From Cenococcum geophilum (lineage: Eukaryota), in the NCBI GenBank assembly GCA_050273025.1, contig CP158635.1:21514001-21578000 (forward strand): a DNA stretch of 64,000 nt. The letters run 5' to 3'. The translations under genes and the position numbers were made by a program. The notes under the pieces were generated by a model that saw only the letters and a list, made by a program, of their open reading frames with translations, ran no database searches and was not told where the DNA came from. Shown here one piece after another: positions 1 to 64,000 of the stretch; position 1 is the first letter of the stretch, and every line of letters starts with the position of its first letter.

Positions 1-3000
1 TATTGACCTATTTATAAAAGACGAGCGTCTAAAGCTAGCATAATTAAGTTGTCCCATACCAAGGGATATACTACCTACGGCTATATCAATAGTAAAGCTA
101 GACCTAAGTTAGCTTACCGTATATAACTAGCTCTATGCTAAATATAAAGACGATCTTCGCATATACGAGAAGCAAAAACGGGCTATAAATAATATCAGTA
201 ACTATATCGTTCGCACTATATTGGTAGCCTACCTTCTACTTATTAATGACCTTAATATAGTACACGAACAGCTTTAGGTACTTAAGACTACACTAGCCCC
301 TACTACCTTAGGTTGAAAATAAGACGTCCTTAATTAGTATACGGCTTTAAAAGTCTATAATAAAAAGCAGAGTATTAATAAATGGTTAAACAACTGGCGG
401 AATATCTATAAGCTTACGGAGCAATTAAAGCTACTAGATATATAAGGATTTAGGCCACACTATAACTTTATTTAAGCTATTAAATCCATCTCTTCTAGCT
501 TTGTAGGAGCTTTAGAAGTAGACCTTATCCGTAAGGAACATAAGGACGAAGCTGTACTATCTATTATTGATTTCATCGAGGAATTTAAGGAGCATTACCG
601 TATGCAGCAAGCATCCTCTACCTCTACTGCCAATAACTTAGCCTTTACAACTCTTCAAGGCAACTCAAATTCAGATTTAAATTCTAACGTTAATTCCAAT
701 TCCAATAGCAATTCTAATTTAAATTTAAAATGGCATAAGAAATGCATATATAGTCTCATATATCGATTTAACAACTACTACTACATCATTAAGTATAAGC
801 GCCCTTAAGAATAGAGACCAAGGACGGATATCTAAAAGAAAGTAGATAAAATGATCTCATCTATACCATTAATTAAACGCACAGTCAACCGAATTCAAAA
901 AGAAGAATAAGAAGCAAAGGAGAATAATCAAAAGGACGTAGAATCTACAATTAATTTTAATTCTAAAACCTCACCTTCTAAAATACCAACTAGCTATGCT
1001 GCCGTATTCAGTACTAGTTAAATTCCATTTAAACTCCAGAACACCTAAATACTTAACCCTAGTATAGATACCCACGTCTGCAATAATAAAGAAGACTTTA
1101 CCTTCTCCTACCTAGCAGCAGAAGACGACTACCTAATTGCTAGCGGAAATTTCGAAAAAATATAAGCTTACGGAACAGTAACTATTACTATTAATACACC
1201 TACTAGGAAGTCAAAATTAAAGCTATCCCATATAGCACTAGCACCTACCTTTTTTACAAATATTATAGCACTATTAAGAGCTACTGATAACGATATCTAT
1301 TTCGACTCAGGACGAAACTTACTATACCGTCTAGTAACTGGCGAAATAGTATACTATACAAAACGACTAGGGGGCCACTGGGCACTAATATACAGAGAGC
1401 CTACCCTAGATTTAACTTAATTAACATTCTCAACTTTAAAAAGAAGATATTAGCCTAGCTAAATAGCCCGTAAACCAGTCGGAGCCACGGCTATAAAATG
1501 GCACAAAATACTCGGCTATGCAGGACCTAATGCTATTAAGCAGCTTCCTAAGCACGTTAATGGCGCAAAGCTAACCAAATTAACTACTAAACGAGCACCG
1601 CTTAAAATTAAGTGTGAAGTTTGCTTAATATTAAAGCACACACAGCAGATCTCTTAAAGACAACAACACAAATTTCCAGCCACTTGACCATTCAAGCGGG
1701 TAGCATTTAATATTATTACCCTTAGAGAACTAAGGTATAACGGCGATAGATATATAATGCACTTCTATTGCACGTATTCCAAATTTAATTTTATATTTAC
1801 CGCCAAGAATAAGGACAAAGCTACCGTCCTACCTACCATCCACAAGACCTACCGTTTAATTAAAATACAATTCCACTAAGACGTGATCTTCTTCTGGAGC
1901 GACGATAAACGAGCTTTTAGACAAACAGGAGACACCTTATATATATAGTGCGCAGACAAAGGCATTACTTTTAAATGCCGAGCCCTGTATACAGAAGAAC
2001 AAAATAGCGGAGCTAAACAATCTGGACGAACCCTTATGGAACGATTAAGGGCTATACAGCTAGAAGCTTCCTTACCCCCGTCTCTAGGACCAGAAGCTTT
2101 CCTTACTACTAAATATACACTCAATCGAACCCCAAATAAGCAACTAGGGTAGAGAACCCCCTACAAGGTTGCCTACGGCAAGCCGCCATCACTTACCCAT
2201 ATGCATGTATACGGCTGCAAGACCTATACACTGGACAAACAAATCAAAAGGGGAGATAAACTAGCTCCTTATACATCAATTGGACACCTAGTCGGCTACG
2301 ATTTAACTAATATCTATCAAATCTGGATTCCGAGTCTCTACAAGGTCATTCGAACCAAAGACGTCACATTTAACGAGACCTCATTCTATGACCCCAAGGG
2401 TCAAGACATCGACTACCTGCTAAGGGAAGCATTGGAAGACACCCTTTAGACAATCAGTCTACCAGAACCTCTCCTTAAGAATGAATTTGAGGATAAATAT
2501 ATCCTATATAGACCTAACTCAAATACAGATTAAACGACTACACCTAAATCAAACGATTCGGCAGAGACTCCTACAAAGGATATTAAACAGTTACCAACTC
2601 CTAGCAGAACAGTATCTCCAAATCTGTAACCGACTACCGACACTGTGCTGAGACACGAGATTACCGTCTTAAAAGGCTCCAAGACAGCGTCAACGCCACC
2701 CTATATATTGATCGCAGATCAATATTACTTGCAGATTACTGTTCCCATTTCAGCTACCATTTCATGTATATATACCACTTAATACCCATAGATTTACAAT
2801 TAAGTTGCTCGTTTATTCCCACACACTGCAAAGCTTACAAAATCTATCAGAAACAAACACCTTACCAGAAGGACTTTAAGACGATGTCTTAGAGGCAATT
2901 AAAACAGGTCCTACCCAATTAAGTAGTTCATCAGAACTGTTAAATACAGCTCCACGAGTTAACGAAGTCTCGGCCAAACCTTCTGCCGACCTTATCCTAC

Positions 3001-4740
3001 CAGAAGGATCAAAACGAATTCAACGTCAAGCGCATATAGCAGCACTAGCCAATCTATCTACCCTATCTGGTTACTACGCTGGATTTACCACAGGACTAGT
3101 AAAGGACATCAACCAAACTAGATCCTTATCTCTACATCAGGACAATCTTCCTCCTAAACCAAAGAATCTCAAAGATCTAAGAAAGCATCCATTGACTACC
3201 GGCTTTCAAAAGGCCATGGAAAAAGAATACAATGACCTAAAACGCCGAGGGACATTTAAGACTGTACCAAAAGAAGAAGCAAGCAATAAGCAGATCCTTC
3301 TACTAAAATAGGTCTTCAAATATAAGCTCAACAGCGACGGTTACCTTCAAAAGCTCAAAGCTTGACTATGCGTCTATAGAGACTTACAGATTACCGAAGA
3401 AGAGACCTATGCAGCAACCCTAGCTGCTCAAATATTCCATGCTCTCATAGCTATAGCAGCCGCATTCGACCTGGAAATTCAACAGTATGACGCTGTAAAC
3501 GCATTTATAAACGCCAAGCTTAGTAAACCAATCTACTGCTACTACCTAGAAGGATTTAATCAAAACGGATATGTCCTAAAGCTACTCATGGCGCTATATA
3601 GATTAAAAATCTCACCACTACTTTAGTATAAAGAGCTTACTAATATACTAGCTAAATTCGGATTAGCACCAGTACTAGGCACCAACTGCCTATTTACCGA
3701 TAGACGACTTATTATCTTCTTCTATATAGATAATATTGCCATCCTATTCGCCAAGAAGGACCTTTTAAGACTTAAAGAATTTAAAGCAAAATTGCTGCAC
3801 CAATACGAGATCCGTGCACTAGGAGACCTATAGTAGTTCCTAGGTATTTAAATCAGTCAAGATTAAGCAAGTAGGAAGCTCTGGCTTTGCCAAGACTCCT
3901 ATATTAAAAAGATAGCTAATCAATTCAATATTCAACCAGGAAGATTTCCTAAATCTCCACTACCTGCTAAACTGATTCCGTCTGACTAGCAGACGAACCC
4001 TTAAAGAACACTAGCCTATTAGCAACGAGTTGGTTCTCTTATACACCTAGCCGTATTTAAAAGACCTAATATTACTAAAACGCATTCTAAGCTGGCCAAA
4101 TTCCTTACTAATCTAAATTAAGAATACCTTAATGCAGCAAACCAAGCTATTTCCTACTACCTTAAAACAAAATCAATAGCTATCAAATACTTTAGCGAAG
4201 CCTTTAGAGCATACGTCTATTATAGAAACCTAAAAGGAGAAGACGTTACCTTTTACGGAGCATCTAACGTAGCATTTGCGGATAATAAGGAGACTAGACG
4301 GAGCTCTTAGGGGTACCTATTTATGCTATTCGGAGGACTAATTAATTGGAAAGCTACCTTATAACGATCAGTTACTTATTTAACTACCAAAGCGGAGCTT
4401 CTCTCCCTATCTACTACTGCCGTTAAAATTATCTAGTGGCAACGATTCTTTAAGGCAATTGGCTTCAATTTAGAACATAATTTTACCATGCTCTGCAACA
4501 ATATGCAGACTATACAACTCCTAAGATAGGATACACCAAAGCTTGACACCAAGCTTCGACATATTAACGTCTATTAGCACTAGCTAAGACAGGAAGTCCA
4601 AGACAAAAAGATCGACGTCCAATGGGTCCCTATAGACAAGATGCCTGCCAACGGCCTTACCAAGATCTTACCCCATTAAAAGCACGAGGCATAAATAAAG
4701 CAATTAAATTTAGTAGATATTCAACATCAGATCAATTAAC
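1..4740 (+). pseudogene. gag-pol of copia C1, many RIP-type TAA/TAG stops
   Basis: Integrase, RT and RNase H motifs are readable through stop codons; interrupted by the solo LTR at 2625-2839. Confidence 0.9.
2625..2839 (+). mobile_element. Solo LTR (215 bp) of a family related to C1
   Basis: TGTAACCGACTAC...GCAAAGCTTACA, flanked by a perfect 5-bp TSD AAATC (2620-2624 and 2840-2844); ends similar to the C1 3' LTR. Confidence 0.92.
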
Positions 4741-4913
4741 TCCATTCGCAATATCCACAATATCCACAATATCCGCGATATTCGCAATATGCCATCTTAA
4801 TTACCCTACCCTTTACTACTCTTAAATTGTATTTAAATTTCCTATTTTAGTATAGCTTCTGCCCTTATTTCATGTTCTGCAGCTTTAACTACACCGTTAA
4901 ATCTGGGGGGGTG

Positions 4914-5150
4914 TATAACCAACTACTTGGACTATACTAAAGATACAAGGTTGCAGCCTTCGGGCCTACATTAGCACTACCCTTATATACCTCGTATACC
5001 TCGTATATCTTATATTACCCTATTTCGACTATATATTAGTCTACCCTTTTATTTTATTACCTATACCTTCTTCATGTATATATACTACTTGATTTCCATA
5101 AATTTACAATTAAGTCGTTTATTCAATTCTTCCACACTGCAAAGCTTATA
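4914..5150 (+). repeat. 3' LTR of copia C1
   Basis: Follows the PPT; TATAACC...CTGCAAAGCTTATA, i.e. RIP-altered TG...CA ends matching the solo LTR at 2625-2839. Confidence 0.88.
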
Positions 5151-6536
5151 ATAATACTAGAGGGCTTTAAAATATGGGCTATATACTAGACTGGCTTTAG
5201 TATATAAGAGGTAATAAAAAGGGACCTATTAATTTAGACGAATATTAGATAAAGGAAAAGGGCTTTCCTAAGACGCAGGCAGTCGTATTAGATCTTATAC
5301 TATAAGAACTTAACAGTAAGCGATATTTTAATAAGAACAAGTATATTATCTAGTTAAATAACCTTTTTATAAGCGTTAAGCTACTTTATTGGCTTTATAA
5401 AGAAGGAATTAGAGCTATAGAAACCGTATAAACGACCAAAATAAAATATAAGGTAGTTAATAAATGGGACACTAAACGAACGGAGGAAAGTCCGCGCCTA
5501 AAACAGGATCCTCTAAAGTAAATTAATTGGTCGCTTACAGACCTTAAATTGGTATATTTAGGGTAGATTAAATAGGAGAAGTTATATGGGTGGCTTTTAG
5601 AAAGACGGCTCCGTTATAGAGTTTGCTTAAAAGGACGCCGATATAGTGCTTTTTATAAGTACAGTTAATTTAGGTATATTTATTACTAAAAATAAAGCTC
5701 TGTAGATAGTGACGTTATATATCGCTAAGTAGAGTTAAGGTTTAATAAACTTAATAATACCCTACTGCTACTACATCTAAAGCCTAATAGACGTACAAGA
5801 TCTTTAGAGATAAGGCTATAAAGAAGCTCTTAATACCATAGTTTATTAATATATACAACCACTTTATAAGCGGTGTTAATTAAGCCGATTAACTAAGGTC
5901 TTATTATAATATATAGAGGGCGCACTTAAAGTTATAGAAGCCTCTCTACTACTTCCTTCTTAATATAACCATTACTAATTGCTATAAACTCTCTACTAAA
6001 TTAGTTCCTAGCTATTGGCCTATCCGTAGCGCTTATAAAGCTTTTTATAAAGACCTTGTTAACGCCTTATTTAAACATAGTAAACGTCTTACTAAACTAC
6101 CTAGCCCCGCTACTATAATAGAAAATAAGGATGTTTATAAGGCGCCTATAGAGGAATACGGGGAAAAGCCTATACAGATCTTTCTAAAGTAGCAAAGCTG
6201 TGCAGCTTACGTTAGGGCTAATAGAAAGACGTTAAACGAGCAAAAGGCTTAAAAGCCTCTTATAGAGCCTTTAGTGTATATAATATAGAAACCTCGCGAT
6301 AGTAAGGAGTAGGTAAGACATCGTCGTCCTTTAAAGACTTAATACGGCTGCCCTCTATGCAAAATACCGCTCTATATATAAGGGCCTTGCTAAAAGGAAT
6401 ATCTAGATTATATTAAGCGACGATAGAGTTAATATATATTAATTTAGAGCTTTATTATCACGATATTAACGTGCAATTACTTAATTAAATCTATAGCTTT
6501 ATTTTGCTAAGGTAAGCCTTAATTTAGACAATGGGG
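5151..6536 (+). mobile_element. piggyBac-like DNA transposon, 3' portion (transposase pseudogene)
   Basis: RIP-reverted motifs EGFKIWA (~5160), WLDNLF (~5350), YNHFMGGVDQADQLRSYY (~5855-5905) and a C-terminal Cys cluster YGCPLCKIPLC (~6342-6378). Candidate right end ...ACAATGGGG followed by TTGA at 6537-6540 (end position uncertain). Confidence 0.8.
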
Positions 6537-6672
6537 TTGATTCGCTTACTATATTACCTTTATTAACGGCGTATAAGATAAAGAAGAGAACTATCTAGGT
6601 AGGGACTATAGTCCTTTAAATATATAATACTGTGCCTAAAAAATGTACTAAGTACATTAGTATATTATATTC

Positions 6673-6890
6673 TGTATAATTATAGCACCTAATATACGAA
6701 CGCGTAAATACGCGTTCATATACTAACTACCTACGTACTAACTAATTAGGGGGGAGGCGTGTTAGTATATAGACCACGTAGTCTACCTTAATAGAATCGA
6801 CAGTTACTATCATCTAAAAGAGCATACAATACTATACGTATTTCGTGCCCCTGGATCTGACTCACTCGTGCTATTAAATTAGTACGAATA
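6673..6890 (+). repeat. 5' LTR of GalEa-like copy 1
   Basis: Direct repeat of 18794-19011; TGTATAATT...GTACGAATA. Confidence 0.93.
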
Positions 6891-6916
6891 CTGATTAGTA
6901 AGCGTGCACAGATCAG
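6891..6916 (+). promoter_or_regulatory. Putative conserved hairpin site in place of a tRNA primer-binding site
   Basis: CTGATTAGT (RIP form of palindromic CTGATCAGT) abuts the 5' LTR; the same motif (ACTAATTAG on +, 53026-53034) abuts the 5' LTR of the second family. Recalled as typical of fungal GalEa copias. Confidence 0.65.
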
Positions 6917-7319
6917 CAATTACTTAATACCTCCCCCAAGCGATATATAACAGCGACTACCCATTTAGACTCCTAGTACGACCTACTAGAAGGTTGGAAG
7001 TTAGGGATTATAGACTTATCTCCAACTCTGTATACTTATTTAAGTCTTAGTATAGTTTACTAGAAGTATAATAGACGCGAATATAGACCTGTATAGAACT
7101 CCTACCCTTAAACCTTAAACCCCTATTCCTATTATACCTCCCCTAACCTCTTTTTAGACCCCTTATAGAGACCTCTTACCCTTTTACAAACTGTTACGGA
7201 CCCGTTAATTACTTTACAGACCGTTATAAAACCTTTTACCCTTCCGCGAACTGTTATAGACCCGCCAACCGCCTTTACGGACCACTATAAGACCTCTCCC
7301 ACCCACTACATACTATACT

Positions 7320-10300
7320 ATATAATATAGTATAGTAGACCTAAGAAAGCAAGTTAATAAAGGTTAGGAAAAGTAGAGGTAGGGAGTTAACCTTACGTCT
7401 ATACCTAACGTTAACAACTATATTAAATTTAAAGTTCTTAAATATAAATATTTTAAGCTTATAAACGTCGACCTATAGGAGTAATACTAGGAAGACTTCG
7501 CGGACTTTACAGAAGCTATCTTTAAAGCATGTAACCCTACTACTATCCGTAACCTACGGACCCTCTTACATAACTAAGGTGTATAGGTTAAAAGAAATAA
7601 ATAAGTTACTATTATATAGTCCTTATATAATACAATATATAAGAAGGACCAAATAGAATAGACTAAAGAGGAAATCCTAGACCAGTTCTAAGAAACTAAG
7701 GAACTCTTTACTTCTTTTAAACTTAATATAATCGCTAGCCTTATACCTAACCCACTTAACTAAATTCGTCCTATAAACCTAAGTAGTTTTAGAATTAATC
7801 TTACTAGCTAAAGTATACCTAATACTTAAGTTACGGACTATAATACCCCCGCAACCCAAATTACGGACTATAATACCCCTGTAAACTAAAATACGGACTA
7901 AACCCCTTTTATTATTTAAGTCATAGATCTATAAACTATATATCCGCAAACTATATATCTATAAGCTATATATCCGCAAGTTACAGATCTATAATCTACC
8001 TAAGTAAAGACCTATAGTAAGGAACTAGTAAACCTAGCTAAGCTCTATACTAACAAATCTAAGTATAGCGGCGAAAACGACAACTTTAACTTTAAACTAA
8101 CTATCTTTACGGACCTTTGCCAGAAGGCTGATATTCCTAAATAGGAATTTAGCTAAGCCTACTCTATTATACTGCGCGGCCTAGTACTTAACTACTACTA
8201 CACTAACCGTAAGAGTAACCCCCTTGGTATTCCCTTTAATAAGCTATATAAAGCTACCTATAACTACTTTAAAGAACCGGAATATAAGCGTAATATCCTT
8301 ACCTAATAGAATGTAACTAAGCTACGGACCGTAATTAACAAGAATACTGAAAAATCGACTATAGAGTGCCTGTAAATTCTTATTAAAGACCTCTAGCACC
8401 TATAGCACGGCCTTAACGCTAAGCTTTAAATAGATAACTTCCTGTATAATAAACTTATTACAGCCTACTAGGAAGTAGAGCCCTATAAGTACATCTATTA
8501 TAAGCTTACAGATACCTTAGCTGGCCTTATTAATAATTTACGCTCCTTTATTATAATGTATAAAGTCTTAAACCCACTAGGCAGCACTTAAGCCTTTATT
8601 ATAGATATTTAATATCATAAATAGACTTAGACGTCTACTTTACGGACCGCCGCTACCGCTAGCAGCACCTATACCGACTAAGTCCTACCCGTAACCCCTA
8701 TAGCAACCCCTATATAAAAGTATACCCCTATAGACAAACTAGCCAGAAGTGCTTTATATGCGGTAAGGAAGGATATTAGTCTATAAGGCATACCTAGAAA
8801 GAATATAATAAGTCTAGGAAGAGACTTAATAGCTATATTAACTAGTTTATTTTGGAATACGAAGGAGAGGAAGTAGAAGAGCCCCCTAATAAGTTAATAG
8901 AAGCCCTTATAATTAACTTTAACTTAGATATTTAGGAATAAGAGACCTTAGAGACATTCCTAACTACTTTTAGACCTTTTACGGACAGCTAAGCCTTTAA
9001 TATTATAACCGTATTAGCCGACCACTCCTTTATACACTTAGTTGCGCCTAAAAACTATTCTATAAGCACCCCTGTTATAAACGTTATAGATTATAAGCAG
9101 GACCTATTTATATATATCACCACAGAACGCTATACCCCTAAGGAATTTTACGGTGTTATAATTAATATAGGTGCCTCTAAGAAGTCTACTATAGGCTACG
9201 GACAATACCTTATATATAGGACCACCACAAATAATAATATGGATATTGATATTACGCAAACTAGGGCCGTAAACGTCTAATTCGGCATTGGCTTAACCGC
9301 ATTAATTAGATTAGTTAAAGTTAAGACTCTAATTAGCCTAGTTAACTTCCACATAGTAAAAGCGGACACCCCCTTCCTACTCTATCTTATAGATATAGAT
9401 AGGTTATAGGTGTAGTATAATAATGTTACGGACACCCTAATTGGCCCTATAACTGCCCTAGGAAGCAAGTATATTACCCTACTAATTATATAACGATTTG
9501 GACACCCGTTCCTTATATAGGGAGAGACTTTACGGACCTATATTTAGAAATCTTTTGACTATAACCCGTGCTACCTTACTAGTACGGAAATCTACTACCT
9601 ATACCGCCGTTTCGGCCATCTGTTAGCCGAAAAGCTGTATAGAGTCCTTAAACGCTCTAGACATAACAACGTTAATAGGAAGGCAGTTAACCACCTAACT
9701 AAATACTGCTCCTTCTGCTAGAAATACGGACGTTCCCCAAGCCGATTTAAGTTTACTCTTTATAAAGACCTTAATTTCAACCACTTAGTATACGTAGACA
9801 TAATGTATATTAATGGCAGCCCAGTATTATATATAATTGACGAGGCAACCCACTATTAAGCCGCCCGTTAGCTGCAAAATATATCTATAAAATACACTTA
9901 GGATATTTTATAGACCTGCTGGATTAATATATATATTAGACCCCCTAAGTATATTACCCACAACGCCGGTAGAAACTTTATTAGTAAGGAATTCTAGTAG
10001 TATGCTACGGCTATGGCTATATTAACAAAAGCTGTCCTAGTTAAGGCATATTAGTCTATTAGGCTTATTAAGCGAGCTTACCTAGCCTTATAAAGAGCTT
10101 ACTAGATCATTACAGACGAATATAAGGACATCTAAAAGGAACTGGCTTTATAGATGGCTGTAAAAGCCGTTAATAACACTGCTAGCCCTAACGAACTAGT
10201 ACCTACCCTCTTAGTTTATAGAGCCTACCTAAGGATAAATAGCCTAGGCCCTCCTGCCCTATCTATTACGGAATGAACAACTGTAATACGGAAGGCAATA

Positions 10301-12334
10301 GCCGAACTAGTTAAATTATGGGCTAAATAAACTATTAATAACGCCCTATACCACCGTAACGGACCTAATATAACCTTAGTACACAACCTTCTGCTTAACT
10401 CTAAAGTCCTTATATAGTGTAAAAGCGGTAGCTAAAATAGACCCTATTACCTACTAGCCGTAGAAAACGAGACGTGCTGCGTATAGCTTCCTAGCGGGCT
10501 AACTAGCTTTAGAAGTACGTCCGTAAAACCCTACTTTTAATCTAAAAACACCTATAATGTTAAACTAGATGAACCGGAAGCACCCGCCGAACTAAATAAA
10601 CTAGAAGTACCCCCGCCTACCTTAGAAGTCCCCTAGGAACTTACTAAACCCGCTAAACCTACTATAAAGCGTAGCTGAGGACGCCCCTAAAAGTATCCCG
10701 TAACTAAGAACCCCGTAATAAAGAATTACCTAACCTCCGCAGGTATATCCGCAAGACAATCTCTACCTGCAAATATATCAGTCCTAGTATAGGAAACCCC
10801 TTTTATAGATTTATAGCGTAAAGAGATTAACGGACTACTTAAAAAGGGCGTCTTTGCGGTTATAACGGAAAAAGATATTCCGTAAGGCGTCCGTATATTT
10901 AACTTACGCTTTATTAACGAGATTAAGCACCCTAGTACTAATAAAGCTTTTAAGAAATTAAGGCTTATTATATAAGCTTATAACGACTAGGGAAAGAACC
11001 TAATCCTTACGCAATCGCCTATAATTTAATAAGTTAGTTAATGGATTATACTTATACTTACGCCTAGACTATAGTAAACTAAACCTATAGCCCTCTACTT
11101 ACGGGACATCTTATAAGCCTATATGTAGTTAAATATCTACCTAAGTAGAGATATCTTTATATAACTACTCTATGAGCTTAACCTATAACTAGGAATAATT
11201 TTATGGGTTATAAAACCTCTTTACGGGGTACTAGAAGCTAGAAACTATTAGTTTAAGATATACTACTAGTACTACGTTAGTAAACTTAAAATAGAACAGT
11301 TAACCTATAACCCCTACCTCCTATACAGCCCATTAAACGGCCTTAGTATTGTTAGACTCTAAATAGATAATACCCTATTTCTAGCAGACTAGACCTTTAC
11401 GGACGCTAAAGAAACTAAACTATAAAAGGCTAAGTTCTTAGTAAAGCTGTAAGAGTAGTTAACTAAGTAGAATCTAATTAAGTTTAATAGAGGCCTAATT
11501 ATATAAAAGGGTAACCTAATTAAGCTGACTTAGGAACGCTAAGCTTAAAACCTAAAGCCTGTTATAGTAAAGCCTATAGACCTTACCAGCTCCCGTAAAG
11601 AGACCTATAAGACCGTAAATATAAAGGATTAATACGTTATATAGCGTGCAAGAGGCGCCTATATTACTATAGTCTATTAACCTAAATCTGCCTATGATTT
11701 ATCCTTTACGGCCTAGGTAGTAGATCCGTAAAAAGAAAATACTAAGTAGCTTAATAAGCGTATTTAGTAGTAAATTAATAATATAGTAAGGGGACTTACT
11801 TTTATACTACTAGACCTAAGTTCCCTTAGTTTACTAGTATTTATAGACGCCTCCTTTACTAATAATAGGGACCTATTATCGTAAATCGGCTTTATAATCG
11901 TACTTACGGACTATAATTAGGACGTAAATATACTATATTAGTCTTTAATTAAGTGCAAATAAGTAACCTATAGTATACTAGCCTTTAAACTATATATACT
12001 AGCTTATGGCTTTAATATAGCAGCCGTAATTAAATTAACGGTCCAGAAGATTCTATAACTGGAGTAGTTACCCCTAGTTTTATATACTAATTTAAAGTCC
12101 CTCTATAACTGCCTAGTTAAACTAGGTATAATATAAGAGAAGAGGCTTATAGTTAACCTAATATGCTTACATCAGGCCTATAAACAACATAAAATTGCGG
12201 AGGTTAAATAAATTAGCGGCGGAAATAACCTAGTAGACGCTATAACTAAGGCAAAGCCGTGTTAAGCCCTTAAAACCCTAATTAATACGAATAAGCTTAA
12301 CCTAAAAGTTATAAAATAGGTAGAATAGGACTAA
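7320..12334 (+). pseudogene. gag-pol of GalEa-like copy 1 (start approximate)
   Basis: LAKLYT.ESKYSGENDNF ~8035, KCFICGKEG(C)W zinc knuckle ~8750, FYGV.I(D)(T)GAS protease ~9150, (H)RRFGH ~9600, VF.DASF.NN RNase H ~11840, (D)NPADA(M)TK ~12225. Confidence 0.88.
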
Positions 12335-12415
12335 TAGAGTACCTACGGTACGCCTACAGCCTATTAAAAGGCCGTACGGCTTATTATACGGCCTATTCTA
12401 CGGACCGTAAGCTAT

Positions 12416-12795
12416 TGTCACGGGACACCCCCGTGACACCTTGCACACGTCCACCTGTTTCCACCGACTCAGCAATTAGAGACCAACTGCAAAATGGCAA
12501 TCTGACGGCAATCCAACGGCAATCTACGGCATTCTGCCATATTCTGCCAAGTTCCACCAAATTCTGCCAAGTTCCACTAAATTCTGCTAAGTTCTGCCAG
12601 GACCACGACCTAAACCCTATTCTGCCCTATGTATATATCGACTAAGCAACTAAGTTAACGATATATGCCCTTTCTTCCCAATCTCCTACCTTCTCTCCTT
12701 ACGCAACGTTTTAACCTTATTATATAGTTTATGTATATAGCTTAATAATATCTACTTCGTTATATATTATTACCACTTATACTTACTCCGTAACA
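12416..12795 (+). repeat. 5' LTR of G0
   Basis: Direct repeat of 18022-18401; contains short internal (ATTCTGCCA)-like repeats. Confidence 0.95.
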
Positions 12796-12830
12796 CTACG
12801 TTACGTTAACTACTTATACTACTACCCGAA

Positions 12831-14032
12831 ATAGAAAACGCACCTAAAGCCCCCGTAACGGCCGCCGATATTATATCTATCCTTTAAGAATAAATAGCAA
12901 GTATACAGAAGTCCTTTATAGAGGCCCTTAAATAATAATAAGTTACCCTAACTTAATAATAAGCCGAATAAGAAGTACGGTATTAGAAAACAATAGAAGC
13001 CCTCTAAGAAGAAGTCCGTACCCTTAAGACGCCTACGCTAAGCCCCTAAGATTAATCGCTATTACTAGAAACCAATACGCGGAATACGAGCCCTAAACTA
13101 GCAATAGTTATCCCACCGGTAGAACCGACTACTATATTACAATAATCTAAAAAACTACCAGACCCTTTAGTATTTACTAGCAAACAACGAGAGCTTTGGT
13201 TATTCTTAAGCCGACTTAAGAATAAGCTAATTAGTAATGCTAACCGTTACCTAACTAAAGCTAACCGACTTTACTACGCCCTAAGTTGACTAGGAGGAGA
13301 CACAGCTGACCTTATTAAACCTCTCTAGCCGAACTTAGTATAAAGCCTAGTTATACTTCTTAAAGCTATATACGGTAACCTAAACCGCTAAGCTACCGCT
13401 TAAAGGAAGATAAACTATATAACTTAAGAAAAGAAAAGTTTCCTAGTATACTTCTCCGAATTTAATTATTACGTAAAGGAAACAGGCTAGAATAACTCTG
13501 TACTAATTAACAGCCTTATTAAATCTCTAAGCCCTAAACTAAAAACCTCCCTAATTAGTGTAGACCTACTAGGAGCCCTTAATGCCTGCGTAAACGTTAT
13601 TAATAAACGGTATAATGATATACTACGCCTGACACTGAAGCCCACTCCTTAATATAATACAATAACCCTATAAACGTTTACTAAGTCATCGTCCTAACCT
13701 AAGCACCCCGACGCCATAGATATCGACACTAGGACCCTAGGATACGCCCTACTAGGGTCCTCTAAACGAGAACGACATACTAAGCTAGGCCTCTGCTTTA
13801 AATGTGGAAGTAGCTCCCACCTCTCTAATAACTGCTCCGCCCCCTTCCGAAAAGATCTACAAATAGTCAACGCTAGCAACTATTTACCGCACCGATCTTC
13901 TAGCTACCGACCCCGATCTTTATCTGGCTCCAACTCCGCGTCTAGCAAGCACTATTTATAAAGATAAAGCTACAGCTAACGTCCTATAAGAACCCTACCC
14001 TAATTACCTCTAAAAGGAAGGTCCCGGAGCTA
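12831..14032 (+). pseudogene. gag of G0
   Basis: LPDP..F.GK motif ~13155; CCHC knuckle GLCFKCGSSSHLSNNC ~13788-13835. Confidence 0.8.
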
Positions 14033-17000
14033 AGTCGCTCTCTAGGATAGCTCTGCTATAGGATCTCATTAAATGCATTTAATATTACAAACTCCGACTC
14101 TTAGGACCGTAGTATAACTATTAACTACCGTCTTTAGCAGAATAGTTAATAGGCTAACGCTTAAATCCTAATTAATATAGGAGCTAGCGGTATAGGATTT
14201 ATTAATAAAATCTTTATATAAGATAATGGTTTTACCCTAATCCCCCTTAACCGGCATATTAACGTATTTAGATTTAATGGCAAACGCACTATCTTAGGCT
14301 GTATTACCTACATAGTATTTCTAAGACTCCAATACCTAAACCATGAAGAATTAATTAAACTTTTTGTTACCACCTTAGGTCACTCGGTGATCCTTAGATA
14401 ACCCTAGATAAAGCTATATAAGGTAACTATTGATTAGGACAACCTTAAGCTTCTATTTACCGCCTCCCATTGTAAGCAGAAGTGCCTTATAACTCGCTAC
14501 TTAGACCCAGAACTAAAATCTAAAAAATCTACCAAAATCTACCAGTCTAAAATTTCCACGACTATCCACCCTACGCCTAAAGAATCTACCAGATTCCACT
14601 AACCCAAAAATTCCACCAAATTCTACCAACGTAAGATTTCCACTGATATTTATTAAGGATCTAAAAATTCCACTAAACCCTATAAATAGACCCTGAGTAC
14701 TGCACCGCCCTAAGCCAAGCAGAAGCTTAAGCTTAATATATAAAAATACTAAAAGGACTAGTATTCTACTATGAAAAGGATTCTTAAAGAACCCGAACCT
14801 AAATCTAACACTAACTTTATACCTAATACCAAACCTAAACCCGAGTAAGAAACTACAAGCAATTTAAGTAAGCTTAGCACCCTAGATATTCGCATGATTA
14901 GAGCTACCCTATTAGCGCAACTTGCTAAGAAACCCAAGTATATGATTTTTGCTATTACGATAGCCGATATTAAGAAGGCCTTAGCACTAAAGAAGCACAC
15001 TAACCCTGCCACAAAGGTACTAATAGAGTATTATTACCGCCTAGGTGCGTTCTTATAAAAGGAAGCCGATAAGCTACTAGAATACCAACTATACAACTAT
15101 AAGATTATACTCGAAGAAGGAAAGCAGCCTAGATTTGGACCCTTATATAGGATATCCTAAAATGAACTCCAAGTACTATAAAAGTATTTAGACAAGAACC
15201 TAAGTAAAGGATTTATTAGAGCAAGCTCGTCGCCTATAGCCGTACTAGTAATCTTCGTTAAGAAACCTAGCGGCGGTCTGCGCTTCTATATAGACTACTA
15301 AGCTCTTAATGTCGTTACTGTTAAGAACTAATATCTAATCCCATTAATATAAGAGACGCTAAACCAACTAAGTAAGGCTCGTTACTACACGAAGCTTAAT
15401 ATTATCTCTATATTTAACCGTCTCCGCATTATAAAAGGGGACGAATAGCTTACTGCATTTTGTACCTAATATGGATTATTTAAATACTTAGTAACACCCT
15501 TTGGCCTTATAAACGCTCCGAGCTCGTTTTAACATTATATAAACGACACCCTACGCCCCTACCTAGACATCTTCTATACTACTTATATTGACGATATCCT
15601 GATATATAGTAATAATCTAACCGAATATCAGAAATACGTTAATCTTGTTTTATAAGCCCTATACAGAGCTGGTCTATAATTAGATATAGATAAATATAAG
15701 TTCCATAAAACGGAAGTCCTATACCTTAGACTTCTTATTTCTATAAACGGTATACAAATAGACCTGAAGAAAGTCGAAGTAATTATAAACTGGTAAAAAC
15801 CTAAGAACATTAAGGACGTAAGAGCCTTTATAGGATTTGCTAATTTCTACTAACGGTTTATTAATAACTTCTCCGCCTTAGTTTTACCCCTTATAGCCTT
15901 AACCTAAAAGGATAAAGTCTTTATCTTTAATAAGGAATGTAAGAAGGCCTTTGCCTATCTAAAGGTTATATTTACTACTGCGCCTGTGCTCTAATACTTT
16001 AACCCGAACTAAATAAGTATTATAGAAGCTAACTCATCTAACTACGTTACTAAAGGCATCCTATCTTAATATAACAAGGATAGAGTATTATACCCTATAG
16101 CATACTTCTTAAAACGACTAAGCTTAGCCGAATATAACTACGAGATCTACGATAAGGAATTGTTAGCTATTATTAGATATTTTAAATAATGGCGACCTAA
16201 ACTAGAAGGCGCTGGATTTCTAATTAAGGTCCTTAGCAACTATAAGAACCTGCAGTACTTCACAACTATAAAACAGCTAAGTTATCGTTAGGCCCGTTGG
16301 TTAGAATATCTGTCTTGTTTTTAATTCTTAATTATGTACCGCCTAGGCGTCTAAGGTTAGAAGCCTAATGCCCTAACCTGACGCTCGCAAGACGCGCCAG
16401 CCCTAAAAGAAGCGCGCTCTTACTAAAATCAGACCCTGCTTCGCCCTAAACTATTTAACCCTCCCACTAAAGATCTTACGGTACTCGTCCTTAAAATGAC
16501 TGATTAATTAATTAAATAGATTATAGTTAACAAATACCCAAATAATAAGTTTATTTAAGAGACGCTTAAGTTAATGTAAGATAGCATCAGACGCTCTAAA
16601 AAGATTTCTCTAAGTAAATGCAAAGCCTATAGAAACCGCTTATATTACCAAAACCGTTTAGTTATCCCTAATTACAATAAGCTTAAGCTTAAACTCCTTA
16701 AATACGTATACGATCTACCTATCGCCGGCTACCTAGGCTAAGGAAAGACCCTAGAACTACTCTAATGGGAGTATTATTGGCTAAATATATATAATATAAC
16801 ACGAAGGTATATCTCTAGCTACCATATCTGTTAATAAGCTAAAGCTTTATATAAGACGTACAACGGCCTTTTAAAGCCACTGCCTGTTCCGGACCAAAGA
16901 TAGAAGGATATCTTAATTAACTTTATTATTAATCTCCCTATAAGTAAAGGCTGTATAAATATTATGGTAGTTATAGACCAACTATCTAAAATAAAACACT

Positions 17001-18010
17001 TAATTGCGTGCCCTAATATGTTAACACCTGCTATCGCCTAACTATTCCTAGATTACGTATAAAAACTCCACGGACTCCCTAAAACGATTATCTCTAATAG
17101 AGGTAGCCAGTTTATCTCTATATTTTAGGAAAAACTAACTATCTAACTCCGTATTAAAGCACTATTGTCTATAGTATACTACCTAGAAACGGATAGTTAA
17201 ACGGAACGTGTAAATGCTATAATAGAATAGTATATCCGGATATATATATCGTACTTATAAGATGACTGGATTGACTGGCTTATATTCGCCGAGTTTACGG
17301 CAAATAATTCCGTCTTGGAAACCACAAAGGTCTCCCCATTCCTGGCTAACTACGGCTAGCATCTACAAATAGGCTTTAAACCCTTCAGTAACGTTCCTTA
17401 TCCCGCTTACTAAGCCTTATAAGTTATAGAAGCAAACAAATTCGTAGAAAAGATAGAGAAACTATAATAGTTCCTTACTAACAAAATAACATGGGCCTAA
17501 TTTGTCTATAAAGCCGCAGCGAATAAGAAACGAACCCCAGCACTAGCCTACTAAGTTAATGACTTTGTCTAGCTAGACATAAGAAATCTAAACACGAAAC
17601 AACCTGCTAAGAAACTTAATTAGAAGAACACTGGTCCTTATAAGGTTAAGAAGGTTATCTCCTCTTACTCCTACCGATTAAAGCTCCCTAATACAGTTAA
17701 AATCCACCCCGTATTCTATACGTTAGTCCTCTATCCTACTGCCCCCATATTAGACGCCCTGCCTAAATAGATATAGGACCCTCCCCTACTAGTCGAAGTG
17801 GATAGTAAGAACGAGTACTTTGTTAAAAGAATTAATGATATTAAGTACGACAAACGGAAACGCCAATATATATATCTTACGAAATGGAAAGGCTTTACTA
17901 AGTCCTTATAGGAACCCGTTGACTTTATAGGACTTATATAAGCCGCAGAAGACTTTCACAAACTCCACCCAGAACTACCATAGCCCCATCTCGCAGAAGC
18001 TCGAGTTTAA
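14033..18010 (+). pseudogene. pol of G0 (PR-RT-RNaseH-INT-chromodomain)
   Basis: LI(D)(T)GASG protease ~14170, KKP.GGLRF..DY ~15260, YIDDILIYS ~15585, [11 protein letters not shown] ~16140, ETD(G)(Q)TER ~17185, EYFV..I(D)D...YL.KWKGF chromodomain ~17810-17920. Confidence 0.92.
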
Positions 18011-18021
18011 AGGGGGGGTAC

Positions 18022-18401
18022 TGTTATAGGATACCCCCGTAACACCTTATACACGTTTACCTATTTCCACCAACTTAGCAATTAGAGACCAACTGTAAAA
18101 TAGCAATCTGACGGCAATCTAACGGCAATCTACGGCATTCTGCTATATTCTGCCAAGTTCCACCAAATTCTACTAAGTTCTACCGAATTCTGCTAAGTTC
18201 TGCTAGGACCACGACCTAAACCCTATTCTGCCCTATATATGTATTAACCAAGCAACCAAGTCAACAATATATGCCCTTTCTTCCCAATCTCCTACCTTCT
18301 CTCCTTACGCAACGTCTTGACCTTATTACACAGTTCATGTACATAGCTTAATAATATCTACTTCGTTATATATTATCACCACTTATGCTCACTCCGTGAC
18401 A
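18022..18401 (+). repeat. 3' LTR of G0
   Basis: Follows the PPT, ends GTGACA, then TSD GCTAT. Confidence 0.95.
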
Positions 18402-18793
18402 GCTATTAGGTAAAAAACGGTGGAAAGCTATAATGGAACTTAGTAGACTTACGTGACCTGCCAAATTCTGCTATATTCTGCCACAGTGGTTAAATCCACT
18501 AATTACGATTTTCCATGCCGGGCACGGAAAATCGCTATTGGCTCGCTTAGCACTAGCGTCTTAGCGGCCCTTAAGATCTGACTTATAGCTCGTCTACTGC
18601 CCGTTAAAAGGCCGTACGGTTTATTTTACGGACCGTAAGTAGGACTTACGGCTAGCTTGGGGCACTGTTTGGAAGGCAGCCCAGAAGGCACCTTAGGAGG
18701 AGTTTCCTATATATTTTCTTATGTGTTTTATAGTTCTATTAAGGCAATTACGGAGGCTGTATATAAGTGGTTTCATTTTCCAAGTACTGCTAG

Positions 18794-19011
18794 TATATAA
18801 TTATAGCACCTAGTATACGAACGCGTAAATACGCGTTCGTGCACTAACTACCTACATGCTAACTAATTAGGGGGGAGGCGCGTCAGTATATAGACCATAT
18901 AGTCTACCTTAATAGAATTGACAGTTACCATTATCCAAAAGAGCATATAATACTATATGTATTTCGTACCCCTGGATCTAACTCACTCGTGCTATTAAAT
19001 TAGTACGAACA
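18794..19011 (+). repeat. 3' LTR of GalEa-like copy 1
   Basis: Direct repeat of 6673-6890, ends GAACA, then TSD TATTC. Confidence 0.93.
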
Positions 19012-19248
19012 TATTCCTATATAACTTAACTACTCTTTATTTTATAGCTTAATTGGTTTTAGTGCCTTATATACTATTTTAACTAACCTATATATATCCT
19101 TTCTTAATAGTTATACTACTGCCGATATAAAGTTCGTAACACTATCCTTCTCCTCTTTATTTTTGTCCTTAAAGGTATCTCCTATCTCTAAGTTATTTAT
19201 TAGAGGTATAATATTCCCGTTTTAACTTAATAACCTTTATTATTTCTA

Positions 19249-19895
19249 ATACCTTTTATTAGATCCTTTATACCTAACCATTATAATTAGCTAGTAACTA
19301 TAATTCTTTTACTTAATAAGGTTATACCGTTCTATTTTTAATATGCGGAGAAAAAGTTAGTATATATTATAATCGCGGCTTTATCCGGTCGCTAACCTTT
19401 TTTATACACTAAGTGTACGTAAGTAAATATACAATTATCCTATAATGTTTAATCTGTCTTTAATACTAAGTATACGCGTTTTATTTTTTTTATTATAAAC
19501 GTCTAGTTCCTTATTTAATTTGTCTTAGGGTCCTATATATTAGAAGTAGTCAAAAAACTAAAGAGTAAACTATTACTAGCCCTTATTAAGGTCTAACGTT
19601 ACTTTAATAAAGTATCTTAGGCTCTAAAGGCTTAATTAACCTATCTTTTAAAGGTTTATAAGAAAGTACGCTTAAAGGAGTTATATTTTACTAAGTAAGG
19701 TTTAGCGGAACTTAAGGCTAAAAAGGCTAGAAAGGATTCTAATTAAGAAAAGGCGGAAATAGTTTATACGCCGGTAGTAGATCCTATAGATAATCTAGCT
19801 TATCTATCACCTTTAACTAATTTCTTTATCTTTAGCTCCTTCTTAATATTACCTAACTCGTTTTCTTCTAATACTCTTATACTTTTCCTATAGTA
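19249..19895 (+). pseudogene. Antisense accessory ORF of G1, Zn(II)2Cys6-like plus coiled coil (RIP-decayed; end approximate)
   Basis: Reverted reading VMPSCSRCAEKKLVC-x13-CxxC-x8-C; the fifth Cys (TGT) survives near 19413; homologous to 22955-23594 and 57838-58700. Confidence 0.6.
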
Positions 19896-20904
19896 TTCCT
19901 TAAGTTTTATAGTAGCTTTTAGGTAGTCTTATTATAGCCTACCTACTTAACTTTATACTAAGTTTTATTGTTAATGTCCTTATAACTAACAATCTTTAAA
20001 ATCTACTATTTATCTTCTTCTTATTCTTTATATATGTCTACTTTATAAACTAGTAGCTTTATATCTTTATATACTAGCTCTAGTATTGCGATATACTATA
20101 TAGGGTAAATTTTAATTTTTACTAGTAAGTTAAGTCTATATATAACTTTTAAAAATTTAACTACAATCCTAAATAGTTCTAGTTTACATAATCTAACCTT
20201 TTACTTAGTTATTAACTTGTAAATTTTTTATATAGTAGCTATACTTTACCCCCCTTTTTAAAATCTAGTCCCTGAAATCTCCTAATATTATAGTACTTTT
20301 TTATTCTCTTTTATACTAACTTTACTAATTTTATAAGGTCTTTATAAAGATTTATTAGTATATTAATTTTTTCCTTAACTATATTACTTATTTTCTTTAC
20401 TTATTATAGTAATAATAATATTCTAGGCTTATATCTATAATTCGCCCAAAATAGTAGTATCTTTATACCTTTCTATGATGTTGTATTATATATAAACTAT
20501 ATAACTAGCAGTAATAATACCTAATTAATGTAATATCTTAGGTACTACTCTAATATCTAATTTAGTTTCTCTATTTAATTATCTATCTATAGATAATACG
20601 CTATTAATATTACTGCGCAAATCCCTTATTCCGCTAAGAATACCTCCTAAAATACTGCTATAAATCTTAGATCTCTGTTTAATATAATCTTACTTAGTGC
20701 CTTATATCTTATAAACACTTCCTTAATATAGATTTTAGCTATATCTTCTACTAAGATTTCTTTTATATATGCTATAAAGATTCCTAATTCATTAACTGGT
20801 TTCTTATATCTTTATATTAAAAAGTTTAGGAGCTCTTGCTGCACCCGGCCCAAAAAGACCAAAACTAACTAAAAGAACCCTAAAAAATACCTAGAGAATC
20901 CCCC

Positions 20905-22421
20905 TAAGATACATACATTGCAGGGGAGGCATATATTAAGTGACGGTGGTTTATATTCGCGTGCGTCTACTAAAACTACGCCTAGCAATAGACCTCTATA
21001 ATAAAAACGGGCGAATACTATACTATAAAGTAGGAAGACCTCTATTAAAAAGGTATCTAATAAAATATAAAGCCTATTAGACGTGTCTAGTATCTATAGT
21101 TATAGGGAAGTAACTATTAGCTATAATAAACTAATATAGCTAGTAGAATGGCTCCGCTAGTTTAGTAAACCTTAGGCGCCCCTCTAGTAAACCCTTAATT
21201 AAATCCTCTAACGGCTAAGTAAAATTAAAAATAAATAAAATCCCTCCTTACCGGCGAACCGCACCTAGGCTATCATAGCTGCGCTTCTATAGTATAGGGT
21301 ACCTACCCCCCTAAAGATAATAACCGGGTATATAATTATAATATAACTAAATATAGAAAAAGTAAAGGGGCTTAGGGGATAATTAGAAATAGAAGTCCTT
21401 ATAAAGATTTATAAAGAGGTTTATAACGCTATTATAGTCCGATACCTTAGGAGCGAAGATATTAGAGTTACCCTAAGGGACTAATAGGTAAAGGAACAAG
21501 CCGTAAAAGTAGGGGATAGGCTAGGAAAATAAATTGGTATAAAAGTGCTCCGTAAAAACTACCTAGTTAAAGTCCTAGCGGTCCCCCTAAGCCTTAGGGT
21601 AGAAAAAGGACGCTAGGCGGATAATATAGCAACTATATATAAAATAGTAAAATAAATAGAACGCCTTATACTAGGACTTAAGATTACCTAAATCTAATAG
21701 CTTTAATAGGAAAATGTAAACTAAGTATATAATAAGAATAATAAAAGGATATAAGGGTTGCTAGAGACTTGCTAGGGAGACGCCGGTTAAATATATAGCT
21801 CCCTTATTATTAGTATATATACACTAAGGATGTAAAAACTCCTTATCTAAAAAGGTATTATTATAAATGGCCTTATATACGACGTAAGGCTCTATAACTA
21901 TAAACTCCGCCTAAAATAATGCTATTGCTATATATAATAGGGACACACCTAATCTATATACGCAATATAGGTGTGCTACGGCTACTATGCAGGCCCCTAT
22001 AATATAAGATACTACTTAAATTAAGACTAAATAAAATGCGTAAACTGCTACCAAAGTATATATAAGGCGTAGGAGAGAGAAGACTACATTAAATACAGAA
22101 GACGGAAGGTAAGGGCTTAATAGCTATAAGAATAACTGCACGCTAGGTTATATAAATGGAAATAATAGGTAATAAGCTAGGGGGGCGTAAGTGCCTTTCT
22201 AGCGTTTCCTACCTTTAATACCAGGGGGTTAGGCTAGCTATCCTAAGCCTTAACGGGCTAGAAGCGACACTATATAATATTACTAGACTATATAGGGATA
22301 TAAGGGTTATAGGGGATATAAGGGAGAGGACGCCCTATAGGAAGATCCTTATAAATAGCTATAGTAAGCTTAAGACTAGGATAATTAAAAATTAGACTTA
22401 ACGTAGTAAATATAGCATTTA
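20905..22421 (+). pseudogene. LINE ORF1 (gag-like), 5' part; continues at 30373-30512 and from 35951 (start approximate)
   Basis: Three Cys/His knuckles near 21920-22090 (QCY.C..WGH, CGY(C)AGP(H), KC.NC). Confidence 0.72.
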
Positions 22422-22846
22422 TATAACGGAACCTTGTAGCAAGAACTATAATAGGTCCTATTATTGGGCTAAGTGTGTAGGAAATACAAGTATAAAAGTC
22501 GATAAGTAATAACAACTAGTAGAGTAGTTGCCTAACAGATTAACTTTAATTATATTCTAAGAATTACTATAAAGAAGGAACTATCTAGGTAGGGACTAAG
22601 GGTCCTTAAATACATAACCATACTTCTATAAAATCCTTCTTATACGTAATATACGTCTTATATATAAGGTACATAAGTTCTTTTTATTTCTCTTGTTTAA
22701 CACGTAGCATATTATATAACCTTAGTTACCATTTCTCGTCATATAGTTCTATTAGCTCCATCCTAGACCATGCCTAAATTAACTAACTAGCTTCTTCCGT
22801 TTCTTCTCTAAGTAGTTATAATATTATACTTAAAGCGTCCGTAACA
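22422..22846 (-). repeat. 3' LTR of G2
   Basis: Direct repeat of 29943-30367, adjacent to the polypurine tract. Confidence 0.94.
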
Positions 22847-22954
22847 CCATCTCCCTCCTCTTTATCTTTGTCCTTAAAAATTTAAAACGTTTTTAAGTTA
22901 TTTATTAAAGGTATAATGTCCATCTAATTAATTTGGTTAATATTATTACTTATT

Positions 22955-23594
22955 ATACCTAAAGCAATTTCTTCTTTATACGCCCAACGTTGTGCTCGCA
23001 CTATTACTGTAATATTATCTCTTAGTGAGATTATACTATCCCTATGTTCTTGTTATTTAAAAGAGGGGTTAGTTTACGTTACATTAGCGAACCTATCTTT
23101 ATAACAACCGTCCTCTTATTTAAAGTATACTAAAGCAAATATTCGTTCGTCTTATAACATTCGCTCTACTTCTAATGCTAAATATACGCGGCCTATTACT
23201 CTTAATAGTCGTCTAGTTCCCTAATTAATTTATCTTAGGGTCTTATATTTAATCTACTGCTATACGGCTAGATAGTAAACTGCCTTAAGCCCTTACTAAG
23301 CTAGAACGTTCTTATAATACGGAATAAAAAGCCCTAGATACTTAAATTACGGCGTCTACTCGTTTACTTTATCTTAAGAAGGTTTACTCTAAGGAGTGGA
23401 AACTTATAGAATAAGGTTTATAGGAACTTAGTAATAAAAGAACGGATTCTCCCCTAATAGAGAAGGAAATAGATCTAAGTAGTTCAGTAACTACTCTTCT
23501 TAAGTCCCCCTTAAGTAACTTATTCTTTAGCGATTCTTCTTTATTAATATTACCTAACCTAATCTCTTCTAATACTCCTATACCTTTCTTATAG
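22955..23594 (+). pseudogene. Antisense accessory ORF of G2, Zn(II)2Cys6-like, predicted 55-nt intron at 23184-23238
   Basis: Reverted MPKAISS...EIMPSPCSRCSKEGLVC-x13-CSEC-x8-CDVRS..DAE/W then a helical region ending ELS. Intron (G)TACGC...CTAAT...TTAG restores the frame. Confidence 0.62.
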
Positions 23595-26500
23595 CGTTCT
23601 TTAAATTTTCTAATAGTTCCTAGGTAGTCTTATTATAGCCTATCTACTTAACCTCGTACTATATTTTATTATTAATATCCTTATAATTAACAATCTCTAA
23701 AACTTGCTATTTATCTTCTTCTTATCCTCTATATATGTCTGCTTTATAAACTAGTGGCTTAATATTCCCGTATACTAGATCTAGTATTACAATATACTAT
23801 ATAGGGTAGATCTTTATTTTAGCTAGTAGGTTTAACTTAAACGTAACCGGTAAAATTCTTTATATAATTTCAAAAGGTCCTAATCTAACGTGGTTTAACT
23901 TCTTACTTAGTTATTAACTCTTAAAATTTTTATATAGTAGCTACACTTTATCTCCCTCCTTAAAATCTAGTCCCTTAGATCTCTTAGCATTATAGTACCT
24001 TTTTATTCTCTTTTATACTTTCTTTACTAATTCTATAAGGTCTATATAAAGATTTATTAACGTCTTTATTCTTTCTTTGGCTATACTACTCGTTTTCTTT
24101 ACTTACTATAGTAATAATAATGTTCTTAGCTTATATCCGTAATTTGCCTTAAATGGTAATGTGCCTATTTCTTCTTAAGGTATTGTATTGTACGCAAACT
24201 ATATAACTAGTAATAGTAATACCTAATTATTCTATATATAATTAACATAATGCCTTAGATACTGTTCTAGCGTCTAATTTAATCTTTCTATTTAACCGTC
24301 TGTCTATAGATAATATACGGTGGAAGTTGCTACTTAAACTCCTTACTCTACTAAGAACACTTCCTAGAATACTACTATAAATCTTAGATCTCTATCCAAT
24401 ATAATTTTACTTAATGCTCTATATCTTACGAACACTTCTTTAATATAGATTCTAGCGACATCTTCCGCTAATATTTCTTCTATATATGCTATAAAGTATC
24501 CCTACTTTATAAGCTTATCTACTATTACTAAGATTGCGTTATAGTCTTATCCGGTAATAGAATATCTTAACTTTAGTAACTTAATAATAAAGTCCCATAA
24601 TATAACCTCCTATAGTTTCTCTAGTATTTTAATAGGTTGTAGCCCTCTATATAGCTTATACCTTAATAGTTTATTTCTTTAGTAATCTAGATACTCTTTT
24701 ATAACCTTCCTAGCTATCCTTTAGATTTTATTAATAATATACTCCTCCTAAAGTCTTAATACTAAGCCCGTGGCTCCATTATATCCTTAAGTCAATCCCC
24801 TATAGAATTTTTCTATAAATTGCTCCGCTATACTTCTTAGGATATACTTTACCTCTTAATTTTCGTATATATCCGTCTATGGATCTTCTAGCTATACTTC
24901 TAGAATTCTTTATGCCCAAAAGCTTTCTAGTATCTTGTAGACTTTCTCTAATTTATTATTCTCTTAAGTTACTATAATTTTTAGATAATTATACCTAATT
25001 AATCCATCTATATCTTTTCGCAGTAAAGCCCCTAATAGCTTCTCATCATTTTATAGTTTAGCCTTTTAACTTAGAGTATCTGCCTATGTGTTATCTATAC
25101 CCTTAGTATACTAAATCTTGAAATAGTATTCTATAAGCATCTCTGCCTATCTAACCTGTCTTTAGTTAAGTTCTTTCGTTATTAGGAATCCTATTAGGTT
25201 CTTATAATCCGTTTTAACTATAAATAGTTTCTTTATACCTTATAAAAATGCTCTCTATTTCTTTAGTACTATAACTATACCTAACAACTTCTTATTGTAA
25301 ATGTCATAGTTTAACTCTAGTAGTATTATCTTTCGACTATAATATACCACTAGGTGCTATCTATCTTAATGCCTTTATATAAAGTACGCCCCTAGTATAT
25401 AATCTAATACATCCGTCTTTATAACCGTCTCTAGTCCTAGTTAATAGATCTTAAGAACTGGCTCTTAGGTAAACAACTCTTTAACTTTCTTAAAAATTTC
25501 TCGCTATTCCTCTCCCTATACCTATAGTTCTTCTTTTTTCGTTAATTACGTAAATAGTTTAATGTTCTTTAACTATTACGCTATAAACCTTCTACAGTAA
25601 TTGCAAAACCCTAAAAACGATTTTAACTATATAACGTTCTTTAGTTCTTACTAATTTACTATAGCCTCGATCTTCTTTAGATCTATATTAAGTTAGCCTA
25701 GTTTAATAATAAATTTAATAAAATCGGTCTTCCTAGTAAAGAACTCGCATTTCTTAATTACTACTAGCATCTATTCTTTTTATAGTCTCTTTAAGACCTA
25801 TTTAATATATTCCCTATATTCTTCCTTAGTTATTAAGTAGATAATAATATCGTTAAGGTATACTATAACAAATTTATCTAAGTGTTCTCCTAACATATTA
25901 TTAATATACTTTTAGAATATTACTAGTATATTTATAAGCCCGAATTGTATAACCAATGGTTTATATAGTCCTTCCTTTAATCTAAAGGCTGCCTTCTATT
26001 TATCGCCTTCCTTAATCCTAATCTAATAGTACGCCTATCTCAGATCTATCTTTGTAAAGATTTACGCATTACCTATTCTATCTTAGATTTTGCTAATTAA
26101 GGGTAAAGGATACCTATTCTTCCTAGTAATGCTGTTTAACTGTCTATAGTCAATACACAGCCTTAGTTTACTATTTTTCTTTAGTACAAATAGTACTAGA
26201 TAACCCGCTAATAACTACGATGGTCTAATATATCCCTTTCGTAGGTTCTCCTAAATAAACTCTTTTAGTGCTCTACCTTCTTCTTTAATAAGCTTATAGA
26301 TTAGAAAGAACTTTAGACTTATTTCTGGTTCTAACTCTATTTTATAGTCCTATACTATATACTCTAATAGCTTTTCACTTTCCGGTGACTATAGTTTCTT
26401 ACTATACTTATAGTATCTCTTTAGTATATAACCTAAGCCTTACTCGGTTTCTTTATATATCGCTCTAACTTAGTACTATACCAACTTAGCTTATTATTAT

Positions 26501-29500
26501 ATCTTACGGCGTTAAGTATCTTTAATATCGACCTAACCTATAATCTAATCGATCTTTAGATTATATTCCTATAACTAAGGTATTCCTAGTACTGCCTTAT
26601 CCTATTTTAATAGTAGGATATTAAAAGACATCTTAATTTATCTTCCTTTAATAGTTAACTAAATAGGTCCTGTTTTAAGATTAATAATCCCTCCTCCGTA
26701 AGCTATTAAATCTCCTAAAATTGTAACTAATAGGTAAGGTTGCTCCTTCTATCTATAAGATAGTCCCATTCTCTTAACTACTGCTAGTAAGATATAGTTT
26801 TGCATTACTTCACTATCTATTAGCGCTTTAAACTGCTAATCTTACTATTTAACTTATAAATTTAGGTGTTGTCCTTAAATTTCTTTTAGGGTCTAAGGCT
26901 CTACTACTAGCTCCCTTTAGTTCTATAGGCCTCTACTTTTCCTAACTATTGGCTGCTTAATCTTGCTATACATAGCTTACTCTTTAGCTAATACCTTATT
27001 CGCTTTTTATCTTTAATATACTATAGACACGTATTCTTTAGGCATTCCCACCACTATTATCCTTTTAAGTATTCTTCCGTAAGGAATCTTCCTAGTTAAA
27101 GTATTAAATTACTTTCCTCTTAGACTTCTACTGGATACCATCTATATATATATTTGGCATTCCTATACTATTACTTGTCCGTTATCCAGTATATCCTTAT
27201 AGGGTATTTCCAATTCTTTTCTTTTAGATTTTTATACATCTTGTATATATCGTCCATATATACAATCCACAATAACGTATAGTGCACTAGGTGTTTTAGG
27301 TTAACTCTTAGCTTATCTTTATCCTTAAGTTTAAACCTTTATCGTGCTAATCTAAATGTTATAACTTCGTTTATAGGTACTAAGATATATCTTTTGCTTC
27401 TCTAGTCCTCTAATCATTCCTCTAGATCCTTTAATATTATAATTAAGGCTCCTTTAATATAAGTTATAGCCTTTTCCATAATCGGGTGGTTCTAGATAAC
27501 TTTCTTATCCAACTATATATAGAAATCTTCCTACTTATCGTTGTGTCGCTATCTATACTACTTTTAGTACAGCTATTAGAGTGTATACAGTCTATCCATA
27601 AGGAAGTATCTTCTTATTACTATATCGTAATAGCCCTTAGTATATCATTCCTCGAACCTAGTTAGGATTTCTAAATCCTCTTTATTTTCCAGTTTGGTAA
27701 GCCACTTAGCTCTTAGTGTGCCTGCTCTAGGCCTATTAGTAATTCTTCGTACTAGCGCTCTGTCCCTTATACGTCCTAATATACTAGATCTCTTATCTAG
27801 TTTCTATTCTTGCTATACAATAATTCTTTGCCTAAATTCTTCTATAGTTTCTTTTATTTTATATCTTATTAATAGATCCTTAAAGTCTTCCTACTTCTTA
27901 ATCTTAGTATTAACTCTTCAATCTTTAGTCCAAATACTGTGTTCTACTAGTAAGTCCTCTAGGTTTATATATCTATCTCCTAGTCTAGTTGCTGTTTATA
28001 TTGTAGATTCTCTAATCTATAAAGAAGCCTCTTACCTCTTGCCTATAGGTATCCTAATTTGTACTCCAAATTCTTAATCCCTTAGATTCTTTAATCCTAA
28101 GCTTGCTTCTAACTTAAGCTTAGCTCCAGCCTTAGTCCAACTAGGCTTACTTAGTGTTCTCATCTCGTCTTAAGAGTCTTAAATCTCACTCATCTCGTCT
28201 TAAGAATCTTATACCTATAGGAACTTCCGTCCCGTGCTTATTTATATATTCTTAAACTAAGCCGCTACTCTACTCTATCGGTTTTCGTCTATTATAGGTC
28301 CTTAAGCTTACCTTATCTCATCTTAAGAATCTTAGTTGTCTCTTATCTCTTCTTAAGAATCTTAAGCCTTTGGCCTTTTACCTTTATTAAGTGCCGAAGT
28401 AGTTCGCTGCCCTACTTCTCTTACGTCTTATAAAGCGATAGACATCGTATCTAGTGGGGTCTTAATCCCTACTAATATTCCCTATTCTATAGTGGAATCA
28501 TCCTCTGCCTCTAGTATAATATCTTTAAGGTCTACTCGCTCCTAATAAGCGGCCCTTATTACCTTATCGTTACAAAATATTTCGCCTATATTAAATTTAT
28601 CGTCCTTAATATCCGATCTGCGAACTAGTTTATTAGTTCCTCTATATCCTATAGGTACTAGCTCCTATAGCTAATAGCTTATACTATACTTAGCGTCCTT
28701 ATAAATTTGGTATACGTTATTATAATAAAACGCAAAACTTCTAATTAAATATTCTTTTATTCCTCGCAGTATATTATCGTCCCTCTATATATATATATTG
28801 TCTACTATTAGTCTAGTTCCCTTTATTATATAGTATCTCTAACTATCTTTACAATCCCTTACAAAGTGACCCTGTTTTCCGCAATTTATATAAGCTCCCT
28901 CTTTAAACTATTGCTTTTGTTATAGAGTTTGCCTAAACGTCTTCTACTACTAAGATCCCTAGTTTAGCCTTTGCTCCTTAGACCTTTAATTACTTAATCC
29001 TTGTCCCCTAGATTTCTATTATTTCTTACTCCATCTTTTATAGGCTTCTTTAGTACTACTTAGGTCTATTAGCTCTACGCCATACTATAGTTTTTAACTT
29101 AGCTTTAGTCGTTATATACTTTACGCCTTATATAACTATAGAACTCTATCCTAGCCTCTTTTAGCCTATTCCCTTTAGTAGATCTAATTATTAATCTTAA
29201 TCGCTTAATCTATTAGTTCCCTTAGGGTATCCGCATCTTCTATTAGGATAATTACGTCCTAGACTTTAGCCTTAAGTCCCTATTTATACTATGCCATAAG
29301 CGCCCTATTATTCCACTTAACTTATATTACTAACGTCTAGAACTACGTTATATACTTAATCGCTAAGGTTCGTTACGTAATATCTTAGAGTTTTTTTTTT
29401 TACTGTAGTTACTGCCTCTAGGTCTCTAAATATTTATATAAGTCGCTCCACAAATCCATTCAAGCTTAAGAACATAAACCGTACCTCTTAGTTTATAGTC

Positions 29501-29900
29501 GTTATTCCATTTACCTAAATTTCTATAAGGTAAGACTTAAACCATTTAAGTACTCTTCCTATTAGAAACAATCCCGCGTACGCTATTTAATCCATAGGTA
29601 TTGCTAGCTTAGCTCCCTCTTATATAACCTTAAAGTGCATTTACGTAAGGAATCCTTTAAGCTTTAATCTCTCTCCTAAGTATCTTTTAATTAATAGTAA
29701 CTTAACCTTTACTGCGCCTATCCCATTAATCCTATTTTCTAACGTTGCATTATTTTCTATTAGCTAGTTAACTATTTTTTATAGCTATCCGACCGTTATA
29801 GGTTGCTATAAGTTAGTGTCTGCTATACTAGTGTCGTTACCTAACCTTAATATAGTTACCGCCGTTAATAGCGTTATAGTGGCTGCTTTTGGTAGCATAT
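23560..29900 (-). pseudogene. gag-pol of G2
   Basis: NCGKQGHF.RDC ~28850-28890, ALIDS protease ~26820, LCIDYRQLN ~26150, YL(D)DIIIY ~25850, YDIY(D)KKLL ~25295, integrase ~24800-24000, chromodomain ~23720-23590. Confidence 0.9.
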
Positions 29901-29942
29901 TATCTAACTTCTTATATTAATACCATAACCAGGTAGTAATTA

Positions 29943-30367
29943 TATAACAGAACCTTATAGCAAGAACTACGATGGGTCCTGTTATTGGGCTAGGTGTATA
30001 GGAAATGCAAGTATAAAAGTTAACAAGTAATAATAACTAGTGGAGTAGTTGCCTAACAGATTAACTCTAATTATATTCTGAGAATTACTATAAAGAAGAA
30101 ACTATCTAGGTAGGGACTGAGGGTCCTTAAATACACAACCGTACTCCTATAAAATCCTTCTTATATATAATATACGTCTTATACATAAGGTACGTAAGTT
30201 CCTCTTATTCCTCTTATTTAATACGTAGCACATTATATAACCTCAGTTACCATTCCTCATCACATAGTTCTATCGGCTCCATCCTAGACCGTACCTAAAT
30301 CAACCAACTAGCTTCTTCCGTCTCTTCTCCAAGTAGTTATAATATTGTACTTAAAGCGTCCGTAACA
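29943..30367 (-). repeat. 5' LTR of G2
   Basis: Direct repeat of 22422-22846. Confidence 0.94.
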
Positions 30368-30569
30368 ATTTATAGCCGACTTTTAAAGGGTATATAGTTA
30401 ACTAGTAAGAATAGGGGAAGAACTAGAGATAATAATATATTTAAATATAGAAGTGCTAGTAGGAATATAAAATATGGGAATAGAAAGCTTTATATAAAAT
30501 AAGTAGTAACTACATCGGGAAAATATTCGCAGGATGAGATTTAAGTAGACTTTGGTTTTCGCGTTTCGC

Positions 30570-30770
30570 GTAATTGACATGTAATTTAACCAACTCGACA
30601 CGCAATTAACTAACTTGACACGCAATTGACCAACTTGACATGTAATTTGACTAACTCGACACGCAGTTAACCTACTTGACATGCAATTTAACTAACTCGA
30701 CACGCAGTTGACCTACTTGACATGCAATTTAACCAACTCGACACGCAGTTGACCTACTTAACATGCAATT
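30570..30770 (+). repeat. Subterminal ~20-21-bp tandem repeat (GACACGCAATTGACCAACTT-like); resumes at 33565-33637
   Basis: About 10 units before and 3-4 after the nested Tc1 element, partly as an alternating ~41-bp dimer. Confidence 0.9.
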
Positions 30771-30890
30771 TACAGTCAACCGCAAAAGATCGTTTACATC
30801 GCTTAAATTCGCGAACAGCCGGCATCGCGCCCCACCAAAATTTGTACGAGGTGTGATGTAACGCATTTAATCCACTACTTATTGCCTAAA

Positions 30891-31904
30891 ATAGGCAGAA
30901 GGCTCACACCTGAGGTTATATATCGAATTAGGGTTAGAATTGAAGCTAGTGAGGGGGTGCTGGCTATTGCGAAGGCCATTAACGTGTCCCGTCCTACCGT
31001 TTATAAGATATAATTAAACCTTGACCTTTATAACGAGCCGTACGCGCTAGCTAGTCTTATATAAGGTTGACTAAGGCTACTTCTAGCCTACTAAGAGCTT
31101 ATAAGTCTAATATTGCTTAGTGTTAAGTTTTTACTAACGTATCTCCGGTAATAGAGGCTACTTAATTTTCTTAAAGACTAACCTACTGCCTACCTTAATA
31201 AGATGTAGGACTTCCTATTTAATAAGTTTGGCCTTTAAGTCTTTGTAGCCACTATTAGCCGTACCTTATTAAGAGCTCGCTGGTTAAGGAAGGCTATTAA
31301 GGCTTACGCGGTAGAGAGAAGTTAGGAGCTTTATATATTATGGATTAGTAGATAGGCAATATAGACAGTAGATTAGCTGGTTTTTCTTAATAAGTTAGCT
31401 TCTAATAATAGAATAGGCGATAGAAAGTTTAGCTAGGCGCCAATTAGAAGAGAATATAAGGTCTCTCGCCCGTTTAAAAGGTTAGAGAGGTAGAGTATCC
31501 TACTAGCGCTATTAGTTAATAGATACCTAAGCTACCTTATCTACCAAGGCTTAATTATAGTAGAGATATTTAAGCTATTTCTAGAGTAGTAGGTGCCCCC
31601 TTATTATACACTATACCTTAGGCCGCAATCTATTCTTATTCTAGATAACGTGTTAATCTATAAGTTAGCATAACTCCGCGATCTATATAAGGAACACGGC
31701 GTACTACTTATATTCTTACCACTATACTTACTAGATTATAACCTAATTAAGGCAATATTTAAGGGCCTTAAGGCGTAGATTAAAAGGAATTATTAACTAG
31801 TAAAGACGTTTAAGAGCTTTAAGGCGTTTCTATATTTTGCGGTTAGTTAATTAATAGGAGCTTACGCGGAGGCGTATTATAAAAACGTAGGATATATAGT
31901 TTAA
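30891..31904 (+). pseudogene. DD34E transposase, predicted intron 31101-31154
   Basis: HTH IAKAINVSRPTVYK; reverted FLDESASN (~31383), LDNASIH (~31641) and FLPPYSPDYNPIE (~31710-31750) with 34 residues between D and E; intron (G)TAAGT..CTAAC..TAG is in frame. Confidence 0.9.
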
Positions 31905-31907
31905 ATT

Positions 31908-33364
31908 TATCTACTGCCTTAATAGCTTAAAGGCAGAAATCTTGCCTCTTATCCTTACTAATATTCCTATCTTAAAATTATACTCCTCCTATATCTTATT
32001 GGTTATGCCTTCGCCCTCCCTTTTTAACGCCTTTAAAGTATTAATATTCTATATCTTATTTATTAGCCTTATCTTAATTAGCTTAAGAATCTCCCTCTAC
32101 TACTTATTATTAAACCCTAGCTAGTTAGTAAGCTATTTAAAGAAGAATCTAAGTAGCTTAACTAGGTCTATCTCTAACTAGATAGGGCTAGAATTATAAA
32201 GCTAATTAACCATTAAATATAGATGCGGAGAGTACTATAGAGGGTATATAGAAAGCCAAGGTTAAGACTAAGACTTAAGCTCCTTAACTAGCCATACTTT
32301 AATAAGATTATTAATAGTTTCGTCCTTCTCCTTTAGCTGCTTTATCTTATTACTTTTACGGCCTTTCTCCTTTTAGTTTATAAGCTGAATAATAATATTC
32401 TATAAAGGCTGATCTATAGTAGACTCTCCCTTTAATAGCTTACGGTTCTAACGTGCTAGATTTTCTAAGCTAATAGGATAATAATAGAGGACGTAATCTA
32501 GCAAAGTTAATAATTAACTATTACGCCAACATGTTATAGGATAATTGCTATAGTACTTATTTAAATAAAACCACCTATTAGCTATCCTAGGGACGTAATT
32601 ACTAGCGTCCTCCTTAGTAAGTAGCTCGGGTAAGTTATTAAGTTAAGCTTATATAGTAGTTCTTCTTCCTCCTAATCTGTTACCTACTTGCTAACTTAAT
32701 ATAGGTATAGGTATTGCTAGAATTGCCTTTTTTCCTTAATTAAACTTAATATAAAATTAAGCCTTAAGGATTTTAATAGCTAGCGTAAATACTATTCTTT
32801 TATAATCTTAACCGCCTACTAAAGGTCCTTATAGTTATTAATCTACTATTAATAGAAGTTACAAGCTCGCGCGTTCTTATATAAGGCAATCACCTTAAGC
32901 TACTAAACTCTAAATTTCTGTGGTAAAAGATCCCTTAAGAGCTTTCCTTTCTAAGCCTTAATTGTAGTTAGGTAGAGTATATTCTAGTCTAATATTACTA
33001 ATTAAAACCTAGGTAAAACCTCCTTTCTATTAAATACCTTCTATACGCTTATAAAACGTACTACCACCAGCGGCTCCAGCGGCTCTTCTATATTATTATC
33101 CTCTACCTCCTCCTCTCCCTTATTATTATCTTCTGCATCTATTAGGGGCTAGGCGGACGCCGGCGGTAATAGCGTAAATAGTAATACTTTAGGGCGTAAA
33201 GGCGGGGAAACAGGTGTAGGCTAAGGCGCTGCCCTAGGTCTTGCTTTCTTAGCTACTGGTACAGAGGGCGTTAATATTAAATTGGGACGCTTCTTTAATG
33301 GTTTAGGACGCGTTGGTACGCGCGTTAGGGGCTTAGCTAGCTTATTACGTTTATTGGGAGCCAT
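31908..33364 (-). pseudogene. Second (cargo) ORF of the Tc1 element, unknown function
   Basis: Intact ATG start MAPNKRNKLAKPLTRVPTRPKPLKKRP, Pro-rich and acidic tracts, reverted W.C...YC.NYP.TCW...H motif ~32580-32470, helical C-terminus; the segments translated had only RIP-type stops. Confidence 0.6.
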
Positions 33365-33764
33365 AGAAAACACCACAGAAGGTCCTATATAATTATCCTA
33401 ATTAGGCTAGACTTAAGCTTTATTTTAAGCTACTTACGGCTGTTTGCTAATGGTTGCTAGGTCTTTAAATAGCTAGCATTGCACCTTATACAAATTTTGG
33501 TAGGGTGCGATGCCGGCTGTTCGCGAATTTAAGCGATGTAAACGATCTTTTGCGGTTGACTGTAACTAACTCGACACGCAGTTGACCTACTTGACATGCA
33601 ATTTAACTAACTCAATATGCAGTTAACCTACTTAACAACTTTAAAAGCTAACTGTATATTTCTTGACGTGCGATTAAGATAAAGTTATATGCTATATATT
33701 TAACTATTATATAATCTTATACAATCTTATACAATCTCATACAATCTTATAGTCTTATTACTTG

Positions 33765-34030
33765 GAGGCTCTGCACGAGGCTCTACACGAAGCTCTGCGT
33801 ACAGAGGCTCTGCACGAAGCTCTGCGCATAGAGGCTCTACACGAAGCTCTACACGAAGCTCTGCGTACAGAGGCTCTGCACGAAGCTCTGCACGAAGCTC
33901 TGCACGAAGCTCTGCACGAAGCTCTGCACGAGGCTCTGCGCGAGGCTCTGCGCGAAGCTCTGCGTACAGAGGCTCTGCACGAGGCTCTGCGAGAAGCTCT
34001 GCGTACAGAGGCTCTACACGAAGCTCTGCA
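33765..34030 (+). repeat. 12-bp GC-rich minisatellite (GARGCTCTGCAC)n with 15-bp variants
   Basis: About 20 units read directly; gives the EALH-repeat ORF. Confidence 0.93.
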
Positions 34031-34139
34031 TCGGGTCCCCGCTATATTCCCGATAGCCTCTACACGTGCCTCTACCCTATGTAGCCACCTTATTTTTTAC
34101 CCTTCCTTCCTTCTTTATATCCTCCCTACCTAGGGAGGC

Positions 34140-34295
34140 ACCAGAACGGCAGCCAGCAGAGGACCGTTGCTAGAACTAGACGACCGTCGCCAGAACCAGA
34201 TGACCGTTACCAGAACCAGACGACCATCGCCAGCCAGACGACCGTCGCCAGAACCAGACGACCGTCGCCAGAGCCAGACGACAACGACTAGCCAG
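34140..34295 (+). repeat. ~21-bp imperfect tandem repeat (CCAGAACCAGACGACCGTCG)
   Basis: About 6-7 units seen directly. Confidence 0.85.
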
Positions 34296-34332
34296 CCAAC
34301 ACTATAAACGATTCGATCGATCAATCGAATTA

Positions 34333-35405
34333 GGAGTTCTCCCCACTCCGTGCACGTTCCCACTCAATGCACGGTCTTTCCTCACCAAAATTTGCCCAAA
34401 TACACCTTTTTATACCACCTATAACTTAATAACCTTTTAATAGAATTTTATAAAATTTTAAATATAGCTTATTAAATACTAAAACTATAATTTTATATAA
34501 AAATATTATAAAATATTATAATATATATATACTTAAAATTAGGTTAAAAAAGTACTTTTTTAATAAGACTTAGTATTATTAATATTATTATTAATAAAGC
34601 TATTATATAGCTAGATTTTATATATATTTATATTTATTATATAAATAAGTGTTTTTAATATTTATATAGTTTATAAATTATATATTAAGTAAATTATATT
34701 AAAATTTAATATAGTTAAAATATATATATTTATATTATAAATAAAGTTTTTATATAATAAATTAAGGCCATAAAATACTTTATTATAAGTAAAATTAAGT
34801 ATAAAAAATATAATTAAGCTTATTATTATATCTAATATAAAAATTGAATTTTTTTAGTATAGATAAAAAGTAAGCTTCTTTATTTTATATTATAACCAAC
34901 GATATTTTTTAAATTTTATTTTATAAATGCTTTTACTTTTTATATAATAAGCTATATTAAATTTTTTATATTAATTGCTATTATAGTAATTAAGTTATAA
35001 GGATTTTTAAAAAATTCTATAAATTTTTTTTCAGAACTATATACAAGCTAACTATATATATAAGCCGGTTACCTATATTTTAAAAAAGCTTATTTATATT
35101 ATAAATATAGATATATATAAAATCTAGCTATATAATGGCCTTATTAATAATAATATTATTAATATTAAGTTTTATTAAAAAAGTGCTTTTTTAATCTAAC
35201 TTTAAGTATATATATTTTATAATATTTTATAATATTTTTATATAAAATTATAGTTTTAGTATTTAATAAGCTATATTTAAAATTTTATAAAATTCTATTA
35301 AAAGGTTATTAAGTTATAGGTGGTATAAAAAGGTGTATTTGGGCAAATTTTGGTGAGGAAAGACCGTGCATTAAGTGGGAACGTGCACGGAGTGGGGAGA
35401 ACCCG
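34333..35405. mobile_element. Non-autonomous foldback/MITE-like element with ~300-bp TIRs
   Basis: 34333-~34635 is the reverse complement of ~35100-35405; flanked by TA at 34331-34332 and 35406-35407; extremely AT-rich interior with no ORF. Confidence 0.85.
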
Positions 35406-35407
35406 TA

Positions 35408-35655
35408 AGGTAGCACAGACAAGTAGGCACAAACAGGTAGATGCTGATGGGTAGGTAGATGTAGACAGGTAGGCAGATGCAGACAGGTAAGCAGATGTAG
35501 ATAGGTAGGTAGATGCTGACGGGTAGGTAAATATAGATAGGTAGGTAGATGCAGATAGGTAGGTAAATGCAGACAGGTAGATATAGATAGGTAGGCGATG
35601 TAGATAGGTAGGTAGATGCAGGCAGGTAGGTAAGTCAATAGGTAGATAGGTAGAA
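35408..35655 (+). repeat. Degenerate GTAG/GCAG/ACAG microsatellite with ~18-bp periodicity
   Basis: CAGGTAGGTAGATGCAGA-like units; gives the LHLPT-repeat ORF on the minus strand. Confidence 0.88.
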
Positions 35656-36059
35656 GAGAACCATCGCTATATTATATTAAATTATCTAAAATAATAATAT
35701 TTATTTTGCTAGCCTTATAAATAGCTTTAAAATAGCTTTTATTTATTTAAAATATGTTATTAGTATAAAAGAGGTAAATATAATTATGGTTGCTAAATGC
35801 GTAGATTACTGGCAGGTTGCGCGCAGGCTACGTGTCAAAAAAACACGATATAGGCTAGTCGGTCGAGTTGCCAAATGCCCTCAACTGCGCGCCAATTGCG
35901 TTAACCACCAACCATTAAGGCCATTAAAAGGGTACTATATTTTGCCAATGTAGGGTATAAATATAAGAGATAGAAGTTCTAAATGTCCTAGAGAAAGTAG
36001 AAATAGGAGAAGTAAGGAATAAAGGAGAGGCAAAGGACCCTTGCTGGGGGTCCGCTACC

Positions 36060-39000
36060 TATCTATTATATAGTACAACTGCGGCAATATAAACCACTAT
36101 CTTATAAGGCCCTTACTAGATAGCCTAGACCTAAAGAAATACTATATCCTTACTATATAAGAGCCGTATTATAATGCCTATATATAATTAATATACTGCC
36201 TCTAAGGATTCTAACTCCTATATAAACCAAAAGCAGCTATACGCGTGTGCTTTATAATTAGTAAGGCTATTAGCCTGTCCTTATAGTTATAGCAGGCAGT
36301 TAACCTAAATATTATAGTTATAATAATATAGATATATAGGGGACTGGTATAGATTATTAACGTATATAACCTTAGGGTCGAAGGGGTACTATAAATAGAG
36401 AATATTATATCGGTAATAAGCTTACTTAGAACTAAAGGTATAGAGTTTATCCTATTAGGAGATATAAACCTCTACCACCCGTAGTAGGGGGGTATTTATA
36501 TTGCTGCTAAACGATAGGTAGAGTGCCTACTAAGAGTTATAGACACCTGGGGCCTTAAGCTAGCTACCCCCCTAGGAGCAATTATATAGCAATAAGGCAC
36601 TGCTAGAAGTATAATTAACCTTATATTTATGGACAAAGGCCTATACTAGAGACTTAAAAGGTATAACCCTAAAGAAGAATAGGTACTTGCTTTAGACTAT
36701 ATCCCTATCTAGATATAGCTAGATCTGGATATTAAGGCGCAATTAAATAGTAAAAGATATGCAATAAGAAAGCTTAAGATAGATAGCTTCTTTAATATAG
36801 TTAAATAATAACTTTAAGACCTAGAAGAAATCCACCCGATACTAAATAAGTGAGGCTTATTAGCTACTCCTAAGGAAATCAACCGAAGACTAGAAAGGAT
36901 CTAGGTAGTAATTAAAAATAGGCTAAAAGAGTACTGCCCGGTTTTAAAACCGGGCCCCTATACGCAATATATATGGTCTATATAATGCGCGGTTTTTATT
37001 ACTAGCTAATAATAAGCAAGAAGAAAATATATAAGTAGCTATAATCCTAAAGACAAGAGATAATATAAAGACATAAGAAACTAGCTAAAGAATACCCTAA
37101 AAAAGAAGTAAGGAATAGCTAGAGATGGTTTATAAATAAGTATACTACTAATTTAAGCCTCCCCTATAATAAAGGTCTTTGGAGGATAGCAAAATAAGTA
37201 AAAAGAAAGGTAGAATATCTAGTAAAAGACCTATACCTTCCGCCCCTGCGAAGACTAGGTAAATTACTAGCTATAAGTGATAATAATAAGAAGAAGGCAA
37301 AGATCCTTATAGAAAGATTTTCCCCTTAACTAGTTTTAGTAGACCTTAGCAATATTATAAGCGAAGCACTGGTAACTTGCCTAAGGGTTAATAGCGATAT
37401 AATAACCAAAGAAATGGCTAGAACTATTAGCCGCCTTTTAAATAATATAGTACTAGGACTAGATAGGATTCTAAATAAAGCCCTAAAGACCTACGGACTA
37501 CTAATAGTGCCTTAGCTTGCGGATATAGCTAAAGTATGCTTTATAATAGGCTACTACCTAAGACTTAAAAGAGCTATAATAACGTTTATCTTACGTAAAG
37601 AAGGTAAAGCAGACTACTTATTTCTAGGGAGCTACCACCCTATTGCCTTAGAGAATACCCTTAATAAGATCTTAGAAAGGGTAATAGTGAACCATATAGT
37701 AGATATAGCTAAGGAATACGCCCTACTACTATAAAGCTAAATAGGGGCAAGAAAGAACCGCTTAACACTATTAGTACTTACGCTACTTACTGCTACTATT
37801 AAATCTGCATAGGTAATGCGAAGGGACTTTATAATATTAATGCTTAGCCTAGATATTAGTAGCGCCTATAATAACGTACCCTATAAGCGTCTCCTATATA
37901 TTCTTAGGGTAAAAGGCTTCCTAGAATGGATTATATAATTTATTTAAGGGTTTATAGGTTAAAAAGAAATATTACTAGTCTTTAGCGGATACTAAAGCCC
38001 CCCTATTATAGTTGCAATAGGAATACTATAAGGATTACCCCTCTCGCCTATACTCTTCCTTTTCTTTATAAGTAACCTACTTAACTCCTTTAAGGAAGGG
38101 GCGACCTAGGGGATAGGCTTTATTAATAATATAAACCTAATTATATACGGGCTAATAGCCGTAGAGAATTGTAGAACACTAGAGAAAGCTTATAATACCT
38201 ATATAGAATAGGCAAGGCGATATAGAGTTTAATTCTTACTAGAGAAATACTAGCTAATCTATTTTATAAGAAAACGCAACTAATTTATAGATCTCTAGTA
38301 TATAATTTGCATTTAAGGCTTTAGGGGTTAACTAGTTTAGGGCTTAAGAGTATTAAGAGTATGGGTAAATAGTAAGCTCTAGTAGAGTGTATATACAGTA
38401 TAAGCGGCCCGTAAGGGCTAAGCATAGTATAGCGCATTATTTAGGATTGTTAATTTTATATAGGGTCTATACTTTTAGAGGTTACGCCTACTATATATAG
38501 TAGTTGTCCGGCCAACCATAATATATAGGTCCAGTATTTAGGCCATTGGAGAATCTAAAAAAGGCCCCCCTAAATTGCTCCTTAAACTACTTTAAAAGGT
38601 CTAAATAGCCTACCTCTAGAGTATAATAGGTGGATATAAGCGAACGGCTATAGTACTGCTTGAGAAGGAAGCTAATATCCCCCCCTATAACTATATATTA
38701 AAGCCGCTGCAATATAAAGGGTATAAAAGGAATATAACTTTAATGTTATAAAGTATATTAAGACACGCCTAAATAAACTATGGAGGGACCCTAGGGCGCC
38801 TTATAGGAGAATAAACTAATAACCCTAAAGCAGGGAAGATATATTAGAGAAATAGGTAAAGAAAGTAGAAGAAGAATAGTGCTACTTTAGGGCCTAGGCC
38901 TATATAGAGGAGGAAGGGAGATACGTAAGAGGCTAGTAAGGATAATAGTAAGAAAGAGAAAAGAGCCAAAGTAGAGTATAAAAGAATGCTAGGAAACTAT

Positions 39001-39500
39001 CTATAGTAATATAATACTGGCTAAACTAATGCTAGAGAGGCGTATGGGAGTTAAAGGTATAGAGGCTAATTAAGGCAAGAGGAACCTAAGCTGTAGTATA
39101 GTTAACGCTATAGGGGGTAAATACTTTAGGGCTCCGAGAAGGCCTAACGAAGGTAAAAAATATAATAGTAATACTCTTAAGAATAGGAATAATAGGCCTA
39201 AAAGACTGGCTCTACTAGGTAGGTATCCTAGTAGGTAGCCTAAGATATAAATGTAGCTGGCTAAAATAGACACTAAAATAGACAATATTATTATGCCCCT
39301 TACGCACTAACTAAGAAGTAATGCTTTTAGTAGCTGGTATAGAGAACTATAAGATACTGCTCTTAATATAAAAAGGCCTTAAGGCGGTTACCTAGTGGCT
39401 TATTAGCTAAAATATACTAAACTAGTTTTAGGTTATAAAGGAAATAGTAATAAAGGGCGGGGGGGTAAGTAACGGGCGCCCTCTGATAACTCTATAGTAG
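36060..39500 (+). pseudogene. LINE ORF2 (APE endonuclease + RT + C-terminal zinc knuckle), copy 1
   Basis: YNCGN ~36075, (Q)EPY ~36160, LLGD.NL.HP.WGG ~36455, SY.PIALENTL.K ~37630, LDIS.AY(D)NV ~37850, (Q)G.PLSPILF ~38030, GF.(DD) ~38115. Confidence 0.88.
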
Positions 39501-40219
39501 TAAAGTAAAGTTTGCGATACTAGCGCGTCCGTAGGCTTATTATAGCAGCAGTGATTCCTAAGGAGATTAAAAAGTAAGGTAGTAGGAGTACTATAGGTAA
39601 CTTATAGGCACCTCATAGGCGCTTTATAGGCGAGTCTTAAAAGGCAGGGAGATGGATTATAGGGTTTTCTTAAATAGAGTTTTCTCCCTATATATATATA
39701 AGGAGTAGTCCGCGTAGGCTTAATAGGGATCTAAATCGGACGTTAAGTAATAAATTATTATTATTATATGCTATAAAGTAGCCCTATTTAGTTAACTTAT
39801 TTACTATTACTAGAATTATATTATAATCCTATTTAGTAATAGGGTTTTTTAACCTTAGCAACTTTATAATAAAGTTTTATAATATTACCTTCTATAGTCT
39901 TTCTAGTATCTTAATAGGCTGTAAATTTCTGTATAGCTTATACCTTATTAATAATAATAATAATTCATTGCTTAACGTCCGATTTGGATCCCTACTGGGC
40001 CCACGCGGACTACTCCTTATTTACATATAGGGAGAAAACTCTATTTAAGAAAAATGAGAAAACCCCGTGATCCATCTCCCCGCCTTTTAGGACTCGCCTG
40101 TTTTTAGCGCCTACGAGTCGCCTATGGTGCTCTACTACCTTACTGTTTAACCTCCTTAGGAACCACTGCTGCCGTAACAAGCCTACGGACGCGCTAGTAT
40201 TACAAACTTTTACTCTACT

Positions 40220-43200
40220 ACTATAGAGTTACTAGGGGGCACCTGCTACTTACCCCCTTGCCTTCTATTACCATTTCCCTTACAACCTAGAACTAATTTA
40301 GCACATTTTAACTAATAAGCCACTGGGTGACCGCCTTAAGGCCTTTTTATATTAAGAGCAGTGTATTATAGTTCTCTATACCAGCTACTAAGAGCATTAT
40401 TTCTTAATTGGTGCGTAGGGGGCATAGCAGTATTACGTATTTTAGTGTCTGTCTTAGCCAGCCACATTCACATCTCGGGCTACCTACTGGGACACCCACC
40501 CAGTAAAGCCAATCTTTTAGTCCTATTATTCCTGTTCTTAAAAGTGTTGCTATTATATTTTCTGCCTTTATTAGGCCTTCTCGGAGCCCTTAAGTATTTA
40601 CCCCCTATGGCGTTAACTATGCTATGGCTTGGGTTTGTCTTGCCTGAGTCAGCCTCTATACCTTTGACTCCCATTTACCTCTCTAGCGTTAGTCCAACCA
40701 GTATTACATTGCGGTAGATGGTTTCCTAGCGTTCTTGCGTGTTCTACTTTAGCTCCTTTCTCTGTCTTACTATTATCTTTACTAACCTCTTACGCGTCTC
40801 CCTTCCTCCTCTATATAGGCCTGGGCCCTAAAGCGGCACTATTTTTCTTCTGCTTTCTTTACCTGTTTCTCTAATATCTCTTCCCTACTTTAGGGTTATT
40901 AGTTTATTCTCCTACGGGGCACCCTAGGGTCCCTCTATAGTTTACTTAGGCGTATCTTAATATACTTTATAACATTAGAGTTGCGTTTATTTTACGTTCT
41001 TTATATTACAGCGGCTTTAATATATAACTATAGGGGGGGAATATTGGATTCCTTCTTAAGCAGTACTATGGCCGTTCGCTTATACCCGCCTATAATACTC
41101 CAAAGGCAGGCTATTTAGACCTTTTAAAGTGGTTTAAGGAGTAATTTTAGGGGGCCCTTCTCAGTTTCTTTAATGGCCCAGATACTGGATCTATATATTA
41201 TAGTTAGCCGGACAACTGCTGTATATAGTAGGCGTGACCTCTAGAAGCATAGACCCTATATAGAATTAACAATCCTAGATAAAGTAATAAACTATACTTG
41301 GCCTTTATGGGCCACTTACACCGCATATACGCTCCACCAGAGCTTACTATCTACCTATACTCCTAATACCCTTAGGCCCTAAACTGGTTAACCCCTAAAG
41401 CCTTAGATGCGAATTGTATGCTAGAGATCTGTAGATTAATTGCGTTTTCTTATAAAATGGATTAGCTGGTATTTCTCTAGTAAAAATTGGACTCTATAAC
41501 GTTTTACCCACTCTATATAAGTGTTATAGGCTTTCTCTAGTGTTCTATAGTTCTCTACGGCTGTTGGCCCGTATATAATTAGGTTTGTATCATTAACAAA
41601 GCCTATTCCCTAGGTCGCCCCTTCCTTAAAGGAGTTAAGTAGGTTACTTATAAAGAAAAAGAAGAGTATAGGTAAGAGGGGTAATCCTTATAGTATTTCT
41701 GTTATAACTATAATAGGGGGGCTCTAGTATCCGCTAAAGACTAGTAATATTTCTTTCTGGCCTGTAAACCCTTAAATAAATTATATAATCTATTCTAGGA
41801 AGCCCTTTGCCCTAAGGATATATAGGAGACGCTTATAAAGTACATTATCGTAGGCACTACTAATGTCTAGGCTAAGCATTAATACTACAAAGTCCTTTCG
41901 CATCGCCTATGTAGATTTAATGGTGGCAGCAAGTAGCATAAGTGCTAATAGTATTAAGCGGTTCTTTCTTGCCCCTATTTAGCTTTGTAGTAGTAGGGCA
42001 TATTCCTCTACTATATTTACTATATGTTCCGCTATTACCCTTTCTAAGATCTTACTAAGGGTGTTTTCTAAGGCAATAGGGCGGTAGCTTCCTGGGATTA
42101 AGTAATCTGCTTTACCTTCTTTTTATAGGACAACTATTATCATAGATCTTCTAAGTCACGGGTAGTAGCCTATAGCAAAGCATGCTTTAGCTATATCTGC
42201 AAGCCAAGGTACTATAAGTGGCCTATAGGTTTTTAGGGCCTTATTTAGAATCCCATCTAGTCCTAGTACTATATTATTTAAAAGGCGGCTAATAGTTCTA
42301 GCCATTTCCTCTATTATTATGTCGCTGTTAACCCATAGGCGAGTCACCGGTGTTTTGCCTATAATATTACTAAGGTCTACTAAAGCTAGTTAGGGGAAGA
42401 ACCTTTTTATAAGGATCTTTGCCTTCTTATTATTATTATTTATGGCCTATAATTCTCCTACTCTTTATAGGGGTAGTAGGTATAAGTCTTCTACTAGGCG
42501 CCCTGCCTTTTTCTTTACCCATTTTGCTATATCCTAAAGGCCCTTATTATGGGGGAGGCTCGGGTTAGAAGTATACTCGTTTATAAACCGTCTCCAGTTA
42601 TTCCTTGCTTCTTTTTTTAGGGTATTCTTTAGCTGGTTTCTTATATCTTTATATTGTCTCTTATCTTTAGGGTCGTGACTACTTATATATTTCCTTCTTG
42701 CTTATTATTAGCTGGTAACTAGAACTGCGCATTATATAGACCATGCGTATTGCGCGTAGGGGCCCGGTTTTAAGATCGGGTAGTACTCTTCTAGCCTATT
42801 TTTAATTGCTGCCTAGATCCTTTCTAGTCTTCGGTCGATTTCCTTAGGGGTAGTTAATAGGCCTCGCTCGTTTAGTATTAGGTGGATTTCTTCTAGGTCT
42901 TAAAGTTGTTGTTTAACTATATTAAAGAAACTGTCTATCTTAAGCTTCCTTATTGCGTATCTTTTTCTATTTAGTTACGCTTTAGTATCTAAGTCTAGCT
43001 ATATCTAGATAGGGATATAGTCTAGGGTAAATGCCTATTCTTCTTTAGGGTTACACCTTTTAAGTCTCTAGTATAGGCCTTCGTCTATAAATATAAGGTC
43101 AATTATACTTCTAGCAGTGCCTTATTGCCATATAATTGCTCCTAGGGGGGTAGCTAGCTTAAGGCCCCAGATATCCATAGCTCTTAGTAGGCACTCTAAC

Positions 43201-43660
43201 TATTAGTCTACAGCAACATAGATACCTCCCCACCGCGGGTAGTAGAGGTTTATATCTCCTAATAGGATAAACTCTATACCTTTAGTTTCTAGTAAGCTTA
43301 TTACCAATATAATATTCTCTGTTTATGGGACCCCTTTAACCCTAGGGTTATACACATTAATAATTTGTACCGGTCCCCTATATATTCGGATTATTATAAC
43401 TATAATGTCTAGGTTAACTGCCTGCTATAACCATAAGGATAGGCTAATAGCCTTACTAATTATAAAGCACATACGTGTGGCTGCTTTTGGTTCGTATAGG
43501 AGCTGAAATCCTCGGGGGCAGTATATTAATTATATAAAGGTATTATAATACGGCTCTTATATAGCAAGGATATAGTATTTCTCTAAGTCTAGACTGTCTA
43601 GTAGGGGCCTTATAAGGCGGTGGTTTATATTGCCGCAGTTATACTGTATAATAGATAGGT
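40220..43660 (-). pseudogene. LINE ORF2 (endonuclease/RT), copy 2
   Basis: ORF 42156-42347 carries the A.G.DGI.N..LK RT motif; RCECGW..QT..(H) knuckle ~40440-40480. Confidence 0.88.
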
Positions 43661-43679
43661 GGCGGACCCCCAGCAAGGG

Positions 43680-45413
43680 TCCTTCGACTCTCCTTCATTC
43701 CTCGCTTCTTCTATTTCTACTTTCTCTAGGATATTCGGAGCTTCTATCTCTTATATCTACACCCTAGTTACTACTTATTTTATATAGAGCTTTCCATTCC
43801 CGTGTCTTATGTTCCTGTTAGCGCTTCTATATCTAAATCTATTATTATTACTAGTTCTTCCCCTATTCTTACTAGTCGGCTATATACCCTTTATAGGTCG
43901 GCTGCGAATATTATATTTGCCGCATTAAGTCTAATTCTTAATTATCCTGGTCTTAAGCCTACTATTACTATCCATAGGGGTCTTCCTACGGGGCGTCCTC
44001 TCCCTTATGTCCCCTGTGACCCTTATGTCCCTAATTAGTCTAGTGATATCGCGCGGCGTCGCTTCTAGCCCGTTAAGGCTTGGGATAGCTAGCCTAGCCC
44101 TCTAGTATTAAAGGTAGGAAACGCTAGGAAAGCACCTGCGTCCCCCTAGCTTATCGCCTATTATTTCCATTTGTATAACCTAGCGTGTAGTTATTCCCGT
44201 AGCTATTAAGCCCTTACCTTCCGTCTCCTATATTTAATGCAGTCTTCTCTCTCTTACGCCTTATATATGCTTCGGTGGCAGTTCGCGTATTTTATTTAGT
44301 CTTAATTTAAGCAATATCTTATATCGTGGGGGCCTATACAGTGGCCGCAGCACACCTATACTGCGCATATAGATTAGGTGTGTCCCCATTATACACAGCG
44401 ATAGTATTGTTCTAGGTGTAGTCTATAGTTATAAAGCCTTATGTTATATATAAGGCCATTTATAATTATTCCTTTTTAGATAAGGAGTTTTTGCATTCCT
44501 AGTGTATATATACTAATAATAAGGGAGCTATACGTTCGTCCGGCGTCTCCCTAGCAAGTCTTTAGCGACCCTTATATCCTCTTATTGTTCTTATTATATA
44601 CTTAGTTTACATTTTCCTATTAAAGCTATTAGATTTAGGTGATTTCAAGTCCTAGTATAAGGCGTTCCGTTTATCTTACTATCTCCTATATAATTACTGT
44701 ATTGTCCACCTAGTGTCCCTTTTCTACCCTAAGGCTTATAGGAACCGCTAGGACTTTAACTAGGTAATCCTCGCGGAGTACTTTTATGCCAATACGTTCT
44801 CCTAGCCTATCCCCTACCCTTACGGCTCGTTCCTTTACCTATTGGTCCTTTAGGGTAACTCTAATATCTCCGCTCTTAAGGTATCAGACTATAACAGCGT
44901 TATAGACCTCTTTACGTATCTCTATAAGGACTTCTATTTCTAATTATCCCCTAAGCCCCTCTACTTGTTCTATATTTAGTTATATTATAATTATATACCC
45001 GGTTATTAACTTAAGGGGGGTGGGTTCCTTATACTGTAAAAGCGCAGCTACGGCGGCCTAGGTACGGTTCACCGGTAAGGGGGGATTATACTTATTTTTA
45101 ATTTTGCTTAGCCGTTGGAGGATTTAATTAAGGGTTTACTGGAGGGGCGCCTAAGGTTCACTAGACTGGCGGAGCCATTCTGCTAGCTATATTAGTTCGT
45201 TATAGCTAACGGTTACTCCCCTGCAATTCTAGATACTAAACGCGTCCAATAGGCTTTATATTTTATTAGATGCCTTTTTAATAGAGGTATTTCCGCTTTA
45301 TAGTGTGGTATTCGCCCGTCTTTATTATAGAGGGCCATTGCTAGGCGTAGTTCTAGCGGTCGCGCGCAAGTGCGAGCCACCGTCGTTCGACGTGTGCCTC
45401 CCCTGCGATGCAT
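43680..45413 (-). pseudogene. LINE ORF1, copy 2 (ends approximate)
   Basis: Homologous to 20905-22421; Cys/His knuckles ~44240-44410. Confidence 0.72.
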
Positions 45414-47083
45414 GCATCTTAGGGGGATTCTCTGGGTGTTTTTCAGGGTTCTTTTGGTTGGTTTTGGTCTTTTTGGGCCGGGTGCAGCAAGAGCTCCTAT
45501 TAGGTATGGCTTATACCTTATTAGTTTATTCCTTTAGCAATCTAAATATTCCTTTATTACTTTTTTTGCTAAGCTCTAAATTCCTTAAATAATAGACTCC
45601 TTTTAGAGTCTTAACACTAAGCCTATAGCTCTATTATATCCCTATATTATTCCCTAATAGAATTCCTTAACAAATTCTTTTACGATACTTCTTAGTATAT
45701 ATATCGTTTCTCTATTCTTATACTACTCTAAGTTTAAATCCTTATTCTATACTTTTTAGATCTTTTTCGCCTATTTACTTTCTGGTAACTTATATTCCTA
45801 AGTTAATATAATTTTTAGATAATTATATTTTATTAATCCGTTTTTGTCTTTTTATAATATAGCCCCTAATAGATTTTCGTTATTCTATAGTTTAGCTTTT
45901 TTACTTAGCGTGTTAGCTCTCGCATTTTCTATACCTTTAATATATTAAATCTTAAAATAGTATTCTCTAAGTATTTCTACCTATTTAACTTATCTTTAAT
46001 TAAGTTCTTTTATTATTAGAAACCCTACTAGGTTCTTATCATCCGTTTTAACTATAAATAGTTTTTTTATACCTTATAAAATGCTCTCTATTCCCTAAAT
46101 ACTATAACTATACTTAATAATTCCTTATTGTAGATGTTATAGTTTAATTCTAGTGGCGTTATATTTTAACTATAGTATGCTATCCGATGCTATTTATTCC
46201 TATACTTTAATAGTAAGTATACCCCTAGTATATAGTTTAATGCATCCGTTTCTATAACCATTTTTAGTCTTAGTTAATAGATCTTAAATATTAGCTCTTA
46301 GGTAAATAACTCTTTAAGTTTCTAAAATGTTTTTTTACTCGCTTTTCTATGTCTATAGTTCCTCTTTCTTTATAAGCCTTATAAATAGTTTAAATTTTTT
46401 TAACTATTATGCTATAAACCTCCTATAGTAGTTGCAACCCCCTAAAAATAACCTTAACTATATTACATTATCTACTTCTTACTAAATTACTATAGCTTTA
46501 ATCTTTTTTGGGTCTATACTAATATAACCTAGCTTAATAATATATCCTATAAGATTAGTTTTTCTTATATAAAAAAACTAGCATTTTTTAATTACTACTA
46601 ATATCTGCTTCTTTTATAGTATTTTTAAGACCTATTTAACGTGCTCTTTATATTTTCCCTTAGTTATTAAGTAGATAATAATATTGTTAAGGTATACTAT
46701 AATAGACTTATTAAGGTGTTCTTCTAATATACTATTAATTGGTTTCTAGAACGTTGCTAATATATTTATAAGTCCAAATTGTATAACTAATAGTTTATAT
46801 AGTTCTTCCTTTAACTAAAGACTGCCTTTTATTTATTACCTTCCTTAATTCTAATTTAATAGTATACCTATCTTAGATCTATCTTTATAAAGATTTACGT
46901 ATTACCTATTCTATCTTAGATTTTGCTAATTAAGGGTAAAGGATATCTATCCTTTTAAGTAATGCTATTTAACTATTTATAGTTAATACATAACCTAAAA
47001 AAATTCTTTGGTATAAATAGTACTGGATAACCTATAGATGATTGCAATAGTCTAATATATCCCTTTTATAGGTTTTCCTAGAC

Positions 47084-50000
47084 TATTAGTCACATAGGGT
47101 GACTCACTAATAACGACTACTCGAGTAGGGTTACAGTGATGTTGGTTAATAAAGCTTTTTGATTAGAATAAGGAAGGGCGAGGAACTTAAAGCTCCTCGC
47201 CACGCTAGTGCCGCGGCGACACGTGATAGTAACTTGCTATCACGTAACGGCAGTTTGCCGTATGTGACGGTAACTTGCCTTATTTCCAACACTAGCAACT
47301 CTTCTTTTATAGTTACTATCTATATATAAATATTGCTTAATAATTATAATAAATATAAATCCTTCTTACTTACTATTGCTATTATAATATAAGTCTCGCT
47401 ATCCTAAAATTTGCCTCTTAGTATATAGTGCTTTCTTACTTAGGAGTTATGGGTAGATATTATATTAGGGCCGCCAAGGCGCTAGTAGTAAGCGAGCTAA
47501 TAGCGATTTTCTATCCCGGGGATAGAAAATCCTAATTAGCTAGTTTAAGTCAGGGTCTATAGAATATTATGCTCCCCCCTCTAAAAAGAAGTCTTAGTGA
47601 GAGAATCTAACTAATTAAATAACTTTGACCGCTAGTTAAAGTTCCTAGATATCTTAAGACCTTACGTAACTAAGAAATTTCTAGGGACTCCCTTTTAACC
47701 TAACCTTTAACTTATATATATAAAGTATTCGTATTAACAAACGTCTCTAATGCCTTGTTTGGGTTCGCCTTCATTATTATATCTACTAGGTTATCTTAGC
47801 TATTAATCTATTAAATCTTAAAGAGTTTTTAACGCTTATAGGATTGCTAAAGTACTATAATATCAATTATAAGGCGCTTTTTCTTTATAGTACTAAGCTT
47901 AACTAAACACTTATAGAGGGAATATAAGTCGGTGTATATAATTATAGGGATAACAGGAAGTTTAAGTTAATCTATAATTATCTTTAGGGTAGTTCTAATT
48001 GCAATTACTATATTAACTCCGCCAACTATTCTATATATCTCTAACGCTAGAACGCTTTAAGTAACGCGTTTACTCTTAGTTAAGCTCTAATAAATAAGAT
48101 TACCGTAGATTATAAAGTTATTCTCTCTAGTAGATTCGTTTGCGATGATAATCTTATATCTTAGCTAGAAGCTAAAATCTTTATTATTTATAAACAATCT
48201 ATTAACAAATATAAAGAGCTAGCGGTAGGAAGATTAATAGGCACGTAGAGTAGTCCCTAATTAAGATGGTTTATTTACCAGAAAAGACGCTTATTTAGGG
48301 TAAAAACGTTATCCTTAGTTAGTTCTTGGTATTAAGCGGCAATAGAGAGATTAAATAAAGCCTTAGGTTAATAGATAGAAGTAATATAAGCTCCATAAGC
48401 GCGTTACTCTACATATCCTTACTTTAGAGAATTAATATTAATAACGTCGATCTTCTTACCTTAACCCTTCTAGCATAAAGCAATAGAATCCTCGTTTAGG
48501 GAGAGGATACATCTATTAAAGAATAATAGTGTTGTTAAATTAAGCTTTTCCTTTAGCTTTGCTATAAGATTTGCCTTTACTAGCTCGTCTTCTTTAAGAG
48601 CTAAGAACTAGTCGTCTCCTAAAATAATTATATTATTAGTTTATATACCAATAATTCCAAATAGAGTTCCTGTAGTTATAATAAGGAAATAGGGGTTAAA
48701 TATAGAAGTAGTTATTAAAAGCTTCTCTTTATAGTGCTTGCTATAGGTAGCCTACTAGTGAGTTCCTGCCTCTGCAATTCTATATAATGGCTTAAGTATA
48801 ACTATAATCGTATCTTTAAGATACTAGTAGCGAATTTACTCTAAAAAGTATGCCAATATTAAGCGCTAAAGGTGCGTCTCTAATTAGGTATAGGCTTAAG
48901 TAATATCTCGCAAATAAACTGCTATTCTATTCTTTATTAAGGAGGGAGCTAATATAATAATAACTTGGTAACTAGCTCGTTAAATTATAGGAGATTATAT
49001 AAGAATTATTTCTTTACTATTATTGTTGTAACCTTAGATAATAAGCCTTAATTTCTTAAATAAGGCGTCAGTAGCTTTACCCTTAATCTTATTAACTATT
49101 CTTAACTTAAAGATGCGAACTTTATTAAACTTAGTAGGGTTATACTTCTTAAATTTAAAGACTCCTCTTGTAATAAGGCCATCGATCTCCTGCTTATTAG
49201 ATGCTTAAAAAGGAGCTCCTAAAGTTATAATACGACCTTCCTTTTAGAGCTGTTTTGTAAGTTTAAAGTTAGCCTTCTTCTTAGCTATTATAAAGGCCAT
49301 TAACAGCTCAACTCTATTCTTAATAGCGGCAATAAATTGCTCTTTAAAATTAATAAGATATTAGCGATTTTATAATCCCTTCGGGCGACCTCTACCTTGT
49401 CGTAGTTGTGGTATATCTACTACAATTATATTAGAATTGTGGCTCTCCTTTAGGGCATTTTCTATAGCATCTTATAAAGGCTTGGAGCTGCTATCCTTAT
49501 AATAAGGCTTAATAACAGTTAAACGGAATTAAGTGGGTCTATAAGGCATCTAAATAGTATAAGTCTAACTATTAATTATAATGAGTTAATATAGGCCTAA
49601 CTATTCTCCCTTTTTATGCTATACGCGTACCTTAGACTAGAGTAGTAGATTAAGCGTAGTTAAGGTATTTAGGCCATTTCTTATTCCTAGTACGTCGTTG
49701 ACCTAGTATATAGCGTAGAGACGTTATACCTCCTTTGTTGCCTTGCGAATAGCCTTAGCTTATTATATAATAGAGGGAGATAGTAAAGAATTGTTAGTTA
49801 TTTAAGGGTAGGCGCTAAAGACCAGTAACATAGGTACGAGTCCATCTAGGCTAGCGGAATTGTTAATAGCTTTAACAGCCATTTATAAGGTAAGTTCTTT
49901 ACTAGCGTCCTCTAATTCTAAAGAGATAATCTTATATACGCGGCGTAATAGCATATAATATTGCTCCACTTTTCTAATACTATTATATACCTTAATAGGG

Positions 50001-53000
50001 ACTTCCTTAACCTTAATTGCTATTGCCTTTATCTATTATTAAAACTCTATAGATAAGAAGTTCTTTCCTATATTATAGACGATTTAATTAGGGGGTCTTA
50101 GGTAGATATCAATTTAGTATAATTAAAGGGTATCCTATACGTTCTTAGCTAATATATCCTTTAAGAATTATGCGGCTTAGGAGGAGGTTAAGAAGTTAAT
50201 AACTTAGAGTACTGGCTTGCCGCTAAGATATATAACGTTAATAATAATATAGAAGTTAAAGTTATAGTTATCTTTAAGGGTAAACTTAAATCGGCTAGGG
50301 GACTTTTAGTTCATTTAGTTGTAATAGCAGTACTTTATAAGATGCTTAATTGCCTTAACCTTAACTTTATAGCCTATTCGCTAAAGAACCCTAAGCAATT
50401 AATAAACGGATAGGTGGCTAAAATAATAATGTAGTTAACATAACTTTAACTTAGTTAGGTAGCTTTAAGTAATACTCTTTTCTAGTTAATAAAGGAGCAA
50501 CTAAGGGTAACCCTACTTACGCATAACGGGCACCCAATTATCTCCCTAAATAAGTATATCCTTAAGGTTATTAAGCTTAACGCCTAATTTGTTTATATCT
50601 TTAATGCAAAATAGAAATAGGGTGTTTATAGGAACGACGTAAAAGGTAATATACCCTAAGGGGGTTTAGACCCTAATTGTGCTAAAAAAGATCGCAGTAC
50701 CCTTACTAAAATAAATCGTATGTTAGCCTGCCGTTAAATAGTTAATCTAAACAGAGCTATTAAGCTGCTGAAGGGCTTAAACTTAAGGTTCTCCTACTGT
50801 AGATACTCCTACGGCTCTAGTATCTAGCATAATACTATAGAAGACGTTTGCTAAGTATCTATTATTAAAGGAGAATACGGAACTCTCCCTTAGCTTATTA
50901 AAGATATTTAACTTTATAGTAAAATGGAGCGTAGTAGATTAGTTATTAAGAATAGTAACGGTTTGTATACTATCTACCTTACTATACTTAGTAAAGTATT
51001 AGTTAGGTAAGTACTCCTCAATTTCTATATCTATAAGGAGCTATTCGGCCTTATTAACCTTACCCTTAAGATCTTCTACGCCTTTATATTAAATCAGGAA
51101 GCTTTAGAAGTAGGCCGTAGTAACCTCGCAATTTCTAATATTTCTTATACTCTGGCGAAACTTATTATATACCTCCTTTTGCTTATTAAGAGAATGCCTA
51201 GTTAACTAGCAATTTAGTTTCTTATAAACGTAGTACTTCTTCTAGCGATTACTTTAAAATAAACCTCCATAAGGACCTCCACCTTTGCCTTATAGTCGTT
51301 AATTATACCCTTTACTATATTACCTACTACGGCCACTATATATTCGATTAGTCCAGTTATAATTATATTAGTTAGGCGGGTCGATTAAAGTAGGTTAAAG
51401 TTAGGTGTTAAATTACTATACTTTTTAAAAGTGTAGAGCGGTGCTAATAGAAGATCTTAATTGGGTATATATACCTTTATAAGTATTTGCAGAATTAAAG
51501 AGAGTAAGGTTATATTCTTTAACGCCTTAGTATACGCTAATAACTTAATTATATAGGCTGAAATCCTCTTAATATAATTCGGATAAACTACGCTAAATTA
51601 TCTAAAGTTAATTAAAGAGCTTTTAAAGATAATTAAGCCGAGGGATACCTAGGTTTATAGTAATAATCCTTAGGAAGGTAGTCTCTCTCTATTCTAATAT
51701 ATACTACTACTTATTCTCTTCTATTTTAAAGTAGTATCTTAACTTATATATTATATGGTTAAAATTATATCCTTTTCCTGCTAAATAATTATAATAGAAG
51801 GTACTAGCTTGGCCCTTAAGCATAACGGAATAAGTATTGTAGTATTAATTAGACTCTATTCCCACCTTCTAGTAATAGTTATAAAAGATATATAGTTTCA
51901 AATTAAGAATATTATATAATTCCCTACTAAACTTCTTCTCCTAATTTAAATAGAGCTTCGTAAGCTCTGTAAGTAATTTTAAACTACCTCTAATTTAAGA
52001 TTAAGATAGAGGAGGTAGGGGTTGTATTGCAGGCTATAGTGGGGACGTAGGTTTAGTTGGTAGAGTCTAAAGGTTATTAAATCGCGAAGTAATAGGATCC
52101 TGTGCCTGCTCTTATTGGGGTATAGTATCCGACGTTAAGGTTATAGATTAAATTAAATATAGAGGAGTTAAAGGTGGAGGTAGGTTTATCTTTAGAGGTA
52201 TATTACTTAGGTTCTATTATAAGTTAAGCTTCCTTATAGTACGTAGTTGGTGCTTAATCTCTTATAGAGTCTATTTATACTCTTCTTTTGCGTTAATAAC
52301 CTACTCCTAAATATTGTCTCTAATAATACCCCCATCCTTAGGGACAAATACTCTATTTTTTTAAAGGAAGTTATGGAAGTCCTATATAATATCCTTATTT
52401 ATAGGGGCCTATGTTTCCTTTATCCATTTAATAAAGTCCTCCTTTATACATTCCTATAGCGCGGTATTATTATATTTACTATCCTTATAATATACTATAC
52501 AGTGTAATAAAAATCCATTTAAGTCTTGTTTATTAGCGTTTATAAGGTTAATTATAGCTTTATTCTATATCTTTAGGTTAATATCTTCCTTATACTTCTT
52601 TAGGTAGGTTAACGCTATAGTAGGTATAGAATTAACAGGGTGTTATACGTTAAAGGTAGGTAGGATTTTCGGTTTTATAGGATCTTATAGGTTTACTATT
52701 AAGAAGTAGGCAATTTAAGATGTTGTTTAACGCGTTTTAGACGTCGTTTAACGCGTTTTAGACGTTAACTTAGGACCTTAGGTTTAGTAATACTTCTAAC
52801 CTAAAGTACTTAACTAAATCTTCGTAAACGCGGTTGTTCTGCGTAATAAATATAACTTAGTATCTCCTAGTACTTAGTAATACTTCTATTACTAGTTTTT
52901 TACAAGTCTAAGGTAGTATAGTATCGCCGGGATCCATTCTATATAAGCGCATATAGCACCCCTATATAAGACTGTCTCTTCTATTTAAAAACCTAGCTGC

Positions 53001-53242
53001 TCTATAGTTGACTATATATTTAACCACTAATTAGTGTTAGTTATATAGGGTGACTCACCAATAACGACTACTTGAGTAGGGTTATAGTAATGTTAGTTAA
53101 TAAAGCTTTTTAATTAGAATGAGGAAGGGTAAGGAACTTAAGGCTCCTCGCTACGCTAGTACCGCGGCGACACGTGATGGCAACTTACCATCACGTGACG
53201 GCAGTTTGCCGTACGTAACGGCAACTTGCCTTATTCCCGACA
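47084..53242 (-). mobile_element. Copia (GalEa-like) LTR retrotransposon, second family, full length
   Basis: 208-bp LTRs at 47084-47291 and 53035-53242; TSD TAGAC at 47079-47083 and 53243-53247; purine tract next to the 3' LTR; CTAATTAGT after the 5' LTR. Confidence 0.94.
47685..52680 (-). pseudogene. gag-pol of the second GalEa-like family (ends approximate)
   Basis: Minus-strand motifs F(Y)(G)IML(D)T(G)A protease ~50820, SPSRFKFTLKD ~50290, KPLY(G)IAEAGTH(W) ~48770, VD.SF.NNKD RNase H ~48190. Confidence 0.86.
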
Positions 53243-53434
53243 TAGACAAACTATTTAAGTGCTCTTAAATCTTCTTTAGTTAACTTATTTCTAGCTTTAA
53301 TTCTATCTTATAGTCCTATTCTATATACTTTAACAGCTTCTTACTTTCTAGGCTCTATAGCTTTTTACTATACTTATAATATCTTTTTAGTATATAACCT
53401 ATTCCATTTTTAGTTTCTTTATATATTGCTTTAA

Positions 53435-53860
53435 TATTACGGACGCTTTAAGTACAATATTACGACTATTTAGAGAGGAGTTAAAAGAAGCTAGTTGGCT
53501 AATATAAGTACGGTCTAGGATAGAACCGATAGAGCTATATAACGAGGAATAGTAACTAAGGTTACGTAACGTGATCTATATAATCTGTAGGATCTATATA
53601 ATCCGTAATAGAGTAAATAGAGTATATATATATATTACGTATAAGAAGGATTTTATAGGAGTACGGTTATATATTTAAGGACCCTTAATCCCTACCTAGA
53701 TAGTTCCTTCCTTATAGTAATTCTTAGAATACAATTAGAGTTAATCTATTAGGCAACCACTCCACCAGTTATTATTACGTTGTTGACTTTAATTTGCATT
53801 ACCTATACACCTAGCCCAATAACGAGCCTATTGTAGTACTTGCTATAAGGTTCCGTTATA
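53435..53860 (+). mobile_element. Solo LTR of the G2 family, opposite orientation to host G1
   Basis: Reverse complement of the G2 LTR (TATTACGGACGC...GGTTCCGTTATA); TSD TTTAA at 53430-53434 and 53861-53865. Confidence 0.92.
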
Positions 53861-56160
53861 TTTAACCTAGTACTATATACCTTTTACGTTATTAAGTATT
53901 TCTAATATTAACCTAGCCTATAACCTAATTAATCTTTAGGTTATATTCTTATAACTAAGGTATACTTAATACTGCCTTATCCTATCTTAATAGTAGAATA
54001 TTAAAAGATATCTAGATTGGTCTTCCTTTAATAGTTATCTAAATTGGTCCTATTTTAAGGTTAATAATGCCTCCTCTATAGGCTATTAGATCTCCTAAAA
54101 TTATAACTAATAGGTAAGGGTGCTCCTTCTATTTATAAGGTAGTTCTATTCTTTTAACTGCTGTAGGTAAAATATGGTTCCTTATTACTCTACTATTTAT
54201 TAGCGCTTTAAACTACTAATTTTACTAATTAACTTATAGATTTAGGTATTATTCTTAAATTCCTTTAAGGGTCTAAGGCTTTATTACTAGCTCCCTTTAG
54301 TTCTATAAGCTTCTACTTTTCCTAACTATTAGCTATTAGATTCTATTTATACTTAGTTTACTTTTAGCTAATACCTAATTTACTTCTTTTCCTCTATATG
54401 CTATAGATACGTATTTTTTTAGATATTCCTACTACTATTATCCGTCTAAATATTTTTCCGTAAGAAATCTCCCTAGTTAAAGTATTAAGTTATCTAACTC
54501 CTATACTTTTACTAAATGCTAGCTAAGTATATACTTAATATTTCTATATTATTACTTATCTAGCGCCTAATATATCCTTATTAGGTACTTCCAATTTTTC
54601 TTTTTTAGGTTTTTGTATATATTGTATATATTATCTATATATATAATTTATAATAGCATATAATATATAGGGTGCTTTAGGTTAACTCTTAGCTTATCTT
54701 TATTTTTAAGTTTAAACCTCTATTTAGCTAGTTTAAATATTAGTTTATTACTTACTAGTACTAAGATCTATCTTTTATATCTCTAGCCCTTTAATTATTA
54801 TTCTAAAAATTTTAACGTTATAATTAATGTTTCTTTAATATAACTTATACGTCTTTCTATAATTGCTTAGTCTTAAATAACTCTTTTATTTAGCTATAGA
54901 TAAAAATCTTCCCATTTATTATTATATTACTGCCTATACTACTTTTAATATAACTCTATAAGCGTATACAATCTATCTATAAGAACGTATCTTATTATTG
55001 CTACGTTATAATAGCCTTTTATATACCGTTCTTTAAATCTAATTAGAACTCCTAGGTTCTCTTTTTACTCTAGTTCTTTAAGCTATTTTACTCTTAGCGT
55101 GCCTATTTTAGGCCTATTAGTCATTTTTTATATAAGCGCTCTATCCCTTAGTCTACTTAGTATCTTTAGTCTATAGTATCCTCTTTAATTCTATTACGCT
55201 TTAATTTATTTTCTAAATTCTTTCTAGTTTTCTTCTAGTTTGGGTCGGCCTATTAAATCCTCTAAATTCTTAAACTTTATAATTCTAGTGTTAATTGTTT
55301 AACTCTAAGCTCGCTTCTTTCTTAAGCTTTACTCCCGCCTTAGTCTATTTAGATTCTTTTAGTGTTTATTAATTAGCTTTTCTTACTACTTTATTTACCT
55401 AGCGGCCTAGCTCTTTAGCTATATCCTCTATTTCTTTAGGGATTAATACCTCCTTTAGGTTTAGGTTCTTTTACTATTTCTATAAAAGCTTTTTTTACGC
55501 TTTACTTATAGGGAATTTCCATTTTATACTTATTCGTTTATCTTTAAACCAAGCTACTACTCTACTCTATTAATTTTTGTCTATTATAAGTCGTTAAGTA
55601 TATCTTATTCTATTATAGGAGTCTTAAGTATCTTTATTTTATCTTAAGCATCTTAAGCCTTTAGCCTTTTGCCTTTATTAAGTGCTAAAGTAGCTTACTA
55701 TCTTACTTCTCTTATATTTTATAAAGTGATAGATATTATATCTAATAGAGTTTTAATCCCTATTGCTGATCCTTTCTTTTTAGTGGATTTAACCTCTACC
55801 TCTATTATTGCGTTTTTAAGGTTTATATGCTTCTAGTAAGCTACCTTTATTACCTTATTATTGCTACTAATAGTATAATTATTTTAATTCTTAGATTTTA
55901 TTGCTAAATAGAACTAGTACGCGAGAAACTTCTCCGCTAAGTACTAGCTTACTATACCGTCCTAGTCCTAATTTAGTTTATAGAGTTAATCTAGTTCTTT
56001 ATCTAACTCTTTTATACCTTAGAGTTTTCTTAACTTGGGCTTTTATAGCTAATAGCTTACGCTATACTTGGCGTCCTAATAAACTTAGTATATGTTATTA
56101 TAATAAAACGCGAAACTCTTAATTAAAAACTCCTTAGTTCCTTACAGTATATTATTGTCC

Positions 56161-56163
<3 letters not shown>

Positions 56164-56205
<42 letters not shown>
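56164..56205. repeat. (TA)n microsatellite, about 21 units, inside G1 gag
   Basis: Seen directly; the homologous G2 position (~28786-28798) has only about 6 units. Confidence 0.95.
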
Positions 56206-56209
<4 letters not shown>

Positions 56210-57309
56210 GCTAGTTTTATTCCCTTTACTATATAGTCACTCTAACTACCTTTATAGTCTTTAGCGAAATAACCCTATTTTCTATAGTTTATATAAGCCC
56301 CTTCCTTATTCTATTTTTCTTGCTATAAAGTCCGCCTAAACATTTTTTACTACTAAAATCTCTGGTTTAGCCTCTGCTTCTTAGACCTTTAATTACTTAA
56401 TCCTTATCCTCTAGGTTTCCATAGTCTTCTATTTTTATTTCCTTTAGTACCGCTTAGGTCTATTAGCTTTACGCTATACTATAGCCTAAATACTTACTGC
56501 TATATCTTCTTTATATATACCGGTCCTTACTACGTTCTATTTAACTTTTTACTTTAGTATAGCCGGTTATCTACTTTAATAGCCTACTTAATAAGCTCTT
56601 ATATGCTTAGGTCATCTATTAGTATTATAATTACCTAAACTTTAGCCTTTAGTCCCCTTCTATACTAAGCTATTAACGCCCCTTAGTTCTACTTAGTTTA
56701 CGCTACTAGTATCTAGAACTGCGTCATATAGTCTATTGCTAATCCTTTTTACGTAAGCTAATATATCTTTTCTTTAGCTATTACTATTAATTCCGGATCT
56801 CTATATATTTATATTAATCTATTAGTAAATCTATCCTAGCTTAAAAATATATACTATGCCTTTAAGTTAGTAGTTGCCAATCTATTAGCCTATATCTCTA
56901 TAATATAAGGTTTAAACTACTTTAGTAATCTACCTATTAAAAATAACTCTGCGTACGCAACCTAATCTAGAAACTATTTTAACTTCGTTCCCTTATACTA
57001 GATCTTTAATTTTATTTATATAAGGAATCCTTTTAGCTTATGCCTTTCTCCTAAGAATCTTTTAATTAATAGTATCTTAATCTTTTCTCTCTTTATATCT
57101 TATAGTTGCTAAAGTAGTACCTAATTATTAGCATTATTTTGCTCTATAATACTCCTAAGCTAGTTTATTATAACTACTACTAAGTTATTATTATATATGT
57201 TAGTATCTCCTCCTAATCCAAAAGTAGTTATTACTATAGATAGCGTTATAGTTACTAACTTAGGTAGTATATTGCTTAACTTCCTTTACTATAACCTTAG
57301 TAGTAAATA

Positions 57310-57730
57310 TATAATAGAGCCTTATAGGAAATACCACGGTGGACTTATTAATAGGCTAGGTATATAGGTAAATAAGAAGTTAATAACGTAATAATAACTG
57401 GTAGAGTAGTTGCCTAATAGGTTAACTCTAATTATATTCTAAGATTTACTACAAAGAAGAGAACTATCTAGGTAGGGACTGTAGTCCTTTAAATATATAA
57501 TACTGCGCCTAAAAAATGTACTAAGTATATTAGTACGTTAGTACGTTAGTACGTTACGTTCCTATATTCCTACGTTTCTATATTTTAAACTTATAACGTA
57601 ACTAACTATATAACTTGGCTACCCTTTATCCTATAGTTTAACTAGTTTTAGCACCTCCTATACTTCTATTACTAGTCCATTTATATCTCTTTTTAATAGT
57701 ACTACTACTACTAATATAAGGTCCGTAATA
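57310..57730 (-). repeat. LTR shared between G1 (as 5' LTR) and G3 (as 3' LTR)
   Basis: Primer-site/gag leader lies on its left, PPT CTATCCCCCTCCTC on its right; matches 6579-6672 + 19017-19141. Confidence 0.88.
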
Positions 57731-57837
57731 CTATCCCCCTCCTCTTTATCTTATTCTTAAAGATATTTCCTATCTCTAAGTTGTCTATTAGAGGTATAGC
57801 ATTCCCATCTTTAATTTAATAACCTTTATTATTCCTA

Positions 57838-58700
57838 ATGCCTCCTATTAGATCCTTTACGTCTAATTACTACAATTAGCTAGTAATATTTATTCTTTCT
57901 TTTAGTACAGTTATACCGTCCTGTTCTTATTATGCGGAGAAGAAGTTAGTATATATACTAAGTATACGTAAGCAAATATTTAATTATCCTATAATATTTA
58001 ATCCGTTTCTAACGCTAAATATATATATCTTATTAATCTTTATAACTGTCTAGTTCCTTATTTAATTTATCTTAGGGTCTTATATATTAGTAGCAGCTAA
58101 AAGACTAAAGAGTAAGCTGGCTAAGGTCCTTATTAAAGTTTAATATTATTTTAATAAGGCATTTTTAGGCTCCAAAAGCTTAACTAAATGCTTATACTTA
58201 TCTAAGCCGTCTAGTAAAGGTTTATAAAAAGGTACGCTTAAAAGAGTTACGTTTTATTAAATAAGGTCTCTCTAAGCTTAAGGCTAAAGAGGCTAAAAAG
58301 GATTCTAATTAAGATAAGGTAGAAACAACTAATATACCGGCGGTAGATCCCTTAGATAATCCGGCTCGTTTATTACTGTTGGTATCACCCGGGGGGTACT
58401 GCAATTGCAATATAAGGTAACTAGTTCTTGGTTTATTCGTGTTCTTTTTTTTGTCGTCTACTAAAAGAGAAAGAAAGGGGTAGTAAAGGTCGGGCTATCT
58501 ATTGGGCCGTAGGCAGTTAGGTGACCTGCGCTACGCATATAGCCCCTACCGCATACGCTCTACGCCATTTATCTACTAACAATATTTATAACTTCTACTC
58601 GTACAGACAATTACCTTTAACTAATCCTTTTATTTTTAGCTCCTTCTTAATATTACCTAACCCTTTTTCTTTTAATACTCCTGTACCTTTTTTATAGCGA
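57838..58700 (+). pseudogene. Antisense accessory ORF of G3, with an internal deletion and a solo-LTR insertion
   Basis: Retains an intact ATG (57838) MPPIRS... and the first Cys codon in PSCS; homologous to the G1 and G2 copies. Confidence 0.58.
58377..58609. mobile_element. Solo LTR (233 bp) of a family not otherwise seen in the window
   Basis: TGTTGG...CAGACA with TSD ATTAC at 58372-58376 and 58610-58614; absent from the homologous G1 position (~19805). Confidence 0.88.
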
Positions 58701-60377
58701 TTTTTAAGTTTTATAGTAGTTTTTAGGTAGTCTTATTATAGCCTATTTACTTAACCTTATACTATATTTTATTATTAACGTTCTTATAACTAATAATCTT
58801 TAAAACTTACTATTTTTTTTCTTACCCTCTATACATATCTACTTTATAAATTAGTGGCTTAATATTCCTATATACTGGCTCTAGTATTATAATATACTAT
58901 ATAGAGGGTAGATCTTTATTTTGGCTAGTAGGTTTAACTTAAATATAACCGGTAAAATCCTCTATATAATTTTAAAAGGTTTTAGCCTAACATAGTCTAA
59001 CTTCTTACTTAGTTATTAGCTCTTAAAATTTTTATATAATAGCTATATTTTATCTCCCTCCTTAAGATCTGGTCCCTTAAATGTCTTAGCATTATAGTAC
59101 CTTTTTATCTTTTTTTATACCGTTTTCGCTAATTCCATAAAGTTTATATAAATATTTATTAGTATATTTATCCTTTCTTTAGCTATACTACTTATTTTTT
59201 TTAATTTATTATAGTAACAACGATATTCTTAGCTTATATTTGTAATTTCCCCTAAATAGTAATACACCTATTCCTTTTTATAGTATTATATTATATATAA
59301 ACTATATAACTAGTAATAATAATACCTAATTATTCTATACGTAATTAATATAATATTTTAGATATTGTTTTAGTGTTTAATTTAATCTTTCTATCTAACC
59401 GTCTATTTGTAGGTAATGCGCTATTAATATTACTGCGTAAACCCCTTATTCCGCTAAAAAAAAATTTAAAAAACTGCTATAAATCTTAGATCTCTATCCA
59501 ATATAATTTTACTTAGTGCTCCATATCTTACAAATATTTCCTTAATATAAATTCTACTAACATCTTCTACAAAGATTTCTTTTATACATGCTATAAAGTA
59601 GCCCTATTTAGCTAACTTATCTACTATTATAAGGATTATATCGTGCTCCTATCCGGTAATAGGATTTTTTAACTTTAGTAACTTAACGATAAAGTCCTAT
59701 AATATAACCTCCTATAGTATTTTTAGTATTTTAATAGGTTGTAGCCCTCTATATGGCTTATACCTTATTAGTTTATTTCTTTAGCAATCTAAATACTCTT
59801 TTATTACTTTTCTAGTAATGCCTTAGATTCTATTAATAATATATTTCTCCTAAAGTCTTAATACTAAGCCTATTACTCCGTTATGTCCTTAGGTTATTCT
59901 CTTATAGAAATCTTCTATAAAATGCTCTGCGATGCTCCTTAGGATATACTTTACTTCTTGGTTTTCGTATATATTTATTTATAGATCTTTTAGCTATACT
60001 TTTAAAATTCTTTATACCTAAAAGCTTTCCGGTGTCTTATAGACTCTTCTTAGTTTATTATTCTTTTAAGTTACTACTAGTTTAGGGTAATTATATCTAA
60101 TTAATCTATCCGTGTCTCTATGTAGTATTGCTTCTAATAGTTTCTTATTATTTTATAGTTTAGCTTTTCTACTTAACGCGTCTACCCTTACGTTTTTAGT
60201 TCCTTTAGTATATTAAATCTTAAAATGGTATTCTATAAGCATCTCTACCTATTTAACTTACCTTTAATTATGTTCTTTTATTATTAGAAACCCCGTTAGG
60301 TTCTTATAGTCCGTTTTAACTATAAATAGTTTCTCTACGCCTTATAAGAATGCTCTCTATTTTTTAAGTACTATAAC

Positions 60378-60648
60378 TGTTCGTACTAACTTAATAGCAC
60401 GAGTGAGTCAGATCCAGGGGCACGAAATACGTGTAGTATCGTATGCTCTTTTGGATGATGGTGACTGTCGATTGTATGAAGCAGACTACGTGGTCTATAT
60501 ACTGATGCACCTCCCCCCTAATTAGTTAGTGCTTCATAAGTGCACCAGACGCGTAAGCGAGTGGTTGGTGCACTGAACGCGTAAACGCGTACCTGGTGTA
60601 CCGAACGCGTAAGCACGCGGTTGGTACAACAGGTGCTGTAATTATACA
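60378..60648 (-). repeat. 3' LTR (271 bp) of the third GalEa-like element
   Basis: Reverse complement of the 218-bp LTR plus extra ACGCGTAA-containing units. Confidence 0.9.
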
Positions 60649-63600
60649 CTGGCGGTACTTGAAAAATGAAACCACCTGTGTACAGCCTCCGTAATTGCTT
60701 TAATAAAACCATAAAACACAAAGGAAAATACATAGAAAATCTCCCCTGAGGTGCCTTCTGGGTTGCCTTCCAAATGGTGCTCCAAGCTGGCCGTAAGTCC
60801 TGCTTACGGTCCGTAAAATGAACTATACGGCCTTTTAACGGGCCGTAAATGCACCGTACGGCCTTCCGACGGGCTGTAACTGAACCGTAAATGCTCCGTT
60901 AGTCTCGCTCTACCCATTCTATAACCTTTAGGTTAAGCTTATTTATGTCAATTAGGGTTTTAAGAGCTTAACACGGCTTTGCCTTAGTTATGGCGTCCGC
61001 TAGGTTGTCTCCGCTGCTAATCCATTTAACCTCCGTAATCTTACGTCGTTCATAGGCCTAACGTAAGCACATTAGGTCGACTATGAGCCTTTTCTCTTAT
61101 ATTGTACCTAGCTTAACTAAGCAGTTATAGAGGGACTTTAAATCGGTATATAAGACCAGGGGTAACTGCTCCAGTTATAGGATCTTCTAGACTATTAATT
61201 TGATTGCGGCTGCTATATTAAAGCCATGGGCTAGTGCATATAGTTTAGAAGCTAGTATACTTTAGGTTACTCGTTTATACTTAATTAAAGACTAGTACAG
61301 TATATTTGCGTCCTAATTACAGTCTATAAGTATAATTACAAAGCCAATTTGCAATAATAGGTCCCTGTTATTAGCAAAGGAGGCGTCTATAAATACTAGT
61401 AGGCTAAGGGAATTTAGGTCTAGTGGTATAAAAGTAAGTCCTCTTATCGCGTTATTAATTTGCCATTAAATGCGCTTATTAAGCTGCTTAACATTTTCTT
61501 CTTACGGATCTACTACCTGGGCCGCAAAGGATAAGTTATAGGTAGATTTAGGTTAGCAGACTATAGAAATATAGGCGCCTCTTACGCGCTGTGCAGCGTA
61601 TTAGTTTTTTATATTTATAGTCTTACGGGTCTCTCCGCGGGAACTAGTAAGGTCCGTAAGCTTTACTATAATAAGCTTTAGGTTTTAAGCTTAGCGTTTT
61701 TAGGTTAGCTAGATTAAGTTACCCTTTTATATAATTAAGCCTCCGTTAAACTTAATTAGAGTTTGCTTAGTTAACTACTTTTATAGCTTTACTAAGAACT
61801 TTACCTTTTGTAGTTTAGTTTCTTTAGTATCCACAAAGGTTTGATCTGCTAGGAAGAGGGTATTATCTGTTTAGAGTCTAACAATACTAAGGCCGTTTAA
61901 TAGGCTGTATAGGAGGTAGGGGTTATAGGTCGACTGTTCCATTTTAAGTTTACTAACGTAGTGCTAGTAGTATATCTTAAACCAATAGTTTTTAGCTTTC
62001 GGTACTCCGTAAAGAGGTTTTATAACCCATAAAATTATTTCTAGTTATAGGTTAAGCTTATAGGGTGGTCGTATAAAGATATCTCTACTTAGGTAGGTAT
62101 TAGACTGCATATAGGCTTACAAGATATCCCGTAGGTAAAGGGCTACGGGTTTACTTTGCTATAGTCCGGGCATAAGTGTAAGTATAATCCGTTGGCTAAC
62201 TTATTAAATTATAGGCGATTATATAAGGACTAAGCCCTTCCCTTAGTCGTTATAGGCTTGTACAACAAGCCTTAATTTTTTTAAAAGCTTTGTCAGTACT
62301 AGGGTGCTTAATTTTATTAATAAAGTATAAATTAAATATACGGACGCCTTGCGGAACATCTCTCTCTATTATAACCGCAAAGACACCCTTTTTAAGTAGT
62401 CCGTCGATCTCTTTACGTCATAAGTCTATAAACGGGGTTTCCTATACTAAAACTAATATATCCATAGGCGGAGATTGCCTTACAGATATTCCTGCGGAGG
62501 TTAGGTAATTTTCTATTATAGTATTCTTGGTTACGGGGTGCTTTCAGGGGCGTCCTTAACCACGCTTTACGGTAGGTTTAGTAGGTTCAGTGGGTTTTTG
62601 GGGGACTTCTAGGGTAGGCAAGGGTACTTCCAGTTCGTCTAATTCGGCGGGTGCTTCCGGTTCGTCTAATTTAACAGGTGCTTCCAGTTCGTCTGGTTCG
62701 ACATTATAGGTGTTTTCGGGCCAAAAGTAGGGTTTTACGGACGTGCTTCTGAAGCTGGTTGGCCCGCTAAGAAGCTATACGTAGCACGTCTCGTTTTCTA
62801 CGGCCAGTAGACAATAAGGTCTATTCTAACTGCCGCTTTTACGCTATATAAGGACTTTAGAGTTAAGCAGAAGGTCGTATACTAGGGTTATATTAGGTCC
62901 GTTGCGGTAGTATAGGGCGTTATTAATAGCTTACTTAGCCCGTAGCTTAACTATTTCGGCTATTACCTTCCGTATTATAGCTGCTCGTTCCGTAATAGAC
63001 GGGGTAGGAGGGCCTAGGTTACTTATCCTTAGGTAGGCTCCATAAACTAAGAGGGTGGGTACTAGTCCGTTAGGGCCAGCGGTATCGTTTATAGCTTTTA
63101 TAGCCATCTATAAAGCTAGTTCCTTTTAAATATCCTTACACTTATCCATAATAATCTAATAAGCTCTCTATAAAGCTAGGTAAGCTTACTTAATAAGCCT
63201 AACGGACTAGTGCGCCTTAACTAGAACGGCTTTTGTTAAGATAGCCATGGCTATAGCGTACTATTGGAATTTTTTACTAATAAAGTTCCTACCAGCGTCG
63301 TGGGTAATATACTTAGGGGGTTTAACGTATGTATTAATCTAGCAGGTCCGTAAAATGTCCCAAGTATATTTTATAGATATATTTTACAACCAACGGGCGG
63401 CTTAATAGTGGGTTACCTCGTCGATTATATATAATACTGGACTGCCGTTAATATACATAATATCCACATATACTAAGTGGTTAAAGTTAAGGTCCTTATA
63501 AAGGGTAAACTTAAATCAGCCTAGGGAACGTCCGTATTTCTAGTAGAAGGAGCAGTATTTAGTTAGGTAATCAACTGCCTTCCTGTCAACATCGTTATGT

Positions 63601-64000
63601 CCAAAGCGTTTAAGGACTCTATATAGCTTTTCGGCTAATAGGTAGCCGAAACAGCGGTATAAACGGTGGATCTCCGTACTAGTAAGGTAGCATAGGTTAT
63701 AGTTAAAAGATTCCTAAATATAGGTCCGTAAAGTCTCTCCCTATATAAGGAACGGGTGTCCGAATTGTTATATAATTAGTAGGGTAATATACTTACTTCC
63801 TAGGGCAGTTGCGGGGCCAATTAGGGTGTCCGTAATATTATTGTAGTATACCTATAACCTATCTATGTCTATAAGATAGAGTAGGAAGGGGGTATCTGCT
63901 TTTACTATGTGGAAGTTAACTAGGCCAATTAGAGTCTTAACTTTAACTAATCTAATTAATGCGGTTAAGCCGATGCCGAATTAGACGTTTATGGCCCCAG
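60378..64000 (-). mobile_element. GalEa-like copia, same family as 6673-19011, running off the window end
   Basis: 3' LTR 60378-60648; 60899-64000 is the reverse complement of ~9260-12334 (RNase H, RT, integrase, protease). Confidence 0.93.

Follow-up and report, generated by a model that had tools for sequence, protein, structure and literature searches.

A gene on the strand opposite gag-pol, lying between pol and the 3′ LTR, is mentioned for the fungal gypsy element Boty/BcGypsy1, where it is called brtn (PMC8365987, PMC7264820). In the mentions of it in later papers, brtn was reported in 2011 from Boty-like gypsy elements of Botrytis and Sclerotinia (PMC8365987, PMC7264820, PMC4227169). 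Antisense ORFs between pol and the 3′ LTR are also listed for the plant gypsy elements Grande1, RIRE2, Retand and PvRetro13 (PMC7264820). An antisense gene in this position has precedents in a small number of fungal and plant elements. To our knowledge, few LTR retrotransposons carry accessory genes, and no function is known for these. The first description of brtn is reportedly that of Zhao et al. in 2011 (Virology 417:248).

The locus described here, 22955-23594 of a Cenococcum geophilum sequence, has the same layout. It is read as a dead accessory gene, mutated by repeat-induced point mutation (RIP), of a fungal chromovirus lineage, running antisense to gag-pol in the interval that separates pol from the polypurine tract (PPT), and we give this reading a probability of roughly 0.8.

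Element G1 and the Spacer between pol and the PPT

The window, which is the whole 64-kb stretch of DNA that was analyzed, is a nest of fungal repeats ruined by RIP and is AT-rich throughout, its GC content being 0.24-0.44 per kb and its TA/AT ratio 1.2-2.1. Element G1 lies in it on the - strand, with its 3′ LTR at 22413-22846 and the partner 5′ LTR at 29934-30367, and the two LTRs, found by self-BLAST, are 434 bp long and 89.4% identical. Directly inside the 3′ LTR, a pyrimidine run of the + strand at 22850-22876 reads as the PPT of the element, and this tract is conserved in G1 and in two other copies in the window, G2 and G3. The gag-pol frame of G1 begins at 29931 and extends on the - strand down to 23560, full of RIP stops. 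In it, Pfam finds RVT_1 (E=2.9e-19) and RT_RNaseH (E=2e-17) over threshold, and SH3_Tf2-1 falls just under the cut-off (25.9 vs 30 bits). The chromodomain-like end of pol lies near 23590-23560. Pfam did not detect the Chromo domain in G1 itself, a copy too damaged by RIP, and found it at the gathering score of 25.1 in two of three relatives tested (L014, 26.2 bits; L003, 25.2 bits). LTRs, the order RT-RNaseH-integrase and a chromodomain at the C-terminus of pol, the last of these taken from L014 and L003, make the element a chromovirus.

The stretch 22955-23594 occupies the spacer from the end of the chromodomain to the PPT. An earlier note, made from the letters of this DNA, had put this spacer at about 700 bp in all three copies; it measures ~715 bp from pol to the PPT in G1, and self-comparison finds homologous spacers in G3 (~19140-19893) and in G2 (~57740-58697).

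Two other arrangements were seen in the window. Within 53437-60392, an LTR-like stretch at ~57308-57740 seems common to two G2-type internal regions (53884-57517 and 57740-60392), which suggests a tandem array of elements. Repeats of ~75-105 bp, 85-95% identical and partly inverted, stand at 30571-30853, just outside the 5′ LTR of G1, and recur 3 kb further on, at 33482-33637.

Three Dead Copies and Their Relatives

In G1 the antisense gene runs on the + strand. Exon 1 (22955-23183) starts with ATA in the place of the ATG of its relatives, encodes a basic N-terminal stretch and a cluster of six cysteine positions, and has 1 stop in 76 codons. It is followed by an intron of 55 nt (23184-23238) with an AT donor, the RIP form of GT, a CTAAT branch-like motif and an AG acceptor. 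Exon 2 (23239-23594) encodes a long helix and then a disordered tail; it contains 6 internal stops in 117 codons and ends with TAG at 23592-23594. The copy in G3, also on the + strand, consists of exon 1 at 19249-19471, an intron of 57 nt at 19472-19528, and exon 2 at 19529-19893. The copy in G2 (57838-58697, + strand) keeps its ATG at 57838 and is damaged: exon 1 has lost 40 bp, exon 2 has gained 239 bp at 58372-58610, and a further insertion adds 1 nt. All seven exon indels between G1 and G3 are multiples of three (3, 3, 18, 12, 6, 12, and 3 nt), and the two copies otherwise differ in length only by 1 nt upstream of the ATG and by 2 nt within the intron. G1, G2 and G3 are all non-functional copies. 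As to the 239-bp insertion of G2, its GC content is higher (0.42), and no other copy of it occurs in the window or in 80 related loci.

Relatives are numerous. A profile made from the three exon 1 translations of the window, with stops written as X, matched 215 proteins among 230 candidates, nearly all of which begin with MPPIRS... or MPKA... at the proposed start, and a full HMMER scan of 1.84 billion representatives matched 264 cluster representatives. An exon 2 profile matched 177 proteins. At the DNA level, a scan of metagenome contigs gave at least 565 relatives, of which 80 loci (L001-L080) were fetched and used; two of them, L022 and L072, are 86% identical to the G1 spacer. The relatives are unannotated ORFs from metagenomes or assemblies, each mutated by RIP in its own way. 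Cluster annotation of 16 proteins gave 'hypothetical protein' for P0318 and no name for the other 15, and none of the database matches examined has a name beyond this generic one. Three relatives (P0185, P0259, and P0386) have internal deletions that join the cysteine cluster to the helix in one open frame; P0185 misses ~52 nt around the intron.

The Six Cysteines

In the window, the six positions are mostly occupied by RIP-type codons. G1 reads TGT at 23045, TAT at 23054, TAC at 23075, and TAT at 23117, 23126 and 23153, and G3 reads TAT, TAT, TAT, TAC, TGT and TAT at positions 1-6, with the TGT of Cys5 at 19414. G2 keeps TGT for Cys1 at 57922. These three are the only cysteine codons that survive. 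The earlier note had listed the ATG at 57838 and Cys1 of G2, both of which are present, together with Cys1 in G3 and Cys5 in G1, which are not; in our numbering the survivors are Cys1 in G1 and G2 and Cys5 in G3.

RIP converts TG to TA and never the reverse, and a codon position that is TGY in some copies and TAY in others was therefore ancestrally Cys. The natural copies are of exactly this kind. Among the 120 proteins listed by the exon 1 profile, 116 show the spacing C-x2-C-x6-C-x13-C-x2-C-x8-C in its C/Y form, with Cys at positions 1-6 in 42, 42, 1, 9, 71 and 46 of them. When the six positions were left free, 78 of 83 DNA sources matched the anchor, and TGY stands at the six positions in 32, 47, 7, 23, 58 and 35 of these 78 copies; every other codon there is TAY, save one AAT and one CGT. 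The third position is Cys in 16 of 90 members of a wider representative set of proteins. All six positions are TGY together in the loci L003, L014 and L033, and all six cysteines are present in the database proteins P0157 and P0172. In an alignment of 61 copies, no exon 1 column besides these six consists of C and Y alone, and columns in which R, C, Y and H are mixed derive from Arg. Each of the six cysteines, which had at first been reconstructed by reverting TA, thus occurs in nature, and in these loci and proteins they occur together.

A Six-Cysteine Module Followed by a Long Helix

The encoded protein has ~195 residues, with a basic N-terminus, the six-cysteine cluster, directly after it a helix of ~78 residues, and a disordered tail. 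The helical segment behind the cluster, proposed in the earlier note, is borne out by AlphaFold: for exon 2 of P0274, with 122 sequences, a single helix is predicted for residues 3-80 at a pLDDT of ~98, beginning at the exon junction and followed by a disordered tail. A Lys as third residue after Cys2 is conserved (51 of 61 copies, with E in the other 10), as is a Pro three residues before Cys4. Hydrophobic stretches precede the cluster and lie between Cys3 and Cys4.

Zinc clusters of the Zn(II)2Cys6 type follow the formula CX2CX6CX5-12CX2CX6-8C. Four intervals of the present module fit it, and the middle loop, with 13 residues, is one residue beyond the range. The membership in the GAL4 family suggested on this basis was not confirmed. 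None of 150 natural proteins reached the gathering score of 21 bits for Pfam Zn_clus (PF00172). Two of them gave weak matches (P0072, 14.4 bits; P0188, 13.6 bits), in different registers and cluster halves, and such matches were no commoner than those to noise families, e.g., Hus1 and SPC12. P0157 and P0172, with all six cysteines, had no PF00172 match, nor had the raw translations of the window, as expected with Cys turned into Tyr. A profile search of the PDB with 60 natural exon 1 proteins gave 0 matches, and AlphaFold with 68 sequences left the cysteine region of P0172 at a pLDDT below 50. Look-alikes were also sought in the ESM Atlas; the best, with a score of 0.79, was an unrelated DUF and was discarded.

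With the gene taken as real, its six cysteines may form another metal-binding or disulfide module, for instance a zinc-ribbon-like pair of CxxC...CxxC knuckles with two extra cysteines, which would act on RNA, Gag or a membrane and not as a DNA-binding regulator of the GAL4 type. That Zn_clus is never significant and aligns to different halves of the cluster in its two weak matches, that even the complete six-cysteine proteins lack a Zn_clus match, that the PDB yielded no sequence relative, that the Atlas gave nothing usable, and that hydrophobic stretches precede and interrupt the cluster all argue for this explanation. However, the spacing departs from the GAL4 formula only in the 13-residue loop, the conserved Lys and Pro stand where they do after Cys2 and before Cys4, the long helix follows the cluster directly, as in zinc-cluster dimers, and the family is fungal. 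A module of another kind has to be reckoned with as a serious possibility, at somewhat less than even odds. Judged from sequence, the protein is a six-cysteine module with GAL4-like spacing that probably binds metal; the zinc-cluster label and a role as regulator are plausible.

Reading Frame and Selection

The proposed frame is preserved across the family. In 61 copies, exon 1 has a length of 1 mod 3 in 60 and exon 2 a length of 2 mod 3 in 49; the start codon is ATG in 21 and ATA in 40, and the TAG stop is present in 50. The proposed frame of exon 1 has on average 1.74 stops, against 4.3-9.3 in the other frames, and that of exon 2 has 7.3, against 10.6-16.7.

RIP yields transitions only, and selection was therefore followed through purine/pyrimidine (R/Y) variability per column. 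In exon 1, this variability peaks at the proposed third codon position (0.213 vs 0.076, p=2e-7). In the first part of exon 2 (23239-23440, here exon 2a), the maximum lies at third positions of the exon 2 frame (0.288 vs 0.128, p=1e-8). The phase of exon 2a is shifted by one base from that of exon 1, and the switch falls within windows 23146-23280, where the intron lies. The 12 least mutated of the 61 copies, chosen by GC content and compared in pairs that are not independent, have a transversion-only dN/dS of 0.31 in exon 1 and 0.51 in exon 2a, with 0.31 in the pol chromodomain as control and 1.1-4.1 in most other frames. These patterns show that the ancestors of the present copies were under purifying selection in exactly the proposed frames.

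The frames of the - strand that share third positions with the proposed ones also show rather low dN/dS, at 0.55 for exon 1 and 0.57 for exon 2a, and for this reason the call of the strand rests on the stops, the ATG, the splice signals and P0274, a relative that lacks the intron. The selection signal might otherwise belong to the - strand, with pol running beyond its chromodomain and across all of the spacer, and the + frame as a by-product. Indeed, the pol frame is nearly open through the spacer in a script-computed deRIP consensus, indels are multiples of three even in the supposed intron, and pol is the constrained frame in 23442-23591, where dN/dS is 0.50 in the - pol frame and 0.92 in the + frame. 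However, maximal variability changes phase by one base on passing the intron, and in 23239-23440 the pol phase has p=0.999, so that an extension of pol through this part is rejected. Moreover, the - frames contain 2-5 times more stops in exon 1, and it is the + strand to which the start codon, the splice signals and P0274 belong. A pol extension is very unlikely as the source of the signal. The tail of the antisense gene (~23441-23594) and the tail of pol with the end of its chromodomain appear to overlap on opposite strands.

The Intron

A single short GT-AG intron separates the two exons of the gene. Of 77 natural copies, 18 have GT as donor and 59 have AT, and AT is the RIP product of a GT that follows a T; the GT donor, which the earlier note could only reconstruct, is hence a natural one. 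In the least mutated copies the donor is GTGTGT or GTATGT and the acceptor YAG, with a CTAAT or CTAAG motif ~17 nt upstream of the acceptor. Even these copies have stops within the intron in both exon frames. In G1 the intron splits a TGG codon as T|GG. The intronless form is represented by P0274, a protein of 128 aa from a 921-nt contig of RNA or DNA origin, which reads ...VSDAE-W-SRVQSEAEKLEG... (VSDAE-W-SRVQS at the junction). Exon 1 sequence there passes through the split Trp codon straight into exon 2, and exactly the intron is missing; of 391 proteins examined, no other reads across the junction in this way. The proposed 55-nt intron at 23184-23238 is thus upheld by the T|GG junction, the switch of phase, the splice signals and P0274, and the antisense coding gene as a whole by the substitution pattern together with the conserved ATG, the stop, the splice signals and the same protein.

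Intron lengths fall into classes of 55 nt (35 copies), 61 nt (14), 127 nt (3), 130 nt (6) and 133 nt (2), and are 1 mod 3 in 60 of 61 copies, the exception being the 57 nt of G3; nothing would require such a regularity of a free intron. In the 130-nt class, an upstream acceptor was considered and rejected, since the least mutated copies have TGG in place of that TAG.

Reads gave the following picture. The one true RNA run, searched against 19000-24100 at 85% likeness, yielded just 87 reads, a thin cover and mostly less than 90% alike, and none with a joint at 23184-23238. In three runs guessed to be RNA, contigs of paralogues bridge the spacer without a clean skip of 55 nt. Over 22988-23657, the contigs of the runs X22-X24, guessed to be RNA, are 718-757 nt long, have a depth of 8-30 and bridge a paralogous spacer, with 266 unlike letters where G1 has 288.

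Conservation within the spacer is highest in the last 30 nt of the intron and the first bases of exon 2. A retrotransposon RNA or DNA element acting in cis, or regulation by an antisense RNA and not by a protein, would be conserved in such a way, but non-coding sequence would not be expected to show codon periodicity or, in defined frames, a dN/dS far below 1, and the exon indels are in frame, so that this explanation is highly improbable.

The cysteine pattern alone is weak evidence, because its relaxed [C/Y] form turns up seven times in a six-frame reading of the 64 kb, two of these occurrences being G1 and G3 and five lying at unrelated places. That chance made it, RIP rendering TAT and TAC common and free reversion of TA building cysteines anywhere, is in keeping with these five places and with the three surviving codons, but is refuted by natural copies that carry the cysteines themselves, by codon periodicity and by dN/dS, and its probability is negligible.

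A Possible Role of the Antisense Gene

As the intron is antisense to the genomic RNA, it would not be spliced from the template and would be inherited at each retrotransposition. The gene may be transcribed from a promoter that reads inwards from the 3′ LTR. Its product would be a metal-binding, dimeric factor that binds nucleic acid, built like a minimal GAL4 DNA-binding region with the cysteine cluster followed by a pairing helix, and may serve the expression or replication of the element itself. In its fullest form, this proposal would have a widespread fungal chromovirus lineage encode a miniature GAL4-like dimeric zinc-cluster protein, made from a spliced antisense mRNA that starts in the 3′ LTR and binding to the LTR or to host chromatin in order to control transcription or evade silencing; in this full form it is doubtful.

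The accessory gene itself is a conserved antisense gene recoverable from DNA ruined by RIP, under selection like that on pol (0.31 in exon 1 and 0.51 in exon 2a, vs 0.31) and spread over hundreds of copies and several subfamilies. Its six-cysteine module and long helix make it a candidate for a nucleic-acid-binding regulator carried by a chromovirus. If the GAL4-like reading were true, it would be a transposon-borne transcription factor of a fungal-specific class. For the window, three relics are now correctly read, none of them functional.

Comparison with Known Systems

With the Zn(II)2Cys6 proteins, the encoded protein shares the spacing of the six cysteines outside the middle loop, basic residues after Cys2, the Pro before Cys4 and a helix after the cluster. 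It differs from them in that PF00172 stays below threshold, in that the middle loop of 13 residues is hydrophobic, in its size of only ~195 residues, and in lacking the middle domain of fungal transcription factors. Among the papers listed by a literature search, none links a zinc-cluster gene with a retrotransposon.

The layout of the gene has a precedent, and the newness claimed for it in the earlier note is weakened by brtn of the Boty-like elements, as far as the mentions of brtn go. Compared by these descriptions only, both genes belong to fungal gypsy elements that bear a chromodomain, lie on the strand opposite gag-pol and stand between pol and the 3′ LTR. The antisense ORFs of plants share the position and the orientation, are conserved within families and have no known function, according to the account of them in PMC7264820; by the same description they differ in belonging to another kingdom and to non-chromovirus lineages. 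Like genes of the aORF-3R/brtn type, the G1 gene runs against gag-pol in the interval from pol to the 3′ LTR, and it is conserved across copies and subfamilies, as seen in dN/dS, codon periodicity and in-frame indels.
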